Below are positions 1 to 64,000 of a stretch of DNA of 64,000 nucleotides, piece after piece. This DNA comes from Squalus acanthias. Lineage: Eukaryota. The stretch covers positions 122,512,001 through 122,576,000 of the forward strand of contig CM059434.1 of assembly GCA_030390025.1 (NCBI GenBank), written 5' to 3'. The position numbers and the translations under genes were made by a program. The notes below the pieces were generated by a model. It did no database searches. It had not been told where the DNA came from and was given only the letters and a program-made list of their open reading frames with translations. How positions within the stretch are numbered: position 1 is the stretch's first letter; the number at the start of each line of letters is the position of its first letter.

Positions 1-1039
1 TTTCAGGAGACTAATATGCAGATTCTTCTTATTCCTGTCCCTGCGATTGCTTTTTTTTTTCAAAAAGAGGTAGATCAATTTCACAATAGTTTTCCATCTA
101 CCGACTGATATTGCTGCTGATATACCCTTCCAATATTATCTCTGCAGCTCTTATCTCTCTACGTTTCACTCACTGGAGGCTATCAGTTTTTGTAGTCTTC
201 AATATTTCTTCAGTGGAAAGTCCACATAATTTAAAGAGACCGTTTCATTTGCACAGATAAGAGGTTTGGGATCAATGCAGTCAGAATTTATTTTGCTTTG
301 TATCAAGTTCGTTCCCTGATTATGGTCGGGATTAGTACTGAGATTTTAAATGCACATGTTGACTTGTAATTGGCATAAGAAGTCTGATTTTTTTAAATGC
401 TTACTCTTTCTAACAATACCATACATCACAATGGTTTGTTCCCCTTTTACCTTGGGTCTGGCACATATTTGGAGCAAATAATTTTCTGTGCACATTTCCA
501 TTACTCGAATGTTCTAGTCACAGCATATATTCTAACCACATTGTATTCCTGTTTGATCAATGGTGGTGGGGGGGTCATCTACAACCTAGGTGCTGTAGAT
601 TGCAGGGCAGTCGCACATACAGAATGGTATTAAAGGTGTTTGTACAATGAATTTTTATTTGTTTAGTGCTTCTAATTGCTTTTAGTCAGGGAAAATGAAA
701 ATGAAGTGGAGTACAATGTCAGCAATATTTATCATTGGTTTAAAAATAATAAATCCCCCTTCTCGAACAGTCTGCCCGTAATGGGAGTGACGGGGGAGGT
801 TGTTAGATGCCAAACAGAGATCGGTAATTTGCTCTTAGAGGCAGGAAGAATTGTTAACAAAGTCATCATGGGTCACTTTTGTGATACTCCTCGAGCTGGC
901 TTAAAAAACGTCCAGTGGAGTCCTGGGATCGAGGCTGGCTTGACCTTTCCTCTGGGAGATGCTGCATGCTACAGAAATAGAGGATAGGGAATTGCATATG
1001 CTTTGTGCAGTTTAGTTTTTGAAGTTTAATTGCCCCCCC

Positions 1040-1382
1040 CTCAAATTTTCTTTCCAATTTTTCCCCTTTTTGTCCTACAAGTGGCGACTCATTGTGGGGT
1101 TCAGTTCTATGGTTGGTTGCTGCTCTTTGGTGCCTCATCCAATTAGTTTTCAAGAACGTTTGAGCTATTTGACCCTGGGCTATCGCAGTTGAGCGGAACC
1201 ATTTCCATAGCCATTGTCCACACGCGCACACTCTCACCAGTGGTTGGTGGAGTGGGAGAGTGAGCTCAGGATGACTTACCCCTTCATAGCTGAGGATATA
1301 CCAGGGGTGCATCTGAGGCTTTCTTTGTCTGTGTGGTTCAGTGCCACACCGTGCAATATATCAACCCAATAAGCCATCAGGA
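1040..1382 (-). mobile_element. Old SINE-like repeat, degenerate (same family as 25715-25860 and 29075-29450)
   Basis: Reverse complement reads GGTGTGGCACTGAACCACACAGAC...GTGTGCGCGTGTGGAC...GAACTGAACCCCACAATGAGTC..., collinear by eye with the copy at 29075-29450. Confidence 0.55.
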
Positions 1383-1543
1383 GACATGTACAAATTGATT
1401 TCTTTTAAAGACAATATACAATTATACCTCCATTATCAGCATTCCTGTTATCCACCAGCATGATTATCTGCCAAAATTTTCACAGGACAAAATGCAAGAT
1501 GCCACCTCAGTGCACTGTTCTGTAATTTATACTTCATCTCTCA

Positions 1544-1682
1544 GAATTCCCTCCCTAAACCTCTCCTCTCCGCCTCTCTCTCCTCCTTTAAGACTCTCCT
1601 TAAAACCTACCTCTTTGACCAAGCTTTTGGTCATCTGCCCTAATTTCTCCTTATGTGGCTCGGTGTCAAATTTTGTTTTATA
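1544..1682 (+). mobile_element. L2 LINE 3' end, host copy, left part
   Basis: GAATTCCCTCCCTAAACCTCTCC...AAAACCTACCTCTTTGACCAAGCTTTTGGTCATCTGCCCTAAT; reverse complement of ~1760-1891. Confidence 0.85.
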
Positions 1683-1683
1683 G

Positions 1684-2206
1684 CAACAACAACTTGTATT
1701 TATATAGCGCCTTTAACATAGTAAAACGTCCCAAGGCGCTTCACAGGAGTATTATAAGACAAAAACATTTTTGACACTGAGCCACATAAGGGGAAATTAG
1801 GGCAGATGACCACAAGCTTGGTCAAAGAGGTAGGTTTTAAGGTGCGTCTTAAAGGAGGAGGGAGAGGCGGAGAGGTTTAAGGAGGGAATTCCAGAGTTTA
1901 GGGCCGAGGTAACAGAAGGCACGGCCACCAATGGTTGAGCGATTATAATCAGGGATGCTCAAGAGGGCAGAATTAGAGGAGGGCAGATATCTCTGGGTGT
2001 GGGGTTTGTGGGGCTGGAGGAGATTACAGGGATAGGGAAGGGCGAGGCCATGGAGGGATTTGAAAAGGATGAGAATTTTGAAATCAAGGCGTTGCTTAAC
2101 CGGGAGCCAGTGTAGGTCAGCGAGCACAGGGGTGATGGGTGAACGGGACTTGGTGCGAGTTAGGACACGGGCAGCCGAGTTTTGGATCACCTCAAGTTTA
2201 CGTAGA
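1684..2206 (-). mobile_element. L2 LINE 3' fragment (ORF2 C-terminus plus 3' UTR) inserted antisense into another L2
   Basis: ORF 1849-2190 IQNSAARVLTRTK...ITPVLADLHWLPVKQRLDFKIL...GGRAF...PKLWNSL is the typical L2 ORF2 C-terminus; (TTG)n tail at the 1684 end. Confidence 0.92.
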
Positions 2207-2212
2207 GTAAAA

Positions 2213-2278
2213 CCTGTGAAGCGCCTTGGGACGTTTTACTACGTTAAAGGCACTATATAAATGCAAGTTGTTGTTGTT
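2213..2278 (+). mobile_element. L2 3' terminal tail, host copy, right part
   Basis: CCTGTGAAGCGCCTTGGGACGTTTTACTACGTTAAAGGCACTATATAAATGCAAGTTGTTGTTG continues 1544-1682; reverse complement of ~1684-1746. Confidence 0.85.
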
Positions 2279-4426
2279 ATTCTTGGTGAATAAAGTTACA
2301 TGATTCTTCTGTAATCTATATTTCACTTGCCTTCACTCCCATGCCTTACCATACATGTAAGACCAGATTTGAGGATTCTCAATTCTCCACCAATTTCCAT
2401 TTCCATCTGGGGACATAGACAGAAGCTGACTTTTTGGAGCTGTTATCCTTCAGATCTATCGATCCCTCTGTCCAAACGCATTTCCACCCATAATAATGGC
2501 ACCGCATCACCCTCCGGTTACAGAGCCTTATACGCGAGTTTCCTGCAATTGTATTTGATCAAAGGCTCTCTTCAAGTTACGACTGGCAGGAAACAGTCAT
2601 TTTTCTGGTGTTTTATTGCAATTTTTTGAGCATTTAAAAAAAAAAAATTACCCTCAATGAGACCTGCACTGTATTTTCTGTTTCTTTGACTGGATTTTTA
2701 TGGCTTTAAGTGCAAGTCTTATTAAAAGTTGAAAAGCTTCTGCGATTGCAGGTTCTTAAACATGCTGTTCCTAATATGCATGAATAATGGTTGAATGAGT
2801 TGAAATTTAAATTTCTTCCTGAAGTATGAAAATTTATCTTGAGTTTGACGCTTTCCTTGGGCCCTGACTGCTTAGACTGATTTACACCCATTTTATGTTC
2901 GGGCATATTCTAATGAGATTTGCACAGAACTTCCGCCTAACTTGACATTGGCAGAATGGGCATGGGAATTGACGCATTTTCAGGTTTAACTTCCAGGTTG
3001 CGTCCATGTAGGAAATTCCAGGCCCATGTCTCAAGAAATTTTCCTCCTTGGGGTCTCAGGTTTGCACTTGGAATCCTAAAGAGTAAATCTTTTTCATTCA
3101 TCTCTCACCAGTTTTATGATATTCTGATAGATAATTCTTCTCAAATATAATTTGTAAAAGTTTATCTTTAAAGTTACAGTGAGCAAAAGTTCATTCAACA
3201 CATTCCACCAACTTTAATACATTTGTGTGAAATTATAAATACTGAATTATACCCCTCTAAAGCAACGGTTCAGTCCTATTGTTCAAATGAGTACTGTCCA
3301 AACTTGGTATATTTTAAACCAAATATTGAAAGTTAACATAGCCCCTGTTGAAGACAAACAAATGTCTTCTTTGAAGTAGAGTAGCCAGTGTACAGTCTAC
3401 AGTGAACCTGTTCTCCGTTATCGTTAAAATTTTATTAGTTAAAAGTTAACTTATGTAATTTGGGAATATCAAAATGCCAAACCTGCCATTTAAAATCCTC
3501 TTATTTTCTTCATTTTGGGGGTGGGGAAGAAGAAACTATATTCTTCATTTTGGTTAAATATTAACCCTGTCTTGAATATGACCAACTTTCTCTCCCCGAA
3601 CCCCGGCCAGTATTTTGTGTTTCAAGATACAACACAATTGATATTCAGTTAATGCTAGTTGAAGAGTAAAATAACTGGGACTTTTTGATTTTGTTTATCA
3701 ATGTTTGGAGCACTAGTAAACTTCAGCAGGTGCCAAAGTCTCTAACCAAGTATGGTACATGTCTGCGTGATGATTTGTTTACAGGAGCATTTGCTCAGCA
3801 GCCAATTCATTCCCTATAGCTTCTACAGTGTTTGCTTAATATAACTGATTGGATAAAAGAGTGTTTGCTCATCACAAGTGTGTTGCCATTAAGAGGCTAC
3901 AACTGTATTTTGTCATTCTGGCCATCTGCCTAGCTGAAACCATTCACCCAGCAGTTATTTCACTGGCGTTTTGGGGTAATATTCTGCCTTCCCCTTGGCT
4001 TCAATACATATCTAAAAGTAAGTTTATCAAGGCATTTTTATCGGGGTAAGTTCATTGCAGTGTGAACGGGTTCTATAAAATTTAGAAGGTTTTGGTAGCA
4101 GCAGAATAATATTTGTGCTTGTCAATAATGAATATTAGCTGAAACTTGCTTTCCAACGCAAAAGTTACATTTCTACTGAATGTACTTTGTCCTCAAATAC
4201 ATTCTTTCTGGTGTTTGCAGAGCCCAAACACAGCATTTCACACAAGGGATGTGGATCTTGAGAATAGCATACTGTGGCAATGTGTATAATGTGTGGCAAT
4301 GACAATCGCCTTTATACTGTTCCAAGACTTTTAATAGTTTGCCCTTACTGCAGGGTCTCTGTAGAACAATGAGCTATCTGTGCATAATAACTGTTAACAA
4401 AAGAGGCGGCTTTATCAGTACTATAA

Positions 4427-4520
4427 TAGCAACTTGCATTTATACAGTGCTAAGATGCTTCACAATAGCATGAGGAAAACGGATGCCTAGCCGAGGAAAG
4501 AGATTAGGTGCAGTGACGAC
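4427..4520 (-). mobile_element. Degenerate L2 3' tail
   Basis: AGCAACTTGCATTTATACAGTGC...GCTTCACA resembles the L2 tail starting at 1684. Confidence 0.45.
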
Positions 4521-5914
4521 TGATAACTATTTAGTGTAAAGCAAATGCTGGAGACTATGCAGAATCAGTTACCAAAAAATAGTGAGGCAAAATATTTACT
4601 ATTGATTAGGATTTAGATTCCTCTGGCTGTACATTGGTTAGCATGATCTCAGAAAAAATTACTATGTGCGCTATTTTAACGCTGTCCAATAAACGGGTTA
4701 AGGGATGTTACAGTAAATACACAAATTAAATTAATGTGAATGCATTAACCAGTTTACGACCAGAGGAAACTAACATTCCTTATTGCTAAATTGTGGCTTT
4801 TACGTAGAGAAGAAAATCCATCTCCAAAATATGGACCTTTTGAAAAGCACAAGAACACCGATTGAATTAGAACTGTTGGAAAGGACTATTCTGATAAGGT
4901 GTTAGGGTGATGGCAGAGGTTCGCATTTATATTTCACAAAAAGAACTCAAATACTACATCCTCTATAGAAAAAAATAAAATGAGAGATGTGCTGGACAGC
5001 AGAGCGCCTTTCCCACAGCTAGATGGTCATCGGCCTGAATCCCAGGACTTCCAGGCACTCAACTTCACCTGGACTGTTAGAGTATATTGCTATCATGGCG
5101 AAAAGCTCACACTGTTAATGCAATTATATTTGCTACCAGCTTAAAAATGATGGTTATGCACTAACCTGTGACTGACAGTTTTACCTCCTTGTACAGTATG
5201 CAGTGAACAGCAACTCCAATAGGAGAATCTAAATGGAAGCAGAATAGGATTTTTTTTTTCTTTTGTACAGCCAGTCAATGAATATTTGTGTAAACACTAA
5301 TTAATTTCCTCTACCTTTCATAGTGTTTGCGTTTATAGATTTGGGACAGTTTGCACATTATTGGTCTGTGCATTTCCCAAAAGCAAATGGGAATCTTGAA
5401 GTAATTTACCTTTGTTTGTGATAAAGTCCCAGGAAAGCAACACTGAACTGGATACCAGTGACATCTGGACGCCATGGTCTCTGTGATTTATATTCTGACC
5501 TGTTGCTGCTCTTGAGGTAGACCCGTTCTTAAAATGGAGACTCTCTCGCTGCACATGCATGAATGGTGGAGCATGATGTATTGATTTTTGTTGGCAACTG
5601 AATGGACATGTTTCCATCACATGTTTGAGTCTCAATCAAATCGCATGAGAAATCTGCATGCGCCTGTAGGCTTTATGTTTTCCCGATATGGAGTGCACGT
5701 TCTATTTCCGCAGAGACACATAATGCACAAATCCCCTGTTCCGAGAAAATAAAATATAAAAAGGGTGCAACTAATCAGTAAAATAACACAATTTGTCCTT
5801 TTATGAATTGCCTTCTATTTAATAACAACCAACCTATGTCCACACAAAGCCAATTCTTTGCGTCTATGTCAAGTGGCTACCTGTTAACAATTCAGGCTTT
5901 CTCCCAGCACTCTT

Positions 5915-5992
5915 TTTATCTAAGCTCACAGCAACAGGAAATTTCCATAGGCAGAGCAATGGAAATTGCCTGTTGCTGTGAGCACGGATAAA
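5915..5992. other. Isolated near-perfect hairpin with pre-miRNA-like geometry
   Basis: GCTCACAGCAACAGGAAATTTCCAT (5924-5948) pairs with ATGGAAATTGCCTGTTGCTGTGAGC (5959-5983), 1 mismatch, 10-nt loop; basal TTTATC/GATAAA extension. The structure is seen; the function is unknown. Confidence 0.6.
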
Positions 5993-6339
5993 CATTGAAT
6001 CAAAACTTATAAACCTTGCGCATGAAGTGAATGGGTTTATGTACTGCAGGAATAGCAATTGCTTTTTTCCTGAGTTATTTTGTACTGGAAGAAATATGGG
6101 TTTCCCACTATACTCTTCTGATAGATGGAAAAAAACACCATTCTGTCAGGCCATTTACTTCAGGGTAAAGCTATAAATCGAGTTTATTACAACAAGGAAG
6201 TTCACACAGAAGCAACCTGAAAACGACACAGCTTGTTCCGTGACTAGAAAATAGTGTAATGTGGTGTGCCCCTCATACTCGAAGATGATGGTGCCAGCAA
6301 AGAAGGCAGCATAAATTCATGGTAGATGAGTGTGTTGAT

Positions 6340-7475
6340 GATTATGCAGGCCAATAAGTGACAGGCATTATCTACCACAAGCCTCACATAACCACATTCT
6401 TGGACATTCTTCTGTTGATCTCTCTGATGTTGCCATTCCTTTATCTCTCCCATCTTGCCCCCACACTGACATGGCATTGCAGCTCAAAGCCCTTTAATCC
6501 TTCTCTCACTTCAGCATGCCATTGCCGTCCGCTGGCGGTCATGGTTTCCCAAGAGTCAGTGGCCACGTTGCACTGCTTCAAGTGAATCTTCAGTGTATTT
6601 TTGTAGCACCTTTGTTGTCCACCCTGCTTTCTTATGTCATCCACCAGTTCTCCATAAAGCACCTTCTTTGGTAACTATGCATCATCTGTCCGAACAGCAA
6701 TTCCAGCCAATAGAGCTGAGCATTGACTATTATAGCCTCATAGTACTGGTGCTGTCAGTGTTCCTGTACTTTGTTGTTATTGATCTTGTCCTGCCATCTA
6801 ATACAGAGGTGCGAAGGTGTCTTTGGTGAAACCATTCCAGCTGTTGAGGATGTCTTCCATAGATTGTACATGTTTTGCATCCATACAGGAGATTGGTAAG
6901 GACAACTGCCTTATAAACCTTCAGTTAATATCATGCTGATTCCAACACACTTGGATAGTCTACCAAAGGCCAAGTTTCCGAGCCATCACTTCCTTATCAG
7001 GCGTTGCATCATTAGAGAATGCATTCCCAAGATAGGTGAACTCCTTGACTGCATTCAATTCAGTTTCGCCAATAGTGATGGATGGTCAAGCATGTGGCTT
7101 CTCAGAAGCTGGTTGATGCATTACTTCAGTCTTCAGAGTAATAGTAAGCCTGTAGCTATTAGCGGAAGCTGCAGATCTATCCATCATCAGCAGAAGGTCC
7201 TCTTCGGAATGTGCCACAAGGCGCAGTCATCAGCACTCAAAAGTTCTTGTATCATTTGTTTGGAGACTTTAGTCGATGCTCGCAGTCTTGATAGATTGAA
7301 CAATTTTCCCATTGTGCAGATTCGTATCCCAACTCCTACCGGAAGGTCCCTCATAGCGTCATCCAGCATAGTCGCATAGAGTGCAAATAGAGCAGGGCCC
7401 AGTACACATCCTTCCTTCACACCATTCGAAACAGGGGATGGTTCAGACAGAGTATCAACCAGAAAGCATTCTCGA
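6340..7475 (-). mobile_element. RTE (BovB-like) non-LTR retrotransposon relic, RT and C-terminal region
   Basis: Broken ORFs KEGCVLGPALFALY...GKLFNLSRLRASTKV...ELLSADDCAL (7187-7420) and LYGEL...RKQGGQQRCYKNTLK...WET...RQWHAEVREG (6441-6662) carry RTE-clade signatures. Confidence 0.9.
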
Positions 7476-8289
7476 ATCTTGAGTCCTTTTTGGACTCTTC
7501 AAACTGGGACCTTTAAATCTTTTGGCTTGGATCTGGGACCCTGCACAATTGAGCAGCCTGCCAACACTCACCATGTAGGCTCGTAAATGAAGAATTGCTA
7601 TTTGAGCGAGGTGCTGATAGACTGCCTATGCCACAGCATGAATCTGTACCTTCAGGCAAGGAGGGGAGTAAATGTTTACTTGATGTATTTTTCTGAAACT
7701 GGATCTTGTCACATACTTCACACAAAGTACTAATTATATATCCTCTTACATGGAACTTTACAGCACAGAAACAGGCCATTCGGCCCAGCAGATCTATGCC
7801 GGTGTTTATGCTCCACACGAGCCTCCTCGCACTTTACTTCAGTTCGCCCTATCAGCCTATCCTTCTATTCCTCTCTCCCTCATGTACTTATCTGGCTTCC
7901 CCTTAAGTGCATCTATGCTAATCGCTTCAACCACTCCATGTGATAGCGAGTTCCACATTTTCACCATTCTCTGAGTAAAGAAATTTTTCCTGAATTCCTT
8001 ATTGGATGGATTAGTTACTATCTTATATTCATGGCCCCAAGTTCTGGACGCTCCACAAGTGGAAACATATTCTCTACGTCTACCCTATCAAACCTCTTCA
8101 TAATTTTAAAGGCCTCTATCGGGTCACCTCTTCTCTTTTTTCGAGAGAAAAGAGCCCCAGCCTGTTCAGTCTTTCCTGAGAGTTGTACCCTCAGTTCTGG
8201 TATCATCCCTGTAAATCTTTTTTGCACTTCTCCAGTGCTTCTATATTCTTTTTGTAATATGGAGACCAGAACTGTGCACATAACTCTTA

Positions 8290-8778
8290 ATAGAGTCATA
8301 GAGTTATACAGCACAGAAAGAGGCCCTTCGGCCCATCGTGTCCATGCCAGCCATCAAGCCCTGTCTATTCTAATCCCATTTTCCAGCACTTGGTCCGTAG
8401 CCTTGTATGCTGTGGCATTTCAAGTGCTCATCTAAATGCTTCTTGAATGTTGTGAGGGTTCCTGCCTCTACCACCCTTTCAGGCAGAGAGTTCCAGATTC
8501 CAACCACCCTCTGGGTGAAAAAGTTTTTCCTTAAATCCCCTCTAAACCTCCTGCCCCTTACCTTGAAACTATGTCCCCTGGTTATTGACTCCTCTACTAA
8601 GGGGAAAAGTTCTTTTCTATCTATCCTATCTATGCCCCTCATAATTTTGTACACCTCAATCAGGTCCCCCCTCAGCCTTCTCTGCTCTAAGGAAAACAAC
8701 CCCAGCCTGTCCAGTCTCTCTTCATAGCTGAAACGCTCCAGCCCAGGTAACATCTTGGTGAATCTCCTCTGCACCCTG
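8290..8778 (-). mobile_element. Younger CR1 (HER1-like) 3' fragment nested in CR1
   Basis: ORF 8370-8813 RVQRRFTKMLPGLERFSYEERLDRLGLFSLEQRRLRGDLIEVYKIM...FFTQRVVGIWNSLP; short-repeat tail at ~8290. Confidence 0.93.
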
Positions 8779-8869
8779 TGTGGTCTAACTAAGGTTCTGT
8801 ATAAGATTAACATAACTTCTCTGCTTTTGAATTCTATTCCTCTAGAAATGAACCCCAGGGCTTTAACAA

Positions 8870-9140
8870 CGCAAAGACATAAGAATTAGGAGCAGGAGAA
8901 GACCATACGGCCCCTCGAGCCTGCTCCGCCATTCAATAAGATCATGGCTGATCTTCGACCTCAACTCCACTTTCCTGCCCGATCTCCATATCCCTTGATT
9001 CCTCGAGTCCAAAAATCTATCGATCTCAGCCTCGAATATACTCAACGACTCCGCACCCACAGCCCTTTGGAGTAGAGAATTCCAAAGATTCACAACCCTC
9101 TGAGTGAAGAAATTCCTCCTCATCTCAGTCTTAAAAGGCT
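8870..9140 (-). mobile_element. CR1 3' fragment nested in CR1
   Basis: ORF 8863-9123 MRRNFFTQRVVNLWNSL...; ACATAAGAATTAGGAGCAGG terminus. Confidence 0.92.
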
Positions 9141-9447
9141 GGTTGCACTTTTTATGGCTTTGTTAAATCACTAAAAGTAGCGCCGTAGGTTGTGAATCTG
9201 TACCCTTAGATCTGTATGCTCCTCTACCCCATTTAGTCTCTTATTTTGCAACAAGTAGGTGGCCTCCTTATTCCTCCTACCAAAATGCGTCATATCACGC
9301 TTGCCTAAATTGAAATTCATTTGCCATTTACGTGCCTATTCTACAAGTTTGTTAATGTCTCTTTGTATTTTGTCGCAGTCTTCCTCAGTATTAACTATAC
9401 CCCCCAATATACTCTGACTGGATGTGTGCAATGTAGAAACTGCACTA

Positions 9448-9866
9448 CAGGAAACTTTCGTTTATCCGGCACCCAAATATCCGGAATTCTCGCTTAACCG
9501 GCAAAAATCATCCTCCGAAAACTCCTCTCAAATAACCGGCAATGTTGCCAAGTCGCAGTCGAGTCTCCGCAAACGCCGAGTGCTCCGAAAACTCCTCTCA
9601 AATAACCGGCAATGTTGCCGATCCCGAGTCCAAGTCCGCGAACGCCGATTTAGTCAGTAGGGGTACTTTTCAAAAGTGCCACTACTCTGCCTCCTGGCGC
9701 TGTCGGAAGTCCGAAACACTGCAGTAGCAGGAGTTGATTCTCCCGTGCTGCCTGGAGTCTCTTTGTTAAAAATAGCCTCGGTAGATATAACTCTCCGTTA
9801 TCCGGTACTTTCGATAAACCGGCACCACGCCGGTCCCGTCGATGCCGGATAAACGAAAGTTTCCTG
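9448..9866. mobile_element. Tc1/mariner (pogo/Tigger-like) MITE with 24-bp perfect TIRs and TA TSD
   Basis: TA|CAGGAAACTTTCGTTTATCCGGCA ... TGCCGGATAAACGAAAGTTTCCTG|TA; CpG-rich; internal 70-bp-period duplication. Confidence 0.9.
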
Positions 9867-9925
9867 TATATTGCTGTAATCTTAGAAATCTTTATATTTT
9901 GCCTCATCAAGTAAAAAGAGTCTTT

Positions 9926-10461
9926 CATAAGAACATAAATAGGAGCAGGAGTAGGCCACTTGGCCCCTCGAGCCTGCTCCGCCATTCAATAAGATCATGG
10001 CTGATCTTGGGCTCAAAGCCACTTCCCCGCCCGCTCCCCATAACCCTTCACTCCCTATCTTGCAAAAATCTGTCTATCGCCACCTTAAATGTATTTAATG
10101 ACCCAGCCTCCACGGCTCTCTGGGGCAGAGAATTCCACAGATTTACGACCCTCTGAGAGAAGAAATTCCTCCTCATCTCAGTTCTAAAAGGGCGACCCTT
10201 TATTCTGAAACTATACCCTCGAGTTCCAGATTTCCCCACGAGGGGAAACATCCTCTCTGCATCTACCTTATTGAGCCCCCTCAGTATCTTATATGTTTCA
10301 ATAAGATCACCTCTCATTCTTTGAAATTCCAATGAGTATAGGCCCAAGCTTGCTCAACCTTTCTTCATAAGTCAACCCCCTCATCTCAGGAATCAACCGA
10401 GTGAATCGTCTTTGAACTGCCTCCAATGCAAGTATATCCTTCCTTAAATAAGGAGACCAAA
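9926..10461 (-). mobile_element. CR1 LINE 3' fragment
   Basis: ORF 10048-10347 GLYSLEFQRMRGDLIETYKIL...FFSQRVVNLWNSLPQRAV; CR1 3' UTR. Confidence 0.93.
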
Positions 10462-10612
10462 AGCTTGTAGAACAAAGTTACTACCATTCACTTGCTGGCA
10501 TCAAATCCTGACTGATATGCTGTTAACATTGTTGTTGTTTGTACAATGCAAAACAGTTAAATGAATAATGATTTTGCCAAGTAATTTTATTCACTTAACC
10601 GTTCTAATCTTC

Positions 10613-10877
10613 TAAGGTGATTGGCAAAAGAACCAAAGGTGACATGAGGGAAAACTTTTTCACGCAGTGAGTGGTTAGGATCTGGAATGCACTGCCTGAA
10701 AGGGTGGTGGAGGCAGACTCAATCGTGGCTTTCAAAAGGGAGTTGGATAAGTACCTAAAGGGGGAAAAAAATTGCAGGGCTACGGGGAAAGGGTGGGGGA
10801 GTGGGACTAGCTGAAGTGCTCTTGCAGAGAGCCGGCACAGGCCTAATTGCAGCCTCCTGTACTGTAACCATTCTATC
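10613..10877 (+). mobile_element. CR1 LINE 3' end
   Basis: GACATGAGGGAAAACTTTTTCACGCAGTGAGTGGTTAGGATCTGGAATGCACTGCCTG...; same subfamily as 49357-49602. Confidence 0.88.
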
Positions 10878-10990
10878 TGTTTTAACTGTTGTATCAAGTT
10901 TGGCTTGAAGCTAACAATGGAATGCAAACTGGATTGCAATTGCAGTACTCTTAAAAATGGTCACAGTTGTGGAAAACTGTAAGTGTATTT

Positions 10991-11177
10991 AAGCAAAATA
11001 CTGCAGATGCTGGAAATCTGAAATAAAAACAGAAAATGCTGGAAATACTCAGCAGGTCAGGCAGCATCTGTGGAGAGAGAAACAGAGTTAACGTTTCAGG
11101 TCGATGACCATTCACCAGTTCTCTCTCCACAGATGCTGCCTGACCTGCTGAGTATTTCCAGCATTTTCTGTTTTTAT
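10991..11177. mobile_element. Penelope-derived foldback element (family 1) with degenerate hammerhead core in the loop
   Basis: Perfect 59-bp arms 11023-11081 and 11119-11177; minus-strand loop CTGGTGA-AT-GGTC-ATC-GACC-T-GAAA-CGTT. The Penelope assignment is from recall of the family. Confidence 0.75.
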
Positions 11178-11197
11178 GTCATTTGTTTCATTACAAT

Positions 11198-11951
11198 GGG
11201 CTGGATATCCTGATCCCTACGGGTGTGTACGGGCTGTGTACACACCCGTAGGGACATCGGAAATGCCGGTTTTAGGCATGCCAAGCGCATGCGCTGAAAA
11301 CCGGCATTTCCGATCTGTCAAGAATGCTCTCGACAGATCGGACGCCTGCCCTAGAGAAGGGCCTCCGCTGGCGGATAGTTCCGCTTTCTGCAGAATCTCC
11401 GCCCGCAGAAAACCCTTAGAATTCTTACGCCTGGTAAAAGCAGGCGTAAGGCCTGCTTTTACCAGCATAAGATTTGAAAAAAATAAAATAAACATTTTTT
11501 CACTCATTTATATCATTTAAAAATACTTTTAAAAATAAGTTTATTTTTAGCCCTGTAAAAAAAACTTTCGTTTTTTCAAAATATTAAGTTTTTGTTTAAA
11601 ATATTTAATTTATTGTAATTTCAACTAATTTAAAAAATTTGATTTAAAAAAAATGTTATTTAATGTTTTGAAGTGTTTTTGGGGTGATCTCCATTCATAT
11701 ATTTGACAGGTCTATCTGTCAAGTGTATGAAGGGAGATTCCGTTCTTTGATTGGCTCCCCATGGTCCACGTGATCCCAGGGACGCTTGCGAACTGCCTGC
11801 GCCTCTGGGATACGTGGGCCCTGCGCATTTCGAGTTGGAGAGGCCCAGGAGCGGAAGTGTCCGGACCTCGGGAGCCCTCGGGTAAGTGCGTAGATTTTTC
11901 CAGATCGGAGGCCTCCGCACGCAGGAAGCCTCCGATCAGAAAATACGGGCC
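11198..11951. mobile_element. Non-autonomous DNA transposon (PIF/Harbinger-ISL2EU-like MITE) with internal hairpins
   Basis: AT|GGGCTGGATATCCTGATC ... GATCAGAAAATACGGGCC|AT imperfect TIRs; GC/CpG-rich ends, AT-rich core. Confidence 0.75.
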
Positions 11952-12019
11952 ATTATACACATTACAGTGCAGCGCAACAAATCTTTCATTTTTTTAAAAA
12001 AGGACAGAGTTGCTGCCGC

Positions 12020-12300
12020 AGTTTGTCACCAAAGGGTTAGTGTGCCGCTGAAACATGGGTAAGTTTTAAGCATCGCAAAGCTTGAGCATTAGCACCTGAT
12101 GAGGCGGTTTTCACACCTAAACAAAAGCTCTTGTCACAATGATTACCAAAAGTGTTTGAGCCCCAGCACCTGTTGAGGTATAAAAAGACTCTGAAACATC
12201 ATTGAACTGGTTACCAGATGATTTTCACACCTAGACAAAAACGCTTGTATAAAGAACTTAACATATTGATTGGCAAAGGGGCTTAAAGCATCGGCTTTAG
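12020..12300. promoter_or_regulatory. Candidate enhancer: duplicated T-box (TCACACCT) and CACCTG E-box motifs
   Basis: TCACACCT at 12111-12118 and 12225-12232, each followed by A(A/G)ACAAAA; CACCTG at 12093 and 12167 within AGCACCTG(A/T)TGAGG. Motif evidence only. Confidence 0.4.
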
Positions 12301-12794
12301 TGAGGCAGTACAGCACTTAAGTGAATAATCCAGATTTTTGCAATTCATTTAAATGTTATATTCATTTAACAGGGACAGCTATCATTGGAAAGGTAGAAAA
12401 AGGATTTGTGCATGGAGATCTTAAAATTGTTGTTCTTTATCAATTTATTCATTTAAGTGGACTTGAGTGTACCAGATTTTCCGGCTTGCAGCCATCTATT
12501 TGCCAACAAACATCTTGAGCAATTTGGTTCAGTCAGATAATTGTGGACACGCTTTGAAATAATTTGAGAAGTGGAAGCAAATAGTATTTAAAACTATTGT
12601 GGAGAAAGTTCCAGTGTCTTAAAACGCTAAATAACTTAAACACTTTATACTCTTTGTATTTCAATAGTCGAGTACCAAAAGTGAACGTGCCACATTAAGA
12701 AGACAGAAAGCATCGACCACGGGACAGATTGCTGTTTGTCTTGAGCTACCTGGATCACTGGTTTAAAAAAAAAATCTATTACGCATACAGCTGC

Positions 12795-12847
12795 TTGGCC
12801 AATCATGGCAGCAGAGAATGGAAAGTCGCTTGCAGTTGCTAAGCAAC
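12795..12847. promoter_or_regulatory. CCAAT box plus palindromic RFX X-box
   Basis: GGCCAATCA (CCAAT 12799-12803) and GTTGCTAAGCAAC (12835-12847). Motif evidence only. Confidence 0.4.
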
Positions 12848-13010
12848 AAGACAGTCATTGTCGAATTACAAATCTTTGTTGGGGCAGGTCATAGCTTATC
12901 TCATAGAAATGTTAATGATTTTGTCAAGTGAGAAAGTTTCGATCCACTTTTATGTGTGCAGGTGGTTTTCTCCAGCCAGGCTTCTGTTCTTTTCCAGTTG
13001 TTTAGTTAAA

Positions 13011-13201
13011 ACCGTGAGGCTGGGTCATTAAATACATTTAAGGTGGAGATAGACAGATTTTTGCAAGATAAAGGAATGAAGGGTTATGGGGAGCGGGCAG
13101 GGAAGTGGCTTTGAGCCCAAGATCAGCCATGATCTTATTGAATGGCGGAGCAGGCTCGAGGGGCCAAGTGGCCTATTCCTGCTCCTATTTCTTATGTTCT
13201 A
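13011..13201 (+). mobile_element. CR1 3' end
   Basis: Near-identical reverse complement of ~9926-10115. Confidence 0.9.
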
Positions 13202-13369
13202 ATATTCACGGGAATCAAGCCCATTTTTCTTCAATGGTGTGAATAGCCTATTTCTCAGTTGTCGTGGTGGAGGGTTACCATTTTACACTCTGGTTTACAG
13301 TAATTTAGGAATGCTGATATATACATACCTGCACACATCTGCCTGCATCATAAGCTGTTAGAATATAAC

Positions 13370-14402
13370 CTTTTTCAGGTTGGCAGGCTGTAACTAGTGG
13401 GGTGCCGCAAGGATCAGCTTTGAGGCCTCAGCTATTTACAATCTATATTAATGACCTAGATGAAGAGACTGAGTGTAATGTATCCAGGTTTGCTGATGAT
13501 ACAAAGCTAGGTGGGACAGTAAGCTGTGAGGAGAACACAAGGAGTCTGCAAAGGGATATAGATAGACTGAGTGGGCAGTAAGGTGGCAGATGGAGTATTA
13601 TGTAGGGAAATGTGAGGTTATTCACTTTGGTAGGAAGAATTGAAAAACAGAATTTTTTTTAAATGGTGAGAAACTTTCAAATGTTTGTGTTCAGAGAGAT
13701 TTGGGTGTCCTCGTGCAAGCAACACAGAAAGCTAGCATGCAGGTACAGCAAGCAATAAGGAAGGCAAATGGCATGTTGGCCTTTATTGCAAAGGGGTTGG
13801 AGTATAAGAGTAAGGAAGTCTTGCTACAATTGTACAGGGCCTTGGTGAGAGCTCACCTGGAGTACTGTGCACAGTTTTGGTCTCCTTACCTAAGGAAGGA
13901 TATACTTGCCTTGGAGGTGGTGCAACAAAGGTTCACTGGATTGATTCCTGGGATGAGAGGGCTGTCCTATGATGAGAGATTGTGTAGAATAGGCCTATAC
14001 TCTCTGGAGTTTAGAAGAATGAGAGACGATCTCATTGAAACATACAAGATTCTGAAGGGGATTGACCGGGTAGATGCTGAGAGGTTGTTTTCCCTGGCTG
14101 GAGTGTCTAGAACTAGGGGGCCATAGTCTCAGGATAAGGGGTCGGCCATTTAAGACTGAGATGAGGAGGAATTTCTTCACTCAGAGGGTTGCGAATCTTT
14201 GGAATTCTCTGCCCCAGAGGGCTGTGAATGCTGAGTCTTTGAGTATATTCAAGGCTGAGATAGATAGATTTTTGGACTCTTGGGGAATCGAGGGATATGG
14301 AGATCGGATGGGAAAGTGGAGTTGAGGTCGATGATCAGCCATGATCTTATTGAATGGTGGAGCAGGCTCGAGGGGCCATATGGCCTACTCCTGTTCTTAT
14401 AT
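13370..14402 (+). mobile_element. CR1 LINE, RT C-terminal half plus 3' UTR, frameshifted
   Basis: GGGGTGCCGCAAGGATCAG...ATTAATGACCTAGAT...TTTGCTGATGAT (GVPQGS, INDLD, FADD); ORFs 13701-14126 and 14074-14325. Confidence 0.95.
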
Positions 14403-14469
14403 TAGTAGTTTTCTCCCACTGTGTATTGGGTATTAAAGAAGTAGCCACTCAATTGAGCACAAAAATCTA

Positions 14470-14928
14470 GGCTCAGTGGGTAGAACTCTCGCCTCTGAGT
14501 CAGAAGGTTGTGGGTTCAAGTCCCACTCCAGAGACTTGAACATAAAAATCTAGCCTGACACTCCCATGTAGTACTGAGAGAGCTGCACTGTCGGAGGTGC
14601 TGTCTTTCGGATGAGACGTTCAACCGAGGCCCTGTCTGCTCTCTCCAGTTGACGTAAAAGATCCCATGGCACTATTTTGAACAAGAGCAGGGGAGTTATC
14701 CCCGGTGTCCTGGCCAATATTTATCCCTCAATCAACATCACTAGAAAAAAACCGATTATCTGGTCATTGTCACATTTCTGTTTGTGGGAGCTTGCTGTGT
14801 GCAAATTGGCTGCTGCGTTTCCTACATTACAACAGTGACTACATTTCAAAAGTACTTCATTGGCTGTAAAGCGCTTTGGGATGTCTGAGGTCATGAAAGG
14901 CGCTATAGAAATGCAAGTCTTTCTTTTC
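14470..14928 (+). mobile_element. Deu-domain SINE (SacSINE1/AmnSINE1-like), near full length
   Basis: tRNA-like head (GGCTCAGTGGG...GGTTCAAGTCCC), Deu core GTAAAAGATCCCATGGCACTATTTTGAA, L2-type tail AAAGGCGCTATAGAAATGCAAGTC. Confidence 0.92.
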
Positions 14929-16364
14929 TGTTTGACCTTTTTATTCTTCCATTCCTATTTTTTTTAATAGTATTGACTCTGAACTGGTGGGGCAAAGAAA
15001 ATGCTCGGTTAAACAGAAAATGACAAGAGAGAAGCACAGTGGAACCTACATTCTCCACACTACAGTTAGATTAGCCTCTGGAAGATTTGAGGAACAAAGA
15101 GTCATTGCCTCAGTGCACAATCCACTGACGTCAGTCTCCTCCTGTCTGACATAAATCAACGCCACAAATTCATTGTGGTATTTATATTGTGCTTTTCTTG
15201 ACCCCCATGCCTAGGGCATTGCTGTACAGTATGTGTATCCCCAGAATCTGGGGACTGACCATCTGCCTCTTTCCATTCTTCAATGGTGGGTAATCGTCGA
15301 TTATGGCACAATAGGGAAGTTTTCACCTAATGTTCATACAGCTCTTATGATTTCTGGCTATTGGATTTCACGAGTATGTTTACATTGTTAAACTAAGTGG
15401 AGAAATATTGCCAGAAAAGGGTCAGGACCACAACTGAACAAATAGTTACAAACGCTAAATGGTTAAGTACTGACTTCAATTTCAACTACATGAAAAAAAA
15501 TTCAGTGTTTGCTTTGTGCATGCTTTAAATGAGGTATACAGATGGAAAGTTGCTGCCTCTGCGAAACACATTACTACAATGGAAAATGCTGTCGGTAAGC
15601 TCCAGTCAAAGTTGCCTTCCTTTCTTGCTGAGTATTGAGGTTTCAGTTTAGGTTTGTGGGTAACTTTCAGACTTAATGGTAAGGTTTCCACAAAGTCTAA
15701 ACACTGATTTGGATTCTAACCGAACAACTGGGTGTCAATATCTATACCTCTGTTGGGGAAGAATGTCAATTTTTAATCGGTACCAACGGTGGTTGATATT
15801 ACAAATCTAGTCGTCATGTAGTCGAGGTACCTCTTTTAGACTTGTGCTTGTAAAAACTGACAGGAAATGAAACGTGTACAACTTGTACATAAGTAGTGAG
15901 CCCAGTGATTGTAATACTCATCAAAAAGGATTAGGAACTGAGGAATAAAATTAGTTACCTGATCACTTTCATTGCCTGATAAACCCAGTAAGGTTTCACT
16001 TGACATGCATCAAGTGTTTGTGATCTGATTGTTTTGATAAGGAGCAAAGATGAAGCTTGGGTGGCATGACTGGTGTACATCCAAATTAACAGACCTCTGC
16101 ATTGCTTCTGTTAAGTTCCTTTGAATATTTTTGGCTGTTTTCCTTGCTGGTAGACACTGAAAGATCTTTTTTTTTCTGGGGAGGCGTGAGAGGAAAATGA
16201 GGAATACTATTTTTAAGTGGGCAGTCCTGATATTTCACAAGCAATTGTCTTGAATGAATTTGAAGTCATTCCATTTGTGAAATCATTTTTTTAAAGATAT
16301 GTTTTAGGGTTTTTCGCATCCAGTAAATATTCAGGAAATTCCTTAATTCTAGAAGGTTATACTG

Positions 16365-16465
16365 ATGGGGTTCGATGAAGAGGGGTGGGAGGAGGCTCGT
16401 CTGGAGCATAAACACTGACATGGACCAGTTGGGCCTGTTACTGTGCTGTACTTTCTATGTAATTA
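16365..16465 (+). mobile_element. CR1 3' UTR fragment
   Basis: GGGTGGGAGGAGGCTCGTCTGGAGCATAAACACTGACATGGACC matches the 3' UTR at 7750 in opposite orientation. Confidence 0.75.
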
Positions 16466-17647
16466 ATGTCCTCATGATTTGTGTGTCTGACCTCACTAGA
16501 AAATATTCTCACAGTTACAGCATTCTTGTGTGTTTGAGACTATTTATGTGGAAGTAATATGGAAAATGGTCTTGAGTTTGGTCTGTTACTGATGCATAAT
16601 GTCATTAACGAGCATACCTGGATCTTTGAGGCCCCCAAATTGCTGGTATTCCATTTTCTGTTTTCTTTCTGTCCGTGACTGCCACACACACACACCTTGC
16701 ATTCCGTGGAGTAGAAATTAACACCCACTTTGCCCTAAGTAAGAACTGTATTTTCAGAGTACTTAACTTAAATGCCTCCCTGTTTAGTAACCACTTGTCT
16801 TAAGTGCCCACTTTCATCAGTCCATAAAATGACCACTTAATAGCACTTTACAATAGAAGTAATATCCACCTATTTGTTCTGAGCTGACGGTGGCTTTCCA
16901 ATCAGTAATACGTCTGCTCCGGTATTGTTTCCAGTCCTTTCATTTGCCAGAATTATATCACCATACAATACATATCGTTTCGCAGCAATTAATTATGCAA
17001 TATTGTGAAACAAAAGAAGAAATGTCCTGTTTCAAACTATTTGCTTTGCATGAATGCTTAATTAAATTGCCACAGAGTTATGTATAAAACTTTTCAGATG
17101 TAATACCGAAATGAAATTGGAGTTGTAATGCTGCTCCCAGTGATTAGAAATCTCCACCTTAAGTAGTCTTAGAAGCACTGAAACAACCACCTGTCTAGCG
17201 GAGGGTTTGGAGGCAAATCCCTTTAGCTGCTTCAACTAATAAAGGGTTCAGAATGTACATACGCATGAATGGCTCATGTTGATTAATCTTTGCGCTTTCA
17301 AGTTTTTTTCCGCACAGGTACTCAGTGCATGTCATTGTTTAACTGAACTTTTTTAATGGCCGGCAGCTCAAATCAGAAATTTACAACTCCCTTAATGAAC
17401 CATAGCCTTTTTGAAGATTAAAATTCAATTTTATTTTTAAAATGCACAGCACCTAAACAGGGTAATAAACATTCCAGCCATGGTGCTCTTGATGTCTTTA
17501 CAAGTTGATTTTCGAGATGTTGGTCTTTTGAAGATAATGACCGGTGCAACTTGATGTTATTTATTATTTCCATGTAAGCCATGCTTTGACAGATACGTTT
17601 GGTAGAATCTGCTTCATATCCGAGACTTGTGTGTTTATACTGGAGAA

Positions 17648-17742
17648 TTACATAGCATTTACAGCAAAAGAACAGGCTATTCGGCCCACCTGGTCTCCGC
17701 CGGTGTTTATGCTCCATCAGCCTACTCCCACCCTACTTCAAT
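17648..17742 (-). mobile_element. CR1 3' UTR fragment
   Basis: TTTACAGCAAAAGAACAGGCTATTCGGCCC...CCGGTGTTTATGCTCCA, same family as 7750. Confidence 0.8.
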
Positions 17743-17746
17743 TCAT

Positions 17747-18182
17747 TGTCAGCTGTGGCTCAGTGGGTAGCACCCTTGTTTCTGAGTCAAAAAGTTGTGG
17801 GTTCAAGTCCCACTCCAGAGACTTGAGCACAGAAAACTAGGCTGATACTCCAGTGCAGTGCTGAGGGAGTGCTGCACTGTCGGAGGTGCCGCTAAACCGT
17901 CTGCTCTCTCAGGTGGACATAAAAGATCCCATGGCACTATTTTGAAGAAGAGCAGGGGAGTTATCCCCAGTGTCCCGGTCAATATTTATCCCTCAATCAA
18001 CATCACTAAAACAGATTATCTGGTCGTTCTTACGTTGCTGTTTGTGGGAGCTTGCTGTGGCTGCCACGTTTCCTACATTACAACAGTGACTACACTTCAA
18101 AAGTACTTAATATGGTTGTAAAGTGCTTTAGGACGTCCGATGGACGTGAAAGGCGCTATATAAATGCAAGTCTTTCTTCTTT
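17747..18182 (+). mobile_element. Deu-domain SINE
   Basis: Collinear with 14470-14928. Confidence 0.92.
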
Positions 18183-19274
18183 CATTCCTCACACAGCCAG
18201 GGTACCCACCAGTGGCTCCTGTGCAGTCATCTCTTTCCTGGGTGACATGGCGTGCAGTCGCAACTTCTCAGCATCTTTTTTATCCACTTCATCCAACTCG
18301 TCGTCTGTCCTCAAACAGGTGAACTATGACGGCACGCAGAACGGATCCCATGAGCAGCATGTAATATCGATTGTTTCATTGACTCTGATTTCCCAAGTGT
18401 CGTGCAACTAGTTACCAATGGTGACTTTTAGTTTGGGCAGGTTAGTGGTATCTTCGAAGAGGAGGGGGAGTTGTTTATTGTGGCATGTTGCACTATTGGT
18501 CTGTACAAGTTAGAACTCTTTCTGAAGTCTTTCCTAGCAGCAAAAAATGAAGAGAAACTGTTGCTGCTGCTTCAGCAATTGTGAAGGAGAGAGAATAACA
18601 GCAGAGCAAGTTACTTTTTTTTTACCCTACTAATAACACCTCAGAGGGAGAAGAAAAGGAAGGAATAGAGAGATGGGTGAACCAGTGATTTGTTTTGGGG
18701 AGAGCAGCCAGTGCTCTAACTACAGTGGTGCTTCCTTGCTATTATGTTCTGCACTTTTGTCTTGTATCCTGTTAGCCGTTTGATCGTTTTTTTTGCACCT
18801 GCCCAAATAACAATCTGAAAATGGAATTATTCCTCAATTATTTTGGTCAGTAATGTTTTAAAGTTCCTTAGTGGTTGGCTGGAGTGGTCTGCATTTATGT
18901 GATGGTGGTCTTTGGTTTGGCTACATGTAAAGATCAAGTGCATTTCACAAAATTAAATGGCGTTGGAATATTATGTCATATGGTTAAAAATATCTTTTTC
19001 AGCTCTTTTTTTACTGGACGATACTGTAGTCAATTGGTTTTATGTATCTGGGATCTAAATTGGTGGGAATAGCATGACTTTTAGGGTTCTTAAATTGTAA
19101 ATCATTGAACCCAAGGGGGTCCTTTTCAATGTGCTTCATATATATTTAGTCCAAGACAGCCCTTGGATGCAATGATCAGGGCATCTGAAAGGATTATTGA
19201 TGGTATTGCTTTTTATGAAAGCTGCTTGTTCAGTGATGCTACTGTGCTTATTGCTTTTTGATCACACTAATAGG

Positions 19275-19340
19275 ATAATAGGAGTAGGCCATTCAGCCAC
19301 TCGAGCCAGTCTGCCATTCATTGGGATCATGGCTGATGTG
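19275..19340 (-). mobile_element. Short CR1 3' UTR fragment
   Basis: AGGAGTAGGCCATTCAGCCACTCGAGCC...GATCATGGCTGAT. Confidence 0.7.
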
Positions 19341-20115
19341 TATAAATTAGGCAATGTAGTTTTAACGTAAAACGCTTCACTTTGCTTTTCAATCAAATGT
19401 TAGCAAAGAATGCAAAACTAAATTCTAACTAAGGAATAAAAAGATACACCAGTGTAAAATTACACAGATTTATTAAACAACCAATTTGTCAGGGAGCATT
19501 TTTAAACTTCGTGGTCACCTGGTTACTTAAGGGATTATTATGGAATTTGTTGGCAAATTGGTTTCCAAAATGTGACATGCATTAAAATAATTTCCACTTA
19601 ACTTATTGAATGAAACCAAAGATGAATAAGTGAGTGCTATAACTGCTTTAGGCTCAGTCAACTTTGCAGCTGGCAGTCTGTTGCTTGGCAGCTTGCCAGT
19701 GGAGTCATGTACAGTCATTGACTTGGCTGAGTGCCAAAGGCTCTGGTCTGAGGTTGTTCCCAGTACTAGGGTTGGATTTAAGTTTGGAAGTATTATAATA
19801 CAGTATATTGTTTTGTGGTGATGCTAAGATTCAGAATTTAGTCCAAGAACAACCGGGGCTAATGTTTGAATAATGCCAAAGGTTAGAAATGTTGCTCAGT
19901 TTCTGTCTGCTTACCGAGCTCACGAGTACAACACAGTGCTTATTTTAAGCACAGAAATGTATGAGGAATGCACGTATGGTATTCTGATGAACACATTTTG
20001 ACTTCTTATTTAAAGAGAATGATTTTATAGTCCGGAAATCCAGCTAAACTTTCAGTACCTGCTGTGTGCAGCTAGTCACAAGAATTTAGAAAGTGATAAA
20101 CAAAATCTCTTCAGA

Positions 20116-20571
20116 GAAAGAAAGACTTGCATTTCTGTAGCGCCTTTCACAACCACCGGACGTCCCAAAGCACTTTACAGCCAACGAAGTACTTTTGAAG
20201 TGTAGTCACTGTTGTCATGTAGGAAACGTGGCAGCCAGTAAGCTCCCACAGACAGCAATGTGATAATGACCAGATAATCTGTTTTAGTGATGTTGATTGA
20301 GGGATAAATATTGTCCAGGACACCAGGGATAACTCCCCTGCTCTTCTTCGAAATAGTGCCATGGGATCTTTTACCTCCACCTGAGAGAGCAGACGGGGAC
20401 TTGGTTTAACGTTTAATCCGAAAGATGGCACCTGCGACAGTGCGGCGCTCCCTCAGTACTGCACTGTAGTGTCAGCCTAGATTTTTGTGCTCATGTCCCT
20501 GGAGTGGGACTTGAACCCACAACCTTTTGACTCAGAGGCGAGGGTGCTGCCCACTGAGCCACGGCTGACAC
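20116..20571 (-). mobile_element. Deu-domain SINE, near full length
   Basis: Reverse complement of the 14470 and 17747 family. Confidence 0.92.
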
Positions 20572-20749
20572 TGAACTATCAAAAATGAACTATCAAAGAG
20601 AACACAGGCATTTCTGCTATAGGACTCGCCTATCTTGAATCCATAGGAATTGAAGGTTAATAACAAATAAAGTTATCAACTACTTTGGAAAGAGCGCCAG
20701 CCCCTTCATCAACGACATCCTGAACAGCAGGATATGGAGAAATGAACGG

Positions 20750-20955
20750 ACATTGGTAATGGGGGAAAGCTCTGAAGGATGTCTGGGTAGAAGTCTCAGT
20801 TTGTGCTGCAGGATTGTGAAGGGCAAGTTTAGGACAGACATTAGGAAGTACTTCACACAGAGGGCGATCAGCAGTTGGAATCAGTTGCTGGCAAGGATTG
20901 TTGAGGCTAGGACACTGGATTCATTTAAGAGACAGCTAGATGCTTTAATGGGATA
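20750..20955 (+). mobile_element. Old CR1 ORF2 C-terminal fragment
   Basis: ORF 20753-20956 KGKFRTDIRKYFTQRAISSWNQL...LDSFKRQLD. Confidence 0.75.
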
Positions 20956-21139
20956 GAGAGAGGATCCGTATTCTGGAAGGTTGAGAAAAAGTGTACTGAA
21001 GAAAAAGCCACCTTCATCTGAACCTATAATATGATCAGACTGAACACAATTGCACAAATTCCTCAATGCACAAATTCCTGAGATGAAGAGGGAAGAAAAG
21101 AAGAAAGCAAAGGTCTTTTCAGGGAACTTCCAGTGTAAA

Positions 21140-22140
21140 AGTGGAGAGTATTCCATCACACTCCTGACTTGTGCCTTGTAGATGGTGGAAAGGCTTTGGG
21201 GAGTCAGGAGGTGAGACACTCACTGCAGAATACCCAGCCTCTGACCTGCTCTTGTTGCCCCAGTATTTATGTGGCTGGTCCAGTTAAGTTTCTGGTCAAT
21301 GGTGACCTCCAGGATATTGATGGTAGGGTATTCGGCGATGGTAATGCCGTTGAATGTGAAGGAGCGGTGGTTAGATGCTCGCTTTTTGGAGATAGTCATT
21401 GCCTGGCACTTGTGTGGCTCGAATGTTACCTGCCACTTATCAGCCCAAACCTGAATGATGTCCACGTCTTGCTGCATGCGGGCATGGACTGCTTCATTAT
21501 TTGAGGAGTTGCGAATGGCACTGAACACTGCAGTCATCAGCGAACATCCCCACTTCTGACCTTATGATGGAAGGAAGGTCATTGGCGAAGCAGCTGAAGA
21601 TGGTTGGGCCTAGGACACTGCCCTGAGGAACTCCTGTAGCGATGTCCTGGGGCTGTGATGATTGATCTCCAACCACCACAACCATCTTCCTTTGTGCTAG
21701 GTATGACTCCAGCCAGTGGAGAGTTTTCCCCCCGATTCCCATTGACTTCAGTTTTACTAGGGCTCCTTGATGCCACACTCAGTCAAATGCTACCTTGATG
21801 TCAAGGGCAGTCACACTCACCTCTGGAATTCAGCTCCTTTGTCCATGTTTGGACCAAGGCTGTAATGAGGTCTGGAGCCGAGTGGTCCTGGCGGAACCCA
21901 AACTGAGCATCAGTGAGCAGGCTATTGGTGAGTAAAAGCGGCTTGACAGCACTGTCGATGACACCTTCCATAACTTTGCTGATGATTGAGAGTAGACTGA
22001 TGGGGTGGTAATTGGCCGGATTGGATTTGTCCTTTTTGTGGACAGGTCATACCTGGGCAGTTTTCCACATTATCGGATAGATGCCAGTGTTATAGCTGTA
22101 TTGGAAAAGCTTGGCTAGAGACGCGGCTAGTTCTGGAGCT
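21140..22140 (-). mobile_element. CR1/Jockey-group LINE internal RT fragment (second LINE family)
   Basis: WHQGALVKLKSMGI...WLESYL...GVPQGSVLGPTIFSCFANDLP...MFADDC; QVWADKWQVTF; IYKAQVRSVMEYSPL. Confidence 0.92.
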
Positions 22141-22239
22141 TGAATGGTGAACAAAAGAAGTACACTTGATATATTCTTATTTTCAGAATTCTTTTGACAA
22201 AGTTGCATGTCCCAATTAATGACTAAGGAATCTAGTCAC

Positions 22240-22400
22240 AAAATACGGGTGTAGTATGGTGTTGGGTAAATATTGGGGTTCAATAAAGGAATCTCAGATC
22301 GACCATAAAAGGATGCTTTTCAGGATGAAAAATTACCAACGACATTCCCCATGGTGTTGGTCTTTGGATCATTGCTATTTTTAATGTGTAGTATATTTTT
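22240..22400 (+). mobile_element. Highly decayed CR1-like RT remnant
   Basis: Decayed GIP.G.VLG..LF...INDL-like stretch (GACATTCCCCATGGT...ATTAATGACTTA). Confidence 0.35.
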
Positions 22401-25400
22401 ATTAATGACTTAGTACGCCATGGGCACAGTGTTGTGTTGTTTTACAATAACCACTACTATGATTGCTTTATAGTAGTAGAATTTATCGATGATCAAGGAT
22501 GCAGAAGGTGACTGTATCAGAGAAGCACTACAGATTGGATGCTGCTGTTGTCTTCTGAACAACAGCATTATATTCCCCTGCGAGTGGGCTCTCCACTGGA
22601 GGTACGAGGCTTGATTTTTCAGAAGTGAGTGAAAATCTGTTGAAGACCAGAGAATAGTATGGGCAGCATCTGACTCCAGGAGCCAAATTACAGGACCATA
22701 AAACTGTTGTTGCCTATTAATTCCCTGGAAAAGAAAACTACTGTAAACTTTCTTCTGTTTTCATTTAATCCCTTGGAAAATCAGATGATCAAGATCATCT
22801 TGATAATCTGTGATCATACAGACCTCAGTTCCCAGATCTGTTCTCCCTGTGAGAGATTCTAACTCTTGAATAAGTTCAGTTTTGTGAATCTCTTTTCATC
22901 TCTTGGAGCTCGTGGTACAATTTACTGTAAGTTTAGCATCAGAGTGAACTGATTTCCACTTCGTACCAACGCTAAACTTGCATTGTAAATCCGGAGTCGA
23001 GGCCCGAGCTGACTCCCGAGCAAAGTGGAGTTGGACTTCCTGGAGGCAGTAGTCTCGCATGTTTCGGTTTGACACGGCATGGAGTATAAATCCATTGCAC
23101 TGTCAAATCAAGGTGCTTCAGGATTCATTGGACCTCCCGACATTTGCTGTACCTCTCTTAATTTAAAATATTTAGAGAGCAGGGATTCTTCACTCTGCGC
23201 TCTCTAAATCTTTATGTTTCCAACCGTTTGAGGCGAACATTACTCATGCGTATATTGGCATGTACAGAGCTCTTTCCTGGGCAGGAGTTACAACCAGGTC
23301 GGAGCCAAGACATGTAAACACAGTTCTGCATGGCTGGAACCTGAACTCCAGCTGCTGGTCTCAGAATGGAACAAATGTTCCTAAATGGTCCAATATGTTG
23401 TCTAGTGGCTCTCTCCCTGCCATCTTTGAGTTTGCAATCAATTTACCCCACATTTACTTCCATAGAAGCCAGACAGATGAATAGATTTCTTGACATTTGA
23501 ACAAGGAAAACTGTACTGTATGACTGTACTAGGCAATAGATTTTGGAACACTAGAAGCATCCAGCCCACAACTGGTCTGTTTATCAGTTGGGAAATGCTT
23601 TATACTGAAGGAACCATTATGTATGGAAATTTAAAAGACTGCCCTGCACAGAAACTGAAAAAGGTTTGTGTTTTGATATTTGGACCAATAGGAGGCTCTT
23701 CAGTGTGTGATTATCTCCATTATATTTTCAAGATTTAGAGCTAGTTCCATCAAACGGACCAAGTCCAGGGTGATTCAGTCCATTTTATCATTGACTAAAT
23801 ATGGCATGTTTAGAGAATGATTAGTGCGGTATTAGCGGGTCTCCAACTGAACCTGAAATCCCCGTCAAATGCTTGCAAGATGAAAGAAACAGTGATGACG
23901 ACTGACAGATTTAATTTGGAACTGAAACACTTTTGAGTTGGCCATTATGCGAGCACTTTTAGCCATGGACCACGCCACTTTGCAGTGCTTTACCATCCAA
24001 GTTGAGTGCCTCATGACTAAAGTGCTACAAGCATAGAAAGTTTCAATAACCTATATGATGCATATACTACAGATTATTTTCTTTTATAAACTTATCAAGG
24101 CCATAACATCTGTGTCATTAATTACTTTGCATTGTTTATGGATTTGTTAGATATTTAAAAAATGTAAAATGTTGAGCCTATAGCTTCATTCTAGTCGTGT
24201 TCTATATACATGAGAGGAAGTTTGCAAAATATGGCTGCTTGGGAGCTGAATTTAGACTTGTAGTCTTGTGTGTCAACCTCTTTTTGAATCTGTTCCATCC
24301 TTGTTATTGAAAATTTGCTTAGAAGATCTTTACTTTATTTTAGTCTGAAAAGTGTCAATTACCGTATTGCTTAGTCACTTACTACACCAATTGGATCAGG
24401 TGTTAATATAGGATCAGAGCAGGATATTACTTATACCGCATTATTTTCGATGCAGAAACAACTCTGGTCCTCTGCTTCTATGTAGGCTGAACTAAGGTTC
24501 AAGAAATTCATTCTATTGTGGCTTCTGTGGAACTAAGGAATTGGGTAAATTGATGGGTAAATTGATCACAAATCCAAGGGCGACAGGGAGGAAGTCATTA
24601 AGGGAAATTATGGGCCATTCAAGAGCTTTAGTTCCATTATGAAATCATGGGATTGATGTGTTGAAGGGGATTCAGAAAAGGGTGATTCTGGGAATAAGGC
24701 TAATGATTTGGCCCATGTCAAATCCTATGATTTTTGTAGCCTCGCATGACTTTCAGCAGTATTTTTCCAAATTTCCTTTGGTAATTTATTAGCCTTAGTT
24801 TCGAGGGGAGGCTCAGAGAACTAAATCTTTTTCATTAAGAAAATATGCTCCCAATCTCTCTCAAATGCTGGAGGTGTCAATAATGTGCAAGATAAGCAAG
24901 TTATTTAATTTTGGATGTGAGCAAAGACCTGGAGCGCATGAGTACAAAAATAACAAAGCGTAAGTAAAATGAGATGGGAAGGATTCTCCTCCCCTCAGAA
25001 CAGTACATAAGTGGGCCAGCCTCCCAGCAAAAACAGTTAATGCTATGTTATTTCATAGCTTTTTAAAAAAAAATGAGCTGAATAAATATCCATTTAAGAG
25101 CAGCATTGAGGGTGTTAAGAATAAACATAGATAGAGATGACTAAATTCTCTCAGGAAAATGGTGATTCCTGAGCTGCAGGGAGCATCAAAGTGTTACGGC
25201 AAGAAAAATAACTGGTTAAGAATGAAATGATGTTCTGCTTGTTTTAGCTATGAAAAATCTCGCTGTATGAAAGAAACAGACTTAAGCCAGTACTGTTTTG
25301 AAATTGTACCAATATACTGCTTGTGTGATACTCGTAATTCATCATCTCAAAATGTTTCTACCACTCACCAATGGCAGATCTCTAACCATCGGTATTTCAC

Positions 25401-25714
25401 TGCAGTGTTAAACAGCTCAAAGTGTTCTCTCCAGATATGATCCAAGTTTGATATGACAGAATCTACAATAGTACTGCTGGCTGATTTTCATACTTCAAGT
25501 GAACACTGCATGAAAATTTCACATGTCCAACATTCACTTTAAACTTTGTTGAAATCCTAATGAAATATTGAAATCCCAAGAAAACCCTGTAGCTTGTGGG
25601 ATGGGAGAGTTTGGCGATGGGTAAACATGATTTTTTTTTAATGGACTAGATTATTACACATAATAAGTGTATGAGAATGCCATCTGAAGGTTGGGAATTG
25701 TCTGTAAAATCATT

Positions 25715-25860
25715 GAGGCAGGAACCCTGGCTTTTTCCTGTCCCCAAACCAGGCAAAAAAGCCAATGGTGGTGCCAGCATCACTGCTCCATCTGAGATAG
25801 GCTAACCCAGTAAAGACTGAGGATCGAATCTATTGTATACCACACACTAATCAGATGAAC
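25715..25860 (-). mobile_element. Old SINE-like fragment
   Basis: GCAGGAACCCTGGCT...GCCAATGGTGG...CTGAGATAGGCTAACCCAG...GGATCGAA resembles the reverse complement of 29120-29260. Confidence 0.55.
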
Positions 25861-28189
25861 ACAGGCTGTGATGAAGCCCACACCAAATGGTGACATCCTT
25901 AAATGGAAATGTAATTGTGTGGTTTTGGAAGGATATGGAACTAAGCAATTGGACACGTTTCTGTGCCGAGCCTTGAAACTCTCAGAAGGTTGTGGCTTCC
26001 ACAAGAGGGATGGCCACCAAGTGGTAAGTTTTTCAAAAAATGTTTATGGAAAACAAAAGCGGTGGGTTGTATTTTACAGACAAGTACATTTATTTATAAT
26101 TGCTTCTGACTGGTCACGTAAGTGTCTTTTATTTTTGATTGAGGGATACTTGTAGCAAATTGTAGACATCCCACACAATCCATTGGGGAGCAGTATATGA
26201 GGTGTTGCCAGGATCAAAAAGAGCAATGCCGACCGCCTGAATGCCACCAGTACAGCAATGCTACAGTTAGGTAACAGATTATGTGTAAGAAAAATCTCTG
26301 ACTGCAGCTACTGGGATTGTAAATACTGTTTGAGTATTAACTCTCGTCCTACTGAGTTGCCTCAAGTATTAGTAAAGCACACACACATGATTTAATTTTT
26401 ATTTTATCTCCCTCTTTTCCTCAGATATAATTTTAAGTATAATTGTCACAATTGAATTTATGACAGTATAGTAAGTTGCAGCTGAGGATAGCCTACTTTT
26501 CACCCGTTGCAGACTACTGTACTTTTGCTTGTTCATGATAGGTGAAAACCAGCTTGCTGTTGAGTCAGCTTTTGATTATCTATTTCAGCAATGCCAGCAC
26601 TGGGAAAATTATACCCCAGGATATGATGTAGCTGGAATAGTTCCTTCCTAGTTTTTTGTTTGAAAGAGTGGGTTGATTTTCTTCTCTTTTGAAAAGATCT
26701 TTTGTACTTGCTTTTGCTCTTAAACTGTGGAAAGAGCAAAAGTAAGTGTTTTCCTGAAGATATGCTGGTTGTAGCGGTGCTCAAAATTAAGGCTGCTGGA
26801 TCGCTGGTCAAAGTAGACTAGCAGCTGACAAAAGTAACTGACCCACTAAATAAAAATCCACTGATCCTATATAATAGAAACCTTACTCAAGCCATTATGC
26901 ACATTTGTTTATTGAAGGTGGATTCTAAAACAAATCCCATTTAAGTTCTCTTCGTGTGACTATTGTGAGCATTTATATAATACACAGTTGTAAAACAAAA
27001 AAGCACCTGAGGGTAATGTGAGAACATTATTCTATAAAATTATACCACATTTTACAATGGTATCAACATGTTCTTAAATGTTTTAAATCCTAATTGTTCT
27101 GTGAGGGACTGGGAGCCAATGATTCGCTCGCTGGTCTTTTGCTTCCAAAAAGACTTGCGTTCAATTCCATGGGATAAAAGGGTGAAATTAGTTTGGACAG
27201 TCACAACCTGGTTGCTAGTGAGTGGAGGTCCATAGCGCAAAACTACCCATTTATGTGGCATTAATCAGAGAGGTCACACAGATGGCTGATGGAAAAAGTC
27301 TTGCTCCTCAAAAAAGAGGAAGCAACTGATACCACATTTGAGCTTTATTACTTTGAGTTTATTCCAAACATGTTGGTTTATTGAACAGACCCATTGGTTG
27401 CTTCACCACAACCAATTTGTTTGCGATTGCTGATGAATAATTTGCTAACTGTGTGTTCTTAGCTTTTAATTGCAGGAAGGACATGCAGTAATCATCCACA
27501 AATAGATCCCTAACCTGTGTAATTCCTTAGGTTTCTCATTGCTTACTCGGCTTATTTTAATTATCCCATTGTTCAAAATGCAGTTCTCCAGAGCCTGCGA
27601 TTTCACCTCTAGCCAATTGGCTGACGTTTGAGCCATCCTCTATCAATAGTGCACCACTATTTTGCTCACTTCAAACCTGGCAGACTGCCAGCTATAATGC
27701 AATTTGATTTAATTTCATTGGCTACACTTAGTCTAATGTGGTTAACAATAGCACAGCTTTGGTGTTCTTATAACTCAATCCTGAACACAAAGACAAGGTT
27801 CCATACAGTTCAATCTTGTACCACCATTTCCAATTTGCAGTGCCAGTTTCAGGAATCAGATTGTGGTCCACTTGGATTTAAAATTAAGTTGATCGCCATA
27901 ATTTTTGAATCATTAAGAAAAAATCCTTTAATTTATATCTTAATTAAAACTATGCTGTTCATTTCATAATGGCAAATTGTTCCATAATTTCAAATCTATT
28001 TTTACCTGATTAAGTATTATATCATCATTTCAGAACACTTCTATGCAAAGGAAACATATCTTGTACTAATTTGCTGTGCTTGATGTCTCCTTATTGCAGT
28101 GTGGCAGAGATCAGATCACCGGAGTGCATAGATGGAGTTTACCGCTCAGACTGTGCTGCTGCCAGCGTTCAATCTTTCCTTCCTTATAC

Positions 28190-28840
28190 CCTCCCAACCC
28201 CTGGAAGGAAGCCCCTGAAATTGGATGCTGTGTGTTACTACCACTACTACTCTACCTTCCCCAAATATGAAAAGTTTTCAATCTTATTATGCTGTCTTCC
28301 ACATCGGCATAAATTCATTTAGATCTAGTCTGAGATCACACTGTTACTGATTTATGCATCCAGTGCTCCTCTGGTACTTTTTGCCATGGTTCATCTCTCC
28401 CCAGCTTCAAAGCCAACCTTTTTGACCTCTCCTTCAGTTACCTCCCCTAACTCTTCTCCCAATGTTTTTTTTATTTGTTCATGGGATGTGGGTGTCACTG
28501 GCAAGGCCCAGCATTTATTGCCCATCCCTAATTGCCCTTGAGATGGTGGTGGTGAGCCGCCGCCTTGAACCGCTGCTGGGCCATTTCAGAGGGCAGTTAA
28601 GAGTCAACCACATTGCTGTGGGTCTGGAGTCACATATAGGCCAGACCAGGTAAGGACGGCAGATTTCCTTCCCTAAAGGACATCAGTGAACCAGATGGGT
28701 TTTTACAACAATCCGGTAGTTTCATGGTCACCATTACGTATTCCTAATTGGTATCCGATTATTTTTTTCCCCTCTTTCGTACGAAATGCCCTGGGGTGTT
28801 TCGCTACATTAATGGTGCTATGCGGATGCAAATTGTTGTT
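28190..28840 (+). mobile_element. Decayed L2 3' region interrupted by a SINE
   Basis: AAAGCCAACCTTTTTGACC...CCCCTAAC before 28460; GCCCTGGGGTGTTTCGCTACATTAATGGTGCTAT...AAATTGTTGTT tail after 28760. Left boundary uncertain. Confidence 0.5.
28465..28737 (-). mobile_element. 5'-truncated SINE body carrying the 3' tail of the LINE family at 31913 and 40503
   Basis: TCATGGGATGTGGG...ATTTATTGCCCATCCCTAATTGCCCTTGAG tail joined to unrelated body GGGCAGTTAAGAGTCAACCACATTGCTGTGGGTCTGGAG. Confidence 0.8.
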
Positions 28841-29074
28841 TTCCATAAACAAAGATTATAATACTGCTTGTAGTGCTGCAATGCAATCTTTTTCCCTTGG
28901 AACTGGGTGAAATTATGTGATACAATAACAATCCCACTTATGTTTCAAATTATAGAATCTAAATCATTTTTGCAAGGTATTAGCTACTTAAGTCTTTATT
29001 AAAACTAAGAGCGAGCTCCAGTTAGTAACCCGCTCCTCAGGGCCATTTCTGCCAACTTTCCACATAGAGCTATA

Positions 29075-29450
29075 ATCATAGGGGCTGAGTTGGTGAATGT
29101 ACCATGTGATGCAGCACTGAGCCACGCAAGGGACCCGGTTTGATCACTGGTTTGTGCTGAGTTGGCTGATCTTAGCCATGGCTGTGGTGAAAACTCTACA
29201 GTTGGCCTCACCATTCTGGAGCAAAGGAGGAGAAAAGTCAGCCTTGGTTCCTGCTCCTGAATACTATCCAGGGACAGCTGCTGGAAAATATGTGTATATA
29301 ACCTCTGGGTGAGACTAGGATTGCGTTGATATATGATGCTCCTTCCCCCAGTCTCTCATTCTGCGGGTACTTGCTGTGTGAGGTCACTTGGCCATGTTAC
29401 GAAAGGGCTACCAGCACCTGTGGTCTATACAGGAGCATGAATCATCAACT
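29075..29450 (+). mobile_element. Old tRNA-derived-like SINE
   Basis: GCACTGAGCCACGC..GGTTTGATC (B-box-like)..GTGCTGAGTTGGCTGATCTTAGCC..CAGTTGGCCTCA..GGTTCCTGCTCCTGA. Confidence 0.6.
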
Positions 29451-31912
29451 TTAATAAAAGTTTGTGTTAATGTTTGTGATTAGGTATACAATGTTGAAAA
29501 GACTGATGCTGTCATGTATTGGATAAACACACACATACAAGATGCCATTGATGATGTATGATGTGAAATCACAGGTTTAACTATTGACAAAGAATTTAGA
29601 AAAGTTCAAAAGAAAATTCAGATTGGTTGACATATTTAATTCTTGTTCAGTTTTATTTTTATCACTGATTCACTCAGTAACCAAGTCTTTGTTTATCAGT
29701 GAGGTGATTTCTTGGAATTTTGATTACAGTGATGTTGCTGTTTAGCCATTTCTACATCGCTGGTCAACATGACTAAATGTGAAATTGCAATTGAATTGAC
29801 TCCCATGAGAACATTGAGTTAGGAGGGTCAAACAAATCAGTTTAGCTTTTCTCCCTTAGGAAAACTGATAATAGAATCTATCCAAATAGTTTACATGCCT
29901 TTGCAAAATAACTGCTGTGACTAAGCTATGCATGGTTAGTATTGTAAGCCCTTCAGCCTTTTTTCATTGCAGCCAAAAATGCTACATATTTTCAATAGCT
30001 GCGTACAGTAGTGTTGTTCACTGCTTTAGTTGTTACACCCCACCCCATTTTCTTACTCTCTCCCATCAGTGTTGGTCACTTCCAGTGAAACCGGTTATAG
30101 ACTCTGGTACTTTGTTTAGACTGTAGCCCTGTCTGTGGTGCCAGGACTAACACTATAGTGTATGTTTCTCCAGAGTCACAAACTGCAGCCTTGTGAACTC
30201 TTCACACTCCCCGCTTCCAGAGGAAATGTGCCATCAGGGGCAGAAGCAATGGTGTAGTGCTGGATCCTCAGGTCACCATTTTATTCTAGCGTGACAGACT
30301 GAACTGTCGGCCCACGCATAGGCCACCAATGTGATATCCAAACAGCTGAGAGACCAGTATGGACCCTCACAAGATCAAGGGGAGTCCCACAGTCTGAAAT
30401 GCAAAGTTGTGAATATGACTTTTGTACAGCTGCATATACTCAGCTGCATGTGCACAATGTTGTCGCCAGAACTTTGAATCTTCCTCACAGTGCCAAAAAG
30501 GTAAATTCGGCATACTAGCAGCTCCATTGTATTGCAAAAAAGGTTTCCACGGGAAGTGGTTCCACAATAGAAATGGAGTATTAGCTCTAACTTCAAGTAG
30601 TATCATCAAATGTATGTACAAAAAATTAGCAACTTTGCCAGGCACTACTACCAGTGGAGTAATATTTTTGTATAAATTTTTTCACAATTTAGAAAACTTC
30701 ATAGGATTTATCAAACACAGTATCAACTGGACTTTTTCAAGGTTTTTCATCTATGTTTTGTTCCACTTATTTTTGAGGCCGTGAATTATATTTTGAAGCC
30801 TCTACCTTTGTCTGTTTTTACTTTCTTCAGTCTTAGACCATCTCCCTATAACTTCTTCTTCCCTCAATCTACTCCAACTAAGCTTAATATTTGGTCCTTC
30901 CAAGTAATCCTGCAACCGGTGCAAAATCAAAATAGCCTGAACCTGCCATCTGGAGATGGTCTCCCTCAAGATGCAAAAGTGCTGAACTGATGCCAGTCAG
31001 ACTAATGCAATTCATGCAGCTAATTTGAAGTATAAACCAGTTTGCAGGAACTACACCGTGAGACTTGGTTGCAGATGTGTGGTGAGCGTGAAGTAGGACC
31101 ATTCAGCATGAGATCAAGTCCATTTTATTAAAAAGAAATAAAAGACGATTTGATCAGGATTACAATTGCATCAGCATAAGACTATATCCGTATTAATCTT
31201 AGTCGGACTCCAATTAATAGGCATTTTTACCTTGAGAGTGTGCTTTTGATGGCAGCCATGTTAACTCTTCCTCTGGCTACACCAATTCTTAATATAAAGG
31301 TGGCAATCTCTAGAGCTCAGATGTTCTAGTAGACCAAAACTAGAGTTAGATTAGGCATCTTCTATTCTGGTTTAGGAAATGCACAGATACAGTTAAGTGC
31401 ATTTGCACACTTGCATCATGATGTTTAATGTGCAAACACACAGAAAGGACTCTGCATCAATTCTAAGGCTCAACTATGACATTCTGTCTCTCTCCTGCAT
31501 GTACCATCTATAGTTGTACCAAGGGGATTTTGTACAACCGGAAGCTATCTATCAACTCTTATCCCTCCTTCAAGTGATCCATCTACTCTCCAACTCTCTT
31601 CATTCATGCACAGTTGTGAAAATCATGGTCATGGGGAGGCTAGAGCACAGCAGGTCTCTGCTTGTGCACTGCTCTCCAAGGGACCCCAACTATAATGCAG
31701 AAGTGCCTTGCAATGAGGTCTTCAGCTAGGCTGACACTGCCCAACTTGTTCAAACGCAGACTGCCATAAACATATATTTAAATACCCTCAGGGTAGTTGC
31801 TGGTCATTATTTTTAGCATTCTTATAAAAACAAAATTACCTTTTGTAATAAAGGACTATAGTTATCCTGGCAAACATGTAATTAGCTTTTTAATATTTAC
31901 CATTTAAAACAT

Positions 31913-32135
31913 TTTTTTTATGGGATGTGGGCGTCGCTGGCAAGGCCAGCATTTATTGCCCATCCCTAGTTGCCCTTGAGAAGGTGGTGGTGAGCTGCCT
32001 TCTTGAACCGCTGCAGTCCGTGTGGTGAAGGTGCTCCCACAGTGCTGTTAGGTAGGGAGTTCCAAGATTTTGACCCAGCGACGATTTTGACCCAGTGAAG
32101 GATCAGCGATATACTTCTAAGTCAGGATGGTGTGT
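31913..32135 (-). mobile_element. LINE 3' end (CR1/Jockey-group family)
   Basis: Reverse complement of ~40660-40860; internal GATTTTGACCCAG duplication. Confidence 0.88.
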
Positions 32136-33458
32136 AACCGACCAACCAAACAGAATGACTTTCCTTTGATAGAATGTAGAGTGCATCATACACATTTTGC
32201 TTTGCTCTTTTAATCTCTACATATTGTTAATCTTTAGTTTCCCATCTTCTTCCTGTGCAGCAACAATGATACTTGATACGTGTAAAAATGTGAGCAGCTT
32301 TCACTACATTCAGTGTAACCAAGGATAATGACTGTGAAGCACCGAGTATTTTCTACTGTGGAAAAAATATATAGTCCCAAGCTGAGATTCTTTTTACTGG
32401 TACATAAATCTTAATTTTTTTTTGTACTGAGTAAATTGTATTTTGGGGAAAAATACGGAAGTATTTTAGAAGATACTTGAGTGGTTGAATGGGTCTTTAG
32501 GACAGTGCATGTCTAAAGTACATATTTAGAGAATTCCTTTTGGGAGGGGAGGGGAGAAAGTCCTGTTTGTGCTGTGGTTCTTTTATACTTGTAAATTGCA
32601 CCTTGTTTCCCTTAAAGGAGAAGATCAAGTGTAAGGCAAAGTACTTTCTGTGTTAAATACTATCTTCCCCATCTAGTTTGCGAGGGGAGGAAGAATCTTA
32701 TTAATACCTCCTACCTTGCAGGATTCCAGCCATTTCAGTTCAAAGCTGCTCAACTCTTGTCAGCTGTGTCGGTCTTCATGGAGTTCAGCAGTGATCAATA
32801 CCCTTTTTAGTACTGGATGCTGATCTGGAGGCAATAAAGACCAGAAAATTGGGTACTAATTATATTCTGCTGTGTACTCAGCCATTCTCTGATGGCAAGA
32901 AGGACTGGGAAAAAAATGTCAATCAATGTTCAACTGAGTGCAGTTCCAAAGGGCCTATTGCTGAGTGGCTCTACAGCAAGTTTGAGACCTGAAATGGTAG
33001 GTCTCCAGAAGAAGGCTGCAATTAATAGTAAAACAATAAATTTCTTCCTGGATATGAGACCCTAACTAGAGAGGACAGCTACATCTGCTTTTTAATAGTT
33101 AATGTTTGAATATATTTTTGATCTGGATCAATTACTGTAGGTAAATTTTCTCCGTGCAGTTCAATCATCACATGCAAAGAGGGTAATATCCAACATATGG
33201 AGGAAAGTCAAGTTGTAAGAAGTCCATGTGGGGTAACTCTCCCACTTAACCTTGCTCTGGATATATTTTAATTGAAGAGGACAGCAAAATGACATCCAGC
33301 ATTTTTCAGTAGTACAAAACCAGCTCAGTTTTTTTTTAAGTCCTTATAGTCTGTCAGTATCACATCAGGCTAAAAAAAATAGGGATACACTGGCAATGGG
33401 CTTTATACATAGAAGATTTTCTGCTTTGATTTCTCGGCCCTCTTTTTGGGAATGACAT

Positions 33459-34080
33459 GAGCCCACATTTTGCGGTGGTAATGATGGCGAACTGTCAGCA
33501 TCCGCCACAGGCTGCGCTGTGTAACTCCCCATAGCCAGCAATCAATTGAAATCACTTGAACTGACGAAAACCTATCCTTTTCCGCTGTAATATCGCTGTT
33601 AAACAACCCATTAAAAGTTAAGCCTTGTTGGAATATGTGTAACTGGGGTTTTAATGGCATATTGACTGCTGAACAACCCTACTGGGCCTGAAAAACTAAT
33701 TTTATATTTGTGGAATGTCAAATTTCTCCATTATGATAAAATTACTAGATTTTTAAAATATTTTTTTTTAATTTAAAGTTGGTTTATGATATTTCAGCTT
33801 CTCACTTAACCCCATATGTATGTCCCATTCTTTATTTAGCTCTCTGTATAAAAAGTGAATTGATAATCAGTGCTTTTTAGTTCCTGGTTTGCTGTCTGAG
33901 AATTTTTCAATGTGATTGGCTGTTTAGACAACTTGATGACATCACTACTGCTCTACACCAGGGATCCTCTTTTGACAGCGCTCCAATCAATTTAACGTCG
34001 AGAAAGCTAAAGTTTTTGCCACAGAGGTCACGAGAGATCTCTTTGTAGGCAGCTTCGCAGCTGACCGCAAATTCCGGGCC
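33459..34080. mobile_element. Non-autonomous DNA transposon (PIF/Harbinger-ISL2EU-like MITE)
   Basis: AT|GAGCCCACATTTTGCGGT ... ACCGCAAATTCCGGGCC|AT imperfect TIRs; AT-rich core as in 11198-11951. Confidence 0.65.
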
Positions 34081-34128
34081 ATTGAGCCTATTATACAAGG
34101 CTCCTCTCAGTCATGGCAGGAATAGTAT

Positions 34129-35010
34129 TCAAACAGTGCTCGAGCTGTTCAAGGTACTTTGGACCTGTTCCCCAGATAGCTTCTTTTCAGTATAGGGAAG
34201 CACCAGTAGCCTGTTCTGTAAATCAGGCAGAAAGCTGGACATCTTTAACCAGGCAAATGAGTGCAGAGCAATCTCATGAGCTGCCATTCTGGCATCTGTA
34301 TCCATGACGTCCAAGGATGATCTGCAACAGCATTACTCGCTAAACATTATTCATATTTGGCTTGGGCTGCAGTCCTGGTGACCGGAGAGCCCTGTGCTGT
34401 AGCTTTGTCCATCTGGGTGTTCTGTTTATGAATACATTTCACCAATCCCCTTGAAATTATGCTATTCGCATTGGAAAGATTCTTTAGTCACGCAGCCACC
34501 GACTCCAAGACTCCAAACATTGCCGTGCACTAGCTCTGTTGGTACCGAGATATTAATTTGCTTGGGAGACTTTTGATATACTGTTCGCATCCTGGGAAGC
34601 ATACTTCTCTTCCACTACCTGCTTCCCATCTCGGGTTTTAGAGAAGATGCGATAAACGCCTGGTAGCTTAGCATCAAAACCAGTAGCACCAGGGGAACGA
34701 GTCAAAACCACAGTTTCAGGTGTCAGACAACTTGATGGACTCTGGAACTGCAATGGCGCTAATAATATAGAAGTTGCAAATATCACTAACTGGACAATAT
34801 CCAACATCTGCTTGGGGAGAGTAATAGTGGCTACTACCATAAGCTCCGTGGTAGATATTCCTATGTTTCAAGGAAACCAATTGACACAGGGTATAACTAA
34901 ATGAGATCAGAGCCTTCAAATGGGTGTCAATATCGATGTTGATTGAGCTCAAGTCTACAACTGAAACCAATTCAATGTCTCTACTCGCAGAGTGGTAACC
35001 CTGCTTCAGC
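34129..35010 (-). mobile_element. Decayed DIRS1-type retrotransposon ORF1 (gag, LAP2alpha-like domain)
   Basis: LDVMDTDARMAAHEIALHSFAWLKMSSFLPDLQNRLLVLPYTEKKLSGEQV resembles, from memory, the DIRS1 ORF1 motif D..D.AAR.MA.....R..WL..S......Q.....LPF....LFG; collinear upstream pieces are broken by stops and frameshifts. Confidence 0.65.
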
Positions 35011-35013
35011 ATT

Positions 35014-35312
35014 GAGGCCCCGTCTACCCTCTCAGGTGGATGTAAAAGATCCCATGGCACTATTTTGAACAAGAGCAGGGGAGTTATCCCCGGTCTCCTG
35101 GGCAATATTTATCCCTCAATCAACATCACTAAAAAAAACAGATTACTGTGTCTGGTCATTATCACATTGCTTTTTTTGGGAGCTTGCTGTGCGCAAATTG
35201 GCTGCCATGTTTCTTGCATTACAACAGTGACTACACTTCAAAAGTACTTAATTGGCTGTAAAGCACTTTGGGACGTCCTGAGGCCGTGAAAAGCGCTATA
35301 GAAATACAGATT
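35014..35312 (+). mobile_element. 5'-truncated Deu-domain SINE
   Basis: GAGGCCCCGTCTACCCTCTCAGGTGGATGTAAAAGATCCCATGGC...AGCGCTATAGAAAT. Confidence 0.9.
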
Positions 35313-38300
35313 TTTCAAGTCTTTTTTCAATGACATGAGCCAGTGAAGCCTCTTGTTTATGGTGATGAACAGGGACAATTAAATGACAGCTGATTAAAGC
35401 ATCCATAGGGCTCCAAAGTGGGCTACAAAATAAACAAGTTACCCAGAATACCTTCAAGATGTAGTTCTTTGTAGCGTCTTAGAATGAGCAGAGTTTTGAA
35501 GGCTAGTGCTTTGTTCCATCCCTTCTGTATGAGTGAAATATTGAATACTTGCAGTTTTTTAAAAAAAATTGTAAGTAAACATTTTTGTCATGCCCTGAAT
35601 GTAGGCTATTCATATGCAAGAATTCCACAGGCAACATGGATTTCATAGAAACTTTGTTTATAAATTATCACAAGACAAATGACCACTTTAGGACTGGTAT
35701 AACACTCCTGTCCTTAGAAAACAACGTATCAGTAATTTACCACAGGCAACACCATGAGAAACCTGCTATACTGTGTGTAGGAAATAGTTGCATATTACTA
35801 AAATAGAAGCTCTATGACACTACTGAGTAAATCGTTGCCGTTTTGGTTGGAACATTTAGGAGTACAGGATGTTCCACATGCAAATTTTGAGAATTTTTCA
35901 ACAGCGGTCTATAATACTCTTCTTCCTGATAATGGTGTTTGAATTAAAATAGAATGGTCAAAGTGAGTTCTACCGAAATGCATCTTATTTTTATTTGTGT
36001 GGTTCCAACCTTTAGGTTTCAGTCAGTGTGGATCTGTCAGCAGCAAGTACAGGCTGAACTGGTGCAGTTCTTTGTCTTTTTTTTCCAAAAAAGAACATAG
36101 TCCCTATATTTTTTTGCACAAATACACTGGGGTGCTGTGAAGATAGGTGTCCAGGCAAAGGCGCATCTGAAAGTCACAGGCATTCTTAATGTGACACAGA
36201 ATCCTCTAATGCACAGACTAACATCATTCCTAAATCACAGGTGAAAAAGGTTGAAACAGGTTTTGCATTAGAAAAAATTAGAAAGGCTAAGTGACTAATT
36301 TATTTAATGACTAGTCTTTCACACTTGATTCGTGCATTTACAACACTTTTGGGATGCAAGTTTGCAGTAGGGTGAACCTAGACTCTTGAATTTTATTCCA
36401 TATTTTGCATTATTATGACCAATTTAGTATATGCTAGTTGGAACAGTATTTGCCAAATTCTTTTTCTGACACTAATGGATTAATGTTGTAAAACCCAGAG
36501 TGTAAGTAACATTCCTTTAGGGAGAGCAACATTTCTAATATTTGTCCACTAAAACACCCCAGTTTGTTGGTAAGTTGACTGTTGCCTGAGGTTTCATTTT
36601 GTTTCCGCTTTTTGTTTGGACACTGCAGGTCACTCTCAAGAATATATTTTTGGTTTAAATACAAGTCACAAGACTTAACATTGTGAAACAATGTAATTGT
36701 AAAAGTCTTCCGCTATTTGATGGTTTTTCTGAACTGAAACAAATCTTACTTTACCAAGAATACAAAAATAATATAGAATTATAGATGCAAGACAAGGGTA
36801 CCTGAAAGTGATTTGTCAAGGATTTTGGATGGCGTAAACTATAAAAGCAAAGGTTGAGTGGTTTATATACATCACAACCTTGAAATTGAGGTTTGAAACA
36901 ACTTGCTGGTATCGGTTGTTATTTCAATTCGAAATTACTTTTTTTTATGTAGGTGTTTTAACGTGTTTTTAGTCAATTTGACTCTGGGCCAGGGGTGCTG
37001 ATGTGTACTTTATATCCGTGATATGTGATAATGTTCGCACAAGAGGTTTAATCAGTAATCTACGATTGATCACTGAGAAATTCAATTTCCACAATATAGA
37101 GTATTATATCTATAACTAGGGTATATCGTGATGGACCACCTGTCTCGCTGACTCTGTCATCAGTATTGTCGATTGAGCAGCTAGGACGCGCAGTTAATAA
37201 TGCAGCTAAAGATGATGTGGTTTTTAAACTTGTGTCCAAAGACCAGCAAGAGAATTGAAGTACAATATTCAATGATGTTTGCCACTACACTGCTGTAGCA
37301 AGTAAATATGCTGGAGACTAGAATTACTGTATTAATGAAAAGGTACAGTGCAGCTTTTCGTCTGTTACCGGCGTGGGGGGTGGACAGAAGATTGGATTTA
37401 ATCGCAGCGAAAATGTGGGAGGAAGATTACACTGCAGTGCAGTCAGGAGTTCATTTAGTAACATATAAAAGTAACAGTAATAGCACTGAATGCAAAGGCT
37501 AGTCTGCTGAATACAAACAAAGTATTGAGAATGCTGTTATGCCTCATAGAGCTGGCGCTGGTGGAAATGCACTGATAAATGTGCTGATAAACAAACGAGA
37601 AAGGGACGCTGCCACAAAGCCTGTCGTGGACTGAGGAAGTGTCCAGTTAGAGTAAATTTCATTGCGTGGTCAAACACAATGAAATTAAGCATAATTTGCT
37701 GAAGTGAAGTGGCAGTGAGAAGGCTTGAAAATGCTCCTGGGAGCAGCAAGCGATCAATTTGCAGTGCATTCACTGAAGGAACTGAAGTAAGCACAGTCAA
37801 TAGATGGAGGCATGTCTGCTTCAGGAACCTTGCATTTCAACAGACTAGTATTATAAGCACCAGTCATGGTAGATCAAGAATTATGCTGTGCTTTACAGTA
37901 TAAAAGAGACAAATGGTTTCCATTTGCAGGGGCTGTGGAACAAAGCCAAAGGAAGAGACGATGATTGTATATATACTTTCAAAAAACTACTTGATCTAAT
38001 TATGTGATTTTTAACTCCAGTTTTTAAAAAAAAAAATCACAGATAGCAAGATTGTTCCTATGTATCTCTCTAAGTTAAATATTTTTCACATTGTTTCTAT
38101 ATTTATTATAGAGCGACCATCCAGCTATCCGCTTTTATGGTGTGTGGCATGGTACCTGGATATTGTGCATATTAACAGTTTATTTTGCCACATGTTGCAG
38201 GAAAAATTAGTATCTGATGCTCAGCATATTATAATATTTCTCAAAGGCTTACCACCATATTAAGGTAGTAATACTCACAAGATCCATTATACCGTCATGT

Positions 38301-38589
38301 TGTATACCATAAAATTGTTAATTCCCCTTTGTCCTCGATCACAAGCTACTCTTTTCAAATTCAAATGACTTTGGGGAAAACCTCCACGTCAAATGGACCA
38401 CTACGCAGTAAAAAAATAAAAATAAAAAAACCGAAATGCCACTATCTTCCCTGGCAGTTTGATGTTATCTGAACCCCTCAATGGGATTACTGGCTTGTAA
38501 TTCACTTACTGCTATCCATTATCCTTCACTTAAAAATTGAGTTCAGTTGGTAGACTATGAAAATGTAATGATAAATAGAAAAACCATTA

Positions 38590-38756
38590 ATGCTGGAATT
38601 CTGAAGTAAAAACAGAAAATGCTGGAAATACAGAGCAGGTTGATGAACATCTGAAAGAGCAGTCAATGTGTGACCCTTCAGAGCTGGGAAAGGGTCACCC
38701 CCATAATGTTAACCTTATCTTTCTGTTTCAGATGCTAATCAACCTGTTATGGATTT
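38590..38756. mobile_element. Older copy of Penelope-derived foldback family 1
   Basis: AAAACAGAAAATGCTGGAAATAC head shared with 11023; arms CAGGTTGAT/ATCAACCTG, CATCTGAAA/TTTCAGATG, GTGACCCTT/AAGGGTCAC. Confidence 0.7.
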
Positions 38757-39443
38757 AATGTTTTCAAGTACTTATTGTGCTTTTTGCAATAATAGAACCA
38801 CTGTATTTTTCATTGCAAATATAGGAGACATAAAAGTTATTTAGTTCCACTGTTAACCATCGTCTAAGCCTTGAAAACTCCCATGCCGCTCAACTCAGAT
38901 ACGTACTCTTGTACATGACAGCTGGCTCTGCATTTGTGCTGAGATCCAACTCAGTTTTATGAAAATGCAACGCCGCTTTTCCTAAGCATTCTACTTTGTT
39001 ACAACATAATAGAACAACCTTTGAGGTGTGAGCAATGCACGTCCTTCTGTAACTCTGCGACTAATACCTGCAACGTGTTAGGCGTTTATAAAATTTAGCT
39101 CAGTACTGAAGGAACTCCCATGATCTTGCTTACAGAATGAGGAAAAGTGAAGGTCTCAGTAAGAGGCAGGGCCAAAACAGTAACTACAAGAAGGTTGGGT
39201 GGAGTGAGAGACTGGCAGCTGGATGAGGACTTAAATGGTTACTGTCACACCTCAATTAGTTTGGCATAGGTAGCTCATTTTGTAAAAACTTCATTCTTTT
39301 CCCCCTTTCTCTTCCTTCTGTTCTGCTCCCTTTATGCCGCCTGCACTTCTTTCTCTCCTCCTTTCTGCAGTTACTGCCTGCAGAGGGGAAAGAACACGAT
39401 GGTGAAGGAACGCTATGAGCACACTGGAGGATAAAGTGGGAAA

Positions 39444-39583
39444 CAACGTTCCCCCTAACCTGCTCGGCGCGCAGCAATCGGGAGGTCCCGTGCAGGCCGC
39501 TCACAAGCTGGAAGAGATACCTTGTGCGGCCGCACAGCAAATTTAATGGGGCTGCGCACGAAAAAAAATTAGAGGGAACGTTG
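39444..39583. mobile_element. 140-bp hAT-type MITE with 8-bp TSD
   Basis: GTGGGAAA|CAACGTTCCCCCTAA ... TTAGAGGGAACGTTG|GTGGGAAA; perfect TSD at 39436-39443 and 39584-39591. Confidence 0.9.
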
Positions 39584-40502
39584 GTGGGAAATAGTCGCAT
39601 TTTGGCAACCAGCAAGCTTTACCTGACAGACTTTACTTGCTTGCTTTCTGGCTTGTCAGGGTGTTGCAGGGTCCACGAATGCCTGATTCTGGATCACTTA
39701 TGATTTAAAATAGATGCTAGATGATGCCTTTGCACAGTCCAATTAGTGATTATGTCCAGATCTACCTGGATGAAGGGAAACTGGAAGGAGGAAGAAGGCA
39801 GAAGTTGGGCACTCGGCAGGAAAAAAAGTGAGGACTTCGGGCAGGATGGAGATGTAATCAGATAGAAATGAATCTTAAATTACTGCACCCTAATAATTCT
39901 GAACAATAAAATATTAAACTAATCCAGAAATCCCAAATATGATAAATGATGCACCTGTGTTCTGACGATGTTCCTAATTCTGTCCCATTTTAGATAACAT
40001 TTTATGCAATTAAAGTCCAATACAATTGGCCTTGAATCCTAATTTTCCTGCTTAACCTAAATGACCATTATTTTGATGGGCTTTTGCATTGTAGCTAACT
40101 CGAAGGCTCAGTTAATAAGGGCGTGCAGACCAGAAAGTGAGAGGTTTAATTCGCTGTATATTTTGAGTTTGCTGATTTTAATTATGCGATACACATTCAT
40201 ACTTCTGTAACACCTGCTGGAAAGTATACCTAGGTGAAGCCACCTAGTTGAATTATCTAGTTTACACATTTTGGTGAGGTACTGGAGAGAGCCCAGCTCC
40301 AATGGAACCATTTTCCAGCATGGAATTAATACTTTCAGCAATGTGGGGAGAAATTTGACAAAATAATTTTAAGGTTCAAGCATAAGTTTCTAACGAGCTA
40401 CAACGCTAAACATCAACCATAATTCTGCAGTAAAATTAATGATATGTAATAATGTCTTTAGATAGGATCCCACCCATCTGAACTCCTATGACATAAAATT
40501 AT

Positions 40503-40865
40503 CCGTGGCTGCAGTGTGTACCACCTACAAGATGCACTGCAGCAACTCGCCAAGGCTTCTTCGGCAGCACCTCCCAAACCCACGACCTCTGCCACCAAGA
40601 AGGACAAGGGCAGCAGGCGCATGGGAACACCACCACCTCCAAGTTCCCCTCCAAGTCACACACCATCCTGACTTGGAAATATATCGCTGTTCCTTCATCG
40701 TCGCTGGGTCAAAATCCTGGAACTCCCTCCCTAACAGCACTGTGGGAGCACCTTCACCACACGGACTGCAGCGGTTCAAGAAGGCGGCTCACCACCACAA
40801 GGGCAATTAGGGCAATAAGTGGTGGCCTTGCCAGCGGCGCCCACATCCCATGAACGAATAACAAA
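40503..40865 (+). mobile_element. LINE 3' end (CR1/Jockey-group family)
   Basis: ORF 40505-40810 VCTTYKMHCSNSPRLLRQHLP...SWNSLP...LQRFKKAAHH; tail GGGCAATTAGGGCAATAAG...CCCACATCCCATGAACGAAT. Confidence 0.9.
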
Positions 40866-41961
40866 AATAGCACTGTACTTCAGAATGTTAAACTGTCAAG
40901 GTTGGTGGTTAAGATTAGTCAACTGACAGTTAATTAACAGTTACACTGTAATGAATTGGACATAGTTTTTACCTGTATCCTTTAAATACCAGAGTACTTA
41001 TCAATGGTCACAATAAATAGACAATTAAAGAACTCTGTGACTGTTTAAGATAGATCTTTGCATTAACGATGTAACAGCAGTCAGAGAGTTATCTGTGCAA
41101 TAACTTGCATTTACTGGGAAGCTGTGAACTGATTCTTTCAAATTCCAAGTCTCATTTATATTTCTAAGATTATTCTTGGACCTTTGTTCTTAAATGTGTA
41201 CAGCAGCAATCCTAATCTTTATTAAATAAACATTCTCTTCCATATTACTGCTACGACACACAATCTGCTTTGTTAAATGACCCAGAGGGCAGTGCTTCAC
41301 CTTTCTTTCTCATAACGATAATTTATCAAAGCAGCATTTTTTCAGGTTACTGAGTCGAAAATCCATTTGTCTTTGCTGCAAAAAGGGTCAATTCTAAAAG
41401 CCTCAAACAAAATACCTGGCCAAACTGAAAATGACTAAGCTTATCATGTTTAGGGATGTTGCAAGCAGTTATTAATGATTTGAGTGTCTCATTCTTTCAT
41501 ACGGCCTTTAAACAACTCTTTGCTAAAACTCTCTGTTCCTCTGTGTCTTGTTATATCTGTAATTATGTTGGACAACAAGACGTAATGCTCTACATAGTGA
41601 AAGGAACAGTACTTTGCATAACCCTGACTTTTGACAGGTGATTCTTCCACATGCAACTCTGAGCAAATAAATTAACCAAGTGTGGCACCACTCAAAGGCC
41701 ACAAAGAACTGCCAACACTTGGTGCATGTAGTATATATAATGGGTGTTGACCTGATTCATGCAGCAAGTTACTCCGGAAAACCCTTCTTCAGGGAACCAA
41801 AATTGTTATGTTAACTACCATTCCTTTATTACTAAATTATTTATATTTAGTCTAAGTGTACTCAGTTAGAAATTTTGCTTATTCACAACTCGATAAAATC
41901 ACAGTTATCATAATGTATATTATGAGTAGCCTGAGTATGTACAGTCCCATTACCCTTTTCC

Positions 41962-42030
41962 CAGGACAACTGGGGATGGACAATAAATGCGGAATTACCA
42001 GCATTGTCCCCTTCCCAAGAACAAATAAAA
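41962..42030 (+). mobile_element. Short decayed LINE/SINE 3' tail
   Basis: GGACAACTGGGGATGGACAATAAATGC...CCAGC...CCCAAGAACAAATA resembles the tail at ~40800. Confidence 0.5.
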
Positions 42031-45000
42031 TTTTAAAATTGCTTGGATGCCTGCTTTTTCTTTATACATTCTTGAGAAAGCCATTATAAATCAATAAATG
42101 ATTGCCAAAGTAATGAAGTTTATTACTTTCAGGAATGTACCAGAATTTGGGGGGAAATTGAGTAATCCCTCTCCAAACTTGAAAGAAGGGCTTTATGTAG
42201 TTTTCAAAGAAATATACAGCCATTGTTACTTTCTATTTTGCGTTACACTCCCAAATGGAGGACACTTTTTCCCCATACATTTACCCATTGGCTTCATAAT
42301 CCATTTTGCAGTGTAACTGATGTTATCTCTCAGATTCAAAGGCAGCATTTCATTTGCAATTCTAAACAGGAGTTGCCGTTTTACATTGCAGGTCACTGAA
42401 GGTGACAGTTATTTCTGTATTTTTTTTCTGAAGGGTAGTACTAGTTCTTTAGTGGCTATGGTTCACTTCATTGCCCTGCGGTATTCAATAAAGGAAGGAT
42501 CTTTCATTCAACAGCGTGGTCCAGCACAGTAGTAGCTCACAGCTCAACGTTAATCACTGATGAATTGTCTCTTGCATGTTCAGCAACTGCTGAGTTTCAC
42601 CTGTGTATTTTGTGTGAATATAGGCTTTGCTGCCATCAGGATAGCACAGGCTGAGATGTGGCATTTCAGCTGTGCATCCCAGTCAAATTAGATTGGGTCA
42701 GGCAACATCTGAAACAATTGTTTTCTGAGACCAGTTTAAAATATAATTGAGCAACAGTGAAGAGTGTATATTAAAAGTTTTGCCATGGCAGTGCTTGTGT
42801 TGGCATGAGGTAAAGCACTGAAACTACTGGGTGGTAAAATCCCTCATACACACACGTAATTGAAGTTCATAATTGCCGGTAGATCCTGTATCTTTTTTTT
42901 ATATTCTTAATTAAAGTAATATTGATTTTAAATGGATGTCAGGGTTCAAACTAACAACAACGCTCATACCAGCAACGGAAGGAACATTTAAGCAGAGGCA
43001 CTTGAAGGACGTAATGAAAGTTCGCAGATCAGTATTCTGAGTGAGTATACCAGAGGTTTTACAATCACAGCATTATTGTTTCAACTGTAAGTGAACATAT
43101 CATCAATATGTACTAGTTTATTTTCTACTGCTCTCTATGCGCTATTGTTTCTTTAACTGTTTAGCGGTGTGGGTGCTTCATGGCATTTCTGACATAGCTG
43201 ATATTGATGGATAACTTCATGTTTTGTTTTCCTTTATACTAAGCAGTGAGGAAGGTAGAAGATTATGATTGTGTTTTAAATGTAAAAAAATGGCCCCATT
43301 GTTAGACTTTCATAACAACCTGCCAATCTGGATACACCAAACTGGAACTTAACAAGTATCAGTTTCTATACTGTGTTGCACACTGAAATATCTAGTTGTT
43401 GCCATGTGCTTTATACAGTAATATGAAAATATTAAGGAAGAATACTATACTAGAACTTTGGATATAACCTGTGAAGCTGAAATGATATGCAAGCCTGACT
43501 CTTGGCTTATTTTTGTAAAGTTGATTCCCATTATGTATCTTGCTTATGCCACATATTCAGTGATTTTTGCTATTTTTTTCAACATAATAGCCTAGAAATT
43601 ACTATTGCTGATATTAACAGACACACGCTTAACTTGTTCACATTACATTCTTCTGTCACAGTTAAAATTCCATTGGGTTAACACCTTGGCAAAAATAGTG
43701 GACAAAGGATTGCCATCCAAACACATTAAGCTAATATCATCAACAGTAATTTCTAGCCTAATCGATTCTCTGGGTACTTCGAACATACAGTAGCTTTCCA
43801 TTATGCTATGATGCAAGGCTCCTGCACTGTGATGGGATCACGTGGCATTTCATGAGTTCAGCATAGAAACAGCCTCTCTGGTGTTTAGTGCAGACAGGTG
43901 CCAAATGGTTAAAATGTTCCCTTTTTTCTTATATCAGTAATATTCAGGAATGGATTAAATAATTGTCACTGGTATAAACTATCAGCATGAGAGAGGATAG
44001 TTTAAAGCTGCTGCCAATTTTTATATACAAATTTGCATAATATGTGTTGAACAATTTTGGGAGTCAAAAATTGGAGCATTTTGTCAAAGGGGAATTGTGG
44101 ATAACAATCCATTCCAGTTCACTGCCATCGAACTGCTGCAGCTATTGTTTTTAAACATAGAAAAGAGTCGTTGCATATTATGTTGTGGAATTTCACAAGC
44201 TCATGCAGTCGATTCCCTTTTTTTCCCCCTAGGAAATGTTTTTTTAAGTTATTTTAGCCCTCCTGATAGTCCAGTTGGTGCATTGCAGAGAGGCACCAGA
44301 TAATTTTTAAAAATAATTTATTACTGTAATAGTGATCTTTAGGAAATGGATTAAATGTAGCTGGTGTAAAATGGAGCACATAGTTTAATAGACCATTGTT
44401 ACTGAGTGTGCACGTGATAAATGATGCAAATTTATTATTGGTCAATCACTTAACAAGGGTGCAGATAGAAAATGATTTGAATTTTTTTCATTATTTGCTT
44501 ATGTGTTCATTTAAGTGGAATTGAATGTAGACAGGGTGTCTCGGCAAAGTAATTGCTGTCTTTGCTTTCATTTTTTTCTTTAATCACATCCGTCTGTATG
44601 TTTTACCTGTTTGGCAATCTCTCCATCTTATCTCTTCCAGTATTCACCATTCTTTTCATTCTTGCATCTCCCTATCATTCTTTATTCTTTCTGTGTTATA
44701 TTATGCCTGCAGTGAGATCTAGAGTGACTTGTTAGGTTTGCAACTACAGTCTGAAGTTCACATTTCTTACTGTGCTAGAGACCTCAGACCTTTTTAAAAA
44801 TTTGTGTGATCTCTCTATGTCCCTTATTGCTGGACGGTGAATTTTCATACAGTGATTCACATTGCATAAAACAAAAGATCTAAAACAATGAGGAAGGGAG
44901 AAAACCTCTGCAGGTCAATGTTCTAACCCAAACAAAGCCATTGTATCCTCCTGTATTCTGGGTTCCAAGTTAATATCCCACTGATTGTTTCTGTTATACT

Positions 45001-45479
45001 CCACAGTTGGACTTGTGTCGAATGTGACGGATGTGGAGTTCTATCCTGTGTCATATCATAAACTATTTCTACGTTCTATTTTGTTCACGTTTTGTGTATG
45101 GGCCAGTGCACTAGAGGTTAAAACGGAGCTTCTGAAGGAATTTCTTTTGTCTTGACACGAAGACCTGTATATGTAGCAATATACAGATACCTTTTGGAAT
45201 TAACTATTCGGTTAGGGTGGTCCGCCTCTGTTTATGTCATTGCCTGTGGACAGACGTCAATAAGGTCATGATTGTTTGGCCAAATAAATCAAGCTTGTCA
45301 AATGATAATGTATGCATGTTTGCCACTGAGGGAAGAAACTGAGCTTATTGTCTCTGATTGCCACAATCATTAAGGGGGTGTTAGGCCAGACAGAAATTTC
45401 CAAAGGTTTTGCTTCAGGTCTGACCTGCTATCACTCCACACAGCAGTGGTGCTGCTATCCACAATCCTATCCATTCGGG

Positions 45480-46645
45480 TAATAGAAATAACTGATATAA
45501 TTACCAGTGTGTTAAGAAAGAAACTGGTCTTTGCTATTTGCTATTTTCATTAATGACCTAGATGGGGGGGGTGGGGTGGAAATGATCTACAAGTTTGCAT
45601 ATGATACCAAGCTTTATGCGAGTGTTAGGACTATAGAGGATGCTCAACTACTGCAAGCAGATCTCAATGTGTTGGAGAAATGGGCTTGATTTTGGCAAAT
45701 TATGTTTAACTAAGAAAGGTTTAGAGTTATGCAAGTGGGGCAGATCTAATCGGGCAGCAGAATGAAAGCCAGTGGTGAAAGAAAGAGATCTGGGTGTTAT
45801 ATCACACTCTGAAGATTTATGACCAATGCTGTAAAGCTATAGCTAAAGCAAGACAATTCACTATAAAACAAAGCATACCATTTTGTCTTTGTACAAGGCC
45901 TTGGATGGGCTTCATTTAGAATATTGTGTCTAGTTTTGGTCTCCTCACATGGTGGGGGATATTGAGGCTTTAGTAGGGTGCAGAGGATAGCCACAAGATT
46001 ATTTTTCAATTTAAAACACCTCAGTTACCCAGATAGTCTCAAAGAGCTAGGTCTGTGTGCTTTAGAAAATTGTAGACTCCAGGCCAACTTCTTATTTAAA
46101 AAAAAAAATGAAGGGACTAGAGTGTGTTTATGTGGACCAATTCTGTTAACTGGATAGGTTAAGGAGGACCAGACGTCACACTTAAAAAATAATGTAAGGA
46201 CAGAGCTAGGTTGGATGTTAGGCAGTTCTTCTTTTCCCAGAAAATAGTGGACCTGTGGAAAGAATTTGCCAGCTCGTACAGTGTATGCTGCTTTGCTATA
46301 TTCCTTCAGGAGAGAGCTGGGCATGTTTCTGTCTGGAGCGGAGATCACCTCGTACAAATGGTAGTTACCCTGTAACCGAATGGCCTGTTTCTCTGCTGTA
46401 AATCGTATGTAATGTGATTTCCTGGACTAGTTTTGATCGCCTAAAGGGGTCGGAGAGGAATTTTCCAGATTACCCCCTGCCGGCTAACTGGCCTGAGTTT
46501 TTTTTTCTGCCTCTCCCAGGAGATTACAGGGCTCTGGGTGGGTAGGGAGTGTCTGTATCATGATACATAAGGCATCACAACTATATGGGACAGGCTAGAT
46601 GGACCAGTGGGTCTTTTCCTGTCCATAATTTTTGTATGTTTGTAT
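45480..46645 (+). mobile_element. Old CR1 RT-to-3' UTR relic plus an adjacent CR1-type 3' UTR (~46410-46645)
   Basis: ATTAATGACCTAGAT...AAGTTTGCATATGATACCAAG (INDLD, KFA.DTK); TTCTTTTCCCAGAAAATAGTGGACCTGTGGAA; terminal GGACAGGCTAGATGGACC...TGTATGTTTGTAT. Confidence 0.8.
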
Positions 46646-49356
46646 TTCAAAGCAAATAAAAGATACAGTGATATATTTGGGTAGCCGCTCTACAGTGTTT
46701 ACATAACTTAGTTCAATCTTATTTCTATGATACAAGAGTATGTCAAATCTCCATGGGGCAGAGAGATGCACCTACATAAAAGATCATCAAAGGAATCAGT
46801 TTGAAGATGGTGGAAAAAAGAACTCAAAGTCTAGAATACGTTACTTTTATGTCAGAAAATAAATAGTGTGATAACCAAGTTATTTTCTGTATTCATTTTG
46901 CTGTTTTGTAATAAATGTAATTTGGAGTTTTAACCTGAACTATGTGATCTGACAGCATGATGTTTTTTTACCTATCAAAGATAGGAAACTTTTTCAACTA
47001 CTTTGTGAATAAGACTTGCCATTATTTGTGACAAATATTTATGATATTTATTTCTGAGGAAGTAGTAAAGGGAGATGTGGCAGTAGAGGCACATGTACAA
47101 TGTCTTTACTTGGCTGATGACTAAAGACATGCTGCTATGGGGAAGTGCAAGCATGTCTTGTGAAGAGGGAGGGAAGGGGGTAGAATTACCATTAGCTCAC
47201 AGTTGTGCACCTTCTAGTGACCAGCTGTAACATTGGCAGAGGTTTGACAGTGGGTTCCCCCTTCCCTTTTTGCTCAAAGAAAACACATGGTCTGTTGAGA
47301 TGAAGGTGGAAAAATATCCTTGCAAAAAGGGGGGAAAGTTAAGAATGATTTCAGTGGTGGAGATGATCTCCAGCACTAGTGAAAGATGACACTTTCTTTT
47401 AATGGTTCTCAGAATGCAAAAATAGCTTCACTCCCCATTGGGCTCCCCGTTGATATGAGAATGACAAGGTATAGTAGCATAGGCTGTGTTTTGGGGGTGG
47501 GAGTTGAGGCTGCGAAGGCAAGACGCAAGGATTAGGAATTTGACATCTGATCATTAATTGCTCCTTCAGAGTAGCTGATGATTTTTGCTACCCATAAAAC
47601 CCCCCAGATTGGCTTATAATCAAGATTACTTAAATGAATAATTGTATGGTGCTTTTTTTTACTTTTATAAATTTTGAGCTTTCCTGGTGACAGTCTGAAG
47701 ATAATTTTGCTCTCCTTTCATTCCTTAAATAGTCATTGCTGCAGAAGCATCACCAAACGTTGATCGGTATAAAAGATATACAACTTGAGTGTACATTATA
47801 AAAACAAGCAGCAAGAAAATCCATTCTTTTATAGGCTTCATTTACTTTTATGTTGGAATGGGATTATACAAAAAAGGTTTGCTGCACTCCTGTGTAATAT
47901 TCTATAATGTTTGCATCTAGTACTTGTAATACATGGACATACTGTAAAAGTGAATATATTAGCTACAATATATTTTAATTTAGTGCCCCTAATGTCTTCT
48001 CTTCAATGTAAACTTTTATACTAATGACCTCTGTCCTGTGTTGTAAAGTAAAATATTTGTGCTCCGCTGTCTTGTGTAAATACTGGGAGAATTATTTTAC
48101 TGAGTGCATTTGTTCACAGCAACTAGCTGGATTTTTAACCCCTTCAGTACTCTGTTACATTTGGTCTGTATTTAAAGAGTGAGTGTTATTATCAGCACCA
48201 CTTTAAAGTTTAAAATAATATTTTGATTTTTCTGATCATTTTTGTCTACACAGTAAATGTTGACAATCTAATCTGGAAAACGGACTTGGCAGAATTACTG
48301 AGCTTGACAACGTGAGGGAACTAAATTAACAGTGCTAGATACCTTCATTCACCCAGTGTGCTTCAGTGATCTTGTCATTTCAACTGTATATGTTAATTTA
48401 GCTCCCTTACAGTGCTGGACTAAGTAAGACCTCCAAAGTAGCTCCTTCTGCCATCAACGGTCACTGTTTTAAAAAAAAATCAATAAAAAGTACAACGTTA
48501 AAGATAATTCACTATAAATATTCCTGTAACAAGTTTATGTTTCAAAGGCATGCCGATGCTGCAACTTGTCAATTAGGAGTAAGTTTTCTGAATTTTCATT
48601 TCTAGATGTCAGATATAGAACACAAACAGAAAATGCTGTTAGAGTTCACCATGTGCAGGAGAGGGGATACCGTGCACTCTCTTGACAACTTCCCCTTTCC
48701 TGTTTTTTCCACTAAAAACAAACAAATCGCAACCACAATTACATTGTTCAATTATGAAAATCTTAGCTGCTATAATAATACATGATGGAGCTTAACAGTT
48801 TATTTTTCAGTAATCCAAGTCATTATTTGCACCAGAGTAATGCTAACATGAGAAAATATTAGTGAATAAAAGGTCAGAATATTTATTTTGATGACAATCT
48901 CTTTTCCCATTTTTCCCTTCCTTCTGTCTCTGCCTGTCTTTCCTATAGATCTTTGCCGTGTCATTTTGTGCATTACTCTTCATCACTGTCTTTTGCTCCT
49001 TTCCATTGTTCTCGCTTTCACTTCCATACAAGTTGAATCTCTGCAGCTACACATTGATCAATGTTTTAAGCAACTGCATCGCAAACCACCCAGGATGTCT
49101 TCATGTTCACCCTTTCCACTTCCATAATATGCTGACTTTAATCAATAAAAACATTCCATATATAGCTGTTATAGCAGATATGATGTTTAAATGATAACCA
49201 TAAAACTGCATTTAGGTCTTGTATTTTATCTTAGTGATGTGTTTCATTGCTATCAATGCATAGACCAAGGCCCATGCTGCAGGATATCACCAAGCTTGAA
49301 AAGAGTTGAATAAGATGATAAGATATACATGTAGGAAGATTTCTCAGTGCTTTACA

Positions 49357-49602
49357 ATGAACCCGAGGTGACATGAGGAAAAACCTTTTTACGCAACGAG
49401 TGCTTAGGATCTGGAATGCGCTGCCTGATCGGTTGGTGGATACAGATTCAATAGTAGCCTTCAAAGGGGAATTGGATAAATACTTGAAGGAGAAAAAATT
49501 GCAGGGATATGGTGAAAGAGTGGGACTAACTGGATTGCTCTTCGAAAGAGCCGGCACAGACTCGATGGCCTCCTTCTGTGCTGTACTATTCTATGATTCT
49601 AT
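49357..49602 (+). mobile_element. CR1 3' end
   Basis: ORF 49373-49621 MRKNLFTQRVLRIWNALP...; ATTCTATGATTCTAT tail. Confidence 0.92.
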
Positions 49603-50807
49603 AAATCAGTCGAGTGATTAGGTGACACCAAGTTTGGATTTAACATCCTGAAGATTGTAGTAACACTGAGTTAAGAGCAAGTATGAGTTGATAGTAATGG
49701 TCCATTCCTTCAAAATAGAATCATAATCTGCTCTCTTTATTTTTAACAGAAGTTTCAGTTAATAGGTATTTTTCAGGAAGTTGACACTGAAACTTTAGTC
49801 CGTTCCTTCAATAGGTACAACTTTGTGTGTAAATAAAAAGCATTCAAGTGATTTGATTTACAGTCTGTGTTGTGCTGACTTCAATGTGAAGAAGGGCACA
49901 GAAGTATTTACTTAATGTTTGTTATTTACAAGTTCAGACTCAGCCATGGATAACATGGGATCTTCCAGTCCGTTGTGCGGTTGATTGTGACATCTGCAGA
50001 AACTCTGAAATCAGCATGTGATATAAAGAGCAGACTGAATGGACTTTACACTGTAAATGTAAAAAGTGATTCTTCTGAAATGCTGTAACCTGATTATACC
50101 TTCATGTACAGTTACTGTTGAATGGCATTTTATCAAAGTTAAAGTGGCTATTTTTTCTTGCAGGTAGGCAGTAAGATTTACTGGCAGCCAAAGGTAGTCA
50201 CTGTCTCTATTGCAGCTGTTGTCCAGTTAGGAATGCAAGGGGTCTATATAAATTTGCAGAAATTTTATTTATTTCTCTTTTTATTTCTCTCTCAGTATAG
50301 TTTACTAGATGGAACAGAATGGTGTAAAGGCATTTAGTAGAAACATACTAATTTTACACCATATATTTGGTTGTTTTAACACCTGAAATTTGAGTGGGAG
50401 AAACGGGTCGGAGAAGCATCTGGCCCAACAGTGAAGTTCAGGAATGTAGCAAATAAATTCTGTTCCCCAAATCTTCAATTGTAATAACTTCATATGTTTT
50501 ACCTGAATAACTTACCAACATGATTCCAGCCATTTTGAGGACAAGGACAGCTTGATTTGTGCTGGTCACGTCACTGCACCTGTTTTCAGAACTGTAAATT
50601 ACATCAGATTACCCGCAATTCATGTAATCCACCCATTCCAGTATTAAACTATTACCACTTGTGTAGATGTCAAGTGGAAAATGGTATTATGGGCAGAGGT
50701 CAGATAACATCCACAAATCAGGCAAGATGTCTGTCTACAGCTGGAAAAGCAGGCCCCAAAATGTTCTCGATGGGAAACTTTGCTCTTTGATACTTTGGTT
50801 TGTGTGC

Positions 50808-51165
50808 AACAGCTTGCATCAGTTGGTAGTGCTGTTGCCTCTGCATCACAAGGTTGAGAGTTTGAGCCCCAACCCTTGACTTGAGCGCATGTTCTGGCCC
50901 GGCATTCCAATACTGCATTGATAGAAGTGCTGTCATTCGGATGAAACAGTAAACCAAGTCCCATTTTTCTGTTCTGGTGATTCAGATGGATGTTAAAGTT
51001 TATGTGGCACTATTTAAAGAAGAGCCAAGATGTCCTGGCCAACATTCCTTTCTTAAACAACACTCCTTCCTCAACCAATACCACCAAGAAAAGGTCAATC
51101 ACCTGCTGTTTGTGGGATGTTGCTGCCACAGAATGGCTGCCACACTTGCTTACATAACTGTACTT
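50808..51165 (+). mobile_element. Older, diverged Deu-domain SINE
   Basis: CAGTTGGTAG...GCCTCTG...GTGCTGTCATTCGGATGAAACAGTAAACC...GGCACTATTTAAAGAAGAGC...TGCTGTTTGTGGGAT. Confidence 0.75.
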
Positions 51166-54100
51166 TAACTGAAATCTATTGTTTAATATTTACTTTAAAA
51201 AAAGGTCTGGATTTAAAGTTAAAGTCTTGAATATTTGACTTAAATTAATACAAATTCAGCATTAATATTTGTTTAATCAGTTAGGAATGAAGCCATCTCC
51301 AGGGATTGCTGCTGAACCAGACAGAGCTGTATGAGCAGTTTACAGTTGAAGCTAAAGTATGCCATGGGTTAATAATTGTTACTAATTCTGCTCCCTCAGA
51401 TCGTCAGACACAGTGACTCTTGTAAACCAGTTATTCTTTGGTGTCATCAGCATTTGTTTAAACAAAAAGGCCCATTTTTAAAAAAAAAGGAAGCTGACAA
51501 TTCCTTGTTACAGTTTTATATTTTTAAAATTGACTTTAATGGGATTATGATAGTGACATTCTTTAAGAAACTGATATTTCTTCTGCCAGGACTATGCCAG
51601 GTGTCATAGTAAAGATCATGAAATGAGTCTCTTTGAAATCTAATGTAGGGTATTGTGTCAGTTTATTAAGTTTTATTTGTAGAGCAGGTATGGTGTTGAA
51701 ACTGACGATAATGGCACCAACAGCCACACTAGATTATAATGCTAGGCAAATTTACACTGTGAACTTTCTGTATTCTCTGTGAAGTGACCTTCAACAATTC
51801 TTCGGCAACTATTCGAAATATATTTTATCAAATCTTCAGATAATGTGTAATTAGATTCCAGAGCTGAACTGTATGTGATTTTGATTTGTAACGTAGTGTC
51901 TGATTCATCTGCAGCAGGCAATTAAGAAATGGAGCATAATGTTATGGTTGTATTTTTGAGGCTACAATTTATTTTTCCCCACACCTATTATGTTATCTTC
52001 TTTCATATTTTTCATCCATTTCTTTCCAAGTGTTTTTAACTGTTTAAATATTTCTGAAGCATGACCCTTTGTTCTCATCAGCTGATACTAAAAGTCTCGT
52101 AATTGCATTTAGACATAATTTCCAACTTCCCAGTGCAAGATGGAAAAGCTAGGAAACAGAGTAATTATGTTGTTTATTTAATAATAATTCCAGTCCTTTA
52201 CCTAAATTTATGCTTGAAATAATAATCTTCCGGTCTTAGTTACACTTTTGACCACATATTTGCCCAGATAGACTCATCCAGATATTAACTTAGCTTAAAA
52301 ACAGCATAGTTTCCCTTTTTTTTGTTATTGAGAATAACATTTATATTTGAATTTTGACTTCAAATGCTTGGATCAACATTTTAGAACTGACAGTTACCTC
52401 CGTGACACAGTTCAAATCTTTGTCATTTTTTAAAAACCTATTTTACATTAAAAATGCGAAGGGAGATTTATGGGTATTATAGTAGTACAGCAGGAAAAAC
52501 TGCCTGGTTATTCCGGCATCTATGCAAACCTTTGACGGTGTGAAACAGAGCCTTGCAATGGGTCTAGTTTGCACCAAATCAGAGTACAAGAATTGGCCTT
52601 AATATACTGGGTACTGTATTTGGGCTCTGATCTGGAAAAACGCATTGTAAGCATGGCATTTTGTTACCGTTTATGGTCCTGATTTCTGCTATCGCTGCTT
52701 TTAATTAGAACGTGCATTTTTTAGGTTTTAAGTCACAAAACAGTTTTGGTTTCAAACTTACCTTTTCAGCAATAAACAAGTATCACACTGTTTACTCTGT
52801 TACGGAACTCCTTGAAATTTGAATAAGGATAGTCTCTAATCTGTTTTTTAACAACAAGTCTTTGAGCGACTCCTTAAAGATTTTTATTGGTATGGCTCAA
52901 GGTATTTTAATAATTAACATACCCCACTTCATTAATAGCTGCAGAATTATCTTCTTATCTGTAAGAATGTACTACAATATGATTTTTTAAAAACTCAATT
53001 TAACTGGCCACGATATTTGTCTTCTGTTAATCTGTATCTATATAGTTCTAGAAGTATTCAGTTTGGAAAAAATGCTCTAGTATTTTTTACATATATAAAA
53101 ATTTCCTATTTGTATAGATCCTGTTTTTTGTTTCTTTAATTCCTATAGCCTGGAAGTTTGCTCCTCCCAAAAAGAAACTCTTCTATAAATGCTGTACATG
53201 AATGAACATAAATATTTCTAAGTATAATATACTGGAAGAGTACAATGTAAATCATCTGCTGGGTTATTTATTTCCCTTCCCTCTACTTCTCACTTTTTTG
53301 GAAAGACTTTAAATTGAAAAGTTGAAGCTCTGCATGTTTATTTCAGGAAAGAAATGTAACGTTAACTTTCTTGTAAATATGTCACTGACTGTTCTACAGA
53401 AATATGTTTTTTATACAAGATATTCCACATTGGAGCACTGATGTGCAGTGTCAGAGCAGTGGGGTCAGGTAGCAATCCAAAGCGGAGCTGGGAAAATAAG
53501 AGGGAGAGTTTCTCCCAGGCCACTGTAACGTGCCTCCTTAATAGCTGGTTCAGAGTGCCATTGGGGGAAAGTTTTGTTGGGAGACCAGGAGGTTGAGAAG
53601 CAAATAAAGGTATCCCATACACTCTCAATAAGTACGAACAAAAATGAATTACTTGCAGTATGTATATCACCAAAGTTAATGATGCAGAAATTGGCAATAA
53701 AATAAATAATTTAAAAAAATAAAAGACTTTATCAATTTGAAAATGCAGATTATTTTACTACAAATTTTATTTGTATCTATACTTTAAAAATAAAGTTTGG
53801 GTTAAGTATATAAGTTTTGAAGAAGTTGGAATGATTTGGTATTTTGAGGATAAAAGGAGCTAAGTCTAATTGGAGTAATTCTGTTAAATCACTGCTGTAT
53901 TGAAGTTTTTTTAATATACAAATAATGTATTTCATTAATTTTAGTGTATCGGATTCAACTTTAAATAGATAAAACAAACAGACACCTTTTTAAAAAAAAA
54001 ACACAATCCTCTAATGGTAATTGACAATATCAAAGTGATGACCAGGATTTGTGACGGTGGGTGTTTTTGAGTAGATTTATGATTGAAAGGGCTGAGGGAG

Positions 54101-57100
54101 AAAATCAGGAACTCAAACATATTATTCCCCCTTTCTGAACAACATAGAAGCTTTTCTTCCCCTCTCAACCAAAAATAAGAAAGGGCTATAGTTGATAAGC
54201 CAAGTGGTATTGGGTCTAACTATTTATCACAGCAGTCTTGACAATTTCACATTTCCACTTAATTTTCTCACCTGGAGTATTACTTTTTAAAATACATTTT
54301 TCTCACAATACATTTGTACAAATTCTGTTTTATTTATTAGAGATGTGTATGAGCTGCAGCACTTCAAATAGTTTTTCTTTAAATGTTCTCAGTTGAGCCT
54401 GGAACAAGGGGAGGGTTTATTGTTTTGAGATCTGCTGAGGGACTAAAAGCACTTCAAGCGTGGAGACTAAAGGAGCTGATTTGGGGAGGGGGGGGAAATA
54501 GCTTTATTTTTCTTTTTGCAATTTTTTTCTGAAATTTTAATTGTTTAGAAATTGCAGTTGTAATTACAACAACTTGCAAGTGGACATTTGCGAGCTGGTG
54601 TCTGGGGCAGAACAGTGTCTGTACAGTTTCACATGCCAGTACATGCTGCTGCATGCAGTATGACTAGATGACATCCATTGTCATTCAGCCGTTTCTTTCT
54701 CATGGAGATGCCAGACACCAGGCGCCAGTCTGTTTGGTCTTTTCACCGTGATTGCTGCAAGAATGCCAGCCCACTACATGGATGGCACGTAACCAGCAGA
54801 TAAGTGGAAGCATGTAATACAAATTAGGCACATTGTCATATCTTTAAAAAAATGCTGTTACCGTGCTGTGGTATGTGTTTGCTACATGGGGGTCTAACAA
54901 TTTTTTTTTAAAGTTTTTACACAACTCATTTAAAGAGTGACTTAAAGTCTCTGGTTTATAATAGAACTCTTTCAACTTTTACTTCCTATTAAAATGTTTT
55001 TTAATACATGGGATTTTATGAAGAACCCTTTTTAAAATGAAAGCAAATTCATTAATAATAGAAAATATTATCTTTTTAATCTCTTACTGCGGACTTAACT
55101 CTGCTTTTCAGGTGGATTCTATTTCATTATTTGTGTAAGACAGCTGTTCTCTTTATTGTTCTATGTGGAATACTTTGATTTTGTTCAAGGTATTGCTTTG
55201 TCTATAAAAAAAATACTAACACGACTTATTTTTCCCTCAAGCTATAACTTAACCTTATGCTGCATTTTATGGTGTTTTCATTTCAGTATGGGATGGTATT
55301 GTTCGTTCTCAGAATGATGCAGTACTTATTCCCAGCATTTCTATCCATTTAGAAATTCTGTCCAATGTTTACCTGTCGGAGTCCACATTTGTAATACTTA
55401 TCTCGTCGCTCTGGAGTTCATATATTTTGCTCACTTGTTACATTTGGCAGTTAAGAATTGAACTCAATTTACAAAATATTCTTGCATTGTCAATGCAGGA
55501 TTATTCAAAAATTTCTAATGAAACTTCAAAATTTCCTAGAATTTTTAAAGAGTCTCTTCATTGAGTTTTACTGCTTAAAGAAAGGAATTGCAACTTCAAA
55601 CTTTTTATGCTTAATGCCATTTTGGTATTTTTTTCAATTTTATGACAACTGGTCTGAGCAATGTGGTAAAAAAATTTTGCTGTAACAGATGAAATTGTCA
55701 TCACATTAGGATATCCAGTCGGGAAAATGCATTCTGGTATTGTATGCAGGCCATTGGTTTCTTCAAAGTTTTATTTGGAAAATACAGAAAATTTGCTGTT
55801 TGGTTCAGTGCATTTAAAGACAGCTAACATTAGAAATACTCCAAACGGTATTTTGCTTGTGCTGTTACACAATGGAAAGACTATATATTTCAAAGGTTGG
55901 GTAGAAATATGGTCCCAGTGGGTTATATTTTAATCAAACATTGTGGGGGGAGTGAATTTAATGGGGAAAGCATTTCAGTTCCCCAAAAAAGTTCCCATGG
56001 TGACAAAAGCTCATGAAGTGATGAAGCTGTCCATTCAAAACCTGGATTTGTTTGAATTATATCTTATTCGGAATAAGGCCCCTTAAGTCCCTCAGTTCTG
56101 TGTTATGCTTTCGGCTTTTTTTTATGCCTTGTTTACCTCTATTTTGTAAATGTATTTTGGATTAGTAGCCAAATGTCCGTTAGATGAAATCACAAATAAT
56201 TACACTAGATAGTCCCCATTATTTTCATCAAGGTTTTAAATGCATTGTAAGCACGTAAGCATGCTTTTTTCTTCAAACTGTACAAGCCTTTGAAGTGCAG
56301 ATGAAACATGGTTCTTTTGCCACAGTGACGGTGATTTTATAAAATTACAAGCTGGTAGCAATTGAAATGCAGTGGAAATAATTTTTTCCATTGATCTTAG
56401 CAAGTAAATGATTTTTAAATTATTTTTTTTCTTCCTCCCTTTTTGAGGCAGAAGTTTCAGTGCTATTGTCGTTGGATCTTAAGACCCCTAAATTTCTTTG
56501 ACCTTTCATATGAACCCATCCTGAACGTAAACATTTTCTTGACACAGTTAGAAAAGGGGCCAGCAGATCTGGAGAGTATTAGTGGCGCTATATTTTGAGG
56601 GAAGTGAGGTCCCCAGGTAATTCTTTCGAGTTCCTTTCCAAGCCACAGTACGTTTAGGCTACATTTTTTTTAAAGTAGCATATAGGGTTCACTGCCAATG
56701 CCTCTACAGCTTTTTGAACTGTGATTAGTAGAAAACTTAATTAGCCTTTGCCTCTGCCATGAACCTGGGCCTATACAGTATAACTTCAATACAGTCTTTG
56801 TATATTTGATTTCCAGTAAAAACTTGGCTGCTAATTTCTTGCAGTCTAACTGATGCCAAAATGTAAATTGAAAACAATGTAGTGCCGAGAGTCTATATTG
56901 CCCTTTAGGAACTGAGTTTTCTTTTGCAATTTACTTCAAAATAAATCTGGTTTTCAGTTCAAATATAGAACCTCCCCCCTAATTTCATAATGTCTGGAGC
57001 AGTGATAATTACACAATTAAGTATTGAGATTAAACAACCTCTGTTGAATGGTATTCCTCTCCCAGATTCCCTTTCCTCCTCCTCTTCCCCCCCCCCAAGT

Positions 57101-59321
57101 CAATGCAGTTTGTGAATCTGAAAAGAAAGTAAGAACAATTTCATAATGTAACAAAAGACTTGGCCCTATTTTAAATCAAAGTTGTTCACTCCCCTTTTTT
57201 CCCCTCCGTGCAATATTGGGAAAATGGAGCAAAGACTTTGAATGTCTTTTTGATCTGAAGACCAAAAGGCAGAACATGATGCAAAAAACTCATTGGGAGT
57301 CCATCTTGGAGGGCAAAATCTCCCGTTACTAAGGGGCTTATGTAAATAACCATATTCAATTAACTGGGTTAGATTTACACAAGAAACAATGGGAAACAGT
57401 TGGTACTTTCCTTGGATTTTTTTAATGGGACAACCAGTACTATTCACTATTGAAGTAATCAGTATTCTCAAAATGTATACTGGAGGATCGTGACATTCAT
57501 CATTGAAAATCCAGATAGAAACTGTTTAAAATTTGTTCATTTTAACTGCCATTGATGTCAGCTGTAGAACAGTGCATACTTTGCTTTATCTGAATCAATC
57601 TGGATATTTTAAGGACAGTACATTGTTTACGGTTTGAATATTCTCCCTTTGTCATTTTAAAGACTTAAATTTACACGGCAAATAACTTTTTACTAAAGGT
57701 TAAAAAAAAAAAATCGTAAAGCAGCGTGAAAGGATTCTTATTTTAAATAAACACGGCTGAGGAATAATTTGCTGATAACCCAACCAATCCAATGTGGCAA
57801 CCCTGACAACGAGTTCACAGAGCCATAGCAGGACTTGAAAGGAAAAGGATGTTTTCTAAAAAAAAAATCAGTGGCACATATGAAAGAAGAACTGAAGGAA
57901 ACAAGTAAAATCAAAGAAATATTGAGATCTAAAGCCAGAACATTTTAGGTTTGAATAATGTGTGCTGGAACTTTGAAATTTTTACAGCTAACCAACCCTG
58001 ACTTAATAAACTCTTTTTTTAATTGTTTGCAGAAGAGAAGTACAGTAGCCAAAGTCTCAAGAAGTTTCAATGCTGCACAGCATTTTATAAGTCCATAATT
58101 TAACGGATAATTCTTTCTATAATTTCCAGGTTTGTAATGATTTAATAGCATAATAAGAAATCCTAACTTTTTTATTTAAAGCTGCTACAAGTTGTATCCT
58201 GAATCGTGGTCAGTTATTAATGTTTGAGTGACTTCTTTTTAACTCAACATGAGATACTGTTTTTTAAACAATGCAAGAATTTCTAGGTATTTAATCAGTC
58301 CATACCATATATAATAGTGTACTCGTTCTGTTTTTGTCGGTATTGTTCTATGCTTTTATACTTCAAAAAAGCTACATCTAAACATTGTATCTTCAAGAAT
58401 ATTGCACCAAATTTCAAAGTTGTCCCTAGCATTCAACAGTTTATATTCTGGCCTATTCTAGGTCTGTGTGCTCCAGATCTGCATTCTCCCTCTCCACACC
58501 CTCTTGTGCTATTCATTGCAGCTTTTGAACCAAAGCATGGTTGGCCCATCCATTTGGGAAGATCTGAACTTTAGAAAGGACTCTAGTAGCAGTCTGTAGA
58601 CAAAGATTGTATCTATCATGCTCCCATGTCTAAAGAACCAGACAAACCTCTCTTCTACAAAAACACCAAAGATTCACATCATGGAATCTCTCTGGCATCT
58701 CCTGTTGGTGTAGGGAGTGGGAATTTTTAAGGAAAGAGAGGATTATGAAGAGGGAGGCACAAGAGAGTAGTATGTAAGATATGAGCTCAAAATTTACAAG
58801 GGTCGTACTAGGTCTGAATGTTGCACCTCCAGAAGCCCCCACAATGACAGTAGAATTTGTTGCGACTCGGGTGCTCTCCATATAATTTTTCTCAGGCTTA
58901 GAAGAAAGGACCACTTCTACAGCCAAGCCCATATTTCCTGTGAACCCAAACATGGGCTTATGCACACATTAATCTGGGTGAACTATAAATCTTATCTTGC
59001 TGGTAACTTCCCTGAATGTGGTATAAACTGATAGCTGAACAAATACCATGCTTCACAGACCATGCAAATCAGGTTTATTAAAAAATAGAAAACTAGTAGA
59101 ATCAATAGTCAACTAACAGCCTAACGATAAATCAGGGTGGTTTACTTGACTTACACAAATCTGTTTCAAAATAAAATACCTTGAAACTTTCATATTTTCT
59201 CATAACTTGGACCACACATCTCTGAGGAAAAGGTTATACGTTAACCTGGTTATTCATCAAGTCCTTTGGTCTGCTGCCCAGGCCTTATAAGAACTGACCC
59301 GAACTAGAAATAGAAGGAAAA

Positions 59322-59706
59322 AAAGAACTTGTATTTATATAGCACCTTTCACAAGTTCAGGACGTCCCAAAGTGCTTTACAGCCAATTAAGTACTTTTGA
59401 AATGTATTCACTGTTGTACTGTAGGGAACTTGTGCATAGCAAGGTCCCACAAAACAGCAATGAGATAAATGACCAGATAATCTCCCTTGCTCCTCTTTGA
59501 AAAGTGGCATGGGATCTTTTACATCCACCCGAGAGGGCAGCTAGGGTCTTAATTTAACATTTCATCACTTCCGACCGTGCAGCACTCCCTCAGTACTGCT
59601 CTGAAATGTCAGCCTAGGTTATGTGCCCAAGTATCTGGGGTGGGGCTTGAACCCAGAAACTTCTGACTCGGAGACAAGAGTGCTACCACTGAGCCAAGGC
59701 TGACAC
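59322..59706 (-). mobile_element. Deu-domain SINE with internal deletions
   Basis: Reverse complement of the 14470 family; head ...CCACTGAGCCAAGGCTGACAC. Confidence 0.88.
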
Positions 59707-59954
59707 TTGGGTAAAGTGTGCCAAACAGGCTACAGAGCTGTCTATTGAAACAGACTTCAAAGATATCAATGCCCTCCATCTCAGAAATCTGTCTCAAGCT
59801 GTTCATCCATTTCCAGGACAAAGCAGGGCTGCGTATTTGATAAACAGAGCTCCCCGTTGAGACACACATCGTAGCTGGTGACCCTTCTAAGTATCAGTGG
59901 ATTTTCAGCGTTTTGTCCTAACCATCTAAAATTAATGCAATGCTTGATATTCAT

Positions 59955-60160
59955 AGATGAGAAGTCGCACAACACCAGGTTATAGTCCAACAGTTTTATT
60001 TGAAATCACGAGCTTTCGGAGCGCTGCTCCTTCGTCAGGTAAAGTCAGGAGCAGCGCTCCGAAAACTCGTGATTTCAAATAAAACTGTTGGACTATAACC
60101 TGGTGTTGTGCGACTTCTCATTTTTGTCCACCCCAGTCCAACACCGGCATCTCCGCATCA
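59955..60160. mobile_element. Penelope-derived foldback element (family 2)
   Basis: 75-bp arms 59957-60031 and 60047-60121, 1 mismatch, 15-nt loop; flanked by TGATATTC at 59945-59952 and 60161-60168 (possible TSD). Confidence 0.8.
60005..60043 (-). ncRNA. Minimal type I hammerhead ribozyme core (Penelope-type), predicted
   Basis: Minus strand UUAC-CUGACGA-A-GGAGC-AGC-GCUCC-GAAA-GCUC-GUGA: both conserved boxes, 5-bp stem II, palindromic AGCU in place of stem III, 4-bp stem I (one G-U). Confidence 0.65.
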
Positions 60161-60169
60161 TGATATTCC

Positions 60170-61085
60170 TGTGCCAGTTCTTTGGCAGAGCTATCCAATT
60201 AATCCCACTTCCCTGCTCTTTCCCCACAGCCCTGTAAATGTTTTCCCTTCAAGTATGTATCCAATTCTCTTTTGAATGTTACTATTGAATCCGCTTCCGC
60301 TACCCTTTAAGGCAGCGCATTCCAGATCATCACAACTCGCTGTGTTTTTAAAAAAAAGTTTCTTCACGTCGTCTCTGGTTCTTTTGTCAAATCGCCTTAA
60401 ATCTGTGCACTCTGGTTACCGACCCTTCTGCCACTGGAAACAGTTTCTCCTTATTTACTCTATTAAAACCGTTCATGATTTTGAACACCTCTATCAAATT
60501 CCCTCTTAACCTTCTCTTCATAACTGAAGATCCTCATACCTGGTACTATTCTAGTAAATCTCTTCTGTACCCTGTCCAAGGCCTTGACATTGTTCCTAAA
60601 GTCTGGTGCCCAGAACTGAACACAATACTCCAGCTGAGGCCTAACCAGTGTTTTATAAAGGTTTAGCATAACTTCCTTGCTTTTGTACTCTATTCCTCTC
60701 TTAATAAAACCAAGGATCCCATATACTTTTTTAACAGCCTTCTCAACTTGTCCTGCCATCTTCAAAGACTTGTGTACATACACCCCCCGGTCTCTCTCTT
60801 CCTGCACCTCCTTTAAAATTGTACCATTTAGTTCATATTGCTGCTCCTCATTCTTCCTATCAAAATGCATCACTTCACACTTAACCTGCATTAAATTTCA
60901 TCTGCCATGTGTCTGCCCATTTCACCGGCCTGTCTATGCCCTCCTGAAGTCTGTTACTATCCTCCTCATTGTTTACTACATTTCCCAGTTTCTTATTGTC
61001 TGCAAACTTTGAAATCATGCCCTGTATACCCAAGTCCAGGTCATTAATATATATCAAAAAGAGCAGTGGTCCTAATACTGACCCA
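60170..61085 (-). mobile_element. CR1 LINE RT-to-3' end fragment
   Basis: GSVLGPLLFLIYINDLD...KFADNKKLG...WADTWQMKFN (60881-61096); LYKTLVRPQLEYCVQFWAP (60463-60891). Confidence 0.95.
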
Positions 61086-63954
61086 GAGGTTGCCAACCTC
61101 CTGATCTCGCCAGATTTTTACCGGTTACCAATACTACAGCAATTTGATTTAAATTTTATTCATGAAGTGGCTACTACATTTAACAAATTGGCTCCTGTGG
61201 AGTGCACAGACTGAGGGCTGAACTGTGCTTTCAACATGGCTGTGATGGGCCAGATGCACAAGATCGGGACCTCCACAGTAGTGGTAAACTTACATCAGTG
61301 ACATTGAATCAGATGCATTTCTCCACAGTTGCTGAGTCCCCCCACCCTCCCCAAACCCCCTGTTAACCTTCAGAAGGACCCAGCAGGGACCGGCAGGACA
61401 CTGGTAAAATAAAAAGGGAGAGCGATGCCCTGGCTTTAATATAAAAGCACCTCAAGACACAACCTGTCTTAGAAAGAGCACCTGAAACATGCCTTGGAGA
61501 CAATTGTTTTTACAACCAGTTTCGCTGTTCTTTAATGCGTCCCAATTTTGATCATAAAATTTCAGGTTGTTTAAATCAATTCAGTTAGTGCAATAACACA
61601 GTGTAAATTGGCCGCCATCTCCTAATCAAGTAAACAAAAGAAATCAACTCTTATTCAGGGCTCCGAGTTTATGGTACTGGATAAGTCAATCCTGTTTTCA
61701 TTTCATGGGATTCTTGTATTTTTACGATTGCGTCCCATGATTGTTTTTCCCCCCTCAATTAAATAGCAGTGACCTTGTCTAGAAAATACAGTGGAGTTCT
61801 AATCATAATTAGGGCTATGGTGACTGAGTAAATCAAATTCTGTCAGTTTTTCTGAGAAAACCTTGATTATTCTGTTGCAGAAAAAATATCAGACCGTTTT
61901 TTCAGCGAATTTAACTAAGGAGTACCAGGAAGGATTAATTGCAGAACTTTTATTTTCCTATTTAACAGTTGGGAAACCAAAAAGTAAAAATGTCCGAGCT
62001 TCTAATTGGTAGTGGGAAATGTAGCATACATTAAATGTTTCACCTGAGTGCAAGGCAAATTCCTTGCTGCAAAAAAGGATCATGTACTGTACTATGTCAT
62101 CACTTGTTCAACTATAAAAAGCAATTTGTCATTCCTCACCCTATGTTTATTGTTTACTGTTCTCAGCTTGGCGCCAAGCATTGCAAAAACTACAAGTTAA
62201 AAACATTTTGTTTTGGGGACGAGCACAGTCTGTGGTTTTGCCGTCGCTCCGATCAAAAGGAATCTTTTGTATAAACAATGTGTAGTAGGTTGTGCTTCCT
62301 TGCTGAGGCATATGCATTACAAGCCAACCACAGCAAGATGTGGGTTTGGATGTCCCTTTTGGGTTTCGGTCTGTTGCAGCTTTTTTTTTGCTATACATAC
62401 CATAGTCTTACATTGGTGCCAGTGTGACCTGGGGTAAGTATGCATGTGGTTCCCTAATCATTTGCAGTGGTCCAAATCATTTAGCCTTCTCTCCTGTGAT
62501 GTCATGCCGATCAAATGATTTAGCTGTACATTTTAAGTGCAGCTACTGAGCAAGTCTTCAAAGAGTCACCTTAATGACTGCCTTTTGTGCAACTGAAAAA
62601 TATTAACTCTTTAGGGACGACTGGAACATTCGTGAACGAGATACAGAATAAGTTGAGAAGCATCTGATCACATTAATATCTGCTTTCCGGTGACGCATCT
62701 ATTTTTTGTGCTTGTAGTAATTTTGAAATTATTCTGCCATTACATTTTATGTCGCTTTCTGACAGCAAAATCTTGCTTCCTTTAAAACCAGGTGTCATCG
62801 GTTAGAATCCAAGATGGCTGGCAGCAGCTTTTTGAGACTCCTCCGCTAATAGTACTTCTTACCAGGAAGATCTTGCTACTTTATTTCAGACACAGCACAA
62901 AAAGATCCCATTTCAGTGGTACTTCAGTTTTGTGCCTGGCACTTCAGTTATTTTCCATTCACAATTTTGAAGTCACTGTCATTCATATGTGACCTGCAAT
63001 CAAAATCTGTACCTCTTGGTTTGCCGTGCATAGTCACACACCTATCAATGTAGTAAAACACCTCTACATACTCTAGAGGTGGATTAATTGTTTTTATTCT
63101 CAGGGAGTTCCAGGACACTTGACTGTTTTACTTATTACTGAGGTGACAAGAGTTTGGGCTTTTAAACACGGGTTTGCTTTCAACAGTTGTAGCAGACTCC
63201 CCACGATCAAGCTGTAGCCCTCATAATTCACAAAAGGTACATCTTGGGTGGTGTAGCCCAGGATTAACCCTATTTTGCATTAACGCTGCAATTTATGTAG
63301 CATATCCAATACGGTCTCAGTATATTCAGTAGTGACGATATCATTCAATACCAGATTTATACATGCTAAAATCACTGCCGTTTAAAAAAAAAAAATGTAT
63401 ATAGAGGCAAAGCTACTAGGTATGATACTACATCGCATAAGGCAGTATTTTAAACTACATACATCAGACTGTCCATTAGAGTTCATTATTCAGCAGATAG
63501 TCATTTTTAAAATGCTGTCAATTGAAACAAAACAGTATTCCCTAAAGGTATCATAAGAAGATCTTACAGCCCCAAAATTTCCTGTATATAAAGCATATTT
63601 TGCTTTAAAGATGTTCTCTCCAGACAATACCAACAATCTTGTATTACGATAACATTTGGAATTGGATCATTTTGTTTTGCAAAAATCATAGGTCTGTACT
63701 TCAGTTAATTTATAGCCATTAACATACGCTTTCATGCTAACAATAGCAAATCACTAGACTACATTGCTGGTGAGCAAGTCAAAAGCTCAGATATACCCAG
63801 CAACGTCTGCAAAGATAGTCATACAGTTTGTAACAGCCTGATCAAAATATATTCTGACTTTTGAGAGAAAGGCCTGACACCTCAATTGAAAAGCCCTTAC
63901 CATAATTAACCCTTTGACTGAAGCAATTGTGTCACCCAGGCCAACCGACCAGTT

Positions 63955-64000
63955 TCTCATCATAGACTCATAGATTAGTACAGCATAGAAGGAGGCCATT
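63955..64000 (-). mobile_element. CR1 3' terminus, continues beyond the window
   Basis: CATAGACTCATAGATTAGTACAGCATAGAAGGAGGCCATT. Confidence 0.75.

Follow-up and report, generated by a model that had tools for sequence, protein, structure and literature searches.

The short foldback at positions 59945-60168 of the window, the whole 64,000-nucleotide stretch of DNA analysed here, raises the question of whether a hammerhead ribozyme buried against its own antisense arm marks a class of mobile hairpins or is carried along in the remains of a larger element. The hairpin is composed of two head-to-head pLTR copies of a Penelope-type retrotransposon, and both a minus-strand hammerhead and an 8-bp target duplication are present in it. 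The foldback spans about 220 bases. Its arms (59957-60031 and 60047-60121, 75 bp) differ by a single mismatch (60013/60065) and enclose a loop of 15 nt, and are thus near-perfect, as described in the initial annotation. Positions along the parent leader are numbered from +1, the initiator-like A at window position 60045, which places the TATA-like box at -30, the hammerhead core at +8, the cut at +36/+37, AAUAAA at +46 and the ATG at +128. The following features are present.

59945..59952, plus strand: left target-site duplication TGATATTC, letters read directly
59953..59956, no strand: four bases between the left duplication and the arm, taken from the window sequence
59957..60045, minus strand: tail-less pLTR arm, +89 to +1 of the parent leader, with an intact hammerhead inside
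59995..60000, minus strand: AAUAAA of the left arm (+46 to +51), a candidate poly(A)-like signal
60009..60017, minus strand: GAA, palindromic AGCU (stem III) and C17; predicted cut between 60010 and 60009, laid out as in the available text of PMC4209133
60018..60030, minus strand: hammerhead stem II, GGAGC-AGC-GCUCC
60032..60038, minus strand: hammerhead core CUGACGA, within the hairpin loop
60045, minus strand: +1, an initiator-like A and putative transcription start, from motifs and the pile-up of ends
60046, plus strand: extra C, absent from the parent template and likely a copied 5' cap
60047..60162, plus strand: tail-bearing pLTR arm, +15 to +130, without the 5' strand of stem I and the core
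60078-60083, plus strand: second AAUAAA, in the plus arm
60122..60162, plus strand: Penelope 'tail', terminating in the ATG of the parent ORF (60160-60162)
60161..60168, plus strand: right target-site duplication TGATATTC, overlapping the end of the tail

At the junction of this copy the template is followed to +1, then comes the C, and then the partner arm from +15. The plus arm is about 40 nt longer than its mirror, which makes the unit asymmetric, and it carries one G-to-A change at 60065. The box of the hammerhead core is indeed absent from the mirror arm, as noted earlier, because that arm is truncated at +15; the change to GAAAACUC, which had been noted alongside, is the sole mismatch between the arms. 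The presence of TGATATTC on both sides bears out the earlier suggestion that the hairpin was inserted as one unit. With 59953-59956 added, the left duplication would be 12 bp long, the mode of the family, and the right copy may subsequently have lost bases. The right flank (60169-60897) consists of what is left of a dispersed repeat on the minus strand and includes an RT-end-like frame at 60463-60897, which we take to be LINE-like. This repeat reaches only as far as the target duplication, which a subsequent deletion may therefore have made shorter.

The minus strand contains a minimal type I hammerhead that reads as had been claimed, composed of CUGACGA (60038-60032), a bulged A, stem II GGAGC/GCUCC with G10.1-C11.1, GAA, the palindromic AGCU of stem III, C17 at 60010 and a short stem I of 4 bp (UUAC/GUGA). 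It was the sole hammerhead-like core found by a motif scan of both strands of the 64 kb. An Rfam search returned no hammerhead match at E<=5, and gave only sub-threshold matches of microRNA type at other hairpins. In 331 matches comprising 87 variants, which stem from overlapping loci and are not independent, stem II was paired in 98-100% and stem I in 92-98%, and one compensatory change, C-G to U-A, was present in stem II among the 87 variants. Exact matches to the hammerhead variant of the query number 930 in a genome motif count. The hairpin has a predicted stability of -151.8 kcal/mol, and in the folded whole minus-strand transcript the predicted unpaired probability is <=0.004 over GAAAGCUC, in agreement with the earlier view that the ribozyme is folded away. 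In the predicted fold of a dimer, the stem II halves are paired with each other instead of stem III. Cleavage as a dimer was reportedly described by Lunse et al. in 2017, as cited in PMC6765202.

The number of intact cores varies among copies, so the one-core asymmetry of the query is an accident of that copy: among 69 short copies, both cores are intact in 38, only that of the tail-less arm in 13, only that of the tail arm in 10 and neither in 8. Burial of the ribozyme in the hairpin is probably a by-product, with nothing pointing to design.

The parent element was identified in the genome of the same species. A DNA search of this genome (3.7 Gb) gave 1,239 candidates, of which 40 were scored, all of them near full-length, and the flank was different in every one of 30 fetched copies. 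The upstream part of longer copies comprises the end of an ORF whose C terminus bears the motif VVY...WYIG...R, which we take to be a GIY-YIG-like endonuclease motif; GIY-YIG was not named by Pfam on the parent ORF. Two loci (L280 and L281) hold the whole parent, consisting of a TATA-like box, the hammerhead, the tail, the ATG, an ORF of 892 aa and a second pLTR, and the ORF is flanked on both sides by the series TATA-hammerhead-tail that defines a pLTR. This layout identifies the 40-nt overhang of the query as the Penelope 'tail', ending in the start codon of the parent. The single ORF of L280 matches Pfam RVT_1 above the cut-off (E 1.3e-8). The Penelope origin that had been assigned to the foldback is supported by parent copies with an RT ORF and pLTRs. 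The parent is presumably of Poseidon type, a label based on domain order.

Several further arrangements of the parent were observed. Four parent ORF starts are spaced about 3,138 bp apart in G000:C2:211213576-211223018, which suggests a head-to-tail array. A long-ORF copy (L282, G000:C3483) of 879 codons from stop to stop has a 5' pLTR that starts at G|+1, is without a TATA box and adjoins an inverted arm. In L284 (G000:C1:193304700-193312700), several pLTRs and foldbacks are clustered on either side of a single ORF, which suggests that new copies were inserted, more than once, into the pLTR of the element or next to it. No remnant of a Penelope ORF was found within the 64-kb window.

Short copies of this kind are abundant. 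The tail arm has 16,554 exact matches with the tail variant of the query and 3,153 with the other tail motif (tail plus start codon). A census of 239 loci, assembled from several searches and with many loci picked for a tail, yielded 161 head-to-head pairs by script, a few of which may be counted twice. The tail was present on exactly one arm in 157 of these 161 insertions and in 51 of the 53 that were not picked by tail. A duplication of at least 8 bp was found in 143 of the 161 head-to-head insertions versus 5 of 803 shuffled pairs, so that insertion as one unit extends to the family. The duplications are mostly 12-13 bp long (chance overlap included) and 71% AT. The end of the short arm is at +88 in 63 of 161 insertions, and that of the long arm is mostly at +127 to +134. 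Insertions of 200-250 bp account for 95 of 161 in this set, which is enriched for short copies, and copy sizes are continuous from 110 bp to more than 1 kb. A junction-independent sample was drawn from contig C1, where 90 and 30 places from two 100-place tail listings gave 118 distinct insertions; these tail-anchored insertions comprise 69 foldbacks of at most 300 bp, 16 longer inversions and 33 without an inverted arm within 1.45 kb. The stumps number in the thousands, and the element itself is ordinary debris of a known Penelope kind.

The inner ends of the arms are far from evenly placed. In 54 directly joined insertions, 24 of the 108 inner ends lie at +1 and 72 between +1 and +13, the remainder being split evenly between positions upstream of +1 (18) and downstream of +13 (18). 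The peak has the width of a single base (24 ends at +1, 8 at +2 and 0 at -1) and falls on the initiator-like A, which lies 30 nt after the TATA-like box in long copies. The 18 ends upstream of +1 need a longer template and count against a model based on a capped leader. The Penelope of D. virilis has an internal, TATA-less promoter according to the available text of PMC2377424, which counts against a TATA-driven start at +1. Among the RNA contigs compared, which carry no information on start or strand and so do not bear on expression of this copy, none covers the unique left flank of the query.

Arms that leave the template right after +1 gave 3,726 pattern matches genome-wide. In the first 100 on the list, C came next in 64, A in 21 and T in 15 (read by eye; the first 30 were checked by script, with C in 21), and 7 of the 21 arms with A are long copies of one subfamily variant. 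A bias of this base toward C is expected from a copied 5' cap; capped full-length L1 insertions are marked by an extra G (PMC11702581, available text). The extra C is carried by the tail arm in 14 of 30 and by the tail-less arm in 7 of 30, and by both arms in L129 and L152. In a control taken one base earlier (+2), itself skewed by a 4-nt microhomology, 17 of 100 arms had C as the following base and 20 had a partner arm whose first base was +1. Many of the C's after +1 could belong to the C-rich partner arm as its first base, and at junctions without such an explanation the excess is weaker (C 23 versus A or T 14, by eye). No cap-base or strong-stop reading of Penelope was found in the open-access literature searched.

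The behaviour of longer copies and of a second family was also recorded. None of 15 long-ORF copies (at least 500 nt) with a locatable hammerhead starts at +1, upstream sequence being kept; this count omits several loci where the hammerhead could not be placed by script. No excess of a leftover extra C, such as strand transfer would be expected to bring into long arms, was found in arms continuing upstream (4 C versus 6 T in 10 matches). In the second Penelope family, 8 of 18 arms start near its own +1, again an initiator-like A; of these 8, a single one follows a G. In five loci (L010, L020, L189, L196 and L206) AGGT is repeated after +1 and the extra C, as if the end of the cDNA had primed a second round of copying at the hammerhead core of its template.

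Templates cut by the ribozyme were considered as another source of ends. Ends at the predicted cut site gave 515 matches and ends one base from it 356, with true breaks in 64 and 45, respectively, of 100 sampled by eye, corresponding to an estimated 330 or so true breaks versus about 160. Although this is an excess of about twofold, a third of the sampled breaks at the cut site (23 of 64) lie on a TCAC microhomology, and no clear signature of ribozyme-cut templates was left. Ends at +1 are about ten times commoner than ends at the cut site.

We consider it probable, at roughly 0.7, that the foldback is a very short, promoter-less Penelope stump, in which two pLTR copies were primed from two nicks on a short capped mRNA leader. 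As judged from the motifs, transcription would start at +1, 30 nt after the TATA-like box and 7 nt before the hammerhead core. The protein of the element would nick both DNA strands with a stagger of about 12 bp, and reverse transcription would have two start points within the RNA, at about +88 to +99 and +127 to +134. With one such internal start per strand, the tail would be placed on a single arm. Each cDNA would run off at the capped 5' end, often adding a C opposite the cap, and the two cDNA ends would then be joined, mostly via 1-4 nt of microhomology and with some trimming. In the query, the left cDNA would have reached +1 plus the C and the right cDNA would have been trimmed to +15. 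The ribozyme would be carried along because it is located in the leader. The TATA-like box (-30) lies outside both arms, so the stump, having no promoter of its own such as a non-autonomous element would possess, would not be transcribed by itself. AAUAAA lies ahead of the tail, so in a polyadenylated mRNA the 5' leader would be the only place where the tail occurs. Read-through RNA, or else a transfer to the 3' pLTR, would then be required for long arms, and the transfer is speculative.

The close similarity of the two arms bears on a different origin, in which one cDNA or antisense-transcript copy folds on an end palindrome and is copied back into the inverted arm. For head-to-head pLTRs, palindromes at the inverted junctions were proposed to allow self-priming on an antisense template (PMC3846280, available text), and junctions forming perfect palindromes occur in L009 and L178. 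The arms differ by 1.3% (82 of 6,272 positions), with subfamily variants mostly common to both, and discordance at +36 was observed in 4 of 108 instead of the 51 expected if the arms were independent, which also fits a single template. Against this, the arms are unlike at two or more subfamily sites in ten loci (e.g., L049, L059 and L108) and at the loop variant in 20 of 77 pairs. The arm reaching further upstream is sometimes the one and sometimes the other (L032 and L044 versus L040 and L137), the extra base is found on one arm, on the other or on both, and an antisense template should not stop at a sense initiator; self-priming is therefore considered unlikely. The sharpness of the pile-up tells similarly on the idea that long read-through copies were randomly truncated at their 5' ends, with the pile-up caused by stalling of the RT at stem II and by local microhomologies and with no RNA 5' end involved. 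This idea would accommodate the continuum of sizes to more than 1 kb, the recurrence of microhomology junctions (GAAG, TCA and TGA) and the upstream sequence retained by long-ORF copies. The peak, however, is one base wide. Its position 15 nt beyond stem II coincides with an initiator-like motif at a typical spacing from a TATA-like box, and the extra base that comes after it is biased, all of which makes random truncation distinctly improbable.

The initial annotation had proposed a family of non-autonomous hairpins, transcribed and re-inserted as a unit, with the ribozyme silenced by its antisense arm and dsRNA yielded. The accumulation of insertions at 200-250 bp, the separate target duplication of each copy, the recurrence of the junction of the query in 7 loci and the very stable predicted fold would agree with it, and pLTRs can mobilise other sequence in trans according to the available text of PMC3846280. 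Those 7 loci, however, were picked by likeness to the query and comprise 3 subfamily haplotypes, so the same junction was probably formed more than once, and 29 of the 35 other junction classes tallied were seen once. Furthermore, the arms follow the subfamilies and not a master hairpin, the one-core asymmetry is not conserved (38 of 69 keep both cores) and the TATA box is missing from the stump. A master hairpin with a fixed junction was ruled out by the diversity of junctions, the three haplotypes at the shared junction and the variable pattern of cores. Breakpoints thus differ between copies, the very outcome named beforehand as speaking against the class, and a family of this kind can hardly be credited.

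The proposed class had also included two other hairpins of the window, which belong to another family and have no blastn match to the element at 59945-60168. The foldback at 10991-11181 derives from the second Penelope family, whose ORF in long copies is about 30% identical to the protein of the first family and for which 13,795 exact matches to one 34-nt motif were counted; its core reads CUGGUGA. The hairpin at 38590-38756 is an older, diverged relative of that foldback (92% over 51 nt). No target duplication of more than 6 bp was found at either of the two. An inverted repeat at 1565-1875, with 115-nt arms that are 91% complementary and 81 nt apart, gave sub-threshold matches to microRNA families and probably represents two opposed copies of a dispersed repeat.

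The reading of the stump as two pLTR copies primed from two nicks can be extended to an obligate twin priming, in which a protein dimer would make one cDNA per nicked strand, giving two 'strong-stop' cDNAs from the capped leader. Their joining would yield hairpins, and their transfer to the repeated 3' pLTR would, as for LTR elements, yield long arms as well as tandems that carry a promoter. This extension is tentative, and we give it somewhat less than an even chance. Both strands are cut and extended by a purified Penelope-like protein, a predicted dimer that uses two internal RT starts bounding the tail and does not need cleavage by the ribozyme (PMC11167929). In the same study the steps after priming were called unvalidated, and the origin of tandem and inverted ends and of the one-sided tail of Penelope-like elements was called undefined in the available text of PMC8557442. 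The young stumps, thousands in number, may provide a base-level record of Penelope insertion. They predict transcription from +1, a C copied from the cap, RT initiation close to +88 and +130, nicks staggered by about 12 bp and two cDNAs made independently, and these predictions favour twin priming over the published idea of self-priming. If obligate twin priming is true, the start site, both RT starts and the nick stagger of any family could be read from its genomic copies without other data. In such genomes, the proper annotation for a short hammerhead hairpin is that of a Penelope stump, and not that of a ribozyme switch or microRNA precursor.

The layout of an inverted pLTR with a one-sided tail and a duplication is already published, and the pile-up at +1 with an extra base is the less ordinary part. 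In the available text of PMC3846280 and PMC8557442, EN+ Penelope-like insertions have the same head-to-head inverted, 5'-truncated pLTR, with a one-sided tail of 30-40 nt and a duplication of 8-13 bp, and their pLTRs have the same TATA and TCACT initiator-like motifs, hammerhead and partial tandems. Unlike the insertions described there, most copies in the present genome are without the body and consist only of two pLTR stumps. In those accounts the inverted arms are explained by self-priming, and the concentration of inner ends at the initiator with an extra base, observed in the present genome, is not mentioned in the available text. PAc, the Poseidon of Anolis carolinensis, shares the two internal RT starts bounding the tail, the AT-rich targets and the use of both strands, and a hammerhead is likewise located just upstream, with no sign of cleaved RNA as the main template (PMC11167929). 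The ATG of PAc is located at stem II, with the RT starts 111-118 nt into the ORF, whereas here the ATG is at the end of the tail (+128); joined two-arm products and a cap base are not described in the main text of that paper.

The ribozyme, known here from its sequence, resembles the minimal hammerheads of metazoan Penelope elements (PMC4209133 and PMC6765202, available text) in being of type I with a short stem I, a bulged base before stem II, G10.1-C11.1 and a palindromic stem III, and differs from them in its stem II of 5 bp. Minimal hammerheads that occur as pairs, one on each strand and separated by 100-700 bp, were already noted in the available text of PMC4209133. Non-LTR retrozymes, as presented in the available text of bioRxiv 10.64898/2026.07.22.740005, are also short, non-coding, hammerhead-bearing and Penelope-derived. 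They consist of head-to-tail tandem units with a hammerhead in each, in contrast to the head-to-head pair with one core and a target duplication found in the query, and identity with a retrozyme was rejected for this reason. The twin priming of L1 (PMC11702581, available text) shares priming from both target ends, a preserved duplication, a microhomology junction and an extra base that marks the RNA 5' end. The two cDNAs of L1 cover different parts of the RNA, whereas those of the Penelope stump would both cover the same leader, so that the product is a hairpin.
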